A DNA stretch of 63,493 nt, filler included, from Chlamydiia bacterium (GTDB lineage Bacteria; Chlamydiota; Chlamydiia; Chlamydiales; FEN-1388), in the NCBI GenBank assembly GCA_903848235.1. It is 5 parts of 5 records of this genome, joined end to end, with 100 filler letters (N's around TTAATTAATTAA, not from the genome) between each part and the next. Parts side by side here need not be neighbours in the genome. Positions count along the whole stretch, not along the records: positions 36,157 to 57,163 come from CAINFV010000168.1; 4 more parts are not named here. One strand, 5' to 3'. Of this stretch, positions 1 to 63,493 are shown piece after piece. Each line of letters opens with the position of its first letter. Position 1 is the first letter of the stretch. Under the pieces are notes generated by a model. It ran no database searches and was not told the origin of the DNA. It worked only from the letters and a program-made list of their open reading frames with translations. A program made the position numbers and the translations under genes.

Positions 1-405
1 CCAAAAGGGTCTTGAATCTTGTAGGTGAGACGCCTCCACGCGAATCGACAGCAGAGCTGCTAGGCTGTCGTATCTAGACAACCGTTCACAATGGCCTGAA
101 AGGGCTATATGTCCACAATTGTCCAGATTTTTAGAAGCGGTCCATTCTGTACTCATTCCCGAAACTTTCAGCGTGTCGTCTTTCAGCAATATGGAAATCC
201 ATCTTCTGTCTTCTAGGTTTTGATAATTTCCAACTTTTTCTTCGAGGTCCTGTTTGGAGATGGGGATCGTCTCGTCTTTCTGTTCCTTTCCCACCATGCT
301 GTCGACCAAGTACACATCGGCGACCTTATTGCAGAGCGAATAGGGATCCTGAGAGGCTAGGTTCGTTAGGCAAATCACCGAAAACCGTTGTTCCGGGAAG
401 CGGAC
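1..405 (-). pseudogene. C-terminal fragment of a serine hydrolase (beta-lactamase-like family), 5' part lost
   Basis: Open frame VRFPEQRFSVICLTNLASQDPYSLCNKVADVYL... resembles the last strands and helix of serine hydrolases. It is preceded by an in-frame TGA and a MITE end, lacks the N-terminal catalytic region, and runs off the window. Confidence 0.55.
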
Positions 406-427
406 TCAAAAAATGTTAAAGGCTGTG
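401..427. repeat. Terminal remnant of MITE family A
   Basis: cggactcaaaaaatgttaaaggctgtg matches the family A end cggtctcaaaaaatgctaaagtccagtg (reverse complement of 31682-31709). Confidence 0.6.
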
Positions 428-509
428 CCACTAGACTTCGTAATTCCATCCACATCTTTTTACTCAAACGCTCTATACTAACTTTCGATCTATTGTACGA
501 AGGATTCTC

Positions 510-1301
510 ATGAGAGTTGTTTTCTTGTCGCTATGGTGCTTCTTTCTCTGCTGCGGGACCTCCTGTTCTAAGGTTTGCGTCATGCAGCGCTCTGAGAGCA
601 TGGAAGCCTACAGGATGGACGAAGAGACGAAGAGAATGTTTGTCGAGACAAATCCAATAAAAGCCTCGTTTTCTGTCCTTCTTGGCCCCATCAACAATGG
701 CCGCTGTGATGCCTATGCGAAATTTCGTGGGTTCGGGGAGCGAAAAGATTACCTTCTCTTCTGCCTTAACACCGGTGACGCTCATGCGCCGATCGCCATG
801 CATACTCTCACCATCGAAGATGACTGTATCATAGACCACGACAATGGCGTAGAGGTCAAAAAGAACGCTTTTGAACTGCGGATCCCAGCAATTCCAGGTT
901 TTCAGTCCACGTGGTACCTCTGGGCAGAAGATAATAGCGTACGCCTGTCCCAGAAGACGATTGCCAAGTCGCTGCAAACAGTTGGTAGTGACGGCGCGAC
1001 GCTCACCCTCATTCGAAAAGAAAGCGGCGGCAACTTTGTTGAGGCGCATGCTTCTGGGCTGCACGAAGGAGAGCAGGTCTGCTTCATCCTTCGGAGCTTG
1101 GGAGAACAGTTCTATCATCCTGAAAAAGTTCCAGAGAGCGGGAAGCTGCACATGCCATTTGTCTCATCGATCGTCGGTATCGAACGGGGTGTCATATCAG
1201 GAAGTACAACCATTTCTCTTGTCCGAAAACATGAGACACTCGATGTCACCTACGATTGGGATCTGTCTACAACGCAACAGGCGGCAAAGAAAAGCAGATA
1301 G
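510..1301 (+). CDS. Hypothetical exported protein / putative lipoprotein
   Basis: 263-aa ORF with AAGGA RBS and a hydrophobic, Cys-rich N-terminus (GTSC). Confidence 0.7.
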   Translation: MRVVFLSLWCFFLCCGTSCSKVCVMQRSESMEAYRMDEETKRMFVETNPIKASFSVLLGPINNGRCDAYAKFRGFGERKDYLLFCLNTGDAHAPIAMHTLTIEDDCIIDHDNGVEVKKNAFELRIPAIPGFQSTWYLWAEDNSVRLSQKTIAKSLQTVGSDGATLTLIRKESGGNFVEAHASGLHEGEQVCFILRSLGEQFYHPEKVPESGKLHMPFVSSIVGIERGVISGSTTISLVRKHETLDVTYDWDLSTTQQAAKKSR

Positions 1302-2216
1302 CTACTCTACCTGGGCAATCTGCTCTGTTGGTGGGGCGCTGCCTCCACGGGGATGGGCGGGGGCCTCAGCAAGAATGATCTCCCCGGCTTCACAGCGACG
1401 CTTAAATGAGCTGTACCATTTTGTAGCTGCGATAGCTTGTCCTTTCTCGACAAGCTCCCACAGCTTTTTTTCAAGCAGCTCAGGAGTATCGACATACATA
1501 CATGAGTAAGCGGGATCTGACCAGAGGGTTATCTTCTCCCCTTTATAGGTAAACGACCTCGGAAGCAGTATCTTCTCCTCGCAGTTCAGCTCGATGCCTA
1601 TTGATGCCAGACAGGCGAGACTGAACCGGATGCAGTTGGGGCCTCGAAGCCCCCAATGTGAAAAGTCATACCCATCTTCTGTCAACAGTCTGTGAACACG
1701 TAGATATCCTTCTTCGGTCAGAGGGAAGGCCGCAGCAAAGGTAGGATGATGGTCTCCAGCGCCATACTGTAGGCACCCGTCAGGAAGAGGATGAAACAGG
1801 TAGCTGGCAGGATTAGGGTCATTCTCATCCCATGCACGACGCACTACCTCATCGAAGTAGCGGGGGGCATACAGCCCAAACTCTCCAGTATGTCCCCCTT
1901 CAAACACCCATGCCTTTCCCTCTTTTTTACCAGCTAAGACGACCCATGTATGGCCGGTATTAGGATCTTGAGGAAGAAACAGCCCTTGGGACAAGGTAGA
2001 AAAGTAGTTCGAAGGAGTGGTGTAATCCAGATGACGGGCGTCGACTAAGACTACAAGATAGTATTCAGACCTTCCAGCAAATTGGGGAGAGGATTGATTG
2101 GTAGCATGAACTCCACCGAGATAATGGTAGCGACTGACATATGAGTCACTCATCCGCTGTGAGCAGGAAGCCAGAAGAAAAAACGCGACTGTCAAGGCGG
2201 CGAAAATAGGTTTCAT
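1302..2216 (-). CDS. Putative lipoprotein with permuted papain-like (NlpC/P60 superfamily) motifs
   Basis: Lipobox LLASC; GHTWVVL (His) precedes WGLRGPNCIRF (NC), the order found in permuted papain-like enzymes. Confidence 0.6.
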   Translation of the reverse strand: MKPIFAALTVAFFLLASCSQRMSDSYVSRYHYLGGVHATNQSSPQFAGRSEYYLVVLVDARHLDYTTPSNYFSTLSQGLFLPQDPNTGHTWVVLAGKKEGKAWVFEGGHTGEFGLYAPRYFDEVVRRAWDENDPNPASYLFHPLPDGCLQYGAGDHHPTFAAAFPLTEEGYLRVHRLLTEDGYDFSHWGLRGPNCIRFSLACLASIGIELNCEEKILLPRSFTYKGEKITLWSDPAYSCMYVDTPELLEKKLWELVEKGQAIAATKWYSSFKRRCEAGEIILAEAPAHPRGGSAPPTEQIAQVE

Positions 2217-2298
2217 ATACTCATGGCACTACCAAAATGTTATAGACCCTCATCTCGCACCTACATATACCGATTCTTGAACAAGAAGAGGTATAGTT

Positions 2299-3729
2299 TT
2301 ACGTAATCTCAAACATGAAAGAGACCTCTTTCGGTACGTCTCCCCTCACAAAATCAAACGCCACTCTCCAGTCGTACGCCACACTTTCGTTCTTCTGTTT
2401 GGCAAGCATCTGTCCTGGGCGATTGCCAAGACTCACATGGCCAATGGTGCGCGCTTGAGGTGTCTGCGACGAAATGTGAAGTGTAAAACTCCCATTCACA
2501 ATGGCAATCCCCTTTTCCGGGTCAAAGGTCGACGCCTTCTTTCCATCGATCAGCAGTTCGGTATCATCATTTCGCTCTACATAAGCACGTATCAGACACG
2601 GGTCGTCTTCTTTTAGGTCATTCACTTTCACCTTCCCGATAAAGCGATGCTTCTCTTGCGTCAGCTCTATAAGCTGGCCATTGGGAAAATGGAAGACCAC
2701 TGTTTGGCTGGGAGTAACAATTCGAAGAGGATGAAATCCATACACTTCTGCCGTCTTCGGAACAAAAAAACAGGCAGCAACGGCGGCATCACCGACACTC
2801 CACATGGTAAAAGGCTTTTCAACATCCCAATGCTGATGTTCTTGAGGACAAGAAAAAACAGCATCAGGAGGCGTGATCAACGCCAGTTCTAGGCAGGTAC
2901 GGTAGGGCCATGGGCGGTTTTTGAGGGGAGTTGCAAAATATACACTCATCAGACAGTCGAATACTGTCGTCTCAGGAGCGTTGCCAAATTGAAAGACGCC
3001 AAGCGCCGGACCATCGTAGGTCGCGGCTTCTGGATGCCACATCGTACGAGCAACTTCGAGTAAGGCAGTAGGCAGACACATGTCCGTACATTGAAAATGA
3101 GAAAGGAAGGCAAGCACTTTCCCAAACGTCCATGGATGAAGCCACTCTCTGCCTTCTTGGAAGGCATGTGCAGCACTCTCGATTGTTCTGAAGAGAGCGG
3201 CATCTTCAGGAAGCGTCTCCTGCAATGCCATGATGAGCATAGCCGCGCCACTAGTAGCGCTTTTCTTAAGGTTATTCAGCGCGCAGGCAACAAGAGATCG
3301 ATGGCAGGCGTGAAGACGTGTTTTCAGCTCCTCACCGAGTACAGAATCAAAGCTAGTCCTCAGCGCTGACATCACACAACATAAAGAGACAGGAAGATGC
3401 CAATCACGGCACTCAGGATAATCTGTGAGCAGAGCTGGAAAATTTCCACACTGATCACTCGTGCTATCGAGATTTTGGAATGAAAGAAGGTGGCCAAGGA
3501 GTACTTTCCCCTGCTGAATAGACTCGAGGGTCTTACGACGAAAGAGAAGTAGGGCATAGAGAAAGTTTTCATAGGTAGGTGCCGCCTGTACTGGCTGCCC
3601 TTCATACAGATCGCGATGCAGATGGAGAAGCCCTGTCTGACCGCTTAAGAACGGCTGCAGTTCGCGATAGGCTTTTTCAATGTACTGCCTGTGAAGAATA
3701 CTCGGGACGATACTCTCTTGCTGATTCAC
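2299..3729 (-). CDS. Hypothetical protein, 476 aa
   Basis: Long ORF with an ATGA overlap with the upstream SDR gene; no recognised motif. Confidence 0.75.
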   Translation of the reverse strand: MNQQESIVPSILHRQYIEKAYRELQPFLSGQTGLLHLHRDLYEGQPVQAAPTYENFLYALLLFRRKTLESIQQGKVLLGHLLSFQNLDSTSDQCGNFPALLTDYPECRDWHLPVSLCCVMSALRTSFDSVLGEELKTRLHACHRSLVACALNNLKKSATSGAAMLIMALQETLPEDAALFRTIESAAHAFQEGREWLHPWTFGKVLAFLSHFQCTDMCLPTALLEVARTMWHPEAATYDGPALGVFQFGNAPETTVFDCLMSVYFATPLKNRPWPYRTCLELALITPPDAVFSCPQEHQHWDVEKPFTMWSVGDAAVAACFFVPKTAEVYGFHPLRIVTPSQTVVFHFPNGQLIELTQEKHRFIGKVKVNDLKEDDPCLIRAYVERNDDTELLIDGKKASTFDPEKGIAIVNGSFTLHISSQTPQARTIGHVSLGNRPGQMLAKQKNESVAYDWRVAFDFVRGDVPKEVSFMFEIT

Positions 3730-4439
3730 AATCCAAATCCTCCTGCAACCTCAAGGTTCTGCCCTGTCACATACTCCTGTCGAATGAGAAACGCAACAGC
3801 ATCCGCTACTTCTTCTGCCGTCGCAGCCCTTTTGAAAGGCAATTGATCAGCATACCTTGCCAGATCCACGGAAAAGGACATCTGCCCTGGAGAGACCATG
3901 TTCACCCGTACCTGATGCGGCGAGAGCTCTTTTGCTAAAGAGCGTGTCATACAGAAAAGCGCCTCTTTCGACGCTTTGTACCACGACGCATAACTATCAG
4001 CCCGGCCATTGTGCATGCCTGACGTTCCAATATTAACAATCGCCCCGTGGCTGGCGCATATGAGAGGCGCCATTTCCTGAATCAACATCATGGGAGCAAA
4101 CACGTTTACCGCAAACAGCTCTTGGGCAGTATTCATAGGAGTGTTGAGAGCCGAAGAACGAACATAGTTGCCGACATTGTTGACAAGGCCATAAATAGAG
4201 CCGACATCGTTTGTAGCAGCTTGTGCGAGAGCTGCTGCACCGCCTACGGTCGAAAGATCGCCTCGCAGAAGATGGGCAGCAACACCGAACGCTCGGCATG
4301 CTTCAGCGGTCTGTTGCGCTTCCGTCTCACTTGTCCTGTAGTGAACAAGAATGGAAAACTGTTCTTGTGCTAACCGAAGGGCAATAGCCCTTCCAAGATG
4401 CCTCGCGCTTCCTGTCACCAAGATCCAACGCTCTTTCAT
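3726..4439 (-). CDS. folM: SDR oxidoreductase, pteridine reductase/FolM-like
   Basis: TGSARHLG Rossmann motif, NNVG, YKASK catalytic motif, VTGQNLEVAGG; overlaps folB. Confidence 0.7.
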   Translation of the reverse strand: MKERWILVTGSARHLGRAIALRLAQEQFSILVHYRTSETEAQQTAEACRAFGVAAHLLRGDLSTVGGAAALAQAATNDVGSIYGLVNNVGNYVRSSALNTPMNTAQELFAVNVFAPMMLIQEMAPLICASHGAIVNIGTSGMHNGRADSYASWYKASKEALFCMTRSLAKELSPHQVRVNMVSPGQMSFSVDLARYADQLPFKRAATAEEVADAVAFLIRQEYVTGQNLEVAGGFGL

Positions 4440-4801
4440 GCTGTATCTCCTCGTTCAGCAGTCAAGCGCACATAGGCGCACTCCCCGCCAGGGACCATCC
4501 CTCTCTTTCGCACCATGACAACCAGCTTATCAACAGAAGAAAATTTGGTGAAAAGAGCTGATGCAATAGCCTGCGCTGCTGTTTCAAGGAGATGAAAAGA
4601 TCCGTTGATGAGCGTTGCTGTTACGCATTCTGCAATATCAAGATAATTCACAGCGTTATAGATGGTATCTCCCACGGGTGCCTGACGATATGTTAGAGCT
4701 ACATCAACCTCTATAGAACGACGCTCCACGCGTTCTTGCGGCAAGCATCCGAGGATACATTCGACAATGAGCCTTTCTATCCCGATTTCAGATGTTGCCA
4801 T
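4436..4801 (-). CDS. folB: Dihydroneopterin aldolase
   Basis: LGCLPQER, VNY and FHLLETAA motifs; 121 aa. Confidence 0.85.
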   Translation of the reverse strand: MATSEIGIERLIVECILGCLPQERVERRSIEVDVALTYRQAPVGDTIYNAVNYLDIAECVTATLINGSFHLLETAAQAIASALFTKFSSVDKLVVMVRKRGMVPGGECAYVRLTAERGDTA

Positions 4802-5630
4802 GCATGACCTTTTGCATTGCTTGCTCTAAAGCAGCGATAATAGGATCCGTTCCTGAAGCAGAAGCGACAATCGTTGATTTTTCTTTCAACGCAGCAGGAG
4901 CAGACGCCATTGCAATCCCTACGTCAGCCTCCTCTATCAGATCGATGTCATTCATATCATCCCCAGCAGCAATGGCCTTAACGCCGGGATATCGCTTCCT
5001 AAGGGTCCTTAAAGCATGGCCCTTGGAGGCCCCCTGTGCTGTCACTTGGATAATGCGAAGGTCCTCGTTGAAGGCATCTTTCATCGTTGGCGCCAGGAGA
5101 GAGGTCTCGTCAGTGATTGTCTCTCCTAACATTGAAGCAGCCATAGGAGAGAGAAAAAACCGAACCCCCGCTACGCGCATTGCAGGGACTTTGTTAACGC
5201 TATTGATAGAAATCCACTGTTCTCGCTGCTGCTCTTGGCGGATGCAGAGATGCTCTAAAATCATCTCCGAGAACCGTCGGGGAGTGTAGAAAATCCTCTC
5301 CTCACCACCTGCTTCATAAATAACCCCCCCAAATTCATCAATAAAGGTAGAGAGCTTTTTCAGATCGGCATTCTCCATCAAGGCAGAGTCAATCATCTCT
5401 TTGTTAGGAAACGAAAAAAGGCAGGCGCCATTATAAGGGGCGAGAAAAAAAGGAAATGGAAGCGAGGACAGATGCTCCATACTCCAACGTATTGTACGCC
5501 CCGTGGCAAAAAGGATGACCCACCCCTTCTGATGCACGCTGGCCAAAAAAGAAGCCAGATGCTGACTTAACGGGTGGTGTTGGGTGACGAGTGTTCCGTC
5601 GATATCAAGAGCAATAATTCCATGTGCCAT
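4788..5630 (-). CDS. Cof-type HAD-IIB phosphatase
   Basis: DIDGTL, ATGR, SKG and GDDMND motifs. Confidence 0.9.
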   Translation of the reverse strand: MAHGIIALDIDGTLVTQHHPLSQHLASFLASVHQKGWVILFATGRTIRWSMEHLSSLPFPFFLAPYNGACLFSFPNKEMIDSALMENADLKKLSTFIDEFGGVIYEAGGEERIFYTPRRFSEMILEHLCIRQEQQREQWISINSVNKVPAMRVAGVRFFLSPMAASMLGETITDETSLLAPTMKDAFNEDLRIIQVTAQGASKGHALRTLRKRYPGVKAIAAGDDMNDIDLIEEADVGIAMASAPAALKEKSTIVASASGTDPIIAALEQAMQKVMHGNI

Positions 5631-5814
5631 ATAGCCGTTCTTGGTAATAAGTTGTGAATCAGAATCAAGGGTACTGCAGCGCTGTGTTTCCTTGGTAGTC
5701 TACCGATCGAATTGTTTGGATATAGAGACAGTAGACGTCATTGCCTCCTATGGGTATCCTAAGAGAAATGAAGATCTCTTTTTACAGACTTTTTTTTTCA
5801 TGAGGAAGACAGCT

Positions 5815-6279
5815 ATGTTACGAGCGTTGTTTATTGGCGTTGCCCTTACCTGTGTTCCTTTTTCATCTGCCATTTCTCATGCGTATGCAGAAGAAGTTGT
5901 CATCGAGGATGAGAATATGCTGCAGGAGAGTGATCAGCAGGAGTTTCTTGATGAAGATACAGCGCCCCACGGTCAAGTCATCGATGTGCGCAAACTCTTT
6001 TTTAAAACACTTTTTTTGCTCGTTGGACTCTGCGGCCTTGTGGTTGCAGGAGGGTATTTCCTCAAGCGCATCGCGGGAGGCAAGCTAAACAGCTTCAACA
6101 CTAATGGCGCCATCCAGCTGATGGAAAGAAAGTATCTGTCACCAAAATCCTCTGTTTGGCTTATCGAAGTCAACGACCAACCACTCGTTGTCATTGACAG
6201 TCAGTACGGAGTCGCCATTCATTGCTTGAAAGAAAAGGCTCAAGAACTTGATCCTATAGCTAAAACATTCACAATATAA
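5815..6279 (+). CDS. FliO/MopB-family membrane protein
   Basis: Signal peptide, acidic linker, one TM segment, then IQLMERKYLSPKSSVWLIEV (FliO-like); ATG at 5815 follows GAGGAA. Confidence 0.65.
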   Translation: MLRALFIGVALTCVPFSSAISHAYAEEVVIEDENMLQESDQQEFLDEDTAPHGQVIDVRKLFFKTLFLLVGLCGLVVAGGYFLKRIAGGKLNSFNTNGAIQLMERKYLSPKSSVWLIEVNDQPLVVIDSQYGVAIHCLKEKAQELDPIAKTFTI

Positions 6280-6288
6280 GATATCTAT

Positions 6289-6447
6289 ATGTTAACGAGA
6301 ATTGCCCTTGTTATTGCCAGCATCCTCTGCTTCTTCACCGCTTGCTATCGTATGCCAGAAGAAGGCGAGGTGAGTGTCGTCCCAAACACCAACAACCCAG
6401 CCATGACTCGTCAAAGCGGAGGGTTAATGCCCGGCGTTGATATGTGA
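6289..6447 (+). CDS. Small 52-aa lipoprotein (not in the ORF track)
   Basis: MLTRIALVIASILCFFTACYRMPEEGEVSVVPNTNNPAMTRQSGGLMPGVDM*; lipobox FTAC; starts 9 nt after the fliO-like stop. Confidence 0.7.
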   Translation: MLTRIALVIASILCFFTACYRMPEEGEVSVVPNTNNPAMTRQSGGLMPGVDM

Positions 6448-7029
6448 GGATTTTGCAAAATCCACCACCACTTCCGCTAGGCGGAAGGACAGAGAATCCA
6501 CGTTTTCACGGATGGTGGCATGGGATGTATCTGTACAAAAGTCAGAGACAACTTTCACCATTGAAAGAGGGACGTTGTTATCACGTGCTACGCGAGCGAA
6601 GGCATACCCTTCCATATCTACCAGAGCAAGCGCACTATGAACATCTGGCGGGGCATACATCGGGACAGGAGCGCTGAACAAGGCCGCTGCAAGAGAATCG
6701 TCAAGGACAATAGTCTCCTCGGAGTTATAGCCATATCTATTGCGTTCTACATCCCATTGCAAGAGTGATGTCGTTCCCACCTGCAATACCGTTCCTATAG
6801 CCACACTCTTCTCCAAGCATCCTGCAATCCCGATGTTCACCCATCGGCATCCGGCGCTCGGCGCCTTTGATGCACACGCTTGTGCCGCACCCATCCCCAT
6901 GCCGCAGATGTGAATCTCTCCTCCTGAAAACAGGTACTCACCACTCCCTTGTGCTTTTTCAACAGCAGCAACCGTTGCGAGTGTGGCGGCCGCCTCACGA
7001 TGGGTGGCAAAGAAAAAGACGAGCCTCAT
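6424..7029 (-). CDS. Nucleosidase of the MTAN/futalosine hydrolase type (CT263-like)
   Basis: CGMG, NIGIAG, DMEGYA and KVVSD PNP/UDP-family motifs; coupled to mqnD. Confidence 0.8.
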   Translation of the reverse strand: MRLVFFFATHREAAATLATVAAVEKAQGSGEYLFSGGEIHICGMGMGAAQACASKAPSAGCRWVNIGIAGCLEKSVAIGTVLQVGTTSLLQWDVERNRYGYNSEETIVLDDSLAAALFSAPVPMYAPPDVHSALALVDMEGYAFARVARDNNVPLSMVKVVSDFCTDTSHATIRENVDSLSFRLAEVVVDFAKSSHINAGH

Positions 7030-7823
7030 ACCCTCTTCTGTGCCTCTAAAAATATATCAATCCACCGATAGGCCTCATCAGTCATCGTTTCCGTCTGCTC
7101 GGTCACATAATGGTTGATATGTTGCCAGATGGTATCTGGATGCAGTTCTGCGGCATGGCTAAGGATATAAGGAGAAAGAGAAGAACGGGCTTTTGCAGCT
7201 TGAATTGAGTGTCGAAGGGTGTCTGAGAGGAGATCGAGCGTTTTTATCCCGAGCGACCGTCGAGCGACAATGACGCCAAGGGGAAGAGGCGTTAGAAAGC
7301 GGGAGGTATATTCATCTCCAATATCAACCATCTGATGAAGGCCGTAAGACTGGTAGACAAACCGCGCCTCATGTATCACAAGTCCTGCATCAGCACGACC
7401 GTCAACGACGCTCTGCAATATCTCACAAGACGGCATCTCGATAATTGTTGCAGGAGCGCCATACAGCACACAGAGAGCAACAAAGGCAGAGGTATATCTC
7501 CCAGGAACCGCAACCCGTAGTGAGGGTAGATCGCTGATGGTGAAAGGACGTTTGACGATGATCTTCGGCCCGCCATTGATAGCAAAGGCAGCACCAGCAG
7601 AGAGGGGGACATATTCCTCTCCTATTCTACTCAGACATGCTGTCGACACCTTCGTGATGTCATAAGGCGCCGATGTCTGGCTAAAGATATTCAGTGTTTC
7701 AATGTCATGAAAAGACAGTGTCAAAGAAATCGGAGATGCGATGGCGCCTTCTGCCCAAGACTGAAAGCAGAAGGTGTCATTCGGACATGGAGAAACAGCT
7801 GCTAAAAGAGTTCTAGGACGCAC
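7026..7823 (-). CDS. mqnD: 1,4-dihydroxy-6-naphthoate synthase (futalosine menaquinone pathway)
   Basis: SPCPNDTF, DIETLN, IHEARF and PLPLG motifs. Confidence 0.9.
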   Translation of the reverse strand: MRPRTLLAAVSPCPNDTFCFQSWAEGAIASPISLTLSFHDIETLNIFSQTSAPYDITKVSTACLSRIGEEYVPLSAGAAFAINGGPKIIVKRPFTISDLPSLRVAVPGRYTSAFVALCVLYGAPATIIEMPSCEILQSVVDGRADAGLVIHEARFVYQSYGLHQMVDIGDEYTSRFLTPLPLGVIVARRSLGIKTLDLLSDTLRHSIQAAKARSSLSPYILSHAAELHPDTIWQHINHYVTEQTETMTDEAYRWIDIFLEAQKRV

Positions 7824-8422
7824 ACTTTATCCTCGTCAATAGCTTGTAGAGCAGCTGTAGAACCAAGATTCAACTCTGGTATTCCATCGCCACGATCGAG
7901 AATCTCTTCAGGTGTCAGATCATCGGTAAGAAGTGAAAATATGCGGTACAGCGTCATCACGTCATCAAGTGCCCGATGCGACTGATTTTGCGGGACGCCA
8001 AACATCTCTCGCAGATATTGGAGGGCATGCCGTGGCAGGTCCTTGCGGTACTTCCTCGCCCACTTCAGTGAGTCTATCAACCCCCAGCCTAAGGGCAGTT
8101 GCAACTTATGCCGCTTCGCTTCAGCGCGAATAAAAGGGATGTCAAACATCTCTCCATTATGAGCCACGAGGAGAACCTTCCCAGAGCAGAATTTGATAAA
8201 CTCCGCTCCTGCACGGGCAAAAGAAGGCGCTTCTCTCACCATTTCATTTGAAATGCCATGGATAGCAGTCATTTCTTCAGGGATAACGATGCCAGGATGT
8301 ACCAGCTGCTGAAAGGTCTGATTACGGACAGGGTCAAAAGCCGCAATCTCTACAATACGATCTGTATCAGGGCGTGTGCCAGTTGTTTCAAGATCGAAAA
8401 AAATCGGACGATAGGTCGACAT
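7802..8422 (-). CDS. dnaQ: DEDDh 3'-5' exonuclease, DNA Pol III epsilon-like (CT261-like)
   Basis: FFDLETTG, AHNGEMFD and HRALDD motifs. Confidence 0.9.
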   Translation of the reverse strand: MSTYRPIFFDLETTGTRPDTDRIVEIAAFDPVRNQTFQQLVHPGIVIPEEMTAIHGISNEMVREAPSFARAGAEFIKFCSGKVLLVAHNGEMFDIPFIRAEAKRHKLQLPLGWGLIDSLKWARKYRKDLPRHALQYLREMFGVPQNQSHRALDDVMTLYRIFSLLTDDLTPEEILDRGDGIPELNLGSTAALQAIDEDKVCVLELF

Positions 8423-8501
8423 AAATTAAATATCAGGAAAACAGGATTATTCACAGAATTTCCCCCTCCGCTCTATGGCGAAGGGGGAGAAAGAAGGGAC
8501 G

Positions 8502-8975
8502 CTATTTTTTCTTTGCGCCTTGCATCTCTTTAGCTTTGGACATCATCTCTTCTAATGACATCGCTTTGATTGCAATAGCATGAACAATGGTTCCAAACAT
8601 ACCGCAGACTTGCTGCATCGTGTTCAGATATGCATGCAGAAGCGGCTCATCCACTTGGCTGTTTATGCAAGGAATGACGACGCGATAAAACACGGTCTTC
8701 GACTCTTCATCACAGCAAAAGCCCGGCATATCGAGCTCTTTGTTGATCATATGCAGAAGACGACTGAGGTCAAAAAATGCCTCATTGTCGATAGAGCATG
8801 GGATGAAGGTCAAAATCTGGAGCAGGTTCCCGCCATTGAGCTGACGGATGAACGTTGGATATTCATATCCACCTTGAGAAAATTTCGCTAACAGCTGATT
8901 CGTATTTTCTTGGACAGAGGCCTTGAGCCCAAACTTATCCAGAGAGCTGATTAGCTCAGTATTGCTAAGCTTCAT
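8502..8975 (-). CDS. YbjN-fold type III secretion chaperone (CT260/Mcsc-like)
   Basis: LLHMINKELDMPGF motif; synteny with dnaQ-mqnD-nucleosidase as in CT260-263. Confidence 0.75.
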   Translation of the reverse strand: MKLSNTELISSLDKFGLKASVQENTNQLLAKFSQGGYEYPTFIRQLNGGNLLQILTFIPCSIDNEAFFDLSRLLHMINKELDMPGFCCDEESKTVFYRVVIPCINSQVDEPLLHAYLNTMQQVCGMFGTIVHAIAIKAMSLEEMMSKAKEMQGAKKK

Positions 8976-9368
8976 AAATATTCCCCCTATAATGGTGCTT
9001 TCTAACTTCAGGCTAGTGCTCTTACCGAAAAATTTGCAAGAAGAGTTCTAACTATTCATTAAAAAAACACGACTGCTCTTCGAATCTTAGGGAACAACCA
9101 TGAAGACCGCGACGTAACGCGCACAGCACTGGATTTAGTTAACGTTTGTTTTGAAAGATTTATATTGTCGAAAAAACTAATTGCCCTGATTAGAACTTCA
9201 TTATAAGATTCTATTAATTTTAGTAGAAATATTTTGATTCTCAATAATAATAACTTGGAAGCCAGGGGACAATATAGGCAATTCTCTAAAAAGCCCGCTT
9301 CAGACAATCGGCGAGCCCAAAATGCCTATAATTTGTCCACTCTTCAGGACAAACGAGATCTCAACCAC

Positions 9369-11969
9369 ATGAGCGACACCCCCTCTATTCCCCTCTCGCT
9401 AAGCGAGCCCGATACCATCCAATCTATGGTCCAGACCATCACTCGTCTATATCAAGACGATAGAGCCTGGAAAGCCCTCATTGAATGGGGAATAGTCTCT
9501 CCTGGAAAAACACGGTTCACCGAACACCAACTGACGCACATATACGAAAGGCTAATTCATCTTGTGGGATGCCTGCGAGCACTTCCTGCCCAAGAGATGC
9601 GGTCGTATCGCGAGTTCTCTGACATAGCAATCATTCAAACACCGGAACTGCTCAAAGCATACCTTCTCATCGCCTCTGATGAGACAGCTCTGTTCTGCCT
9701 CCTCGGTGGATCAACAGAAATTGCAGAATTTCTCCGCCCGAAGATGAATGCATCGACGCATGACCTCCTCGGGCAGGTACGGGAGTGGCTTGCAAACCCA
9801 GAAAACGCCGCAACCTGTAAAGAATTTCACCTCGGAGATCTCGACGGACGTCTAATCAGAAAGCTCCCCGAAGAGCTCTGCTGGCTCACCGAACTTCATA
9901 CCTGCGTACTCAACCTTTCAAGCCTTACCTATTTTTCTTTCGACCATTTCAGATTTGACTCACTTCAACTGTTGACCATTCACGCTCCAAACCTCACCTC
10001 CCTTCAGGGGAATGTGTGGGGCATACAATCCCTAAAAGCCCTCCACCTCACCTGCCCTCGGCTGATCGAAATTCCACGGCAATTAGGAGAACTCCCCTCC
10101 CTAGAAGAACTCTCTCTTTCTACGGCCACATTACAAGATCTTCCAGAATCCATCGGCTCTCTACGGAACTTACGGTCATTAAAAGTGACCAGCAGCTCCC
10201 TCCACAGGCTTCCCCATACCATAGGAAACCTCTCAAAGCTCAACGAACTATCCTTAATCGTCAGTCACGCTGAGGCATTGCCGGATTCAATAGGAGCCCT
10301 CACCGAGCTGAAGAGCTTCGTCCTTCATGCTCAGGGCATACATGCCCTCCCTCGGGAAATAGGACGGCTCTCTTCATTGCACACACTGGAAATCTGTGCC
10401 GATAGTCTTGGCAATCTCCCCTCAGAGATAGGCCAACTGACGCACCTGGAGAAAATGATTATTCGAGCCAAGAGCCTGCATACGCTTCCTCATGAGATAA
10501 GCCGTCTTCGATCGCTGACCTCTCTTCACCTCTCCGGAGATTTTGAAGGGATCCCAGAGATTGTTTTTGACATCAACTCGCTCGAGCACCTCGCCATTGA
10601 CTCCCCTCCTCTTCGCTCTCTTCCCGCTTCCATCAGCCGCCTGTCCAACCTCTGCCAACTCCATATCGCTGGAGGATTAACATCGATTCCTGCTGAAATT
10701 GGGAAGCTCTCTTCCTTAGAAGTGTTGATACTGAAAGGCGGCTTGATATCCGAAGTGCCACAGGAAATAGGACAGCTCAGATCCTTACAGCTCTTCGAGC
10801 TAGAATGCCCCTATCTAGAAACCCTTCCTGATTCTATTGGTCTCTGCTGCTCCTTGAAAGCAATACGGCTGAAGAGATGCTATTCTTTCGGTATTCTCCC
10901 CTCTTCTATTGGCAAGCTCCAAAACCTCGAAGAGGTCGAACTCGACTGTGCAGCACTTCCTGAACTTCCTATTGAACTCGGACAACTCATTCGCCTGGAA
11001 TCCTTGGATATCTCCTCATCTCATCTGACATCTCTTCCCTCCCACCTCCGCCATCTCTCCTCCCTTCGCACGCTTGTTCTTGCTACGCCTCGCCTAAGAA
11101 CCTTCTCTCCAGAACTAGGACATCTGCATTCCCTGCAATGGCTTGAGATTGCAAGCCAAGACCTCTGCTCGCTTCCAAAAACGATTGGAGAGCTCCGTAA
11201 TCTTGAGGTTCTCAAACTCGATTGTCCGTCCCTCCATGCCCTGCCAGAAGAGCTTGGCAGCCTCTCCCACCTTCAGTGGTTTGAGCTCAAAGGAAACAGG
11301 CTGCGATCCATGCCAGGAACCCTCAAAACACTGCAACGCCTGGAAGTGCTGAAAATAGAAGCTCCGTACCTCACTGCTCTCCCGACAGATGTAAATCTGC
11401 TTCAACGTCTGCAGTGGCTTTCTATTACAGCTCCCATCACCGCTCTGCCGCCAGTTGAAAATTTGACAGCATTAACACGCATCACCATCGAAAGTAATGC
11501 CTTACGGTCATTTCCGATTGGCATTGAACATCTCCCTCTTTTAGAAAGCATCGAACTGACATGTCCCCATCTTTCGTCAATTCCGGTGACCATAGCTCTC
11601 TTCAAGTCTCTTCGAGGACTTGTCCTCAACTGCAGAAATCTCAACGCACTGCCTAAGGAGATCGGAACTCTTAGAGAGCTTCGGCATCTTGAAGTGGCAA
11701 GCCCATTGATGACGTCTCTGCCTCAAGAAATTGCCAACCTCTTTCGATTAGAACGGCTCAGCATCACCTGCTTGAATCTTGAGTCCCTCCCAGCTCTAAA
11801 TAGGCTGCCAGTGCTCAGAAGACTCAAGGTAGTCTGTTCTACTCCCCAATCCGTCGTGCGGTCGCTACAACGACTCACCGTTGACGATATTGTAATCGCC
11901 GTGGGAGGAGAGAAAACAGACCTTATGTTATGGGGAAGAAACGACGAGCCATATTGGCCAATACGCTAA
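9369..11969 (+). CDS. Leucine-rich repeat protein, candidate secreted effector
   Basis: Roughly 28 repeats of ~23 aa (LxxLPxEIGxLxxLxxLxL) after a ~190-aa unique N-terminus; likely start MSDTPSIP at 9369. Confidence 0.9.
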   Translation: MSDTPSIPLSLSEPDTIQSMVQTITRLYQDDRAWKALIEWGIVSPGKTRFTEHQLTHIYERLIHLVGCLRALPAQEMRSYREFSDIAIIQTPELLKAYLLIASDETALFCLLGGSTEIAEFLRPKMNASTHDLLGQVREWLANPENAATCKEFHLGDLDGRLIRKLPEELCWLTELHTCVLNLSSLTYFSFDHFRFDSLQLLTIHAPNLTSLQGNVWGIQSLKALHLTCPRLIEIPRQLGELPSLEELSLSTATLQDLPESIGSLRNLRSLKVTSSSLHRLPHTIGNLSKLNELSLIVSHAEALPDSIGALTELKSFVLHAQGIHALPREIGRLSSLHTLEICADSLGNLPSEIGQLTHLEKMIIRAKSLHTLPHEISRLRSLTSLHLSGDFEGIPEIVFDINSLEHLAIDSPPLRSLPASISRLSNLCQLHIAGGLTSIPAEIGKLSSLEVLILKGGLISEVPQEIGQLRSLQLFELECPYLETLPDSIGLCCSLKAIRLKRCYSFGILPSSIGKLQNLEEVELDCAALPELPIELGQLIRLESLDISSSHLTSLPSHLRHLSSLRTLVLATPRLRTFSPELGHLHSLQWLEIASQDLCSLPKTIGELRNLEVLKLDCPSLHALPEELGSLSHLQWFELKGNRLRSMPGTLKTLQRLEVLKIEAPYLTALPTDVNLLQRLQWLSITAPITALPPVENLTALTRITIESNALRSFPIGIEHLPLLESIELTCPHLSSIPVTIALFKSLRGLVLNCRNLNALPKEIGTLRELRHLEVASPLMTSLPQEIANLFRLERLSITCLNLESLPALNRLPVLRRLKVVCSTPQSVVRSLQRLTVDDIVIAVGGEKTDLMLWGRNDEPYWPIR

Positions 11970-11980
11970 GACTTCTAAAA

Positions 11981-12012
11981 AGCCTTCTGCTCATAATCTC
12001 GAGCAGAAAGCT
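11981..12012. terminator. Hairpin between convergent genes
   Basis: Stem ttctgctc / gagcagaa. Confidence 0.5.
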
Positions 12013-12409
12013 ACTTTTGGACTGAAGATTGGACCATCTGGTTAACGATCACTTTGTGGCACTGGAGAAGACGATCCCCAACGTCAAGAACTCGAACAAT
12101 CGTCGGAAGGTTGTCTTGAGAAGCTCGTTCAATTGAAGGCTTTAAATCACAAATGGATTTCAAGGCAGCGCTGACCCCTGCAGCCACCTTCACTTTCAGA
12201 GAGCTATTCGTATCTTGTTGAACCCAGCGGTGCAACTGACAGACCGTTTTTTCGACAGTGGCCAAGGTTGGCTCATCTGGCGTTAAGGCACACGAAAGGG
12301 TTTGCGTAAGATTTGCAAGATCTCGCAGCCATTGCTCAGGATCTTGATCAAGGGGCTTCGTATTAAAAGACATATCCATGAAAATAACCTCAACGAAAAC
12401 TGAGGCCAT
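12011..12409 (-). CDS. Hypothetical helical protein
   Basis: 132-aa ORF (start may be at the GAGG-preceded MDMS) downstream of an AT-rich promoter-like region. Confidence 0.6.
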   Translation of the reverse strand: MASVFVEVIFMDMSFNTKPLDQDPEQWLRDLANLTQTLSCALTPDEPTLATVEKTVCQLHRWVQQDTNSSLKVKVAAGVSAALKSICDLKPSIERASQDNLPTIVRVLDVGDRLLQCHKVIVNQMVQSSVQK

Positions 12410-12481
12410 TATTATATCTAATTATGAATTTTCTGTAAAGAATATGCGTTTTAAAATTTTAATAGTCGCTTTATGATTCAA

Positions 12482-13528
12482 TTAATCGTTCGTTGAGTAT
12501 ATTCGAACAAGCCGTCCGTCCGGATCTTTGACGACAGCAACAAAGACGTCACCTTCCACCATCGGCGCGGTCACAAGACGACCCGCTTTCTTTCGACACC
12601 AGGCAACGGCCGCACGAAACTGATGTGTTGGCATGGCAACAGAGAACATGGATGCAACAGATGCCATAGGTCTATCGACGCGAAGAAATGTCAAAGAAAA
12701 AGCTCCACAAGAAAAAGAAGCGGTCTGCGCATCTCCTTCAGGCAAGATCCCTAAAACATGCTCATAGAAACGAAGTACATCGTCAAAATACATCGAGGGC
12801 TCTACCAGCTTCCGGACAGAAATCCCCTCACCGACGGCCTGAGGAGAAACAAGAAACTCCTGGGCCACAAGATCTGGACGACGCTTGAGGGTATGCTCCA
12901 AGGCCTGGGTCCTACGCCACCGAGCAATCTTCTCATGATCTCCGCTCAGCAACACCTCCGGGACTTCTTTTCCTTCGAACACCCTTGGCTGAGTATAGTG
13001 CGCGTGGTCGAAGAGCCCCTTCTCAAAAGAATCTTCCGCTGCCGCCTCTTCATTCCCCAATACCCCGGGAATAAAACGAGCCACAACATCGATCAGAACA
13101 AGAGCCGCTAAGCATCCGTTCGTCAGCACGTAATCCCCAATACTGATCTCTTGATCGACATCTGCATCGATTGCCCGCTGGTCAATGCCCTCATAATGCC
13201 CACACAGAAGAATCAAATGGGAAACCGTCGCCAGCTCCTTGGCAAGCGTTGGCGTCAGCATCTGCCCTTGGGGCGTTAGGTACACAACACGAGAATCGGG
13301 CGTACGGCATGAACGGATAGCGGCGGCAACAGGCTCTGCCATCATCACCATGCCAGGGCCGCCACCAAATGACCGGTCGTCAACACGAGAATCTTTACGA
13401 GTGGAAAACGCGCGGATATCAACGTTCGATATCCGCACAAGATCGTTTTGAATAGCACGCTTGAGAATGCTCTCGTGAAGAGGTCCCTCAATATACGAGG
13501 GGAATAGTGAGAGCACCTCTATGTGCAT
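12482..13528 (-). CDS. trmD: tRNA (guanine-N1)-methyltransferase with a C-terminal VOC/glyoxalase-like domain
   Basis: Start MHIEVLSLFP; VDDRSFGGGPGMVM, CGHYEGID and SIGDYVLTNG motifs; tail contains RFYEHVLG...KDPDGRLVRI. Confidence 0.95.
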   Translation of the reverse strand: MHIEVLSLFPSYIEGPLHESILKRAIQNDLVRISNVDIRAFSTRKDSRVDDRSFGGGPGMVMMAEPVAAAIRSCRTPDSRVVYLTPQGQMLTPTLAKELATVSHLILLCGHYEGIDQRAIDADVDQEISIGDYVLTNGCLAALVLIDVVARFIPGVLGNEEAAAEDSFEKGLFDHAHYTQPRVFEGKEVPEVLLSGDHEKIARWRRTQALEHTLKRRPDLVAQEFLVSPQAVGEGISVRKLVEPSMYFDDVLRFYEHVLGILPEGDAQTASFSCGAFSLTFLRVDRPMASVASMFSVAMPTHQFRAAVAWCRKKAGRLVTAPMVEGDVFVAVVKDPDGRLVRIYSTND

Positions 13529-13532
13529 TGCT

Positions 13533-13850
13533 TTACGCTGCGTGGCGCTTGGCGGCTCTGCGAGTGCGTCGAGCATCAAGCCGGAGTGAGTGTTCACGAT
13601 AGGCAGTCGGGGTTGCCTTCTTCGCAACAGCCGCTACGGTCTGTGTCATCTGTGCACCAACGGACAGCCAGTGCTGGATTCGGTCTTCCCGAATCATCCA
13701 CTGCTGTTCAACGGTTTTTCCACATGGATTGTACCAGCCAATCGCTTCTACATATTTCCCATCTCGCGGTGAGCGGCTGTCCGCAACAACAACGCGATAG
13801 CTCGTTTTGTTCGCGCAACCTTGTTGCCACAACCGAATCTTCAACGCCAT
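13533..13850 (-). CDS. rpsP: 30S ribosomal protein S16
   Basis: MALKIRL...YRVVVADSRSPRDGKYVEAIGWYNP. Confidence 0.97.
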   Translation of the reverse strand: MALKIRLWQQGCANKTSYRVVVADSRSPRDGKYVEAIGWYNPCGKTVEQQWMIREDRIQHWLSVGAQMTQTVAAVAKKATPTAYREHSLRLDARRTRRAAKRHAA

Positions 13851-15166
13851 AAACCTCCTCCCATCATCTTTTCTAACTGCTTCATTTTTGGTGCATTCTT
13901 AAAAAACTGTTTTGCCTGCTTCATTGTCTTTATCAGGCGATTTACATCATCAATTGTTGTGCCGCTGCCACTTGCAATTCGCTTCCTGCGGCCTACCGTC
14001 AACTCGCACGCGTCATCTCGCTCTTCGAGCGTCATCGACAAAATAATCGACTCAGCCTTCACAAGCTCTGAGTCGCCACTGTCAATCGGCAACTTCGAGG
14101 CTCCTGGGAGCATCGACAAAAGCCCTTTGACAGATCCCATCTTTTTTATCATGCGAAGTTGACTGAGAAAATCTCCAAAGGAGAACTCAGAACGACGCAA
14201 CTTCCTTTCAAGCTCTTTAGCATCCGCTTCCTGAATATGCTCTTGCGCCTGCCGCACGAAGTTAATGGTATCCCCCATCCCAAGGATGCGGTCTGCCATT
14301 GACACTGGGTGGAACGGGCGGATATCGCCAAGCCGTTCTCCATGGCCTTCAAACAGTATAGGCTTCTTCGTCACCTCTACGACAGAAATCGCGGCACCAC
14401 CTCTCGCCGAACCATCGAGCATCGTCAAGCATGATCCTGTCACACCAATCTGCTCTGCAAAAGCCGACGCCGTTCTCACCGCATCTTGCCCTGTAGCAGC
14501 ATTCAGCGTCAGCACCACGTGGTGAGGACGAGCAGCCTCCTTTACTAAGAATAGCTCCCGCATCAGCTCATCATCGATATGTAGACGCCCAGCCGTATCA
14601 AAAATCAGAAGATCCCACATATGCTTCGGCGCTTCAAACATCGCCTCTTGGACCACGCGCACTGGATTTTTCTCGCCAGGGAGCGTAAAGCAGTCAACGC
14701 CAGCTTGTCGTGCTAGAGTTGACAGCTGATCTACAGCAGCAGGACGAGCAAGATCGCAAGCCACTAAACATGGCCGGCGAAACCCCTTCTTTTCCTTCAG
14801 GAACATCGCTATCTTCGCTGCATGGGTCGTCTTCCCGGAACCCTGTAAGCCGCATAAGAGAATCCGTGCCGGACGCTCATGCATCACAAATTCTTTTTCT
14901 TCCGCCCCAAGAAGAGAGACTAACTCCTCATGGACGATCTTCACAAAGAGTTGTCCAGGAGAGACCGACGATATCAGCTTTTGCCCTATCGCCTTGTCTT
15001 TCACCCGTTTTACAAACGTCTTCACAACGCCATACTGAACGTCAGCATCCAGCAGCGCAAGTCGCACTTCGTCAATCGCTTCCTGAACATTATCCTCAGT
15101 CAGAGCTTTCGCCCGTATGAACTTGGAGAATATCCCCTGGAACTTTTCAGCAAGAGCAGAAAACAT
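13841..15166 (-). CDS. ffh: Signal recognition particle protein
   Basis: GLQGSGKTT, DTAGR, DGSARGGA and an M domain with RIASGSG. Confidence 0.97.
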   Translation of the reverse strand: MFSALAEKFQGIFSKFIRAKALTEDNVQEAIDEVRLALLDADVQYGVVKTFVKRVKDKAIGQKLISSVSPGQLFVKIVHEELVSLLGAEEKEFVMHERPARILLCGLQGSGKTTHAAKIAMFLKEKKGFRRPCLVACDLARPAAVDQLSTLARQAGVDCFTLPGEKNPVRVVQEAMFEAPKHMWDLLIFDTAGRLHIDDELMRELFLVKEAARPHHVVLTLNAATGQDAVRTASAFAEQIGVTGSCLTMLDGSARGGAAISVVEVTKKPILFEGHGERLGDIRPFHPVSMADRILGMGDTINFVRQAQEHIQEADAKELERKLRRSEFSFGDFLSQLRMIKKMGSVKGLLSMLPGASKLPIDSGDSELVKAESIILSMTLEERDDACELTVGRRKRIASGSGTTIDDVNRLIKTMKQAKQFFKNAPKMKQLEKMMGGGLWR

Positions 15167-15322
15167 GTGAAAGCCACTCGTCTAAATCAAGGCGATTATT
15201 ATACCTCTACCCGCGATTTATTTCACTCTGAAGAATGGATTCAAAAGAAGAGCACATAGATAATGCTCTCCCCCAGCACCCAATGCGGGACCTGCCGTAT
15301 CAGGAAGTTGCACACAGCCTCT

Positions 15323-15486
15323 AACTGGACTTTAGCATTTTTGGGGCGCCGAGTTCGCAGAGCGTTCTCTTTCAGGCGATTGCATTTATCATAGATGGTC
15401 CTGGGTTAGGCCATCTATGATAAATGCAAGAAGTCTGAGAGAGAACGAATGCGAAATCGGCGCCCCAAAAATGCTAAAGCCCAGTT
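15323..15486. mobile_element. MITE family A, full ~164-bp palindromic copy
   Basis: Ends aactggactttagcatttttggggcgccga / tcggcgccccaaaaatgctaaagcccagtt; core tgcatttatcatagatgg...ccatctatgataaatgca. Confidence 0.8.
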
Positions 15487-15634
15487 TAACACATTTACCA
15501 CGAAAAAACATGTAGCCGCGACACCCCTCTTCACATCTCAAAAGAGAGAGATTGTGGTCTTTTCTTGACACTAGTCAGGACGAAAAAGATCCATCTGGGA
15601 TACGCTGTTAATATACCTGGACTTGTTCAAGAAA

Positions 15635-15734
15635 NNNNNNNNNNNNNNNNNNNNNNNNNNNNNNNNNNNNNNNNNNNNTTAATTAATTAANNNNNNNNNN
15701 NNNNNNNNNNNNNNNNNNNNNNNNNNNNNNNNNN
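15635..15734. other. Artificial contig spacer
   Basis: N44-TTAATTAATTAA-N44. Confidence 0.98.
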
Positions 15735-16811
15735 CCCTTTTTGTCCCTTATCTTTGACGACAGGGATCGTTTTTGAATGAGGCCCACTCCCCTGTTTTTT
15801 GGCAACTTTCTCAGACTCTTTAGCCGATGTTGCTGGAGAGACTAACTCGGGAATAGGTATATCAGTAAGAAGTGCCACATCCTGACTGGCGGACTGCCCT
15901 TGGGAATGTGAGTTGACTAAGGCCTCTTTATATTTCTGCCCTGCTGGAGGACCAGCAAATTTAAGGCGATCGGACTCACGTTTATCGCTGTATCTTTTGA
16001 AGGCGTCAACGAGGGACGTTTCAAGTAATCGGTCATCACCGTTGGCCAATTCATCAAAATTTTCTAAGTTCTGGAGACACCAGGATGCAAGAGGCTTGCT
16101 GTCGCCATTAGATGCTGCTGCAACACGCTGCACAAAATCATTAACGACTGGATTCAGACATGCTGCATTTCCAGTGACGGAAGCTGCCCCTCGAACTGCG
16201 GTTGAAACGAGGACTTTCGGATCGCCTCTTACGTCAGTGCGTAGTGACGCTGCAAGCGTATCAAGCCCTAATTTCTTTTGGGTTTCAGGGGGCACCATAT
16301 CTATTGCATCAGCTAAGTTCGAAGCGACAAATGTGGTGGGAGCGCCTTCAAGAAGGGCTTCTGCAGGTCGTGCGCCGACATATGCGACGTCTCTGAAAAA
16401 CTGTACAAGATGTTGAGACATGATGACGCGTTCTCTTGAATGCTCTGATGGGCCAGTGGAGACAGAGATCCCGTCAAAGTCTAATGCCTCGTTGACCTGA
16501 GCCAGCAGCGAAGCATCCTCAGAGGGCAGTTTATCATCAGGGATCACTATCTTTCGCGGTAGTGCGCCATCAATTTTTTCCAGCACCGTCACAACAACTT
16601 GTACCGCTGGAATAGGAATAAGATTTTTTAGAGAACTATTTGCAACGCCTATAACCTTATCGGCGGCTACATCTGAGACGGTGGCAAGGAATGTTTTGCC
16701 ATCGTCAGCAGCTTCGGCACCGTTCGCTACAGCATCAGATAAATCCGAGCTATGTGAGAGAAGGAGCTCTACAGGATCGGGACCCACGATGGAAGATGCA
16801 GAAGTGGACAT
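15735..16811 (-). CDS. Hypothetical protein, truncated at the contig end; effector candidate
   Basis: GGAGG RBS, Ser-rich N-terminus MSTSASS; open into the gap. Confidence 0.7.
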
Positions 16812-17147
16812 ATGCCTCCAGAAAGAAGGGGGGATTTTTGTGATTTCAGATTAGCAACCAGTTAATAGTACTGAATCAAAAGTTTTTGTGGAAACAGATT
16901 CGGAACGTTTATTTTGCCGACATGATATGAGACTTGTTTTAAAAAAACTCATGTTACGCACTTTTTATCACGCTTTCAATTATGTCGGAAAACGATTCCT
17001 TTCCTGCGACTACTCGTGAAATTGTATTTTTAAATCCATTTGATTATTTTAAGACATAACGACATTTACAATTATAATCATTTATATTAGAATCGTTTTT
17101 TTTAATTACACTACAATAAAAAACAATCACTGCAATAATAAGGCATT

Positions 17148-20100
17148 ATGTCTACTGCCAGAACTAGCGCCGAAGGCGCCGCATTAGCCCTTTCCCCGCA
17201 ATCTTTCCAGAACGAACCCGTACTTCAAGAACCTTGTGATTCACTACAGCATGTGTGTAGTCCGGCATCCAGCGGAGTGTCCGGGATAAGGCCGATTGAC
17301 ATATATGCCGAGGCACTTCAGAAGAAGATGCTTAGCTCGCAACTTGACATTTCAGAATTCATTTGTCACCACTCGCTATTAGCAGAAAAAGCAGTCCCGC
17401 CTCTCGATAGGAGAGCTTTGGCACATGTGCTTCTTGACTCAGAAGTACGCGGCACTCACCTCGAAGGGTGGTCGCAAAAAAAAGCGTGCCTTCTCATCTC
17501 GGAGATACTCAAAGCATACAGTTCATCAGTTAGAAGCGACCAACAGGACGAACTTTCAAAACTGGCTGCACTCTTTGCGGATGCCATCAACACGGAAGAC
17601 TTCATAAAAACATCAACGAATAGCGAACTATCAAAAGAGGATGTAGCTCTTTTTACTGAAGTTCTTGCGTCGAGAATCGACAGCAATAAACCCATGCTTA
17701 TCGCGGGCGGCTGGTGTGGAACCCCTACAGGACATGCTATCTACATGGAGATTCAACCCAACAAGCCGGGGTTGTTTAGTGTCATAGTCCATAATTCTGG
17801 CGATGGACTAGAGAAGTATCACCCCAGAATTACCGAGTCTGGCAGTCGCCTTTTCCTTCCCTTTCTCAAAAAACAAGATGTTTCCAGAGAAAGTCTTTTG
17901 GGGTATGGATTCATTCGCGGACTTCTAACGATAAAAAACGTAGACGTAGAATCGACCGATGAGGGGGATAAAAAGGTTGATTACACCGCAAAGGATTTTT
18001 ATGATGGCCTGCTTCAAACACTCGACGGGACATTTGAAAAACCAGAACCGGAGCAACTATTAGGACAACTTCGCAAGCTGTGCATAAGCGATCAGATTTC
18101 GGGAACTTGTACTTTTTCAGGCCTCATGGCCATGGCTCACACATCTCTCTCAGAGAAAAATTTCTCAACCCTTAAATACATGATTGGATGGAAGTCCATT
18201 GTAGGATTTTATCAATTCAATGAAGCTGACCTGAAAGCGTCGGAAGAGTCTCGAGAACTACTCTCAAGATCCGTCCGCATTTTTATACAACAATCGTTGA
18301 TAGATAACGATACAGGGCTTTTGGATGACTCGTCATTGATGTCTGCATACGCAACAGGCCAGGATATACTGAATCATCTGCAACAGTTTTCTGATAATCG
18401 GTCTGCACCTGCAAAATCTTTTACAGATCTAGGGACAGCCACGCTTCCTTCTACGAGCCTCCCTATCGAGTTGCGATCTCCCGCTGGTGGACCCGAAAAT
18501 GTGTCGGCCATAATTCCTACTAGCACGCTCTTGCGATTTGACCCCTTAAACGTTCCAGAGCCAATCAACTTTCTGAAGTATCTAAGAGGTCTAAATGCCA
18601 ATGTATCGAATTGGTTCTTTTGCAACCCATTCTATGCTCGGTTCTTTTTCGAAGAGTTTATAGAAAAACTCGACTTCCCTCACGCAGCTGATGATTATTG
18701 GTCGCAGATCCCAGCAGCTGACATTGAAGAATGTATTACTATTATCGCAAAGCTTACTGAAAAATATGTATGGGCCAGTCGACGACACGGGATAAGGGGG
18801 ACGGAAGAAGAGGACGTTATACTAGAATTCGACGTCAACAAAGCCACAGCTATTGTCCGAAAACTTTTGCTGCGAACAGACCCTAAGCTTGAGGGCAAGG
18901 TTCCGGCTTGCGATTGGAGTCCTAATGAGACTTTTTTACGAAGCGCGCCTCTTTCGTATAGAGAATCATCGAAATTACTAGAACAACCTGATGACGACAG
19001 CTTGAATGATGAACTTTCTCCTTTTTATCGGTATGCGAAGGATGACACTTCAGGGTCATATTTTTCTTGTATTAGCGAATACGTGGAGCAACATCCTGAA
19101 ATACAGGCTCGATTGGCCCGCGAAGGTGTAGAACCCGATAAGATGTCTAAAGTCTGCTATTGTGATGCAGATGGATCCATACTTCCACGATCTCTTGTCA
19201 GTTGGCACAGATTATCAGTGCTTGGTGATCTCATTGATAAGGAATTATCTTTCGACTCTTTTGCACGCAAAGACGTTGCGCCACATCATATTCGCACACT
19301 TCATTTCAACAGCCCTTGTGACACCCCTCTTCCCCTCATCTCCATCTATGATGCAAAAACTGACACGTTCTCCCCTGTGTCTGCCGAACACCTTACCATC
19401 CAAGCAACTATAACAGATTATCCGGACGCCCCCTTTCTTGCTGCCGCAAGGAAGCTAACGGAACCCGGGCAGGCAGAGCAGGAAGTTGTGAGATGCATGA
19501 TGGAGCGACAAGTTCCTCAACCTCAGCAGGTAATTTCTAATCTCGAAATGACAGAGTTCTTACATGCTATCTGCGGGGATCAAGCGTATGTCGACCCAGT
19601 CTCAGAAAAAGGACTGCCGCAAAGAATCATTCGCCTTCTAGCCTATGTACACGCCTCTTCTACGTCTCTGAAACAACCCGTTTTTCAGGATCTTATTCTC
19701 TCCATCGTGCAACAGGAGATTGAGGGTGCCATATGTATTCCCGACCTAGAAGGACACATCGAGCAAGTAGCCGATGCATGCTTAAAACTAAAACATGTGC
19801 ATGCCTGCTGTGTGGCAAGGCTTTTTGCTGTCTTTGCTGCTCTAGCACAGACTATAGAAAAACCAGAAAATGTTCTTGATGCATCGAACATCGTTCCTGA
19901 TAAGTTCTTCGAGACCCTTTTGGCACTATGCTCTAATCCAGAAGAAGCGTCTTTGGTACATAGAACATGGCTGGCCTGTTTTGCCACGCTATACGACAGT
20001 ACGATGATACCCGATGACATCCTTCCCACCATCTTGATGTCTAAGATGATTCTTGCTCAACGTCCAGCTCCAAAGAGCTTTCTCGACCGAAGAGTTGAGA

Positions 20101-23100
20101 AAATGATTTTTATGCTACAGCCTAGACTAGCAAAGCTCATGGAAAATCAAGGAAAAGAATTATTCGCAAAACTAATTGCACACCCTCTTTTGATGACAGA
20201 ATGTCACACAACAGATCCGTTGAATGCGGTAGTGGCAAACTACCCTCACTATACGTTCGGTCCCTATACACTCAACCTTCTCGATAGCGTCTTGAGTGTC
20301 GAAGGCGACGAAATATTCCAGTCCCTTCCACTGCGTCTGAGAAATCACCCGGACTGGAGAGCTGTGTTCAGAACCAGAGACTTCACAGATGTAAGGAGAG
20401 TGAGCGGAAGGATATACACATGTAACAATGGGCGTTCTCGCGTTATAGACACCGAACAGGGAGCTCGAATTCAACAACAATTCGATGGAGAGTGGTTCGA
20501 GTACGTTCCCAGTGGTTACATCAAGAACGGCGAGGCAAGCTCCTTGCAATACTTTTTTGATACCACGTTTCAGTGGGTGAGCGTATCTTTAAAAACAATT
20601 CTTTTCATTGACAAAGAGACGCAAGCTATTACCTATAGAGGAACCATAGGAAATGGCAATCAGCTGCACGATGTGATCGACATCGGACCACGAGCATCGG
20701 GAGCCTCCTTGGTTCTATCCCCCCCTCTCGATCATCCGATTGTACAGCTGTGCTCTAGAATTGAAGTCCCTGCGTATCTTTGTATTTGGAAGACTGATCG
20801 CGCTTCCATCATTGTAAAAATGCCTCGCCTCGGCCTTGCTTTTGAGGTTAATAATGAAGTGTCGTCTGTAGCGCGGATGGTAAGTCCAAACGGCTACAGT
20901 ATTTCATCTCAGCAACAGATTGCTGGTGTAACTGGATTTGAAAATTTTCTTTTGATAGAAAATAAAAAAGGTGATCGGAAGGCCATTGTTCCATGTAGAA
21001 AATTAGACCTTGTCAAATCGCAGTCTAAAAATCCATTTCTTAGCGTGGCCGTTCTTGACCAAACAGTACTACCACATAGCGACGGCAAACAGTTTTACCT
21101 TATCGATGTCACACCAGAAAACCAACTCTCTACTCATAATCGTGAAGAGTCGTTTATGGTAGCCTACATCCTCTTCGGACAAAAAAAATACCGGGATGGA
21201 ATCTTGTTTTTGCGGCCATATTCTTGTCAGGACATATGTGCGCTCTCAAGTCGCGAGACTGAAATTTTAGAATGGATTTTTCAGATTTTTGTCCGAAAAG
21301 ATGGGAAAGCGGTTCAGAGCCTGCAAGCATGTGCGGCAATTTTGTGTGCAGTAGCCACTCTGGTCAAAAATGCTCGAATGTTTGGCGGATACACCGACGT
21401 AATCAAAAGCCTAGAAAGTCGCACAGTTGAACCAGATCCTGAGATAGATGGTGGTGATCCCGACGGCTGTCCTACGATTCTTGATTTCGTCGAGGAGACA
21501 TATTCGCGATATTTGTCAGCACCAGGTTCTTTTCATAGGTTTTTAATTCCAGAAGAGGAACTGGCGCTCATCGCCTTTCTCTCGAGCCGTCCTTGCTTTG
21601 AGCAGAGAATCAATGATCTCAAACAACGCGAGACGTTTGCCGAAGCGGTATCATTAGCCCCAACATTGGAATTAGAGACACCTGAATATCTCGATATAGA
21701 AAAAGAAAAATACTGTTCTCAAATAAGAGAACATCGCAATCCGTATGTATGTAAGCATTTTATCTTAAATTTTCTGTCGTACTATAAAAAAGCGAAGGAT
21801 GGGGACGAGTCTGTTCGCGAATTAGTACTCACAAGAAAGCCGGAAGGCAAGTTTCTCGCTAGAATTTTACTCAGTGTCTCAAAAAATCCAGGTATGTACC
21901 CAGACTATGCGGAGATGGTGAAACATCGTGACGAAATAGAATTTTTTGGACAGATGTTCAAAATCGGAAATGGCTCGCCCCACGAAAGCTCCGCTCTCTC
22001 ATATCGAGAGATACGTCCGTACATGACCTCTCGGGAACAGATCCTGGGCCTAACTCTGCGGCGACCAGCCGCCGAGGTTGACAGATGCCCACTGGTACCC
22101 CTTGATAAACTTCTAAAGCTCGTCTCTCTCGATACAATGACTGAAGGAAAAACTCTATCAAGCGCTGAGGTGTCACAGATCCAAGACTTCTTCAGCCCAG
22201 CACGTCTTTGGGCCGACGAAGAGCTCAAATCGGAGCTCATTCATGCGAAAGAGTTATCAGACGTCTACTATACTCTTTCAGAAGAGGATGTCATACCAGG
22301 ACTTGGCTTGCTCAGAGAACACCTGTTGGCAATGAAATACAAGGCAGAAGAAGAACGAGCTTCTTTTGAGGCAAAACTTCTCAAAAGGGCCAATAAAATG
22401 CCAAACGACATTCGGGGAATCCGTCATGCAGCAGCCGTTGCTGCCTTGACAGAGTCCACTATCACTGTTAGTGATCTGGTTGTATTCTTCCTTCAGCAAA
22501 GTCCATCGGTTTTACACAGAAAAAATTCAACTCTGCAGCTTTGTCAACTCAACAAATTGAATCAAAGTGTGTTTGAGTATCTTATGAAAGCAACAGCCGT
22601 GCAACGCATGGATAGGGCCCTAGACTTCATAGAAGACGTTGCCAAGGCTAAAAACCCATCTGAGCGTGAGCTTAAACTGAACGATCTTATCGCCGAGGTC
22701 ACTGCCACACGGAGCGCTGCACTCGAACAGAATTCTGCATATATAGTTTTTGAATATCTCTCTGGTTGCTCGCTTCGCCCATCACAGATAAAGACTATAG
22801 AGGCCATGAAGCACGGCGTAGACGGTGTTTTCCACCTTGCAACCGGAAGCGGCAAAACGAAAGTGATCTCCCCAATTGCAGCACTCCAACAAGCTGACGG
22901 GGAGCATCTTTCTATCATTTTATCGCCAGAAGCTCTTATCTGTACTGACGCTGCAAACATGCAGGCAACCCTTGGACAGATTTTCTCCCAATATGTTCGT
23001 GTTGTTCACATCAATCGAGCCTCTGATTTTAGCGAGGAGTCGATGAAAAGTCTGTACGAGGACTTACAGCAGATTATCGTAGAAAAAAAATGCTTGATGA

Positions 23101-25973
23101 TGACTGGGAAAAGCGCCTCCTGTTTGCTGCTAGAATTTACATCAGAGCTAATCAACTATCTTCAGAAACCCGAAATTGAGCCACTTCCGCACAATCTAGT
23201 GTGGATACAGCGTTGTCTATCCCTCTTAAAAAAATCTGGGATGGTTATCATTGATGAGATCGACCAGGCGCTCTTCTCTCGACACGAAGTAAATTTTCCT
23301 CTGGACAGAGGAGCGCAAGTGTCGCCAGAACGGCTTGACTGTGTAGAAGACGTATACTTCAGTCTTATTGAGGCCTTTGACTTTTCAAGAGGCGCCGTCT
23401 GTGATACTGCTAGGTATTTGGCCATAAGGGAAGAGATTGCGAAATCACTTTTAACCCGCCAAGTTCACCGTCTCGCCCCAATCAAAGAGTTTGTGGAAAA
23501 GCACGGGCTTGGCAATTGCATTCAATTCATTCTAGGCGCTGATATTCTTTGCGATCAAATAGAAGACGACACGGTCGGAAATCTCCTCTCTGTTATGAGA
23601 GGAGAGATAACATCCATCCTCCCACTTACCCTGGGAAAACAGATTGATACTGCCTATGGACGCTCTAAAACATCGCCTACAAAATTTCTAGCTATTCCCT
23701 ATTGTGCTAACAACACTCCCAGTGAGTCCTCTGATTTTGGTAATTTGTATGAACGGTTGAACTACACAATGCAGACATATCTCATACAAGGAATTCCGGA
23801 GGCATATGTTCGTTCGTTTGTTGAAAAAACATTAAATCAAATAGTAATCGATAAAAGGATGTCTCCTCAGGCAGATATAAAGTCATTTCCTAGCTATAAA
23901 ACATTGGCAGATGCCGTTGGTTACGAGTGTGATATTTTCGATCCGACTCTTGTGAAAGCAGTGTCGGATCACCTGAAACGAAACATTCCCGAAAGAATTC
24001 GATTTATTAGAAAACACTTTCTTCCGTTAGCCCTGATCTCAGAAAACAAGGTGTCTGTCACAGCGCCAGGGCTTGTGGAGATGTTCGGCCATGTGCAAGG
24101 GTTTACTGGAACCCCATGGAATATCAGCACATTCCCCGGTCGTCTTCAATCAAATTTCACAATGTCTCCAGGAACATATGGAGCAATACTATCTCTTCTT
24201 TGGAAAAAGGCTGACCCTGAAATTGCTGTCGTCGAGGACGGAGCACCAGATCATCTCGTCGAACAGCTGTGCAGAGAAATATCCGCGCTTCAATCCTGCA
24301 GGGCGTTTATTGATGTTGGCGCCATTCTTCATGGTGCTGATAACGCTGCGGTATCACAACAGATGCTTAACAGTCTGCCGGAAACTATTGAAGGGATCGC
24401 GTTCTTTAAAGATGACATTCTTGTCGTTCTCAACAGACGCGGCAACATCGAAGCTTTCAATGATTCAGACCTCGCCGATAGACCTGACCAACGACTTACA
24501 TATTTTGATCAACGTCATGCCACCGGTGCTGATGTTAAGCAGTCGGCAACTGGTACAGCACTGGTTTCCTTTTCCGAAGACATACCGATACGAGATATCT
24601 TCCAAGGTATTGGCAGGATGAGAGAGCTCTCCAAAAATCAAAATGTGAAGTTTGTCGTACGTACATCAACAGCTTTGGTTCTCACACGTGATGGAGGGAA
24701 GCTCTGTAAGCAGGCGTTGTTATATAAGGCGGCCACGGTACAGGCTCAACTCATCGATGCTCATCGCCTTGTAGCCACTGCACAAAAAAGAGATGAGGTA
24801 TTAAAACAGGCTGTGCTAGAGGAACTGTTGTCGCACGAAACGCTGACAGCAGATTCTGTGCATGCCGTTGGCGCCAAGGTGCAAAAGATTCTTGTCGCAC
24901 CAACTGGCGACTGTCCGTATGAATCGTTCGGCAGGAAACAGAAGGTTCTGGGCCGAGATGAATTTTTACATCTCAAGACTTATGAAAGAGATGAGGCTAT
25001 GCGCACGCTATGGCCTGAAGGCTATCAAATGATGCTTGCTCTTATTGAGCAGACTGTCAAAGCATGTCCTGTGCAAGAATCAGAAATCATCGTATCGGTA
25101 GCTCCACAGGGGTTGGAAGTAGAAACGGAGAGAGAGACGGAGATCGTCTCTCAGACCGAACATGGCTATATTGGTACTTTTTTTGCTGTCCGTATTAGCA
25201 ATGATGCACCACCAGAACAACATTTTGTGTGTGCCCTATCCCCTTGTAACGATTCCGATCAAAGCAACGACAGCAGCCCTTGTGAAAGTCTTGAAGAAGG
25301 TGTCGAGGGAAGAGATGAAGCATGTCCGAGTCCAAAATCTGATGACTGTTCTAGCCCCGGTTCTTATGGCAGTCATAGTCCGGATTCTGCAGAACGCACC
25401 GACGCAGGCGTTTGCGATACATCGATTAAGCCTGAATGTTTCGCAGTGTCGTCGATATTGAGGAACCACAATTCTCCATATAAAGATTTATTTGACGAAC
25501 GACTCCTCATCTCGGAATCAATTTGTGGCTGGGGTGATGAACGTAAGCTTTTTTCTCTTGAACAGCCACCGATTAGTTTCATTCTCGGCATTAGAGATAG
25601 AGACGGGATCATGAAGATACGGCTGCTGCGAGCCGGAGAATTTTTCATGTTTGAAACGCAAAAATTTCCAAAGTGGAGATCGAGCGCTACCGTACCGGTC
25701 GTCCTTGCCCATTTGTCAGCACTTGGCTGTCTTGATAAAGCGGGCCCAGGAGCTTCTGAACTTGTCAACGACCCCGTTTATCAAGCGCTTCGCACTCAAG
25801 CTCGCTTTTTTAACGGTGAGATGGAGTACTCTGATGAGGAGATGGAATATCTGAGAAGCTGGATTGGAAATCGCAAGGATGAGTTTAGATCATTATTTTT
25901 GAACGAAATCCTCCGTTATCACCCAGATAAAAAAATTTGGTTTTCCGGGAGCATTCTTTCTCGAATTTTGTAG
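17148..25973 (+). CDS. Giant 2941-aa protein: N-terminal cysteine-protease-like domain plus DUF3638-type SF2/SecA-like ATPase
   Basis: GHAIY...HNSGDG...QISGTC; LRPSQ, ATGSGKT, IIDEID, GFTGTP, DQRHATGADV, QGIGRMR and ETERETE. Confidence 0.8.
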   Translation: MSTARTSAEGAALALSPQSFQNEPVLQEPCDSLQHVCSPASSGVSGIRPIDIYAEALQKKMLSSQLDISEFICHHSLLAEKAVPPLDRRALAHVLLDSEVRGTHLEGWSQKKACLLISEILKAYSSSVRSDQQDELSKLAALFADAINTEDFIKTSTNSELSKEDVALFTEVLASRIDSNKPMLIAGGWCGTPTGHAIYMEIQPNKPGLFSVIVHNSGDGLEKYHPRITESGSRLFLPFLKKQDVSRESLLGYGFIRGLLTIKNVDVESTDEGDKKVDYTAKDFYDGLLQTLDGTFEKPEPEQLLGQLRKLCISDQISGTCTFSGLMAMAHTSLSEKNFSTLKYMIGWKSIVGFYQFNEADLKASEESRELLSRSVRIFIQQSLIDNDTGLLDDSSLMSAYATGQDILNHLQQFSDNRSAPAKSFTDLGTATLPSTSLPIELRSPAGGPENVSAIIPTSTLLRFDPLNVPEPINFLKYLRGLNANVSNWFFCNPFYARFFFEEFIEKLDFPHAADDYWSQIPAADIEECITIIAKLTEKYVWASRRHGIRGTEEEDVILEFDVNKATAIVRKLLLRTDPKLEGKVPACDWSPNETFLRSAPLSYRESSKLLEQPDDDSLNDELSPFYRYAKDDTSGSYFSCISEYVEQHPEIQARLAREGVEPDKMSKVCYCDADGSILPRSLVSWHRLSVLGDLIDKELSFDSFARKDVAPHHIRTLHFNSPCDTPLPLISIYDAKTDTFSPVSAEHLTIQATITDYPDAPFLAAARKLTEPGQAEQEVVRCMMERQVPQPQQVISNLEMTEFLHAICGDQAYVDPVSEKGLPQRIIRLLAYVHASSTSLKQPVFQDLILSIVQQEIEGAICIPDLEGHIEQVADACLKLKHVHACCVARLFAVFAALAQTIEKPENVLDASNIVPDKFFETLLALCSNPEEASLVHRTWLACFATLYDSTMIPDDILPTILMSKMILAQRPAPKSFLDRRVEKMIFMLQPRLAKLMENQGKELFAKLIAHPLLMTECHTTDPLNAVVANYPHYTFGPYTLNLLDSVLSVEGDEIFQSLPLRLRNHPDWRAVFRTRDFTDVRRVSGRIYTCNNGRSRVIDTEQGARIQQQFDGEWFEYVPSGYIKNGEASSLQYFFDTTFQWVSVSLKTILFIDKETQAITYRGTIGNGNQLHDVIDIGPRASGASLVLSPPLDHPIVQLCSRIEVPAYLCIWKTDRASIIVKMPRLGLAFEVNNEVSSVARMVSPNGYSISSQQQIAGVTGFENFLLIENKKGDRKAIVPCRKLDLVKSQSKNPFLSVAVLDQTVLPHSDGKQFYLIDVTPENQLSTHNREESFMVAYILFGQKKYRDGILFLRPYSCQDICALSSRETEILEWIFQIFVRKDGKAVQSLQACAAILCAVATLVKNARMFGGYTDVIKSLESRTVEPDPEIDGGDPDGCPTILDFVEETYSRYLSAPGSFHRFLIPEEELALIAFLSSRPCFEQRINDLKQRETFAEAVSLAPTLELETPEYLDIEKEKYCSQIREHRNPYVCKHFILNFLSYYKKAKDGDESVRELVLTRKPEGKFLARILLSVSKNPGMYPDYAEMVKHRDEIEFFGQMFKIGNGSPHESSALSYREIRPYMTSREQILGLTLRRPAAEVDRCPLVPLDKLLKLVSLDTMTEGKTLSSAEVSQIQDFFSPARLWADEELKSELIHAKELSDVYYTLSEEDVIPGLGLLREHLLAMKYKAEEERASFEAKLLKRANKMPNDIRGIRHAAAVAALTESTITVSDLVVFFLQQSPSVLHRKNSTLQLCQLNKLNQSVFEYLMKATAVQRMDRALDFIEDVAKAKNPSERELKLNDLIAEVTATRSAALEQNSAYIVFEYLSGCSLRPSQIKTIEAMKHGVDGVFHLATGSGKTKVISPIAALQQADGEHLSIILSPEALICTDAANMQATLGQIFSQYVRVVHINRASDFSEESMKSLYEDLQQIIVEKKCLMMTGKSASCLLLEFTSELINYLQKPEIEPLPHNLVWIQRCLSLLKKSGMVIIDEIDQALFSRHEVNFPLDRGAQVSPERLDCVEDVYFSLIEAFDFSRGAVCDTARYLAIREEIAKSLLTRQVHRLAPIKEFVEKHGLGNCIQFILGADILCDQIEDDTVGNLLSVMRGEITSILPLTLGKQIDTAYGRSKTSPTKFLAIPYCANNTPSESSDFGNLYERLNYTMQTYLIQGIPEAYVRSFVEKTLNQIVIDKRMSPQADIKSFPSYKTLADAVGYECDIFDPTLVKAVSDHLKRNIPERIRFIRKHFLPLALISENKVSVTAPGLVEMFGHVQGFTGTPWNISTFPGRLQSNFTMSPGTYGAILSLLWKKADPEIAVVEDGAPDHLVEQLCREISALQSCRAFIDVGAILHGADNAAVSQQMLNSLPETIEGIAFFKDDILVVLNRRGNIEAFNDSDLADRPDQRLTYFDQRHATGADVKQSATGTALVSFSEDIPIRDIFQGIGRMRELSKNQNVKFVVRTSTALVLTRDGGKLCKQALLYKAATVQAQLIDAHRLVATAQKRDEVLKQAVLEELLSHETLTADSVHAVGAKVQKILVAPTGDCPYESFGRKQKVLGRDEFLHLKTYERDEAMRTLWPEGYQMMLALIEQTVKACPVQESEIIVSVAPQGLEVETERETEIVSQTEHGYIGTFFAVRISNDAPPEQHFVCALSPCNDSDQSNDSSPCESLEEGVEGRDEACPSPKSDDCSSPGSYGSHSPDSAERTDAGVCDTSIKPECFAVSSILRNHNSPYKDLFDERLLISESICGWGDERKLFSLEQPPISFILGIRDRDGIMKIRLLRAGEFFMFETQKFPKWRSSATVPVVLAHLSALGCLDKAGPGASELVNDPVYQALRTQARFFNGEMEYSDEEMEYLRSWIGNRKDEFRSLFLNEILRYHPDKKIWFSGSILSRIL

Positions 25974-25989
25974 TCTTTTACACTGGACG

Positions 25990-26949
25990 TTAGGAGCTAT
26001 GAGGCGTGCACACCAGCAATCGCTCGCTGCCAAGCCCGCTGATCAAAAATCGCTCTTTTTGATTGCTCAAAAGCTGCTGCGTCCAATCCGTGCACCCACC
26101 ATCGACTAAACACAATTCCTCCCCTGCCTCGTCCTTGGCAAAAATGTGATAGCACACAGTGCAGTAATAGCCACGTCCTGAGGTCCGATTCTGATCAAAT
26201 TGAATGCGAAGGGATGGATAAGCAACGGCCAATCGCTCAACCACCTTTTCCTGTAAAACAGGGAGTCGGCTCTCGTCTATTGCAGTAACGTGCACGGCCA
26301 AATCCAGGACTTTGATTCCAAGCGATTGTGAACGGGTCAATACCTCGACAAAATATGAAATATGTTCGTACAAAGAATCAGTTTCGAAAGTACATGACCC
26401 TTCATCACGGCCTGCTGTCGCCAGAGCAAATATCCGAAAATGTGGAAAACAGCTATCCCCCTTAAATTTTTGGCCACGAACAACTCGATGACTGCAGGCT
26501 AGTTTTACATTGCGCAGCCCTTTTGCATCCTTCAGACGCTGTTTCCGAGCCGCTGCTTCAAGAGCAAGAACATTGGTCGGATCTGAGCACACTTCGATAT
26601 TTCGAATCGTTGAGATAGCGTTGTTTTGGTCCACCGTAGCAATGACCGAATTAGAGCCCAACGGAGCCAACGGAGAGAGTTCGATCATTTCAAAGTCGTG
26701 AGGCAGCAAAGAGCATGCAAGGAGATCGAATTGCAACGACGTGCATACGTTTGCTTTTGCCGGTTGCACAAAGCCATTGTGCATATACTGCTGCAATAAT
26801 GCCTTGGGTGTAATTTTCTTTGTCTTCTTTCGATACACATCAAGCAACAGCGACGTCAAATCCGGGAAGCTGCATCTATCTACCAAATTTTCAACGACAT
26901 GATGGCACTGCAACTCTTCCTCGATCCGCCGAACAATCTTTTCTAACAT
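25990..26949 (-). CDS. Uncharacterised class II aminoacyl-tRNA synthetase-like catalytic-domain protein
   Basis: HRVVRGQ...PHFRIF (motif 2-like), GRGYY, DGGCTDW and SGLGSERL (motif 3-like); no anticodon domain. Confidence 0.6.
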   Translation of the reverse strand: MLEKIVRRIEEELQCHHVVENLVDRCSFPDLTSLLLDVYRKKTKKITPKALLQQYMHNGFVQPAKANVCTSLQFDLLACSLLPHDFEMIELSPLAPLGSNSVIATVDQNNAISTIRNIEVCSDPTNVLALEAAARKQRLKDAKGLRNVKLACSHRVVRGQKFKGDSCFPHFRIFALATAGRDEGSCTFETDSLYEHISYFVEVLTRSQSLGIKVLDLAVHVTAIDESRLPVLQEKVVERLAVAYPSLRIQFDQNRTSGRGYYCTVCYHIFAKDEAGEELCLVDGGCTDWTQQLLSNQKERFLISGLGSERLLVCTPHSS

Positions 26950-27791
26950 ACCAACTCACTTTCATTAAACCAGGGAGCATAATACCGATCTGTAATACGA
27001 AACCCTAAGCTAAGATAGCAGTTTATGGCCGCACTATTTTCTTTTTCTGTAAAGATAATTGCCTGCTTCCCGCCTTGCTCACGCATAGAGCAAATTAGAT
27101 ATGAACATACTGCTTTTGCACATCCCCTGCGCCGATATGCGGGATCGGTGGCGACTCCCAAAATCTGAAATGCTTGGAAGGCAAGTCCATTGGTGGAGGC
27201 AACAGCGACAATATTCCCATCGACTTCCAGACAGCCCGTATTCGGACTAGCCCGCACCCTTATCTTCTCTTCCTCTGTCAGCGGAGCCTCCATAGGAGCC
27301 TGGTGAAGAAGACGTAGCAACCTAGCCACCGCGTCTACATCGTTTTCTGTCATTCGACGAACAACCCCATTCGATGGTATGAATGGGACAAAGTCTTCCG
27401 TTGTCAGCTCGAAAAAAAGAACCTCTGGATCACGTATTGACTGCCTTCCTGCGGCTATAAATTCATCATAGGCAGGCTTGACGATATCCGCCATTCCGAG
27501 CGTTGTTCTAACCGAGGGATGATTCTTCAACATGATATGCGCCAAGGCCTGTGTAGCGCTGTGATCCTCTGAAAAGATCGAGCATGATTGAAAAGGAGCG
27601 TAGTACCCGCATACCGCCACTATTTTTCCATTTTTCCGAGCAACGTACAGAGCCGATGCATCGTAATGATTTAAGATATTGCCGAGAAGAAAGAGGGCTT
27701 TTGTCTCGTGCGGCTTCAGGTAGTCAATCAGTTCCGAGCGGAACTGTTCATCTGCAACATCTTCTTCAATAATTTTTATGTCTGTTGTCAC
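26943..27791 (-). CDS. GNAT acetyltransferase (two-domain, FR47-like C-terminus)
   Basis: GVATDPAYRRRGCAK and NSAAINCYLSLGF; likely GTG start at 27791. Confidence 0.85.
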   Translation of the reverse strand: MTTDIKIIEEDVADEQFRSELIDYLKPHETKALFLLGNILNHYDASALYVARKNGKIVAVCGYYAPFQSCSIFSEDHSATQALAHIMLKNHPSVRTTLGMADIVKPAYDEFIAAGRQSIRDPEVLFFELTTEDFVPFIPSNGVVRRMTENDVDAVARLLRLLHQAPMEAPLTEEEKIRVRASPNTGCLEVDGNIVAVASTNGLAFQAFQILGVATDPAYRRRGCAKAVCSYLICSMREQGGKQAIIFTEKENSAAINCYLSLGFRITDRYYAPWFNESELVC

Positions 27792-27813
27792 TTGGCTGCC
27801 TAGATATATATGC

Positions 27814-28767
27814 TTAGAGCCATTTGTTTTTCTTACAATACAGGTAGGGAACGATGCCAGAGGTAATAATAATAGCCAAGGCAACGGGATATCCGAAGGA
27901 CCATGACAGTTCCGGCATAACGCTAAAATTCATTCCCCACAGGCTGGCAAAAAGCGTCGGTGGAAGTAAGATAACAGAGACAACGGACAGAATCTTGATG
28001 ATGTCATTTTGGCGGATGTTGACAAAGCCAAGAATGGCATTGAGCAAGAAGGAGATTCTGTTTGATGCGAATGCTACATGATCAGTCAGTGCCAGAATAT
28101 CTTTCTCTATAGTGGCAAGCTCATTTTGGCCCCATGTGCCAATCATGGCAGCCCTTTCTTTCGACACAAAACCGACTAATCGACCTAATCCGACTAAACT
28201 TTCACGTAAGAATAAGACGCTTTCACCACATACCCCGATTCGGGTCATCGAATGGGAAACAACGCCTTGTGGGATGTTTAACGACGAATCGTGACGATGG
28301 AAAATCTCCTTAGAAAGAATATCGATTTCATCAAGCAATCGTTCCAAAAGATCAGCGATATCATCAACAATGACGCCCAGTGACAGGAGGAAAAGCTGAG
28401 CCTCTACAGGAACTGTATCCCCTATCTTTCGGACTCGCTGGTGGGCAGCATCGCGGAGTGAAAAATCCTTGTCACGAAGTGTGAGAAGGCTGCTGTGACT
28501 CAAGATAAAGGTGATAAACTCAAGTCTCACATGGAAATGGCCATCAACAATTGGAACTGTTGCTGTCATAAACAAGGAATCGTTTTCTTCGTACAGGCGA
28601 CTTGAAACTTCAATCTCCTGTACTTTTGCCGGTGTAGGAATTTTGATGCCAAACAGCTTTTCAGCCGTAAGCTTTTCCTCGTCTGAGGGATTGACCAGGT
28701 CAATCCAGACAGCATCTGGGATACACCCTTCAACCCATTCGTAAGCCCGTGTAAAACTTCTTAGCAT
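27814..28767 (-). CDS. corA: CorA Mg2+/Co2+ transporter
   Basis: WIDLVNP, PPTLFASLWGMNF and MPEL; ATG at 28767 follows GGAG. Confidence 0.93.
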   Translation of the reverse strand: MLRSFTRAYEWVEGCIPDAVWIDLVNPSDEEKLTAEKLFGIKIPTPAKVQEIEVSSRLYEENDSLFMTATVPIVDGHFHVRLEFITFILSHSSLLTLRDKDFSLRDAAHQRVRKIGDTVPVEAQLFLLSLGVIVDDIADLLERLLDEIDILSKEIFHRHDSSLNIPQGVVSHSMTRIGVCGESVLFLRESLVGLGRLVGFVSKERAAMIGTWGQNELATIEKDILALTDHVAFASNRISFLLNAILGFVNIRQNDIIKILSVVSVILLPPTLFASLWGMNFSVMPELSWSFGYPVALAIIITSGIVPYLYCKKNKWL

Positions 28768-28814
28768 TCTTTGTTTCTCCGACAGATCGCTGCTCAATCA
28801 CTATTGTATTTTTT

Positions 28815-29816
28815 TTAGGGCTTTTTACCTATGGTGAGCTGTGCTGTCCGAAAAAAAAATTGCACGGCATCATCGCAAAGTCTTTTCTCCACTACAGGGG
28901 AATCTAACCCCCAAAATGTGGCGAGCTGTGGTATTTTCTTTACGTGACTGAACGCATTAATAAAAATATCTTTTGCTCTTTTTGCATCAGTACCCGATTT
29001 GACTTTCGCCGCATCGCAGTTTTTTTGAAGTACGTTAAACAGCCGGCCCATCGGGTCAGAATCAGTTACCCTTCCACCCTTTTTCATCTCAAGTATGGTG
29101 AGAAAAATGTTTTTGCTGAGATCAACGCCAGGAGACACTAAGAGAGTCCAGCCGGCTGGTGGTGTTGCTTCGCCTCCTGGGTAAAAGAACTCTAGTGCAT
29201 CATCCAAAATCATTTGACGATGTTGGGGGTCGTCTAGATCCCACAGAGATAAGTTCTTGAGCTCATCGTCTTTCTGGTCGAGCCTCCAATTCCCCAAAAA
29301 TTGGGTTGCCAAAAGTCTAAAATGAAATCTTGCTAGCGAGGCATTACCTGGTGCTGCTGCATCTGCTTGAAGCCGTAATTCTTGAAGCTTTTGTCTGAGT
29401 AAGTTGTACCGAGTTGAAAGTGACGATCCTTCCAAAAAGGTAAAGATGTTTTGCGAGTTTTTCCATTTGGTATCTTGCAAGAGCTGCCAGGCCGGAGCTT
29501 TTGGCATCATTTCTTTGAACGTGGAATACACTTTTTCGCCCGCTACAGCAAGAATTCGAGAGTATTTTCGCCCGATCTTTTCGAGGTCGGCATCCGGAAC
29601 AGCGAAATCTTTTTTCATGTTCTCTAGCAAAGCAGAAGCTCTGGTCCCCCCTTTTTTCCAAACAGGAGGTGTGTTCCAAAAGTAACTCAGTTTACAACGA
29701 AACCATTCAAGACCAGATAGAGAGCTCTTTGTCTCCACACTTTCTGTGAAAGCAATACGAATTCTGGTAGAAACTTGCTCTGGAGTCAATGGCGAAACGG
29801 ATGAACTCTGTGCCAT
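28815..29816 (-). CDS. Hypothetical protein with an internal duplication; effector candidate
   Basis: AAGGTGAG RBS, Ser-rich N-terminus, two similar ~110-aa segments. Confidence 0.7.
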   Translation of the reverse strand: MAQSSSVSPLTPEQVSTRIRIAFTESVETKSSLSGLEWFRCKLSYFWNTPPVWKKGGTRASALLENMKKDFAVPDADLEKIGRKYSRILAVAGEKVYSTFKEMMPKAPAWQLLQDTKWKNSQNIFTFLEGSSLSTRYNLLRQKLQELRLQADAAAPGNASLARFHFRLLATQFLGNWRLDQKDDELKNLSLWDLDDPQHRQMILDDALEFFYPGGEATPPAGWTLLVSPGVDLSKNIFLTILEMKKGGRVTDSDPMGRLFNVLQKNCDAAKVKSGTDAKRAKDIFINAFSHVKKIPQLATFWGLDSPVVEKRLCDDAVQFFFRTAQLTIGKKP

Positions 29817-30329
29817 AAATACTCACCTTTTGAGAAAACGAACTTCATTTAAAAAAAACACCGTCAATGACTGACGATTTTCGGCCGCCTACCAAGTAGG
29901 TACTACAACCGAAATTGCTGGGTTTTGCAGAGATGTAATCCAGCTAGTTTTGCGCCCACAATGACGGACATAGAAGCTCTTCTCGGCACATAAACTGACA
30001 GGAGCATTCGTTGCAAAAAAAAACGTTGGATGCAGAGTTTGTCACCCCACCCACATACCATCCAGGAGCTTGATCTAGCTTTATCATAGTTTATGATATT
30101 TAACACCCTTATTTTGAAAACTTACCATGACAAAAGGTTCAAAGGCGGACAAAACGAAATGAAGGGACTGACTATTGCTGTCCGATTCACATCACCTGAC
30201 GTCAAACCTGGGAAGAATTACGCAACTCAGAACGGCCCTCAGAAGAGAGTACGGGTGAGACAGCAGGATCTGATACATAATTCACATCATTCAGATGCCC
30301 CGACGAAGGAAGGGCATCTGAACTGTTAC

Positions 30330-30392
30330 AATGCAAGAAGTCTGAGTGAGAACGAATGCGAAACCGGGCCCAAAAAATGTTAAAGTCCGGTG
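30330..30392. repeat. Right half of MITE family A
   Basis: aatgcaagaagtctgagtgagaacgaatgcgaaaccgggcccaaaaaatgttaaagtccggtg is nearly identical to 15423-15486. Confidence 0.8.
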
Positions 30393-30439
30393 AAAGACAA
30401 TGGATGTAAAAGCGGGTTCAAAAAAATGCTACCATCCAG

Positions 30440-31549
30440 TCAGGTAAAAATTGGTGCCGCAGCTAAGGGGTTGGTATAACGAACACGAATTTCTGGATTC
30501 AGCTCAAAAAGAGCAGCAAACCGATGATCGATAGGGTTTACGGACTCAAGATAGGGATTGATTTCTGCTAATAGCTGTTCATATTTTTGAACGTCAGGAG
30601 ACAAAGGCACATGTCTTTCCTGAGCTAATCTATATTCCTGAACTAGAGGTGAATAAAACCCTAGATGCTTCAGGTTTGCAAGTTTACCGACCCCGCCCGT
30701 TGAAAAAAATTCCATAAAAGCTTTGAGGTCTTCGCCGTCTGTCATATCAATTTGAAGAGGCGCCTCTGCATACTGTGTAAAAAAAACGGCTGCCTGAGTC
30801 GGAGATTGCTTCAATTGAGGAAAGATCTCCTTAGCAAAAAACTCACCATCTTGCCATCTAGGCACAGCGGTGCGCAATGCGCTCGAAGCTGTCAGCGTTA
30901 TTGACCCCCATTCCTCATTTGACATGCAATCCAAAAGAGATAACCATAATCGAGTTTCCTTATCAAAAATCTCGGATGGAAATTGGCGCCACGGGGATTG
31001 TTTTGAGCATTGGGGCTTCTTACTAAGGCTAGAAACAGCGCTAAAAATGCACCAGTCGTTGTAGCGAAGGGTACCTGCTATGGTCAGAATTTTGTCCAAA
31101 GACCTTTGGCAGATACATTTCGCATCAGTTGACTTTCCTATGACAAGAGCTTGGAGGTATACCGAAAGAGGAAGAAGGGTGTTACCACCCTCATCACACA
31201 AACACTCTTCAGTTGATTGAGAATCTTGAAGTGTTCTTGCTAATGCACGAGCCTTGACTGTATCTTTATACACCTTCGCAATTATTGCCGAATTAGGTAA
31301 CTCAGGCCGGCTTTCTGAGCAAGATTGAAAAAGTTTTCTCACAACCGGTAGTTCAAAAAACGTTCCAAGCTCGGTGAGTTTGATGCCGGTCAGTGCTTGG
31401 CTCGTCAATTTACATGTCTGTCCTAAAGCTGGCCTTTGAGACTCGCCAAGGAACGAGAAAATCGTTTCTATGGGAAGTAATGGAGCGGTGTGAAAAAAAG
31501 AAAGTTGGTCTAGGGTAGGTTTTTGGGAACTATTGACTTGATTCGCCAT
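30440..31549 (-). CDS. F-box-like protein, candidate effector
   Basis: N-terminal LLPIETIFSFLGESQRPALGQTCK resembles the F-box consensus. Confidence 0.6.
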   Translation of the reverse strand: MANQVNSSQKPTLDQLSFFHTAPLLPIETIFSFLGESQRPALGQTCKLTSQALTGIKLTELGTFFELPVVRKLFQSCSESRPELPNSAIIAKVYKDTVKARALARTLQDSQSTEECLCDEGGNTLLPLSVYLQALVIGKSTDAKCICQRSLDKILTIAGTLRYNDWCIFSAVSSLSKKPQCSKQSPWRQFPSEIFDKETRLWLSLLDCMSNEEWGSITLTASSALRTAVPRWQDGEFFAKEIFPQLKQSPTQAAVFFTQYAEAPLQIDMTDGEDLKAFMEFFSTGGVGKLANLKHLGFYSPLVQEYRLAQERHVPLSPDVQKYEQLLAEINPYLESVNPIDHRFAALFELNPEIRVRYTNPLAAAPIFT

Positions 31550-31681
31550 TCATCACCTATTTTTTAAATATAGACGGCCATGACATTTTATCAAAATAAG
31601 TAATTTTTACTCGAGTTAATTTATAAAACTGTAAGCGCCACGTGATAATGTCCCTACGAAAACTAAGTTAAAATGTATACC

Positions 31682-31823
31682 CACTGGACTTTAGCATTTT
31701 TTGAGACCGATTTCGCATTCGTTGTCTCTCAGACGATTGCATTTATCATAGATGGCCTGCCCAGGCCGATCTATGATAAATGCAATCGTCTGAGAGACAA
31801 CCCTCTGCGAACTCGGTGCCCAA
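31682..31823. mobile_element. MITE family A copy, cut by the contig end
   Basis: cactggactttagcattttttgagaccga...tgcatttatcatagatgg...tctatgataaatgca; inverted relative to 15323. Confidence 0.8.
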
Positions 31824-31923
31824 NNNNNNNNNNNNNNNNNNNNNNNNNNNNNNNNNNNNNNNNNNNNTTAATTAATTAANNNNNNNNNNNNNNNNNNNNN
31901 NNNNNNNNNNNNNNNNNNNNNNN
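31824..31923. other. Artificial contig spacer
   Basis: N run with TTAATTAATTAA. Confidence 0.98.
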
Positions 31924-34427
31924 AGATCAATTCTTCCCTCGCGAAGATGGAAGGGGCCGGAGAACGAAGGGTTTTCAAGAGTCCCGCCGACAGTGGCATC
32001 ACAGCCAATAATCGCTTCAAAGCCAGCATTGGCTGTCATCCATCCTGCAAGAAGCTGCGAGAGATGGAAGTCTCCTTTTATGGTTCCGGTCAGCGGTGAC
32101 TGCTGGGGAATGGTGACCCATGGGGACTTGAGAACTCTTTGCATAGGTGTTGATAGAGAGATGATCAAGGGCTCATTGATTCCCATGCCTGCGATGCAGG
32201 CTTCTCCTCGAGCAATGTCATTTTCGAGAGATACTGTCCCTCCTATGGCAAGGCCCCCATCAGGACCGCCGATGACACCAAGACGGGAGAGATGGGCTTG
32301 AAACTGTGCCGTTCCCATGACGCTGCGCGAGGTAGCTTGATAGTGAAGCTGGCCATCGAACGTGCCAAACGCCTCCATAAGACCGATGGATTGAGCAACA
32401 TGTTGAAGAGGAACGCGATCAAAAAAGAGATTTCCTGTTCCTTGCAGAACAGAGGCTCTATTCCATTCTCCAACGATTCTTCCCTCAAGACCAATGCCGA
32501 GCGTCAGTGAAAGTGAAGAAAGAGAGATGCCTCTATGCTCAATATGCAGAGGTCTTTCAAGGGTAAGATGGTTGCCACCCAACGTTCCTTCAACTCGATC
32601 GATGGTGAGGAACCCTTGCCTGCCATTGGTTTGTCCAGCACCACTTGCAAAGAGGTCAAAAGCACATTGGTTAAAACGCCCTATGCCTCGCGCTTCTAAC
32701 AGACGCAGCGCCTGAGATTGAGTGTCGAGGGATAAGGAGAGAACGCCGCGATTAAGATAACAGGAGCCTTTCTGTAGCCCTCGCAAATCCGTCGTGAAGG
32801 AGATTTGTTGTAGTGAAGGGGTAGCCATTGACAGATGGAAGTCAGCGCTCTTGCACTGCGTTGTGTTCAAAAGGAAATCAGTGACATTGCCTGAAAGAGA
32901 GAGGGAAGATTTGTTCGGGCTTACTATCAGATGTGATGACAACTCAGCGCTTCCGCCACAAGGAAAGTTGACAAAAGGTCGGAATATTGACAGATCTTGG
33001 CAGCGTAGAGTAGTCCACAGAGATTTTTCCCTTTCTAGTACATCATACTTGGCAGAGAGTCGAAATTGTGCCGCCACTAAGTCCAGAGAGCTAGTGAGGG
33101 TTTCTGGCCCTATCGTTCCATTGCCTGCAAAATGGAGGGGGATCGTTGCATCGTTGTGAGAGAACACCCCTGTAGCAGTAGACGACGCACGCAGGCAGTT
33201 TTCATCTAAAGAGAAATCTATTGTACTCTCGAGGAAACCCTTTATTTCGTTGATTGATATTTGTGGTATGCGAAGAACACAGCGAAGAGACGTGGTGCCG
33301 GAAGAGAAAAGCTGTATATCTCCCGCTCCCTTTATGACAAGTGTTCGTATGGGTTCGAATTGGAGGTTTTGCAGCTCTGGCGCTCCATCGAGGTCTGGAG
33401 GGGTTTGGATCGTGCGCCCTACGGTCACGTTGGTTTCAAATTCGTCGCAGGTCGCAGAGAGTGTCTTCCCAGGAACGAAGTGAAGTTCTCCTCGTGCCGA
33501 CCCTGAGCGGCGAAGAATGTAATCTTCAAAGTCAATTTGCGATCCGTTTTTGAGAGCATCGTGCTTGATGAGGTTGGCGGCCTGGGGAGGCAGGGTTATC
33601 GCTCTCTTGGTGTCAAGAAGAGGTGTAGAAAACGTTGGGCAGGAGAGATGCCATGACCCTGAAATCTGATCAACGGACTGGAGAGAAAAATCGGGGGCAG
33701 TTTTGCCGAACGATGCATTGATTTTCAGATCGAGATAGTCGTCAGACCCAAACAGAGAGTTCTTTGGATGGTCTAGCTCCGCTGTAGAGAGGAAGATGCG
33801 CGTGTTCAGTGCGTAGTCGCATTGTTTCTTCGAGCAGCAGAGGTCAATTCTCTTCGGCCAGGAACAGGGAGTACTTCTCGAGATCGATAAAGATGTTTTT
33901 CCTCGCATCTGATCAGAGGAGAGAAAGAAACTTCCTTTGAGTGAGCAGTCACACGCCCCTTCACCATTTGGAAGATGCGTGCTCTTGATATGGACAGATC
34001 GAAGACGAAGATAGGGAAAAGCGAGAGAAAAATGAAATGAGGTCCCGTTCGTAGTTGAAGCCGACTTCTGGCAATGGTGTTCGATCGCATCGGCATCAAT
34101 GAAAATCCCCTGGCCGCGTACCTGGCAGAAGGTAAGGGCGTGGAAGGGGATGTCGACGAAGAGAGGGGAGAAGACGAGCGACTGGCAGGTGATCAGTGGA
34201 CAGTCACTCTGTGCCGGATCTGTGATTGTGAGGCCTTCGACTTTGATGTAAAATGGAAGGGCAATATCGACATGTTCGATCCGAGCATCGACTCCTGTGC
34301 CGCACAGGGCGCGTTCGATAACTATTTTTATAAGGCGTTGCCCCCAGGGGGTTTCGATAAAGAGCCAAAGCCCCGCCATGGCTATGACGAAGACGAAAAG
34401 TATCTTCTTCAACCATGAAATAATCAT
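31924..34427 (-). CDS. tamB: TamB/AsmA-like translocation and assembly module protein (3' truncated)
   Basis: N-terminal anchor plus ETPWGQ, long beta-rich body, GGTLENPSFSG; coupled to an Omp85 gene. Confidence 0.75.
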
Positions 34428-36056
34428 CAGAACGCTTGCCCTATGCTAAAGTACAATTGAAAGAATGGGTCGATATGCCGTCGGCGATTCAATGGGAAGG
34501 CAATATCAAGTCGCAGAGGGCCAATAGGAGTGCCATATCGCATCCCTAGGCCTACAGAGTGCAAGAAGGGGTGGAGATCGACGTCTGGCACTACATGTCG
34601 ATAGACATTGCCGATGTCATAGAAGGCAACCCACCCAAGGCCTTTTTGTGTTCGTGTCCTAATCTCAAAGGATCCAGTGAGCATCGATAGCCCTCCGGTC
34701 GGCTCTCTGTGTTTATTCAACGGGCTTACACTTCCCGTTTTGTATCCGCGCAGGGAATTTTGAGAACCTCCAAAAAACCGATCAGGGAGAGGAATGTCAT
34801 GGTTTGCAGCCCCGACGATATTTCCGATTCCTGCACGTGCAGCGAAGGTCACTGCATCGTCGAAGGCTGAACGATAAGCCGCTACGGATGTTGTTTGGAT
34901 TAGATAGGTGAAGTTTGGTGCGTTGAATTGATAGGTGGGGGTCAGCCGTACATAGAAAGCAAATCCCTTCGTGGGGTCGAGAGGAGCGTTGGCATTACTC
35001 CATTTGAGTTGAAGAGGTGCTTTGGCCAGATGCCAGAGCTTGTGGCCGATGATGCCTGTTGACTCAAGGCGTTCTAAGCATAGGCCATAGACACCGTTTA
35101 CCCGTTGCGTCAGCTGGCGATTGATGAGAGAAGAGCCTTTGACGGCCGAACTTGTAAAAGGAAGGTAGTTTTGATGGTCATACTCTATGATCCATGTCAA
35201 GCTCTGATCATCGCGCTGAAAGTGCGGCAGGGTATACGAAGTAGATACTGTTCGCATCTTCTGCCATAGCTCGAGGTCAAACGAGAGCTTTCTGCCTATG
35301 CCCTGCATATTGCGGTGCTCCCATTCGGCAGAAACCCCTCCACCGTAGGTTGTCGTATAGCTAATCCCTGCGCCAACTGTCCTTGGTTTGCTTTCTGTGA
35401 CGTTGATGGTCGTAGGCAGTGTCCAATCGCACCCAAGTTCATTGGTCTCTTCGATTTGAACAGATTGGAAAAGTCCGCTTCTTTGAAGGGAGTTTTCGGT
35501 TTTTTCCAATAATTTTGGAGAGTAGAGTTCGCCCTGTTTCCACTCTTGATTGATAGCAAAGAACTCCGGCTGTACCTTTTTTGCACCGATAATATTTGTA
35601 GTTCCAAATCTGACTATGGGCCCTGTTTGCACAACGATTGTCACGTCAACAGTGCCTTGCGTCCTGTCGGCGACCACTTCCTTTGAGATGATGCGTGCAA
35701 AGGCAAATGCTCTTGATCGAAGAGCTCTTATCAGTTCGGAATCAATCGCGACAATTGCTTTCCCAGTTGCTGGCAGTCCTGTTCGGAAAGACGGCGTGTC
35801 CTTGAGCGTTGGCTCTTTTGCAAGCACCGATGTGTCTTCGTTACGATGTGTAAGGTCATCGATCACCATGTCTTTGTCATTCCAGACGAGGGTGAGTTGG
35901 TCGAAGGTATACACGGGGCCTAGGGTAATGTCGAACTCGACAACGGGAGCTGTTGCTTCCCCGGTTATAGAGGGTTCGATGTGGCAGTCGAAATATCCAT
36001 AGTAGATGGCAGCAGTATTGAGGCGTTCGACGTCGCTATTGGCTCGGAGCCGTAGG
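34427..36056 (-). CDS. tamA: TamA/Omp85 outer-membrane assembly protein (5' truncated)
   Basis: POTRA-like region, RFFGGSQNSLRGY, YGTPIGPLRLD and terminal SIGQAF; the frame stays open to the gap. Confidence 0.85.
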
Positions 36057-36156
36057 NNNNNNNNNNNNNNNNNNNNNNNNNNNNNNNNNNNNNNNNNNNN
36101 TTAATTAATTAANNNNNNNNNNNNNNNNNNNNNNNNNNNNNNNNNNNNNNNNNNNN
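36057..36156. other. Artificial contig spacer
   Basis: N run with TTAATTAATTAA. Confidence 0.98.
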
Positions 36157-37087
36157 ATCCTTTTCGTGGTAGGCCGTCCTCTTTCCACCCCATGACGACA
36201 GTGGCAAACGATGCATGAGGGACTGCTTGCTCATTGCCGAAGAATGATGGGAGCAACTGTCTGATGGCAGGCTCTGGGAGCGCAAGGATGACCTTATTGG
36301 CTCGCACTGTTCCCTGGGAAAAATGCAATTCAATGGATGAAGAGGTGAGGTCAATAGTTTGTACTGTTGTGTCAGTGAGAATTGGCATGCGAAGCTGTGC
36401 AGACATAGCTTTGGCCAGTTGCTCTATCCCTTTCGAAAAAGAGCACATACCACGAATTTTGGGACGTTCTTTTTTCTGGAAGAGCGAGGCAATGCCTCCG
36501 ATAAGACACGAGCCATAACGGACGTCAGCTTCCTTCAGGTCTGGGAAGGTATTGTAGATTGATAGGCGAGATGCTTCGCCTCCCCAGATGCCACTGACAA
36601 GGGCATTGGCTAGCTTATTGACGATGGGAGAAGGAGCCCGCCTTGAAAAGAAAGAGGCGACACTTTCGTCATCAACCGTTCCCCGTTTTTGAAAAGGCTC
36701 TAGAAACATCTTCTTTGCCAGTTCGCGGCCAACAGGAGTGCGGATAAGGTCGAGAAATCCTTCAGGAAGAGCGACAGGTCTGCCGTTAAGAATAACATAT
36801 CGCGAAGAGGCCGCAGGGGAGGCCTTGAGGACATCTTGTTCTAGGCCTAAAGAGGTGATGAGATCAACGGTTGCCAGGGCATATTCCCCACGAAGACGAA
36901 GGCTCCTCGGGCCGGCTTCATACTGCTGCCCTGAAGGAAGGGTGATGGTTTGAACCCAGCCGCCGAGGCGTGGGGAAGCTTCAATCAGCAGTGCTGAGAG
37001 ATTCGGATGATGGCGTTCGAGAAAATAGGCTGCAGAGAGGCCGGAGACCCCGCCCCCAATAATCACAACATCATACTGATCTGTCAT
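36157..37087 (-). CDS. hemG: Protoporphyrinogen oxidase, HemY type (3' truncated)
   Basis: IIGGGVSGLSAA, EASPRLGG, EAGPRS and GIWGG; in the hem operon. Confidence 0.9.
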
Positions 37088-38430
37088 ATGGCCCTCGAGC
37101 TAAAAGTGGATTTTTCAAGATAGGCGTCAAAACACGATGCGATACTACGGAGGAACAGCTGCCCCCGTGGCGTGGCTTCTAGGCAAGTAGAGGTTGCTGT
37201 TACAAGGCCGTCGGCAATGAGCGGCTGCAGTCGGTGAAGGTTGAGGTGAAAGTACGCATCAAAAGACTCTCCAGAGAGTTTTTCGAAGTCGTTTTTTTGA
37301 ATTTTTCCTAAGCACATGAGCTGCTCGATCACGAAACGTCGCCACAGGTCATCGGGCGTGAGGAGTATCCCCCGTGCTGTGGGGAATGCCCCCCGATCGA
37401 TGGCGTCGAGATATTCGGGCAGGGTTTTTGCATGCTGGAAGAAGGCCGTGCCAAGATCACTGATTCCTGTCATCCCAAGGCCGATCACCTCATGACCCTC
37501 TAAGACAGTGTACCCCTGAAAGGTGCGGTGAAGAGAGCCAGTGGCAACGCTTTGGCAAAGAGTGTCAGCGGGCACTGCAAAGTGGTCTAATCCAATCGCC
37601 ATATAGCCTCCCTTCACAAGTATCTCCCTGGCAGTACAGTACATCTGAAACTTTTCGTCAGGAGAGGGGAGAAGAGCCTTGGAGAGTGCTTTTTGATTAG
37701 CTTTTAGCTCAGGAAGATAGGCGAAGGAAAACATTGCGATACGCGTCGGGTGGAGATCGATAACTCTGTTTATCGTTTCACTGAACGAGGATACGGTTTG
37801 GCAAGGAAGGCCGTATATGAGGTCGAAGTTTATGCTCTCAAATCCAAGCTGCTGGCAGTGGCGATAGACCGAGGTACTTACCTCTGCACTTTGCCCACGG
37901 CCGATAGCCTGTTGGACTGTTGGATTTAGATCCTGGATGCCAAGGCTGATGCGGTTGAACCCGAGAGTTTTGAGTGTTTGAAGTGTGGCAGCTCGAGATC
38001 CATAAACAGTTCTAGGGTCTATTTCGATGGCGATCTCTGCTTTTGCTTCTATGGAAAATGCGCTTCTGAGAGCAGACATCAAGCGTGACAATTGCGAAGC
38101 AGAGAGTTTGGTGGGACTTCCTCCTCCCAAATGGATCTGGTTGACATGTGCAGGACCTATGACGGAGCGCAGAAGAGCGATTTCAGCGCAAAGAGCGTCG
38201 ACGTACTGTTCTTCGAGGGCAGCGTTGTTGTTGGCAATGGTAGAGCATCCGCAGTAGTGGCAGATGGCAGAGCAAAAGGGGATGTGGAGGTATAAAGAGA
38301 GAGGAGCGCTGTGATCTCGCGCGGCGAGCGCCTTCCGAAAGCCTTCCTCGCCCATAGGCCCCCATGCAGGAGCTGGAGGATAGCTGGTGTACCGAGGAAC
38401 GGGTACATTATATCGATCTATTATACACAC
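37084..38430 (-). CDS. hemN: Oxygen-independent coproporphyrinogen III oxidase
   Basis: PRYTSYP, YLHIPFCSAICHYCGC radical SAM motif and LHRTFQGYT. Confidence 0.95.
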   Translation of the reverse strand: MCIIDRYNVPVPRYTSYPPAPAWGPMGEEGFRKALAARDHSAPLSLYLHIPFCSAICHYCGCSTIANNNAALEEQYVDALCAEIALLRSVIGPAHVNQIHLGGGSPTKLSASQLSRLMSALRSAFSIEAKAEIAIEIDPRTVYGSRAATLQTLKTLGFNRISLGIQDLNPTVQQAIGRGQSAEVSTSVYRHCQQLGFESINFDLIYGLPCQTVSSFSETINRVIDLHPTRIAMFSFAYLPELKANQKALSKALLPSPDEKFQMYCTAREILVKGGYMAIGLDHFAVPADTLCQSVATGSLHRTFQGYTVLEGHEVIGLGMTGISDLGTAFFQHAKTLPEYLDAIDRGAFPTARGILLTPDDLWRRFVIEQLMCLGKIQKNDFEKLSGESFDAYFHLNLHRLQPLIADGLVTATSTCLEATPRGQLFLRSIASCFDAYLEKSTFSSRAI

Positions 38431-39437
38431 GTTTTTTCCCGAACAGTCTCTACAAGGAGGTGGATGGTCTCTTCTTCCGTCTGAGGAGGAACTCCTCCAG
38501 AGAGGTTGAAGATAAATCCTCGGTCATTCCTCATGCAACTACAAATTTGACGAATCTTATCAACCAACTGTTCTTTGTCGCCAAGCAGAAGGATTGGATT
38601 GAGGTTTCCTTGGAGGGCAATAGAACTGGGGACGAGGGAACGTATAAAGGTAAGATCAACCGTTTCATCGCAAGAGAGTGCGGCAGTCGATGGCAGATAC
38701 AGAGGTGCGGTTTCTGTGTTAGCCCTGTAGATGATAGCAGGGCATGGAGGCAATCGCCGGATGATACGGAGGAGTGGTTGAACAGAGAGTCTGTCGAAGA
38801 GGGAATGGGGGAGCAGTGAAGAATGGGAGTCAAAAAGCTGGACTGCCTGAACGCCAGCCTGAATTTGGAGTGTCAGATGGGAGACTACAAGGTCCTCTAA
38901 TGAACAAACGAGGTTGTGAACCATCGCTGGCTGGTTTTTAAGAGCCGCTTGCGTTTTAGGCCACGTTTTCGAAGCTTCACCTTCGATAAGATAGGCTGCA
39001 AGGGTCCATGGAGCTCCAGAGAATCCTATGAGAGGGCGGTCGAGAGATGAGGAGAGGAGAGCCGCTGCTTGGTAGACACCTGGAATTGTCTCTTGAAGGG
39101 CCGATGTTATGTCGAAGGGGTGGGCAAGAGCGTCTATCCCAGGGCCGATGAGAAGGGGGCCGCCAGAGTCGCGGAAGACAGTCTGAACTCCAAGAGTGAT
39201 GAGAGGAAAAAGAATATCAGAGAAGAGAATAGCGGCATCAACGTCAAAGGCTTCTACAGGTTGGAGGGTGACTTGTACGGCAAGCTCGGGAATTAGACAT
39301 AGATCATGAAAGGAGAACCGCTTTCTGAGTGCTCGATATGATGACATATACCGACCTGCCTGGCGCATAAGCCAAACAGGGATCGATCGGGAGTCATTCG
39401 TGCATGACAGAGCGTCGAGAAACAGCTTTTTTGTGAT
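38421..39437 (-). CDS. hemE: Uroporphyrinogen decarboxylase
   Basis: PVWLMRQAGRY, DAAILFSDIL and LQGNLNP; the conserved N-terminus extends to an ATC at 39437. Confidence 0.93.
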   Translation of the reverse strand: MTKKLFLDALSCTNDSRSIPVWLMRQAGRYMSSYRALRKRFSFHDLCLIPELAVQVTLQPVEAFDVDAAILFSDILFPLITLGVQTVFRDSGGPLLIGPGIDALAHPFDITSALQETIPGVYQAAALLSSSLDRPLIGFSGAPWTLAAYLIEGEASKTWPKTQAALKNQPAMVHNLVCSLEDLVVSHLTLQIQAGVQAVQLFDSHSSLLPHSLFDRLSVQPLLRIIRRLPPCPAIIYRANTETAPLYLPSTAALSCDETVDLTFIRSLVPSSIALQGNLNPILLLGDKEQLVDKIRQICSCMRNDRGFIFNLSGGVPPQTEEETIHLLVETVREKTCV

Positions 39438-39458
39438 TGAGAAGCCCTCCGCCCTTTA

Positions 39459-39618
39459 GGAACTGTAAAAGAATAATATGCACAAGTTGGCTGGCTGTGG
39501 CCATCGATCTGCCGATGGATCGTTCCTCGCCCATAGCACGCTATGGGGCACGTTACGATCCTCGACATCTCGACGACCTCGCTCACCCAACGTGCACATG
39601 TTATTCTTTTACAGTCCC
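39459..39618. mobile_element. MITE family B (160 bp, TTA target duplication)
   Basis: TIRs ggaactgtaaaagaataa / ttattcttttacagtccc with TTA on both sides; homologous to 44269-44433. Confidence 0.8.
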
Positions 39619-41640
39619 TTACGATGACAAAATTCGATCAAGAATAATCTCTACGGTAAATCCAAATTCTTTGGCAACAGCACTTGGAGGTGCTGATATG
39701 CCAAAGTCCTCAACAGCCACAGCAATACCGTCAGAACCAATGTATTTATGCCAGCCAAATTCTGAGGCAGCCTCTATAGATATCTTCCGGCCAGCGTCAG
39801 GCCCTAGAAGATTTTTCTTATAGGTGTCTGGCTGTTCGTCAAAGAGCGACCATGAGGGCATTGATACTACTCGTACGGATTTTCCGATTTGCTCTAAGGC
39901 ATCGGCAACATCCATTGCCAACGGCAACTCAGACCCCGTGCCGATGAGTGTATAGTCTGCAGGGCGTTTCTCAGAGCGAATGCAGTAGGCGCCTCTGCCA
40001 AGACCCTCTGAGAATGGGACCATGGTCTGCGGCAGATCTCGAATGTTCTGGCGCGAGAGGATGAGAGCTGTAGGGCCAGTGTGCTTTAATGCTGCGAGCC
40101 ATGCCATCTTTGTTTCGTGAGTTCCTGACGGACGGAGTACTAGCAGGTGAGGGATAGCACGTAGGGAGGCAAGCTGTTCTACTGGCTGGTGTGTGGGGCC
40201 ATCTTCACCGACGAAAATGGAGTCATGGGTGAATTGATAGATGACCTTGGCACGCATCAGGGCTGCCACGCGAATGGCATTTCGCATGTAATCAGAAAAG
40301 GTTAAAAAGGTGCCTATGACGGGGAGAAACATTTTTGTTTGCGACATACCTGTGGCGGCAGTTGCCATGGCAAACTCACGGTCTCCGAACTTAATGTTTC
40401 TGCCTCCCATATGATCTTTTGAGATGATGGGAAATTTCCTGAGGATGGTCATATCAGAGGTCGACAGATCGGCCGATCCGGTGATGAGGTTAGGGCAGAA
40501 GGTGCTCAACGCGTTCATCACTTCGGATGAAGCCTTGCGCCCAGAGATAGGAGCTTGAATGGGCAGCTTTGTAAGTAAGACTTCAAGATCTTCAGGAAGT
40601 CCGAGGGTGAGCATGAGGTCATATTCCTTCCGTTTTTCAGGGAAGCTGCGAGACCAGTTTTCAAACTGCTTTAACCATTCGTTTTCAAGATGACTGTTGT
40701 CGGCGAGTTTTTCTTGGAAGAATGAGAGGACGCTTTGTGGAACGTAAAACGCTTCATCGGGAACGCCAAGCTGCTCTTTGGCACGACGTATCTCCTCTTC
40801 TCCTAAGGGGGAGCCATGCACCATGTAGGAGCCTTCCTTGGTAGGCGCTCCTTTGCCGATCACTGTTTTCATAATAATGAGAACAGGTTTTTTTTGATGG
40901 TGAAGAGCTTGGCGTACGGACTTATCGAGCTGGTCAATGTCATGGCCGTTGACTTCAAACACTTCCCAGTTATAGGCCCGAAACCGCATTTTGGTATCTT
41001 CAGAATTTGTATCCGCAATTGGGCCATCGAGAGACACATCGTTGGAATCAAAGAACACAACGAGATTGTCAAGGCCAAGATGACCTGCGAGAGAAGCAGC
41101 TTCTGCTGACACCCCCTCCATCAAACATCCATCACCTGCGAGGACATACACCTTAGACGAAAAAAGATGGAATTCATCGGTATTAAATTTTTTGGCTAGC
41201 ATCTTCAGCGCAAGTGCCATGCCGACACCGTTGCCAAACCCCTGGCCTAAGGGCCCTGTGGTAGTTTCAACGCCTGGCGTCACCAACGATTCTGGATGCC
41301 CTGGAGTTTTTGAACCCAGCTGCCGAAAGTTTTTGATGTCTTCGAGTGTCAGATCAAATCCTGAAAGATAGAGGCAAGAGTAGAGCCACATAGAGCCGTG
41401 GCCTGCAGAAAGAATCACACGATCCCGATTCATCCACGAAGGGTTGCGAGGGTTATGCCTGAGGAGGTGTCCATACAAATAGGCGCCAAGCTCTGCGCAT
41501 CCAAGAGGGAGCCCTGGATGGCCAGAATTCGCCTTTTGGACACCATCCATAGCAAGAACGCGGATGGTGGTTGCAATCTTAGCAAGCTGCTGCTTGAGAG
41601 CTGCGTCTAAAGGGGAGGGAATTGTGCTTTCTATGGACAT
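39619..41640 (-). CDS. tkt: Transketolase
   Basis: ANSGHPG, TGPLGQG, GDGCLMEG and GEDGPTHQP; start MSIEST at 41640. Confidence 0.97.
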   Translation of the reverse strand: MSIESTIPSPLDAALKQQLAKIATTIRVLAMDGVQKANSGHPGLPLGCAELGAYLYGHLLRHNPRNPSWMNRDRVILSAGHGSMWLYSCLYLSGFDLTLEDIKNFRQLGSKTPGHPESLVTPGVETTTGPLGQGFGNGVGMALALKMLAKKFNTDEFHLFSSKVYVLAGDGCLMEGVSAEAASLAGHLGLDNLVVFFDSNDVSLDGPIADTNSEDTKMRFRAYNWEVFEVNGHDIDQLDKSVRQALHHQKKPVLIIMKTVIGKGAPTKEGSYMVHGSPLGEEEIRRAKEQLGVPDEAFYVPQSVLSFFQEKLADNSHLENEWLKQFENWSRSFPEKRKEYDLMLTLGLPEDLEVLLTKLPIQAPISGRKASSEVMNALSTFCPNLITGSADLSTSDMTILRKFPIISKDHMGGRNIKFGDREFAMATAATGMSQTKMFLPVIGTFLTFSDYMRNAIRVAALMRAKVIYQFTHDSIFVGEDGPTHQPVEQLASLRAIPHLLVLRPSGTHETKMAWLAALKHTGPTALILSRQNIRDLPQTMVPFSEGLGRGAYCIRSEKRPADYTLIGTGSELPLAMDVADALEQIGKSVRVVSMPSWSLFDEQPDTYKKNLLGPDAGRKISIEAASEFGWHKYIGSDGIAVAVEDFGISAPPSAVAKEFGFTVEIILDRILSS

Positions 41641-41770
41641 ATGTTCTCTTAAAAGAAATTTTTCTAGAGGCTGCTGCTGGAACCGATATGTACGAATTGT
41701 ATCTCTGGCGAAGAAAGTTGGACAAGGATAAAGAAGTGAAGAAAATGAATTATTGGAATGAGGCACCCTG

Positions 41771-42676
41771 ATGGGATGTATATGTCGTTCGGTCTTAGAG
41801 CCTTTTGACTTTTCCGTCGATACCATCTCGCATCTGCAACTTCCTCAAGCAGTCTCTTTGGTTGTAAAAGGCGTTCATATATGCCATTTTTTAGGGCGTG
41901 CTGTATCGCGCCTAGAGCTGAGGCAACATCATCCTGGCCTTTACCTGACAGGGGTGCTCACAAATGCGCAACTTGGCGATACGACGTTTGTCAAAGTGGC
42001 AGCACAGATCGTCCGTGTTGCACAAGTCCTCTTCTCGGTAGTAGAAGAGGGGGGGAGGTTGGTGCATAGCTGCAATCGGCTATTGGAGTCCTGTTCTCTT
42101 CCCACATGGATTTCTATCCCCTATATGGGAAATCGTCTTGCAAGCAAGGAATGGGATCTTCAAGAAGGACGTGCGCCTTCTGTCCTGTTTCTTCCATGGC
42201 CGCTGGCTGTTATCGCCTCCCGTATCATGCTCATTGTCATGAGAATTGCTGCAGTAGCATCCCACATATGGCAGCTCAGCCTGTTTCTTTTTGAGCTCAA
42301 TGATGCTGTCTTGATAAATCCTTATACGCAATCAGAGGTGATCGATGACCTTTTTCTTAACCTTCAGGACATCTCGGATCAGTTTATCAGCAAAGAGAGG
42401 CGTCTGTCGCAAGCAGTTGCAGAGCATCGTCAATGGATTGATGAACTGATGAAGCTAGCGCGTGTGGATTGGTCGGCAGAAAAACTCGTTTCAATCCTCA
42501 ATGGCTTTGCAGAGAAGGTCGAGGGTATCGCGAATGCGTGTGCTGCTCCTGTGCAATCCCTAGGGCTCATAGCAAAAGGGGCTTCTGCCGTCGCTTCTGC
42601 ACTGACGACCGGCTATTCATCAAAACCGACCTCTGTACAACATGGGTCATCTGAACATGCGGAGTATAACTCATGA
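41771..42676 (+). CDS. Hypothetical protein, probably membrane-associated
   Basis: 301-aa ORF with a hydrophobic stretch; ATGA overlap with the sixA-like gene. Confidence 0.65.
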   Translation: MGCICRSVLEPFDFSVDTISHLQLPQAVSLVVKGVHICHFLGRAVSRLELRQHHPGLYLTGVLTNAQLGDTTFVKVAAQIVRVAQVLFSVVEEGGRLVHSCNRLLESCSLPTWISIPYMGNRLASKEWDLQEGRAPSVLFLPWPLAVIASRIMLIVMRIAAVASHIWQLSLFLFELNDAVLINPYTQSEVIDDLFLNLQDISDQFISKERRLSQAVAEHRQWIDELMKLARVDWSAEKLVSILNGFAEKVEGIANACAAPVQSLGLIAKGASAVASALTTGYSSKPTSVQHGSSEHAEYNS

Positions 42677-43152
42677 AACTTATTCTTCTTCGACATGCCT
42701 TGCAGGAATCCTCTAGCATGCACATGCAGGGATCGCCAGGTCTTTCTCTTAAGGGAAAAAAACAGCAGCAAAGTACGAACCAGTATCTTCTGGAAAATGG
42801 TGTTCGTTTAGGATGTATCTACTGCTCGCCAGTGCGACGCGCTGTAGAGACAGCACAGATGGTGGGAGAGTGTTTTTCGTGTCCCGTCGTCACTGAAGAG
42901 GCTTTAGGAGAGGGCTTTCGCGAGGAGCGACTGGTGGATATTGTTCTAGATTCTCCCCACGATGCGATCTGCTTTATTGGGCATGCGCCGACGTTGCCAA
43001 GCTTTGCCCAGATGCTAGTTGGGGACAAAGAGATTCCAGACATTGGCAGATCGTCAGCGCTGATTCTTGAAGTTGACAAGAGCGACGGTAAGCTTGAGTG
43101 TCTGCCTCTTCAATATATCACTCCTGACGGTGTTGCGCAGGAATTTCAATGA
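42673..43152 (+). CDS. sixA: Histidine phosphatase, SixA-like
   Basis: LILLRHA, SPVRRAVETA and IGHAP. Confidence 0.8.
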   Translation: MKLILLRHALQESSSMHMQGSPGLSLKGKKQQQSTNQYLLENGVRLGCIYCSPVRRAVETAQMVGECFSCPVVTEEALGEGFREERLVDIVLDSPHDAICFIGHAPTLPSFAQMLVGDKEIPDIGRSSALILEVDKSDGKLECLPLQYITPDGVAQEFQ

Positions 43153-43181
43153 AGACTTGCGATGTACGCCAGATGCGCCAG

Positions 43182-44225
43182 TCAGATCTTTGGATGGTCT
43201 TCATCTGCGCGATCTAGTTTTTTCTCCCATGGCGCCGGTAGTGGATAGTATTCGTTAAAAAAGGAAGAAAGAAGCGAGAGTGAAAGCGGATTTTCGTCGT
43301 CCGCACCGTCCTGTATACAAAAAAACCGAGGGCGATCGAGGAGGAGTTTTTTGAACATTTTTATGTCATGAGAGGGGTCTGCGCCGAAGCTCAGGGTCGT
43401 CCTCTGATCAGAAATCAGTTCTCCATGCCCTGTATAGAGGGCGGCATATGGGATCAGCCCATTGGTGATGGTATAGTCATGAAGAGATCGGAACCGATGG
43501 GAGGAGACCGCGGCAAAGATTGTCGAAAACTGTTTTTCTAAAGAAGCGACGAAGGATTTGAGAGTAGGATACGGGGTATGTGCATGCATATACCGAGACG
43601 CCGGCTCATAGGTCGCGTCAAGAAGGGTTCCTGTATTTTTCGAAGCTGCAAAAAACCCCTCTTCTCCTGGCACCGGATCTCCAGTTGGGATCCTTCTCTT
43701 TGACAGGAAGATCTTCATCTTGTCCTCAGGAGTGAAATAATCTTGAGGTGTGGTAGGGGCTCCTAAGAACACATCATCATTAAAATACAGGTAGTGTTCC
43801 TGAAGATTGGGGATGTTGTGGAGATGGCACTCGATGGCCATGGAATTGAAGGTCGGCAGATCATTTGGATTGGTAAAGATATCTTGATGATCAACGATGG
43901 AGATCATGGACGTTTCTTTGAGCCAGGTCGGCCGTTGCCCGAAGGTGACGATATAAATGTGGTTGACCCAAGGGGCAAATTGGTAGATAGAACGCAGTGA
44001 ATACCGTAATTCATCATGATCTTTAAACCGGCGCTTAGCGACCGCCCTAGCAGTGACTTCCCCAGGCGCTTTCTGTGAGTATTTTTCCAACAGCGCTTGC
44101 CATTGAGGATCAGAGCCATCTACCCACGTATAGACGACATCAATCAAGTCGGTTCCGAACAGAGAACAAGATACGATGATGAAGATGAGAAGTGAGGTAA
44201 GAAATGAGATGGAGGGTTTTCTCAT
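43182..44225 (-). CDS. Stealth-family hexose-1-phosphate transferase
   Basis: CR1 IDVVYTWVDGSD; CR2 ELRYSLRSI..APWVNHIYIVT..PTFNSMAIE..YFNDDVF; CR3 HTPYP..RFRS; CR4 FFCIQD..PAPWE. Confidence 0.9.
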   Translation of the reverse strand: MRKPSISFLTSLLIFIIVSCSLFGTDLIDVVYTWVDGSDPQWQALLEKYSQKAPGEVTARAVAKRRFKDHDELRYSLRSIYQFAPWVNHIYIVTFGQRPTWLKETSMISIVDHQDIFTNPNDLPTFNSMAIECHLHNIPNLQEHYLYFNDDVFLGAPTTPQDYFTPEDKMKIFLSKRRIPTGDPVPGEEGFFAASKNTGTLLDATYEPASRYMHAHTPYPTLKSFVASLEKQFSTIFAAVSSHRFRSLHDYTITNGLIPYAALYTGHGELISDQRTTLSFGADPSHDIKMFKKLLLDRPRFFCIQDGADDENPLSLSLLSSFFNEYYPLPAPWEKKLDRADEDHPKI

Positions 44226-44268
44226 GCGAATCTCTCGTTAAGGGCAGCTTGTACAGGCGCCAAGGTTA

Positions 44269-44433
44269 GGGGACGGGAAAGAAATAACACAAACGATTCA
44301 GCAGAGCTTAAGATCAACTGGTCTGTTGATGATCGCCTCCTCGTCCATAGTACACTATAAGGCTCGTCACGATCGTCAACATCCCAAACGTCTCTCCTCA
44401 CTCGAATCGTTCGCCTTATTTCTTTCCAGTCCC
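44269..44433. mobile_element. MITE family B (165 bp, TTA target duplication)
   Basis: TIRs gggacgggaaagaaataa / ttatttctttccagtccc flanked by TTA; interior similar to the 39459 copy. Confidence 0.8.
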
Positions 44434-45255
44434 TTAGTGCACGTGTTTGCGATATGCTTTAAGACGCTCGACTTTTTGCAAGGCTTTGATAATGAGAACG
44501 CCTAAACGAATATGGTCCGGCATAAAGTTTGTAAAAACTGCTTCGCTGCTGTCTTTTGTTTTTGCTCCTCGAGGTGTCAGAGGAAGATCTGAGATGAGCA
44601 ATAGTGCTCCAAGAGGCAGGCGATGGCTATAGCTTGCTGTAAAGAGTGTGGCGCATTCCATCTCAACGACTTGCGGTCGAGTTGTTTGCAGGCGAGTTCG
44701 AAAATCGCTGTTGAACTCCCAGAATCTCTTATTGGTGGTGTGTGTGATACCTATATGATGGACTTTTTTTTCTTGTTCGAGAATCGCAGAAACTACTTTT
44801 TGTACGGAAAAGTTGGCGAGAGCTGGTACTTCGGGGGGGAAGTAGAAGTCCGAAGTGCCGTCTCCTCTGATGCTTGCAACAGGGACAAAGTACTCTCCGA
44901 CACGATACTCTTCGCGAAGCCCTCCGCACATTCCAAGGAGGAGAGTGGCGTAAATTGGGAGGAAAGAACAGAGATCGACGACTAATGCTGCGGCAGGGGA
45001 TCCAATTTTGAAATCCAGCATGGAAATCCCAAGTTCCTTAGAATGAGCGACCTTAAACATTGCTCCTTCATAGGAAGTGGTGTTATAGGTAGCTGCAAAC
45101 TGGTCAACATATCGTGGAAAGTTGGTTAGGATAAGATAGGGCTGGAATTCTCCGACGGGAGAACCAGAATATCTCTCCAGAGTGTCTTTGGCTACCTGCT
45201 TTTGGTGCTCAAGCTCTTCAGGAGGAATTTCGTCCGAAAATTCTTGCATAGTCAC
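44434..45255 (-). CDS. amn: AMP nucleosidase (short, chlamydial type)
   Basis: TLERYSGS, YLILTNF, GMCGGL, RGDGTS and EMECATLF; near tkt as in Chlamydia. Confidence 0.9.
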   Translation of the reverse strand: MTMQEFSDEIPPEELEHQKQVAKDTLERYSGSPVGEFQPYLILTNFPRYVDQFAATYNTTSYEGAMFKVAHSKELGISMLDFKIGSPAAALVVDLCSFLPIYATLLLGMCGGLREEYRVGEYFVPVASIRGDGTSDFYFPPEVPALANFSVQKVVSAILEQEKKVHHIGITHTTNKRFWEFNSDFRTRLQTTRPQVVEMECATLFTASYSHRLPLGALLLISDLPLTPRGAKTKDSSEAVFTNFMPDHIRLGVLIIKALQKVERLKAYRKHVH

Positions 45256-45289
45256 TGATCTCTCTTCATGAAGGAACTATCAATTTTTG

Positions 45290-45886
45290 TTAGCCCGAGT
45301 GTACACGTTTAGGTACGCGCGCTACAAGAACATCGTTGGGAATATAGCCCTCGTCAAAAGTAATAACGTAGTGAGGATTAATCTCTTTCACCTTGTCGAT
45401 GATCTGTTGCTTGGATATTCCGTCAAACCACCATGTATTGCAGCATCGCATATCATCAATAAGAATTGTATGGGTCTTTATGGGGTGTTTTTTTATCTGA
45501 TCTAACTCGTCGAGAATAGGGGTATTCTTTGCTCCTGGAATCTTCTCTCCTCCGGAGTAGTGGGCGTCGAGCCAGAAAGTGATAGGTTTGTGGATATTTT
45601 TTATAAGGGCATAGAGCTTTGTTTCTGAATTGCCTTTGACTATCTTGACCCGTGGTTGTCTGGCGAACCTCTTTTGAGCCTTGGCGTAGAAAAACGGCGA
45701 CAATTCCATTGAATAGATAGTCGAAAAGTTCGCCTCTAGAGCCATCTGAATGCCATCTCCGTTATACGTTCCAGTTTCTACAAAGACAGGATTTGGGTAC
45801 TTTGCAAATACCGCAGAAGTGGTCGTACCAGAACAGAAAAGTGGGAAAAGGAGGGAAAAAAGAGCGGAAACAACAAATTTTTTCAC
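45290..45886 (-). CDS. Exported class I SAM-dependent methyltransferase-like protein
   Basis: Signal peptide; FVETGTYNGDG, GNS, FWLDAH and ILIDD. Confidence 0.7.
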   Translation of the reverse strand: MKKFVVSALFSLLFPLFCSGTTTSAVFAKYPNPVFVETGTYNGDGIQMALEANFSTIYSMELSPFFYAKAQKRFARQPRVKIVKGNSETKLYALIKNIHKPITFWLDAHYSGGEKIPGAKNTPILDELDQIKKHPIKTHTILIDDMRCCNTWWFDGISKQQIIDKVKEINPHYVITFDEGYIPNDVLVARVPKRVHSG

Positions 45887-45914
45887 AATTTTTGCTCCTT
45901 AAAATAACGACGAT

Positions 45915-46634
45915 TTAACTTTTTAAAACAGCCAGTACATGCTCGCAGTGAGGTCTTCCGCAGGTGCATCCTATTGGGTCGCCTAAAAAAACTCTATATT
46001 CTTCTTGGGTGTCGAGCTTATTCGTGACTTTGTAGAGCTTATCTTGGATAGGTTCTACAATCCATTCCGAAAATTCTAGGTCTTTTTCTTCGACAGCTTC
46101 TGTCTCTTCCTCTGCCAAAATATCTGGGGTATTTGTTTCCTGTGTCAGGATGGCTTCTCGGAGAATCCTATTGATCTGGCAATACATACAATGGCAACCA
46201 GGTTCTCCCTCCGGCATCGCCATGATATCCTCGCGAGGGATGATATTCAGCAGCATCTTTACTTTTTTGACCATGTCAGGAGGAAGTTGCGGAAGATTGG
46301 CGTTATTTGGATCGTGTTCAAGGGCTTTACCAAGAGAACTTAAGGCATTCGCTCCAAGCTTTGACAACATGTTGACCAGTTCTTTAAAACCCGACCTCAT
46401 GCCTTCCATCAGCTGGCCAATGTCATCTTTCTGATGGTTTGCTGTCTCTATAGATTCGGCATGGTAGGCAAAAATCTGGTCAATGGTCTCTTTAGGAAGA
46501 TGGGGGATTGAACAGGCCGTTCCGTCCTTCAAGGTGACAATGAGCAAGTCTTCTGCTACGCGGAGTGAAACGACGTATTCCCATCGGGTTGAGATAAAGG
46601 GAGGAATAGAGAAGATCTTCGTTGAAATTTTCAT
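45915..46634 (-). CDS. Conserved chlamydial protein (CT016-like) with a C-terminal SWIM-like Zn finger
   Basis: MKISTKIFSIPPFIST, CHCMYCQI and GCTCGRPHCEH; divergent from phoH. Confidence 0.8.
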   Translation of the reverse strand: MKISTKIFSIPPFISTRWEYVVSLRVAEDLLIVTLKDGTACSIPHLPKETIDQIFAYHAESIETANHQKDDIGQLMEGMRSGFKELVNMLSKLGANALSSLGKALEHDPNNANLPQLPPDMVKKVKMLLNIIPREDIMAMPEGEPGCHCMYCQINRILREAILTQETNTPDILAEEETEAVEEKDLEFSEWIVEPIQDKLYKVTNKLDTQEEYRVFLGDPIGCTCGRPHCEHVLAVLKS

Positions 46635-46812
46635 GAAGTTGACCTTTTATCGCGTCTTCATCAGTACGGTATCTTTCAGGTGAGCCAATTGTCAATCCCT
46701 CTATCGTCCTTTTTGCAAAAGTGTCGATAGTCTTTTGACTTTTTTACACTGCCTCTGCGATAGAGGTGGATAAGCGACGTACGTGTGACATTGATGAGGA
46801 GTGACAATAGAT

Positions 46813-48129
46813 ATGGCAAAGCGACAAAAAGAGAGAGAAAAGATCTTTGTTCTTGATACGAATGTTCTGTTGCATGATCCAGAGGCGCTTTACAAGTTTT
46901 CTCGACATCAGATTATCATTCCCGTAACTGTGTTAGAGGAGATTGATAGCTTCAAACGAAGTCCTGGAGAGCTTGGGAAAAACGCACGGACGGTGATTCG
47001 TCACTTGATCGAGGCGAAGGCAACAGGGGGAGGGAATCTTAGCACAGGAGTGATGCTCTCTTCAGAATCTTTATTGAGGATCTCCACAGAGATAAAAAAA
47101 GACGCAATAGGATTGCTCGATGTATCGCTCAATGATAACAAGATACTTCTTACTGCGCTTCATTTTGTCGATGAAGGGTATCGTGTTGTGTTTGTCTCGA
47201 AGGATTTTGCGCTTCGGCTAAAAGCGGAGGCCATTGGCCTTGAGTCCGAAGATTATGAGAGCCTTAAGGCTTCGTATGAAAATTTGACGCGCGGCTGTCG
47301 ATCAATTTTTGTTGAAAAGCCTTCCATCGATACGTTCTTTAAAGAAGGGAGGCTGAGCATCGCAGATGCTGTTGTGCAGCCGAACGAGTATGTTTTGTTA
47401 ACAGACGGGCAGCAGACATCTGTCATGGCTCGTTTTGACCATCATAGTGGTCTATTTGTAAAGCTGTCTCAAGTTCCCTCTATGTGGGGAATAAAGCCGA
47501 GGAATGTCGAGCAAAAGTGTGCTGCTGACGCGCTGCTCCGTGATGATGTGAAATTAGTAACTCTTCTGGGGCCTGCAGGAACAGGGAAGACGCTCATGGC
47601 CCTTGCTGCTGGGATGAGGAAGGTGTTTGACGAGGGGGTCTATAGAAAGATTCTGATCTCTCGCCCCATTGTTCCTCTCGGACGCGATATTGGATATCTG
47701 CCAGGAACAAAGGAAGAGAAGCTTTCGAATTGGATGCAGCCAATCTTTGACAACCTTGAGCTGTTGTGTGCCTCGAAGGGAGATGAGACGACTGATACTA
47801 TGACATGGGTCATTGAAAATAAGAAAATCGAAATGGAGGCGGTGACCTATATTCGTGGCAGGTCTCTTCCTAAGATGTTCTTCATCATCGATGAGGCGCA
47901 GAACCTGACGCCGCATGAAGTAAAGACGATTATCTCAAGAGCTGGCGAGGGGACAAAGGTGGTGCTGGCAGGGGATCCAACGCAGATTGACAATCCCTAC
48001 CTAGACAAAGACTCAAATGGCCTGACGTATGTCTTTGCAAAGTTTGCAGAGCAGCGGATTGCAGCCTCAGTCTTTCTAGAAAAAACAGAGCGGTCAGAGC
48101 TTGCTGCTTTAGCAGCTGAGCTTCTGTAG
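46813..48129 (+). CDS. phoH: PIN-PhoH (PhoH2) ATPase
   Basis: PIN motif VLDTNVLLHDP; GPAGTGKT, IRGRS, DEAQN and GDPTQID. Confidence 0.93.
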   Translation: MAKRQKEREKIFVLDTNVLLHDPEALYKFSRHQIIIPVTVLEEIDSFKRSPGELGKNARTVIRHLIEAKATGGGNLSTGVMLSSESLLRISTEIKKDAIGLLDVSLNDNKILLTALHFVDEGYRVVFVSKDFALRLKAEAIGLESEDYESLKASYENLTRGCRSIFVEKPSIDTFFKEGRLSIADAVVQPNEYVLLTDGQQTSVMARFDHHSGLFVKLSQVPSMWGIKPRNVEQKCAADALLRDDVKLVTLLGPAGTGKTLMALAAGMRKVFDEGVYRKILISRPIVPLGRDIGYLPGTKEEKLSNWMQPIFDNLELLCASKGDETTDTMTWVIENKKIEMEAVTYIRGRSLPKMFFIIDEAQNLTPHEVKTIISRAGEGTKVVLAGDPTQIDNPYLDKDSNGLTYVFAKFAEQRIAASVFLEKTERSELAALAAELL

Positions 48130-48674
48130 GGACAGTGTAAAAAAACATTGGACAACTACGCTGGCAGCGAATATCCATCGATTGCTTGAGCCGGCGGCTG
48201 TTGAGATGGTTGCCACTGCCCTGAAACCAGGGTTTGAAACTTGAGCCACCATGCCTACGAATGAATGGAGAGGCGTAAAGTTCCACAATCAACAATTATC
48301 TCTTTCGAGGTGACTGCAATAACGTTGATGCTCGTGAATACTATGCAAAAAGACTCGAAAATTCTTCTGTCTGGAGGGGTTTTTGACAAAAATTCTCTCA
48401 TCTTGTGCGCGTTTTATCTGTGCTTTGCAGCCTTGATTCCTGTGAATATTCCATGATAATTTCCTTCTAAATAGCTGTTGATATTCGCTTCGAGACGATC
48501 CTTGGGTCGTCTTGGAATATGCCGGAAAGCCTACAAAACGTACGCAACATGAGTTATCAGTGGTTTTTTTTTCTTCATTCTGGCATTGTTAATGAAAATG
48601 GTATTGAGAAATTCTAACATTTTTTCAGTGGTTTGATGATTGCTGAGGGCGTCATTTTTTAAAGGAGAATCAAA

Positions 48675-48989
48675 GTGGCTAGCAACAAAAAATTGTACGT
48701 AGGGAACTTATCCCACGATTTAGATAACAATGAGTTGAAAACTATATTTCAACCATATGGGGAAGTAGTATCTGCCCAAGTTATTATGGATAGGGATACA
48801 GGTCGCTCCAAGGGTTTCGGCTTCGTGGAGATGGGTAATGTAGAGCAAGCTCAAGCAGCTATCGATGCTTTGAATGGCACTGAAGCAGCTGGTCGCTCTA
48901 TTACTGTTAACGAAGCTCGTCCCCAAGCAGATCGCGGTGATCGCGGCGGGCGCAGTTTCGGTGGTGGTGGCGGCGGAAGACGCTTCTAG
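48675..48989 (+). CDS. RRM RNA-binding protein with a Gly/Arg-rich tail
   Basis: RNP2 LYVGNL, RNP1 KGFGFVEM; AAGGAG RBS and GTG start. Confidence 0.93.
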   Translation: MASNKKLYVGNLSHDLDNNELKTIFQPYGEVVSAQVIMDRDTGRSKGFGFVEMGNVEQAQAAIDALNGTEAAGRSITVNEARPQADRGDRGGRSFGGGGGGRRF

Positions 48990-49005
48990 TCTTCAACGGT
49001 TTCCA

Positions 49006-49050
49006 GAAAAATTGCTCCTTTAGAATACTGTAAGGAGCAATTTTTCCTTT
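49006..49050 (+). terminator. Rho-independent terminator, probably bidirectional
   Basis: gaaaaattgctcctt...aaggagcaatttttc. Confidence 0.8.
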
Positions 49051-49317
49051 CACTTCTCATTTTCGTGCCCTAATCTGTACGAATTTGATTCATTGTGTTG
49101 TACCTTGCAGGAAAGGCAGAATCTTAGGATTCTGCCTTTTCTGTTCCAAACCACTTTTTCAACTTGTTTGAGCATATATCGCTTCCAATTGAAAGTTGGA
49201 GTTTTTTGCCGCGTTAAAGCCTCGATCTTTGAGCCATCAAAAAAACATTCAATAGTACACTATGGGGTGTTTTTTGATGGTCAAATCTCAAGCCTTTTCC
49301 GCCATTCGGGTGTCAGC

Positions 49318-52300
49318 TTAGGTCTGGATTTTGTCAGGTATCACCTTTTTACCATCAGCGTCTCCACCTACACTAATGGTAGCAAGGTCATATTCACTTT
49401 TTTCACTTTTAACCACATTTGTACAGCCAGGTCCGGACAGTGAACTACGGCCGCCGGAGACAGGTGTTATGTCTATCTGTGTGCCGATTCTTTCCTTCAA
49501 CGCAGATACATGCGAGATGATTCCGATCAGCTTGCCGTCCTGCTGAAGAGTGGACAATGTTTCCAGAGCGCTTTCCAGAGCTTCTTCATCCAAGGTGCCG
49601 AAACCTTCATCGAGAAACAAGGAATCCACCCTGACTTTCCGACTGGCCATTTTCGATAGTCCCAGTGCCAGCGTTAGGCTGACGATAAAGCTTTCACCAC
49701 CAGACAGGTTCTTGGTCGATCGGATCTCACCGGCCTGATAATTATCAACGACATTTAGCTCCAGTGGCTGTTGTTTATCGCGGATCAACAGATAGCGGTC
49801 AGTCATTTTTTCCAGCTGCCGGTTAGCATGGGAAACCATTAATTCAAAGGTCAGTCCTTGCGCAAAGTTACGGTACTTTTTACCGTCAGCTGAACCTATA
49901 AAGCTATGCAGCTTCTCCCATCGATGATACTCTATTTTCTGGGCCTCGATAGCGGACTGCTTCCCCTTGAGCCGCTTCTTGGCTTCCATATTCTCATTTA
50001 GCTTATGCTTGAGACTGGCAATGGCATCCCGTAATTGTTTCAGGAATTCTTCATATTCTTTAACCTGTGGCTTCAGCTCCTCAAGCGTTTTGTCGGTGAG
50101 CTTTTTGGCGTTTTCAGTATCTAAACGTATCTCCCGATCATTCCGTTTAGCTCCGAGCTCAGTCCCCGCTTTATCCAGCTCCTTTGCCCGGGAAGATAAA
50201 GAATCCATTTCTTCATTGGGTAGTTTGGCCTTGAGGAACAATCTTTCATCCGCAAAGCCTGCCAGTGTCAGTCCTTCTGAGAAGTGTGTTTCTGCTTCTT
50301 TCAGTTCAGGCGCTCTCTGGTTAATGCGACTATTCATGGATTCAATATGGGCTTTCGCCGTTGTCAGTTTCTGCTGAAGTTCGGTCTTCCGGTTTCTGGT
50401 TTCTTTTTCTGCTTTTTCGGCATCCGCGATGAGGTTATTCAGAAGGCTTTCTTCTTTGTCTGGCTTTTTGTCGCCATACGATTTCTTCCGCTCTTCTGCT
50501 ACGTCGGCTAGCTGTTTTTTCAGCTGTTCCAGATTTTCTTGTTTTTCAGTCAGAGCCTTGACCTGTGTTTCAATCACGGCATCAAGACTCTTCACTTCGC
50601 TGTCGAAGGAGGCAGTCTGTTTTTCGATTTCGGTCTTTCTCTTGACATGATCCTGCCATGCATTAAGCCTTGATTTGAGAGACTCGAGAAGTGATGAGAC
50701 CGCTGATTCCGGTATTTCTGTGATGCCAAGTGGCTGGAGTTTTTCTGAAACTGCCAGTTTGAGTGTATCAAAGCCAGTCCGAAGGTTCTTTAGGATATCC
50801 TTCAATTCAGCGAGTGTCTTTTCAGCGTTCTTCTTGTCATTGGCGGCATTAGTTTCCAGTTTCTCGCTGTTATTTAGATTTTCACGGGCATTGGTTACCG
50901 CCTGTTCCAGTTTTTTGATGGAGACTTCCTGATCCTCTGCGTTAGCGATCAGCTTGTCAAGTGATTCAATTTTTTGATCAATTGCATCGGACACCGGAAC
51001 ATTGCCCTCAGCAAACGGATGTTCGGTTGAACCACAAAGCGGACACGGCTTGCCATCTTCCAGCTTGGTCCGGTGATCTTCAAGATCCTTGATCTTCTTT
51101 ATATAGGCCATTTCACGAAGCAAGGTTTCCTTCTCGTTGCGATACTCCCGGAGTAATTTGTCGCCCAGTAATTCGCTCAGGGCATCTTTGCCTTGCTGAA
51201 GATTTTTTAAAGCTTCCTCCAGCTTCTGTTTTTTGAGGGAACATTGTTTTATGGCTGCCCCCAACGACTTTGAGGCCTCTGCCACGGCCATACCGACGTT
51301 TTTGAGAGCGGTTTCTTGTTGAATAATCTCCTGTTGTCTGGCAAGCAGGTTGCTGAACTGTTCTTCAATACCGGTCAAACCACTGATCAGCCATTTATCC
51401 TGCCCGTGCTCTCTGAGATATTGCTCTGTAGCCTCCAGGTTTTTTTCGGCGTCAGTTCTTTTTTTCTGCTTTTTCACCAGAGCCTGCTTGTCCGCAGCAA
51501 TCTTTTCAGCCTCCTTGGTGCAGGTATCAGCTTCTTTTGAAACAGCCTTTGCCAGTTCGTCAGCCTTTTGATCAAGCGAACGGATTTTCTGGATCAGCGG
51601 GAGTGCTGCTTTCTGATCTTCTTTGGTTTTGATGGTGAATTTTTCAGCGGTCTCGAGAGCTTCAGCTTGTGTGGTTGCAGAGGTTTCTAACTTAGGAAGT
51701 GCGGCTTCCTCCGTTTTCAATGAAGCCTGATCATCAGCCTGTTGTTTGCGAGAGGCGGTGAGCGTGGCGTATGACTCGGCCAATGACGCAGCGTTGATAG
51801 CTTGTTCAAGACTGGTTCGTTTTGGATTGAATGCTTCAGTATCAGCTTTAAGCTTTACCTCTTCATCCGCAAGATCGAGAATTTCCTTTTTTAGATTCCC
51901 AATGGTAGTCAGCCACCTGATGGCGTCGTCGGTTTTTTTAAATTTACCAGCGAATTCAGTCTCTTGTTTCTGCTTTGCCGATAGGTCGTCCTGAATCTCT
52001 CTTTCCTGTTCTGACTCCAGAATTATAATGCCCGAGGTTTCGGCATGCAGCAGGGTTAGCTTTTCTTGCTCATCACGGTGACGCTCATGAACGCGCTGTG
52101 AAATTTCCGAATAAATCTCGGTGCCGGTAATCTGCTCAAGTATTTTTGACTTTTGCTCAATATCGGCTTTAAGGAAGGTATCGAACCCACCCTGAGCCAG
52201 TAGGACGGAACGGGTGAAACGGTCGAAATCCATCCCGGTTTTTTCTTCAATAACTCTACCGGTAAGGCTTTTCTTGGTCTCGATCGGCTTTCCGGTATCA

Positions 52301-52656
52301 GCATCCCAAATCTGATGCTCCTGATCCCGCAGGTTACCTCCAGCTTTCTTTCGCGCCCGGCGCTGCTCCCAGTGACACCGGAATCGGCCACCCTGGGATT
52401 CAAACAACACCTCGGCGTAGCATTCACCGGTCTGGCGGGACATAATCTCATTTTCATTCTTGGTTATTTTTCCAAGCCGTGGTGTCGCTCCATATAGAGC
52501 CAGACAGATGGCATCAAGAATCGTTGATTTACCCGCGCCGGTCGGACCGGTCAGCACAAAAATTCCGTTAGAGACATATTTGGTATTGGTGAAGTCTATG
52601 ATCCATTCGCCATAGAGGGAATTGAGGTTCTTAAATCGAAGTTCAAGTATCTTCAT
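49318..52656 (-). CDS. sbcC: SbcC/Rad50 SMC-like ATPase
   Basis: GPTGAGKS, coiled coils, CPLCGS zinc hook, LSGGE and FLDEGFG. Confidence 0.95.
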   Translation of the reverse strand: MKILELRFKNLNSLYGEWIIDFTNTKYVSNGIFVLTGPTGAGKSTILDAICLALYGATPRLGKITKNENEIMSRQTGECYAEVLFESQGGRFRCHWEQRRARKKAGGNLRDQEHQIWDADTGKPIETKKSLTGRVIEEKTGMDFDRFTRSVLLAQGGFDTFLKADIEQKSKILEQITGTEIYSEISQRVHERHRDEQEKLTLLHAETSGIIILESEQEREIQDDLSAKQKQETEFAGKFKKTDDAIRWLTTIGNLKKEILDLADEEVKLKADTEAFNPKRTSLEQAINAASLAESYATLTASRKQQADDQASLKTEEAALPKLETSATTQAEALETAEKFTIKTKEDQKAALPLIQKIRSLDQKADELAKAVSKEADTCTKEAEKIAADKQALVKKQKKRTDAEKNLEATEQYLREHGQDKWLISGLTGIEEQFSNLLARQQEIIQQETALKNVGMAVAEASKSLGAAIKQCSLKKQKLEEALKNLQQGKDALSELLGDKLLREYRNEKETLLREMAYIKKIKDLEDHRTKLEDGKPCPLCGSTEHPFAEGNVPVSDAIDQKIESLDKLIANAEDQEVSIKKLEQAVTNARENLNNSEKLETNAANDKKNAEKTLAELKDILKNLRTGFDTLKLAVSEKLQPLGITEIPESAVSSLLESLKSRLNAWQDHVKRKTEIEKQTASFDSEVKSLDAVIETQVKALTEKQENLEQLKKQLADVAEERKKSYGDKKPDKEESLLNNLIADAEKAEKETRNRKTELQQKLTTAKAHIESMNSRINQRAPELKEAETHFSEGLTLAGFADERLFLKAKLPNEEMDSLSSRAKELDKAGTELGAKRNDREIRLDTENAKKLTDKTLEELKPQVKEYEEFLKQLRDAIASLKHKLNENMEAKKRLKGKQSAIEAQKIEYHRWEKLHSFIGSADGKKYRNFAQGLTFELMVSHANRQLEKMTDRYLLIRDKQQPLELNVVDNYQAGEIRSTKNLSGGESFIVSLTLALGLSKMASRKVRVDSLFLDEGFGTLDEEALESALETLSTLQQDGKLIGIISHVSALKERIGTQIDITPVSGGRSSLSGPGCTNVVKSEKSEYDLATISVGGDADGKKVIPDKIQT

Positions 52657-52667
52657 AACCAGTCTCT

Positions 52668-53906
52668 CTATTCCTTGTTTACGTCTTCTTCATGAAGAGA
52701 CTTGATTATTTCGTTATAGGAAATTGTCAGTTCTTCTCGGCCTTCAGCCGGTACGCCAAAAGCATCCAGACAGCGGGTAAAAACATCTCCCGCTTCCAGA
52801 TCATCGAGGGTTTTATCTTCCTCGATCGTACTGATCGCGAGGTCCATGACACGCCGGTTTTTAATCCGTCGGATTTCCATGGCGGAACCGGCCATTGCTT
52901 CATCGATCTTCTCGCGCAGGTTGCTGATGATGTCGGTGCCGGTATATTCAATCTCAAGCCATGCGGTGCTTTCTTCTTTTTTCAGCTCTTCCAGCCTTGC
53001 ATGGATATCATCCAGAGACCCTACAATGCGGACCAGTTTTTGAAAACACGGCACGGGGAGCTCTTGGATATGTGGCGTAGTGCTGTTGAATTCAATGAGC
53101 ACAACCTTCTTTTCATGAGTCGCTTCTCCATAGCTCATCGGGATAGGCGAACCACAGTAGCGTATATGCTTCGAGTGGCCGACCACTTGAGGGACATGCA
53201 GATGGCCGAGGGCGAAATAATCGATTGTTGAGGGAAAAACTTCCTCAGCTATATGCGCCAGCGATCCAACATAAAGCTCTCGGACACCATCACCATCAAC
53301 CGTCTTACCGCCTGCCGTAAAGAGGTGTCCCATGGCAATGATGGGAATGTCATCATACCCGACGTTTTTGAGTTTGTTTCGTTTCTGCTCTGCAATACCG
53401 CAAACATCCGCGTAATGTTTTCCCAGTTCCTTAACAAGCTTAGCATTTTTCTCGTCGATTGTTTCTCCTGGCTCGACCGTCCTGATATCTTTATCGCGCA
53501 AATAAGGCACTGCGCAAACGATGGCTTCCGGCTTGTCATTTGTGCGAAGAACGAAAACCTCGTCATCCAAGGCATCGGTCATAGAGCCGACTACATACAC
53601 ATTCAGTGCCCGCAGCAGTTCCTTGGGGGCGTTCAGAAATGACGGGGAGTCATGATTCCCGGCAATGACCACAACATGACGGCAGCAGGATGCAGCAACA
53701 CGGCAGAGAAATCGATAATAGAGCTCCTGAGCCCTGTTACTTGGCGTACTAGTGTCAAATACATCACCGGCGACAAGTAGGACATTGATTTTTTCATCTT
53801 CAATGGTCTGAGCCAGCCAATCCAGAAAGGCTGAAAACTCTTCATAGCGTTTCTGGCCATAAAGTGAGCGGCCTAAATGCCAGTCTGATGTGTGGAGGAT
53901 TTTCAT
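52668..53906 (-). CDS. sbcD: SbcD/Mre11 nuclease
   Basis: HTSDWHLG, AGDVFD, GNHD and GHLH. Confidence 0.95.
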   Translation of the reverse strand: MKILHTSDWHLGRSLYGQKRYEEFSAFLDWLAQTIEDEKINVLLVAGDVFDTSTPSNRAQELYYRFLCRVAASCCRHVVVIAGNHDSPSFLNAPKELLRALNVYVVGSMTDALDDEVFVLRTNDKPEAIVCAVPYLRDKDIRTVEPGETIDEKNAKLVKELGKHYADVCGIAEQKRNKLKNVGYDDIPIIAMGHLFTAGGKTVDGDGVRELYVGSLAHIAEEVFPSTIDYFALGHLHVPQVVGHSKHIRYCGSPIPMSYGEATHEKKVVLIEFNSTTPHIQELPVPCFQKLVRIVGSLDDIHARLEELKKEESTAWLEIEYTGTDIISNLREKIDEAMAGSAMEIRRIKNRRVMDLAISTIEEDKTLDDLEAGDVFTRCLDAFGVPAEGREELTISYNEIIKSLHEEDVNKE

Positions 53907-55789
53907 GATTCTTTAGCTCTATAGGCCTGTTGAGGGTGGTTAGGAATTTCGGGAAATAAACATTCAAGCTCACCATTTTCAATCATTTTTGAAATGTAAC
54001 GCTTTCGCAAATGATCCGGATCGCGCTGAAGAATTTGAACTAATTCTGGGAGTTTTAGTGGTCCTATGGCGCACAATTGTGAGATAACATTCTTTATTTG
54101 TTGCACAGAGGTTCTTTTCCCAATTTTTTGTAGAGACTGAACTAACTCCTCTGGTAAAGGAGGAAAATCTTGAGGTAGGCCTCGTATTGGAGATGTTATG
54201 TTTGAAGTTTCAACAGCAATGCCCGGAGTTTGGACGCTTATGCCCGGAGCTTGTGTGCTTATGCCCGGAGTTTGGACGCTTATGCCCGGAGCTAACAGTT
54301 TAGAAGTAGGGAGGTAATATGTGGCGTTGCCTCCTCCTTTTTGTTCAAGAAGTCCGAGATCGCGCAGTCGTCTTAGATGGCCGCTTGCTGTCAATGTATC
54401 AACGAAATTGATGTTGCGATAGTCGGCGTTTGTCATCGCTCCCATTTCCCGAACGGCAATGAGTGTGCGAGCTTCGTCATCTGATAGATGGTAGGACGTA
54501 AAGTTTCCGAGCCATTTGATATCGTCCTGATCAAAAAAGTGATGAGTGAGGAGGGTGAGAGCGAAGGAATTGCCTGCCCGATCAGATTCGAGAAGGGGAG
54601 TCGAAAGATTTGACTTTCTCATCTCATCGCGCATTGTCCGAATACCCGTTCCTTTCGTCTCTGCCAAATTCAAGTCTTGCATGACCTTGGCAATGCGTCC
54701 ATTTCGTGTCATGGAGCCGGGCAGTCCCAATTGGTCTTCCGGCTTTAGTGAATAGCCGGCATTACGGAATTCAATGCGATTGGCATATCGAAGAATTTGG
54801 ATGGGTTGATTCACTCGATAATCGCGGTGCATGATGGCGTTGCAAAGCGCTTCTTTGATGACGATGCGTGGCATCAAGGGAACGTCACGACGGTAGACTT
54901 CTCCTGGAGCCATCACAAAAGCTTCGGGAATATCGCGCATGATGGCGTTGAGAATGCGTGGAAAAGCAAGAAGAATAGATTCTCGAAACTCTATACCCTT
55001 ATAGCGTCGTTCAGGATCTGGTACCCATTCTCGTCCCTCAATGATTATGTAATCAATTCGCATAGACATAGGGAAGAGGCGCCTGAGCGACCATTCTTTC
55101 CCAAATAAAACAAGTCCTGCCAGTGTAGGCAGCAGCTCTTTTTTCACTCGTCCTATGGCACCGAGCGAAAGAAGTAGTTCCTCGTCACAGAAACTTAGCT
55201 CTTGCGCACTCGGTTTTGTCTCTTTGCGCAACTCTCGGTAAGTAGCGATAGCTTGAGGGTCAAAATCATCCCAGGTGGCTTCCTCGATAGTATTTTCGTC
55301 AAAGTTTCGTCTTGATCGAAGTTGATAAAGAGTGTCGAGATCATCCTTTGTGCACAGCAAATCTGCGGGACCAATTCTCCGATATGTGCCTCTGTCTAAT
55401 CCTAGGCTCTTGATATAGACGGGCTTTTCGTGAGGTTCCGCTTCAGGAATGTATACGAGTAGCAAAATGCCTTGAGGATGTTGTATGACCTCAATTATAG
55501 GGCGGATTGAAATACTGAAGTTTTGTCGGCAGAGCGATACTATTTCATTCTGGAGCTTGTCTGGGTCATGGACACCCGTTACTGTGTAACGAGGAGTGCT
55601 TTGTGACTCGTTCTTTGTGAGCCCTAAAACGAGGTAGCCTCCGCCCAACCCCGGCTCGTTGCAGAAAGCACAGATAGTTTCTAAAGCGCTCTTTCCCAGT
55701 TTTTCCGTAGACTTCTTTGCTTCTATTCTTTCGTGTTCGTCAACTTGCTGGAGTAGGTTAAAAAGCTCTTCAAAAGTCATGGAGTTCAT
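53903..55789 (-). CDS. Schlafen/AlbA_2 + HATPase_c_4 + winged-HTH protein
   Basis: IEAKK..ETICAFCN..GGGYLVLG; EALCNAIMHRDY..RNGRIA..ETKGTGI; MTNADYR..LRDLGLL; C-terminal PNHPQQAY. Confidence 0.85.
   Translation of the reverse strand: MNSMTFEELFNLLQQVDEHERIEAKKSTEKLGKSALETICAFCNEPGLGGGYLVLGLTKNESQSTPRYTVTGVHDPDKLQNEIVSLCRQNFSISIRPIIEVIQHPQGILLLVYIPEAEPHEKPVYIKSLGLDRGTYRRIGPADLLCTKDDLDTLYQLRSRRNFDENTIEEATWDDFDPQAIATYRELRKETKPSAQELSFCDEELLLSLGAIGRVKKELLPTLAGLVLFGKEWSLRRLFPMSMRIDYIIIEGREWVPDPERRYKGIEFRESILLAFPRILNAIMRDIPEAFVMAPGEVYRRDVPLMPRIVIKEALCNAIMHRDYRVNQPIQILRYANRIEFRNAGYSLKPEDQLGLPGSMTRNGRIAKVMQDLNLAETKGTGIRTMRDEMRKSNLSTPLLESDRAGNSFALTLLTHHFFDQDDIKWLGNFTSYHLSDDEARTLIAVREMGAMTNADYRNINFVDTLTASGHLRRLRDLGLLEQKGGGNATYYLPTSKLLAPGISVQTPGISTQAPGISVQTPGIAVETSNITSPIRGLPQDFPPLPEELVQSLQKIGKRTSVQQIKNVISQLCAIGPLKLPELVQILQRDPDHLRKRYISKMIENGELECLFPEIPNHPQQAYRAKES
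54208..54292. repeat. 21-bp in-frame tandem repeat, four copies
   Basis: atgcccggag at 54219, 54240, 54261 and 54282; encodes APGISVQ-TPGISTQ-APGISVQ-TPGIAVE. Confidence 0.9.
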
Positions 55790-55798
55790 TTAGAGGCC

Positions 55799-56011
55799 TC
55801 ATGAGTTGGTTGGGGATACTTTAAGTTTTGAATCGTGGGTTTGTTTGAGGAGGATTTGGAGGTCTTCCTTCTTATAGAGGCGATAGCGGTTTATGGGGTG
55901 ACGATGGGTCGTTAGCTTGCCCTCTCTTTCCCAATTCCTGAGCGTTCCGGGAGAAACTCCGACAAATTCGGCAGCAGACTTGATTTGTAAATAGTCCTGA
56001 ATTTTTTTCAT
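55799..56011 (-). CDS. MerR-like/excisionase-type HTH protein
   Basis: YLQIKSAAEFVGVSPGTLRNWEREGKL..RHPINRYRLY. Confidence 0.85.
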   Translation of the reverse strand: MKKIQDYLQIKSAAEFVGVSPGTLRNWEREGKLTTHRHPINRYRLYKKEDLQILLKQTHDSKLKVSPTNS

Positions 56012-56385
56012 CAATCGACGAGGCTAAAGACCGTGACCTTTAGGTCATGGAGGAAGCCTCGCTCCTTAGTTAAGTGTTAAAAATGGGAGGGTTCCCCCTC
56101 TCAAAATGCCCGTAAGGGCCTTGTTACGGAACAAGGTTGACGTACTATGTTCTCTCCCTTCGACAAAGTTATCTGGCGGTTTACGTACATGCATCACGCG
56201 CTTAACCCTTCTGCGTGTTTAAACACATGTCTTAGAGCCTTAAGACTTAGGAAGCATCTCAGGGTAACTATATATTCGCCAGTAACGTGGCACCTTCAAC
56301 GCTTGTCAAACTCTGGTACTTAGTCTGGTCAACATGTGGCTTGGAATTTTTTTCAGGCCTCTCCCTTTAGGGAGGGGTAGTTGAC
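56012..56385 (-). mobile_element. Non-autonomous IS200/IS605 (IscB-type) element with no ORF
   Basis: Minus strand begins GTCAACTACCCCTCCCTAAAGGGAGAGGC and ends with the hairpin CGAGGCTTCCTCCATGACCTAAAGGTCACGGTCTTTAGCCTCG, followed by ATGA. Confidence 0.8.
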
Positions 56386-56401
56386 GGTTACCCTTTTCGT
56401 T
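56150..56401 (-). ncRNA. HEARO/omegaRNA-like RNA with a putative 5' guide
   Basis: Ordered blocks GTCAACTACCCC, GTTGACCAGACTAAG, ACGTT, GAATATATAGTTACC, GATGCTTC, TTAAAC, AAACC and ATAACTTTGTCGAAGG; 3' boundary approximate. Confidence 0.75.
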
Positions 56402-56407
56402 TAAAGG

Positions 56408-56436
56408 ACATTACCAAACCTTGTTAAGCTTTTCAA
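56408..56436 (-). promoter_or_regulatory. Sigma66/70-type promoter with an operator-like palindrome
   Basis: TTGAAA-17 bp-TAATGT with an extended TG; TTAACAA-ggt-TTGGTAA overlaps the spacer and -10. Confidence 0.6.
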
Positions 56437-57043
56437 TAAAAATAATAGTGAAATACGGAAGCAGGGACGATTTTATCGGATTGGTAACAAGCGTATTGAC
56501 GGAGGGTTTTTACTGGTTTCATCTGTTTGTTTTTCCCTTACTAAACAGGGTCCTGCATGCCATCATAACTCTTTCTGTAAGCAAACAATTGGGGTAATCA
56601 TGATTAGGTCTAAGTTTTGAATAAAATGACTTGCTTCGATTTGTGTCATTCGCGAGAGGAGAGAAGGAGGGATATTCTTGGAATCATAAAACCAAGCCTG
56701 ATCTGAGATTTGCCAATAACGCGCTACTACATCAGGGTCTTTCATCCTAAACTCTTTCAAATCCTTGAGAGAGTTGAGCTGGGGTTGATATGGCGCAATT
56801 TTTCGCTTCACTTCGTTATCGAATAGGGAGCAATGGATTTTTTAAATAAAACAAGATGCTGTTTCAGGGGTTTATGGGAAGAATTGGGGGGTGGTGAGCG
56901 GAATATGCTGATCTCTTTAGAAAAAAATCACTACCAGAGAGAACGCCGAGAACACGGAGAAGGAATTGGGCTTGCGCCCCGTCTATAGCCTTTTTTGTTC
57001 TTTTACTCTGTAATCTCTGAGCCCCATTCTTGTTGTAAGTCAT

Positions 57044-57081
57044 TGAAAATGAAAGGCTTCACTTCGAAAAGTGAAGCCTTC
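57044..57081 (-). terminator. Terminator of ssrA
   Basis: Stem aaggcttcac / gtgaagcctt followed by a T-rich tract on the minus strand. Confidence 0.8.
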
Positions 57082-57089
57082 AAGTTGGA

Positions 57090-57163
57090 TGGAGGTGGAG
57101 AGAATCGAACTCTCGTCCTTGTGAGCCTGAAAAAGTTGCCTCTACGTGCCTAGTGTCTCGATC
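57090..57163 (-). ncRNA. ssrA: tmRNA 3' end (5' part lost in the gap)
   Basis: Minus strand ...CACGTAGA...GGACGAGAGTTCGATTCTCTCCACCTCCA: T-arm and acceptor stem preceded by the tmRNA-like ACGTAGA. Confidence 0.8.
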
Positions 57164-57263
57164 NNNNNNNNNNNNNNNNNNNNNNNNNNNNNNNNNNNNN
57201 NNNNNNNTTAATTAATTAANNNNNNNNNNNNNNNNNNNNNNNNNNNNNNNNNNNNNNNNNNNN
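57164..57263. other. Artificial contig spacer
   Basis: N run with TTAATTAATTAA. Confidence 0.98.
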
Positions 57264-60200
57264 ACGTGGGGCGGGAGCAGCTGGTGGGCAGGTGCTGTAC
57301 CAGGGAGCTGTGAAAGATCTAGAAAAAGTCACTGAGTCACACACCTCTGACTACCTCTTTAGAAGAAAGAGCATTGCTGCCAATAACAAAAAGACAGGCA
57401 AGGCGAAGAAACACATTTCTCTGCGTGGGGTCAGTCACAGAAACATCACTAACCTCGACCTTCAGCTGCCACTAGAACGGTTTATCGCTATTACCGGTGT
57501 CTCGGGATCTGGAAAGTCATCTCTGATTTTCGAAACTCTCTATCCAGCGCTTTCTAACATACTTATGCGTAGTGATTTAGAAAACGGAGCCTTTACTTCG
57601 ATCACCGGCCATCACCATCTGGACAAAGTCATACACATCGACCAGACGCCAATTGGCAGAACACCACGATCAAATCCAGCGACGTATAGCGGGGTCTTCG
57701 ATGACATACGAGCGCTTTTTGCCTCGCTTCCAGAAAGCAAGGCTCGCGGATTCCTCGCTGGGCAGTTTAGCTTCAATGTCAAGCAGGGCGTCTGTTCTAC
57801 CTGTTCAGGGATGGGAGTCGTCGCTGTAGACATGGACTTCCTCGAACAGGCATGGGTGCTCTGTTCCTCGTGTGAAGGAAAGCGCTTTGATGCCAAAACA
57901 TTGTCGATCCTCTATAAAGGCAAGTCTATCCTAGATGTCTTGAATATGACCTGTGCAGAAGCTCTTGATTTTTTCAGCGCTATTCCTCACATCAAGGCAA
58001 GCCTTGCAACGCTCTGCCGAGTAGGCCTTGACTACATACACTTAGGGCAGTCGGCAACAACGCTCTCTGGAGGAGAAGCGCAGCGGCTGAAGATCGCCAG
58101 AGAGCTCTCACGCCCGGCGACGGGAAAAACGCTGTACCTTCTTGATGAACCGACAACAGGGCTTCATGTCCATGACATCACACGGCTGCTGGACGTCCTT
58201 CATGAGTTAGTCTCTCGTGGAAATACCGTTGTTGTCATTGAACACAACATGGAGCTTGTGAAAACAGCAGATTGGGTTATAGATATGGGGCCAGGAGGAG
58301 GGAGCGCTGGAGGGCAGATTATCGCAAAGGGACACCCTCAAGAACTTGCACTCCTCCCCTCGCCGACGGGGATTGCTCTTCATAACGTGCTTTTTCCCCT
58401 TCCTCTGCCACGACAGCCCCTACCACCGACGAGACTAGAGAAGCCCGAGATTCAAGTTGTAAGAGCACATCAGAACACGTTACAGAACATATCGTTCAAA
58501 CTTCCCAAAGATCAGCTTATCGCTCTCATCGGCCCTTCTGGATCTGGAAAAAGCTCTCTTGCTATCGAAACGCTATTTGCAGAAGGCCAACGCCAATATG
58601 TAGAGTCGTTGTCCCCATATGCACGACACTATATCAAGCAGATGCAACGGCCTTCTGTAGATGCTATCTATGGCCTCCCCCCAACGATTGCCATCACACA
58701 GCGCGAACATGCGTCAAACCCCAGAAGTACCGTTGGCACCATTACGGAGATTTACGACTACCTTCGGATTTTCTGGGCCCGTTGCGGCATTGCACATTGC
58801 CCGAAGACAGGCTCTGTCATCCGTTCTATGAACAGCGAGAGGGTCGCTGATATTATCCTCTCATGGGATGAGAAATCCCCTGTCTATATTGCTGCAGTTT
58901 GCAAAGGTGTGACGTCAACAACTGTTGCTCAGCAGATCGACACCTATAAAAAACTCGGGTTTTCTCGTTTCCGGATCAATGGCAAGCTCATTGATATCAC
59001 AAATGACGACCTTCCTTCCCTTCGTTCCGGGCGGAAAGTAACACTCGATGTTATCATCGACCGTCTCCGGCCATCGGTGGATGAAAAACAGCGCCTTATC
59101 GCCTCTATTGATGAGGCAGCACGTTGTGGTAGAAACTGTCTTCTCGTCATTCGCCATGATAGCGAGAGAATATTTAACCTGGCGTTTTCTGTTGAGAAAA
59201 CCGGTGAATCATTCCCTGAAATATCGGCACAGACGTTTGCCTTCAACACGTCCCACGGCATGTGTCTTGAATGCCACGGCCTTGGCATCTTGTTCGACGA
59301 TGATGTATCACTGGAAGCTATCAACAGCCCTTTTTTGTGCAACTGGATACCGACAAAAGGCGTACGCCCTTGCCCATCATGCCATGGAACACGCCTCAAC
59401 CCTCTTGCCAGGCATGTCACCATCAACGCTAGTTCGATCACAGAAATATGCCATATGCCGATGTCAGAGGCACTCTCATGGATGGCATCTTCTAACCTCC
59501 GCGAAAACCTTGAAAAGCCGCTACAACGTGTTTTTGATGAGATACAACATCGTCTCCGCCTTATCGATGAGGTAGGAATCGGCTATCTCTCATTAAACCG
59601 TTGTGCATCATCTCTTTCGAGCGGCGAGGCGCACCGAGTGCGGCTGATATCGCAAATTGGATCACAGCTCTCAGAGTTGTTATACGTCCTAGACGAACCA
59701 ACGACGGGCCTTCACCCCCAGGACATAGAGCGTCTGCTCGCAGTCTTACAGCGAATAAAAGCTCTTGGCAATACGGTTGTTGTTATCGAACATGACCCAC
59801 AGTTTATCGAGCATGCAGATCATATCCTCGAGCTAGGGCCGCAGGGTGGATTAGAGGGAGGGAAGATCGTTTTTCAGGATGCGAGTTTGAACGCGTCGAG
59901 CCCAACATCTCAAGCATTCTCCGAGCCATTTGTGATGAACGACGGCTCCGCTCTTCTCTCCTCAGCGCCATCGATCGTCATTCGCTCCGCTACGTGCCAT
60001 AACTTAAAGAATTTTTCATGTACCATCCCCACACAGGCACTCGTTGGCATCGTTGGCGTCTCTGGTGCTGGGAAGTCGACCCTGCTCTACGACGTCCTCG
60101 AAGCGTCGCTGCTCGCGCAGCTGAATGACAGGCCTGAGGACAACCCCTTTGTCATCGGCCTAGATATGTTTGAGCGTGTCGTGACTCTCGACCAAAAGCC

Positions 60201-60951
60201 TATTTCTCATACCACCCGCTCTGATCTCTCCTCCTTCTTAGATCTCTCCACACCTCTACGGCAGTTTTTCGCGTCCCTGCCAGCGGCAAAAGCTCTAGGA
60301 CTTGATGCTGCAGCGTTCAGCGCCTTTCATCGACGGGGGATGTGTAAGCAGTGTTATGGCTTTGGAGAAAAAAAGATCGACCTGCACTTTTTACCCCCAA
60401 CACGGATTCCCTGTGAAGGATGCGGCGGCTTGCGACTCAATCCTTCCAGTCTTTCTGTAGAGTATAAGGGGAAAAACCTTGGGCAGATCCTAAAGCTGTC
60501 TGTCCTAGAGGCAAAAAAACTTTTCGAAGATCACTGGAAAATCTCTCGCCTTCTCGATAGTCTAGTTGATGTAGGTCTTTCATACGTTCAACTTGGCCGT
60601 GAAATGGTGTCATTGTCAACTGGCGAAGCACAACGCGTGAAGCTTGCAAAAGAACTGGCAAAATCCCGAAAGGCAGTGACACTGTACCTGATGGACGAAC
60701 CTACAACAGGGCTTCATATTCACGAGGTGCGTAGTGTCATTGCACAGCTGCAGAAACTTGTCAGTGAAGGCCATACAGTAATTGTCGTTGAGCATAACAT
60801 AGAAGTTATTGCGTCCTGCGACTATCTGTTAGAACTAGGCCCCGGGGCGGGGCCACATGGTGGCAAGGTAGTAGCAGCAGGCAGCCCGCGCTCAGTAGCG
60901 CGAAAAGCACGGTCCCCGACAGGAATATTTTTGCAAAAGAGAGCAAGATGA
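57264..60951 (+). CDS. uvrA: Excinuclease ABC subunit A, double-length chlamydial type (5' truncated)
   Basis: Three Walker A motifs (GVSGSGKS, GPSGSGKS, GVSGAGKS), three LDEPTTGLH-type motifs and Zn fingers. Confidence 0.95.
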
Positions 60952-63493
60952 CGGTAAAGACAATCGAAGTACGATGTGCCTTTTGCCATGCTGTGTTCAA
61001 ACGTGATGAGGGGCGAGAAGAGCGCCACCCTCTTCAATTTTGCGCCTACTGCGGCTCGCGTCTTCGTACTGAGGAGGCCCTCGCTTCTGTTGACCAAGGG
61101 TCCATCTTCCTAAAAGAACACGCTCCAAAACAAGAAGAGGTGATCGGCACCATTGGTCGCTATCTACTCATCAAAAGTATTGGCCGTGGTGGGATGGGAG
61201 AAGTCTTCTTAGCATTTGATACAGTATGCGGCCGCCGGGTGGCTTTAAAGCGTATTCGTCCTGACTTTGTGAATAGCCAGCAACTCAGAGAACGGTTTAT
61301 CAGAGAAGCACGTATCACCAGTCAGCTGATCCATCCCTCCATCATTCCTATCTACAGCATTCACATCGAGCATGATCTCGTCTATTACACGATGCCCTAT
61401 GTCGCTGGGCAGACGTTAAAGCAAATTCTCAGCTCCGCCTTCGAACAGGAGTCGGCAGAGACGCCAGATCACAAAACATCGATTCACACACTCATACGTC
61501 TCTTTCTCGATGTGTTGCAGGCAGTCGCCTATGCCCATTCAAAAGGTGTTCTCCATCGTGATTTAAAACCGGAGAATGTGATCGTTGGAACGTACGGTCA
61601 GGTGATCATCTTAGACTGGGGTCTTACGAAGCTGCTCGAAGAGGCAGAAGACGAAGTTGCCATTGAAGGAACTCCCCATGACGAATACCTGCGGCGTCTC
61701 ACACGTATGGGGAAGCCTGTGGGCACCGTTCCCTATATGGCACCAGAACGCGTCCAAGGAAGAAGAGCCTCTAAGCAGACGGATATCTACGCTCTTGGCG
61801 TTATTCTCTATCAAATCCTCACGCTGCGAATGCCTTTTGTGAGGAAGAGTATGAAATCCTTCGTCGAGACATGGCATCTTGAGGAATTTGTCTCTCCTGA
61901 AGTGCGGTCTCCATATCGCGATGTGCCGCAAGCGCTCTCTGTCATCGTAAAAAAATGTCTCGCGTCGCTCCCTGAAGATCGTTATGACAACTGTGACGAG
62001 CTTATCGAGCATATAGAAAGCTTCCTCGAAGGTCGTTCTGAGTGGTATCCTGCAAAATCTCTGAAGATACAGGACAAAAGCGACTGGGAGTTTCAAGAGA
62101 ACATCCTGCTAGCAGAGCACTCTGCCATCACCCGCTCTTCAGAGCTTGCCGATTGGTTCAGCCTGATGATTTCCAAAGAGAGTTTTTCTGAAAACATCCG
62201 CCTTGATGTAACAGTATGCCTTGGAGAACATAGCAATGGCATTGGCTTCATCCTCGGCGTCCCCGGTGCTGTCCAGCGCCATAATCTCACTGACGGCTAC
62301 TGGCTCTGGCTTGCCTCTAAAAAATCTGCCACACGCTCTACGATGCTCCTGCGCTCTTCAGCATGCATCCTAGAAGCCCCTGATGTTATCCTTACCCCAA
62401 ACACCCCATATCAAATCAGAATCGAAAAAGTAGAGCAGACCATCAGCTTGACGATCAATGATGTCCAGCAGTTCGTCTACGCAAGCCATATCCCCGTCGT
62501 CGGCACTCACGTTGGTGTCTTAGCCCAAGATGCAGACAGCGATGTAGAGTCTATGGTCGTCTCTATTGGCAGCCAAAATATTATGGTCAACTGCCTCTCT
62601 GTCCCTGATGCCTTCTTAGCAAGTCAGGAATTTGACCGTGCACTGTCTGAATACCGCAGAATAGGAGCATCGTTCAGCGGGCGTGCAGAAGGAAGAGACG
62701 CTCTATTTCGTGCCGGCATTACTATCCTCGAGCAAGGGAAAAGAGTCTTTGAGCCAAAAGAAAAAGAGGTTTTATTTGACCTCGCCCGCCATGAATTTCA
62801 AAAGCTCCGCCATACACCTGGCGCTCCTCTAGAATATCTAGGAAAAGCGCTAGTGTATCAGACGACAGGAGAGTTTGAAGAAGAGGTAAAATGCTTTGAG
62901 CTTTCCTTCCGACGATATAAGCACCACCCACTGTTACGCGTCCTCGTCGAACATGTCGTGCTGCGTATGCATGAGAGTTCGCGGCAAAATCGCATTGCCG
63001 CCTATCAGTTTATCTGCTTTGTCCTCAGATTCCTCCCTGATGTTGCTGCGAAGCCCTCATCGCAGAAGTTATTTGATAGTCTAAATCGCAACTGGGAAGT
63101 ACCTCCCTTTTTCTTGTCACACATCGATGATGGAGATGAGTCGCAGCGTCAGGCACGCTTTTGTTTGCTTCTTGCTTTCTGGCTGAAAAAATCCTACGTT
63201 GCCTCTGAAATCTTCGAGGAGCTGATCGCCACCCCTGTACTTCCCATATCTCATATTGTCGACTGCCTTCTGTTGTTTGTCACTCTTGACCAGTACGACC
63301 TTCTTCGCGATGGCATAAGTCGTTGGCGGCAGCTGCTCTGCGTTGATGAACAAGAAAAATACAGCCATCTATTCCACTGTCTTGCCCTACTCCTCCTCGA
63401 AGACTCTGAAGAACGTCTTTTTGCAGCCCGCACATGTCTGTTAGAAGCTCCGCAAGGCGACCTAGAAGCTCATACCCTGCTTTTGATGATGGA
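60948..63493 (+). CDS. pknD: Ser/Thr protein kinase PknD-like (runs off the window; absent from the ORF track)
   Basis: ATG at 60948; IGRGGMGEV, VALKRI, HRDLKPEN, DWG and GTVPYMAPE, then VPDAFLA..YRRIGASF..EGRDALFRAG. Confidence 0.9.
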   Translation, partial: MTVKTIEVRCAFCHAVFKRDEGREERHPLQFCAYCGSRLRTEEALASVDQGSIFLKEHAPKQEEVIGTIGRYLLIKSIGRGGMGEVFLAFDTVCGRRVALKRIRPDFVNSQQLRERFIREARITSQLIHPSIIPIYSIHIEHDLVYYTMPYVAGQTLKQILSSAFEQESAETPDHKTSIHTLIRLFLDVLQAVAYAHSKGVLHRDLKPENVIVGTYGQVIILDWGLTKLLEEAEDEVAIEGTPHDEYLRRLTRMGKPVGTVPYMAPERVQGRRASKQTDIYALGVILYQILTLRMPFVRKSMKSFVETWHLEEFVSPEVRSPYRDVPQALSVIVKKCLASLPEDRYDNCDELIEHIESFLEGRSEWYPAKSLKIQDKSDWEFQENILLAEHSAITRSSELADWFSLMISKESFSENIRLDVTVCLGEHSNGIGFILGVPGAVQRHNLTDGYWLWLASKKSATRSTMLLRSSACILEAPDVILTPNTPYQIRIEKVEQTISLTINDVQQFVYASHIPVVGTHVGVLAQDADSDVESMVVSIGSQNIMVNCLSVPDAFLASQEFDRALSEYRRIGASFSGRAEGRDALFRAGITILEQGKRVFEPKEKEVLFDLARHEFQKLRHTPGAPLEYLGKALVYQTTGEFEEEVKCFELSFRRYKHHPLLRVLVEHVVLRMHESSRQNRIAAYQFICFVLRFLPDVAAKPSSQKLFDSLNRNWEVPPFFLSHIDDGDESQRQARFCLLLAFWLKKSYVASEIFEELIATPVLPISHIVDCLLLFVTLDQYDLLRDGISRWRQLLCVDEQEKYSHLFHCLALLLLEDSEERLFAARTCLLEAPQGDLEAHTLLLMM

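Follow-up and report, generated by a model that had tools for sequence, protein, structure and literature searches.

Transposons of the ISC type insert at a fixed target, given as N/ATGA for ISC1-1_MA, ISC2-1_HM, and ISC2-1_MS (PMC4810608). Like those described there, the element reported here has a 5'-GT terminus, subterminal hairpins, an insertion point 5' of ATGA without duplication, and ends common to oppositely oriented tnpB elements; unlike them, the present copy is without iscB. The main text of that paper uses the term "start codon" 0 times, and what is available of it makes no link between ATGA and gene starts. For ISGst5 of Geobacillus stearothermophilus, the accessible text of bioRxiv 10.1101/2023.03.14.532601 describes an IscB omegaRNA that depends on transcription from outside the element, a TAM (TTCAT) that is the reverse complement of ATGAA, and, for ISGst5 and the PATEs (protein-less IS200/IS605 derivatives), an orientation bias relative to the upstream gene. 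Our element resembles these systems, whose features are a guide taken from the 5' flank, donor-joint cleavage, and protein-less derivatives; that text reports neither start-codon placement nor a donated ribosome-binding site (RBS). Standalone omegaRNAs acting with IscB are cited in PMC9581776; like them, the element comes without an adjacent ORF, and unlike them, it keeps both transposon ends and lies in a 5' leader. The Shine-Dalgarno (SD) sequence discussed in the available part of that source is that of isrB itself and not that of a host.

In phage T4 genes 38 and 25, SD and AUG are split by a stem-loop that restores a working spacing, in the accessible text of PMC3014915. The T4 spacings (22 and 27 nt) were experimentally tested; that of our element is 50 nt, its stem is a transposase-recognized end, and its function in translation is putative. 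A paper on IS605 stem-loops in Borrelia concerns gene 3' ends in the part available (PMC2775950), and the terms start codon, ATGA, and Shine-Dalgarno do not occur in a 2026 review (PMC13565253). N/ATGA targets, outside transcription, PATE copies, and standalone omegaRNAs are already published. A search of mainly open literature gave no published statement of start-codon placement or a donated RBS, which the 2009 HEARO and 2021 OMEGA papers or supplements may mention; we likewise found no published counterpart of a start-codon rule coupled to a compensating SD that has moved repeatedly, a variant open to testing. IStrons are group I introns combined with IS605 that splice out, softening their own damage to the host gene. 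Our element would likewise be a mobile element that softens host damage, with the difference that its proposed fix is translational and that it has no group I intron match.

Results

The window, i.e., the whole 63,493-nucleotide stretch of DNA analyzed (Chlamydiia bacterium, GCA_903848235.1), holds a 374-bp element of IS200/IS605 (ISC) type without a protein at 56012-56385 (minus strand). The features of the locus are as follows.

56012..56385, minus strand: whole non-autonomous ISC (IS200/IS605) element, 374 bp, no protein (sister-copy ends; empty-allele joint)
56149..56385, minus strand: HEARO/IscB omegaRNA scaffold (RF02033, 113.9 bits, full model)
56358..56377, minus strand: right-end subterminal hairpin, first omegaRNA stem, common to the TnpB elements of the genome (sequence)
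56108..56119, minus strand: small omegaRNA 3' hairpin, which precedes the iscB start in full-length copies (copy comparison)
56079..56100, minus strand: terminator-like hairpin and T-run, candidate omegaRNA 3' end (function inferred)
56062..56068, minus strand: SD-like TAAGGAG at the left-end stem foot, candidate replacement RBS (-7.1 kcal/mol against a generic anti-SD; comparative counts)
56018..56062, minus strand: left-end stem-loop, with outer stem 56062-56056 pairing with 56024-56018 and inner hairpin 56050-56031 (fold)
56007..56011, minus strand: ATGAA, target motif and host gene start (sister copies; homologue starts)
56386..56401, minus strand: host leader, predicted guide of ~16 nt (role drawn from published IscB biology)
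56408..56436, minus strand: host promoter candidate, -35 at 56436-56431 and -10 at 56413-56408 (missed by a scan; position conserved in homologues)
55799..56011, minus strand: host gene, 70-aa MerR/excisionase-type HTH protein

A protein-less IscB-type omegaRNA element of 374 bp with terminal hairpins at both ends had been read from the sequence, and this was borne out. The Rfam covariance model for HEARO (RF02033), named beforehand as a check, covers model positions 1-211 at 56149-56385 (113.9 bits against a gathering score of 83; E 9e-23); no iscB- or tnpA-sized reading frame lies inside 56012-56385, and subterminal hairpins with TAAA loops stand at both ends (56358-56377 and 56031-56050). 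The boundaries were set by sister copies in the genome and by the empty-allele joint 56011/56386; contigs from sequencing run X1 span both filled junctions, and GTCA forms the first bases of all six HEARO matches in the genome. Both ends are kept and are common to the iscB elements on contigs C146, C4, and C268, and the protein is absent, as in PATEs; ISC elements encode IscB, and this one is a protein-less derivative, with a fixed 4-5 nt target beside the insertion and no duplication (a clean 374-nt skip in one contig). It is almost beyond doubt, as regards identity alone, that 56012-56385 is a real, well-defined member of a known element family, and it is an ordinary member, of PATE type. 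ARAGORN found no gene. In-frame fusion of the element to the host ORF is ruled out by stops, and splicing by the lack of a match to any intron family, group I included. The terminator-like hairpin (19/37 short elements versus 1/10 full-length ones) fits a defined omegaRNA 3' end, in which case host expression needs read-through. The bases beside the inner left-end hairpin (56025-56030, minus strand) read TCTT in the subfamily of the element (five copies, all at ATGAA); 52 of 53 ATGA ends from diverse phyla and viruses have C in the fourth place, so that TCTT is an apparent mismatch of DNA guide and target.

The ATG of the HTH gene directly abuts the element and is followed by a gene with AlbA_2 and HATPase_c_4 domains (53903-55789) and then by sbcD/sbcC. 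It is the true start: of 21 homologues without an element, 19 align with the protein from its first residue onward and two from residue 2. The empty junction expected upon removal of the element occurs in one contig, from one of four runs (X6, a different study), which joins 56011 to 56386 and skips 374 nt; the shorter side of this joint is 24 nt, below our 30-nt caution. Since this empty allele is ~95% identical in the flank (56386-56594), the insertion is not ancient. A DNA search of 60 relatives gave no orthologous empty site.

The promoter proposed in the sequence-only reading (TTGAAA-17-TAATGT) held up in part: both hexamers are present, 17 nt apart, but score 8/12, and a consensus promoter scan found 0 promoters and missed them. 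TTG(C/T)AA-17/18-(T/C)AnnnT ends 22-34 nt before the start codon in 12 of the 21 element-free homologues (several are near-duplicates), and a homologue in relative G123 has, read by eye, the same 22-nt promoter geometry. Conservation in homologues thus supports these hexamers as the putative promoter, from which transcription is predicted to start near 56401. The native SD-like AAGGG in the host leader (56395-56391) is weak (-4.0 kcal/mol), and the insertion displaces the host RBS by 374 nt. Between -35 and -10 of the homologous HTH promoters (L292-L312), a TTG(C/T)AA-like motif is repeated and conserved and may be an operator. Autoregulation by the HTH protein, if it occurs, would extend to the omegaRNA. 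The 3' part of a tmRNA (57087-57165, minus strand; RF00023, E 7e-13, below the gathering score, cut off) lies ~650 nt upstream of the HTH promoter, and the HTH/AlbA/sbcDC block may be an island integrated at the tmRNA. Positions 57164-57263 are an N-run with a short AT-rich linker, where separate contigs are joined (C168 ends at 57163).

The genome has six HEARO matches: one with a full IscB, one whose iscB carries an internal deletion (C146), and four without a protein. A genome search for iscB, recommended at the outset, yielded the IscB on C268 (440 aa, full length, NF040563 435 bits, RuvC and HNH motifs visible). For the suggested supply of IscB in trans, this full-length protein is a candidate, but whether it is the cognate one is uncertain, because the scaffold of the element shares only 59-64% identity with the five others of this genome (64% with that linked to the C268 IscB). 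The assembly contains no close IscB-linked relative of this scaffold, nor, elsewhere, a perfect guide-plus-ATGA match of at least 7 nt as a self-target. A further iscB, at the edge of C4, runs for 369 aa to a stop, and its omegaRNA lies beyond the contig; tnpA is present as three fragments only, all at contig ends. In the composite elements on C146, C4, and C169, the iscB 3' end is joined to the 3' half of a different omegaRNA subfamily, which suggests nested insertion followed by deletion.

All ten left ends of the family in the genome are followed by ATGA (nine ATGAA, one ATGAT), as had been anticipated with ATGA as the target, and as published for ISC. Nine of the ten precede ORFs of 70-391 aa, including HtpX; as the genome background, 466/6,879 ATGAA sites (6.8%) provide the first ATG of an ORF at least 70 aa long (binomial p 3e-10; this and the other p-values overstate, because copies of a subfamily share ancestry and the effective n is a handful of subfamilies). 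At the exception (C96), the ATG opens a 10-aa frame just upstream of a gene that we take to be infC. A second end type, which leads into a TnpB-like N-terminus (labeled by eye), also targets ATGA and served as a control: none of its six ATGA left ends (four tnpB-linked, two short palindromes; a seventh, followed by ATAC, was left out) precedes an ORF of >21 aa, and none has an SD (Fisher p 0.0009 for the same-genome control). The far side of one of these palindromes opens a 149-aa ORF.

Four right-end stubs of the IscB family (45-137 nt) directly abut ORFs of 285-339 aa. Worn stubs of either end stand directly before gene starts on C7, C102, C37, C96 (second site), C282, and C70 (two); two 45-nt right-end stubs have GGAGA 9 nt before the ATG, and the gene behind one is presumably pheS. 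Short perfect palindromes of two like ends (right-right or left-left), REP-like, occur at C100:4894, C57, and C197. By eye, the elements at C96:15094 and L080 adjoin tRNA-like sequences (just after one, just before another) with no protein start.

Of 151 genomes of the phylum, 14 contain HEARO, counting that of the element. From the 66 matches outside this genome we analyzed 58, and 44 yielded a left end (three junctions were placed and two adjusted manually); 34 of these ends are at ATGA and 10 at ATAA. In nine relatives, 29 of the 34 ATGA ends lie before an ORF of at least 60 aa (background, 53/585), with two of the 29 having an in-frame ATG 4-10 codons upstream, in the flank. Pooled over 10 genomes, 38 of 44 ATGA-target ends precede such ORFs, against a background of 7-9%. 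Placement on start codons is a rule of the family, which the sequence-only reading had missed. In G123, a full IscB element stands at the start of the homologous HTH gene; its scaffold and end sequence differ from ours, and by these the two insertions look independent. The iscB frame of this G123 element ends in the TGA of the host ATGA. Among the loci compared, iscB frames stop in the TGA of the downstream ATGA in L075 and in L086 (G123), or 1 nt before the ATG (L082); translational coupling of iscB to the host gene is possible in L086 and L082. In G176, iscB and then a tnpA-like ORF were seen by eye in one element of ~1970 bp with an ATAA target (L104), a candidate autonomous element.

No SD lies in the last 16 nt of the element. 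TAAGGAG at 56068-56062 is 50 nt from the AUG, and in the predicted fold the 3' arm of the stem ends 6 nt before the AUG; this predicted geometry is that of T4 genes 38 and 25 (SD, stem, 6 nt left, within an effective spacing of 5-11 nt). All seven pairs of the outer stem have changes on both sides among 39 aligned ends, and its cells are paired in 90%, versus 33-39% for slid controls over the whole structure; because the outer stem also occurs in TnpB and ATAA ends, it is ancestral and uninformative on translation.

The SD-like motif, in contrast, is found in 42/44 ATGA ends versus 0/10 ATAA ends and 0/6 TnpB-family ATGA ends, where SD-like means -6 kcal/mol or better against a generic anti-SD (used because no 16S 3' end was found in the assembly), calls in the 44 ends used a fixed window after automatic outer-stem calling by partition functions had proved noisy (28/44), and the end profile was seeded from the same ends, SD columns included. 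All 38 start-codon copies have the motif, and both SD-less ATGA copies are away from starts; four of six non-start ATGA copies keep it. Three copies in relative G122 have no pre-stem motif and instead GGAGG 4 nt before the ATG. A conserved CUUCCUCC can pair with the SD, which is therefore predicted to be only partly open (0.6 in the element; range 0.03-0.83 among scored ends). Retention of AAGGAG as IscB coding sequence is unlikely, as the iscB stop falls upstream of the left end, within it, or at its end, and the motif persists in copies that encode no protein. These sequence comparisons suggest that the left end may replace the host RBS via a split site, a candidate that the sequence-only reading had likewise overlooked.

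A diverse set of 157 further IscB loci (80 from genomes, 77 viral) was examined. The gene end was present in 150 of them, and 86 left ends were obtained once false calls had been dropped by eye (9 + 7) and two duplicates removed. The junction rule favored ATGA. An independent check of the junctions compared each called target with the four bases next to the inner hairpin, and the two covary in 66 of 74 ends under what we take to be the IS608/ISDra2 pairing rule. ORFs of at least 60 aa are opened at 40 of 61 ATGA ends (background, 1,376/5,893 [23%] for any such ORF and 9% for a first ATG). In one multi-copy named genome, only 3 of 7 ATGA copies precede such ORFs, a fraction that speaks for retention as much as for targeting. 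Two annotated plasmid copies were inspected: that on NC_007412.1 ends at the annotated parB start with a terminal SD-like motif, and the other ends 8 nt before the annotated start. SD calls here used exact motif matching, since duplex energy gave false calls on GC-rich ends. Among 46 ATG-type end clusters, 18 have a pre-stem SD only, 14 a terminal one only, 3 both, and 11 neither, where the frequency of such a motif in random windows is 16% and 11%. The two positions tend toward mutual exclusion (p 0.005, or 0.03 when a stricter motif length is required). On the IscB tree, the pre-stem motif is clade-structured (6 steps versus 15 shuffled). Within the pre-stem clade, four separate tips (L149, L191, L205, and L257) are without the pre-stem motif and with a terminal one, and one tip has neither; a cyanobacteria-rich clade is of the terminal type, and a clade of eight has neither SD.

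Discussion

The earlier interpretation is partly supported, and its core idea is largely known, because ATGA targets, protein-less copies, and host-promoter use are already published. Our account of the locus, which on balance we think probable as a whole, combines a PATE-type insertion, a guide made from the host promoter, retention at start codons, and a replacement SD. A non-autonomous ISC element would have kept both TnpA-recognized ends and the IscB omegaRNA and lost iscB, and TnpA (the presumed enzyme) would have placed it in trans 5' of ATGAA, here the host start codon. By analogy with published biology, transcription from the host promoter would provide a trans-acting IscB with a guide that consists of the host leader and is directed against the empty allele. 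Mobilization by TnpA, the guide from the leader, and cleavage of the empty allele are each argued from such analogy and may apply here. The family would accumulate at start codons because a promoter in the right orientation is guaranteed there and the reading frame is unbroken, and separation of the gene from its own RBS would be tolerated because the left end supplies a new SD. In the lineage of the element, this would be a split site (the SD, a left-end stem that loops out ~45 nt, 6 nt, and the AUG); in other lineages, the SD would lie within the last 15 nt. The replacement-RBS step is the one that we infer from motif counts and predicted folds. Against the account stand the 11 of 46 end clusters with neither SD (8 in one clade), a loop-out of ~45 nt that exceeds the T4 spacings, and a terminator-like hairpin upstream of the SD that could reduce read-through.

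The strongest alternative, which we judge unlikely but take seriously, is a dead relic, with no cognate IscB left and no active guide, that persists because it is harmless. The divergence of its scaffold from the other five fits this, as do the damaged or truncated iscB on C146 and C4, the TCTT beside the inner hairpin (almost every other ATGA end has C as the fourth base), and the worn 45-137 nt stubs before four other gene starts. Against it are the full-length, high-scoring HEARO match and the ~95% identical empty allele, by which the insertion is not ancient; the cognate iscB may also be unassembled, repeats being collapsed at contig ends. A dead relic can be compatible with a replacement RBS.

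Somewhat less likely again is survivor bias alone, by which TnpA inserts at any ATGAA, in-gene insertions are purged, and those at starts remain. AAGGAG would then have come down with the left end and play no part in translation; expression of the host gene would be lower, or the gene would restart without an SD. SD use may be weak in the lineage of the element, which we counted for this alternative, together with the lower start fraction in the multi-copy genome and the diverse set than in the relatives, the clade structure of the SD motif, and its presence in most non-start copies. It accounts poorly for three observations: the TnpB-family ends of the same genome share the target and are never at starts, no ATAA end has the motif, and loss of the pre-stem motif accompanies gain of a terminal one. 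Domestication to control the HTH operon (by attenuation or as a translational switch, perhaps IscB-responsive, in which the terminator-like hairpin and alternative pairing of SD and CUUCCUCC set host expression) is very improbable: the hairpin is mostly in protein-less copies, the SD is partly occluded, and the homologous gene of G123 has an element at the same start, but 21 homologues have none, the two HTH insertions look independent in scaffold and end sequence, and the host genes hit are without a common function.

Beyond this locus, we tentatively propose, as a reading that may well be wrong, that IscB transposons with ATG-type targets are start-codon parasites whose ends have repeatedly evolved a replacement RBS, split or terminal. 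If so, the target motif would double as the host initiation codon and thereby give the guide its promoter, insertion would be nearly silent without splicing, and worn stubs would permanently rewrite host translation starts. This would explain why ATGA is so common as an IscB target and how an element that needs a transcribed site spares the host gene, achieving in translation what IStrons achieve by splicing. Its predictions are that one hairpin would serve as a TnpA DNA signal on one strand and as an mRNA spacer on the other, and that IscB ends would be portable ribosome-binding modules that reset host gene expression.
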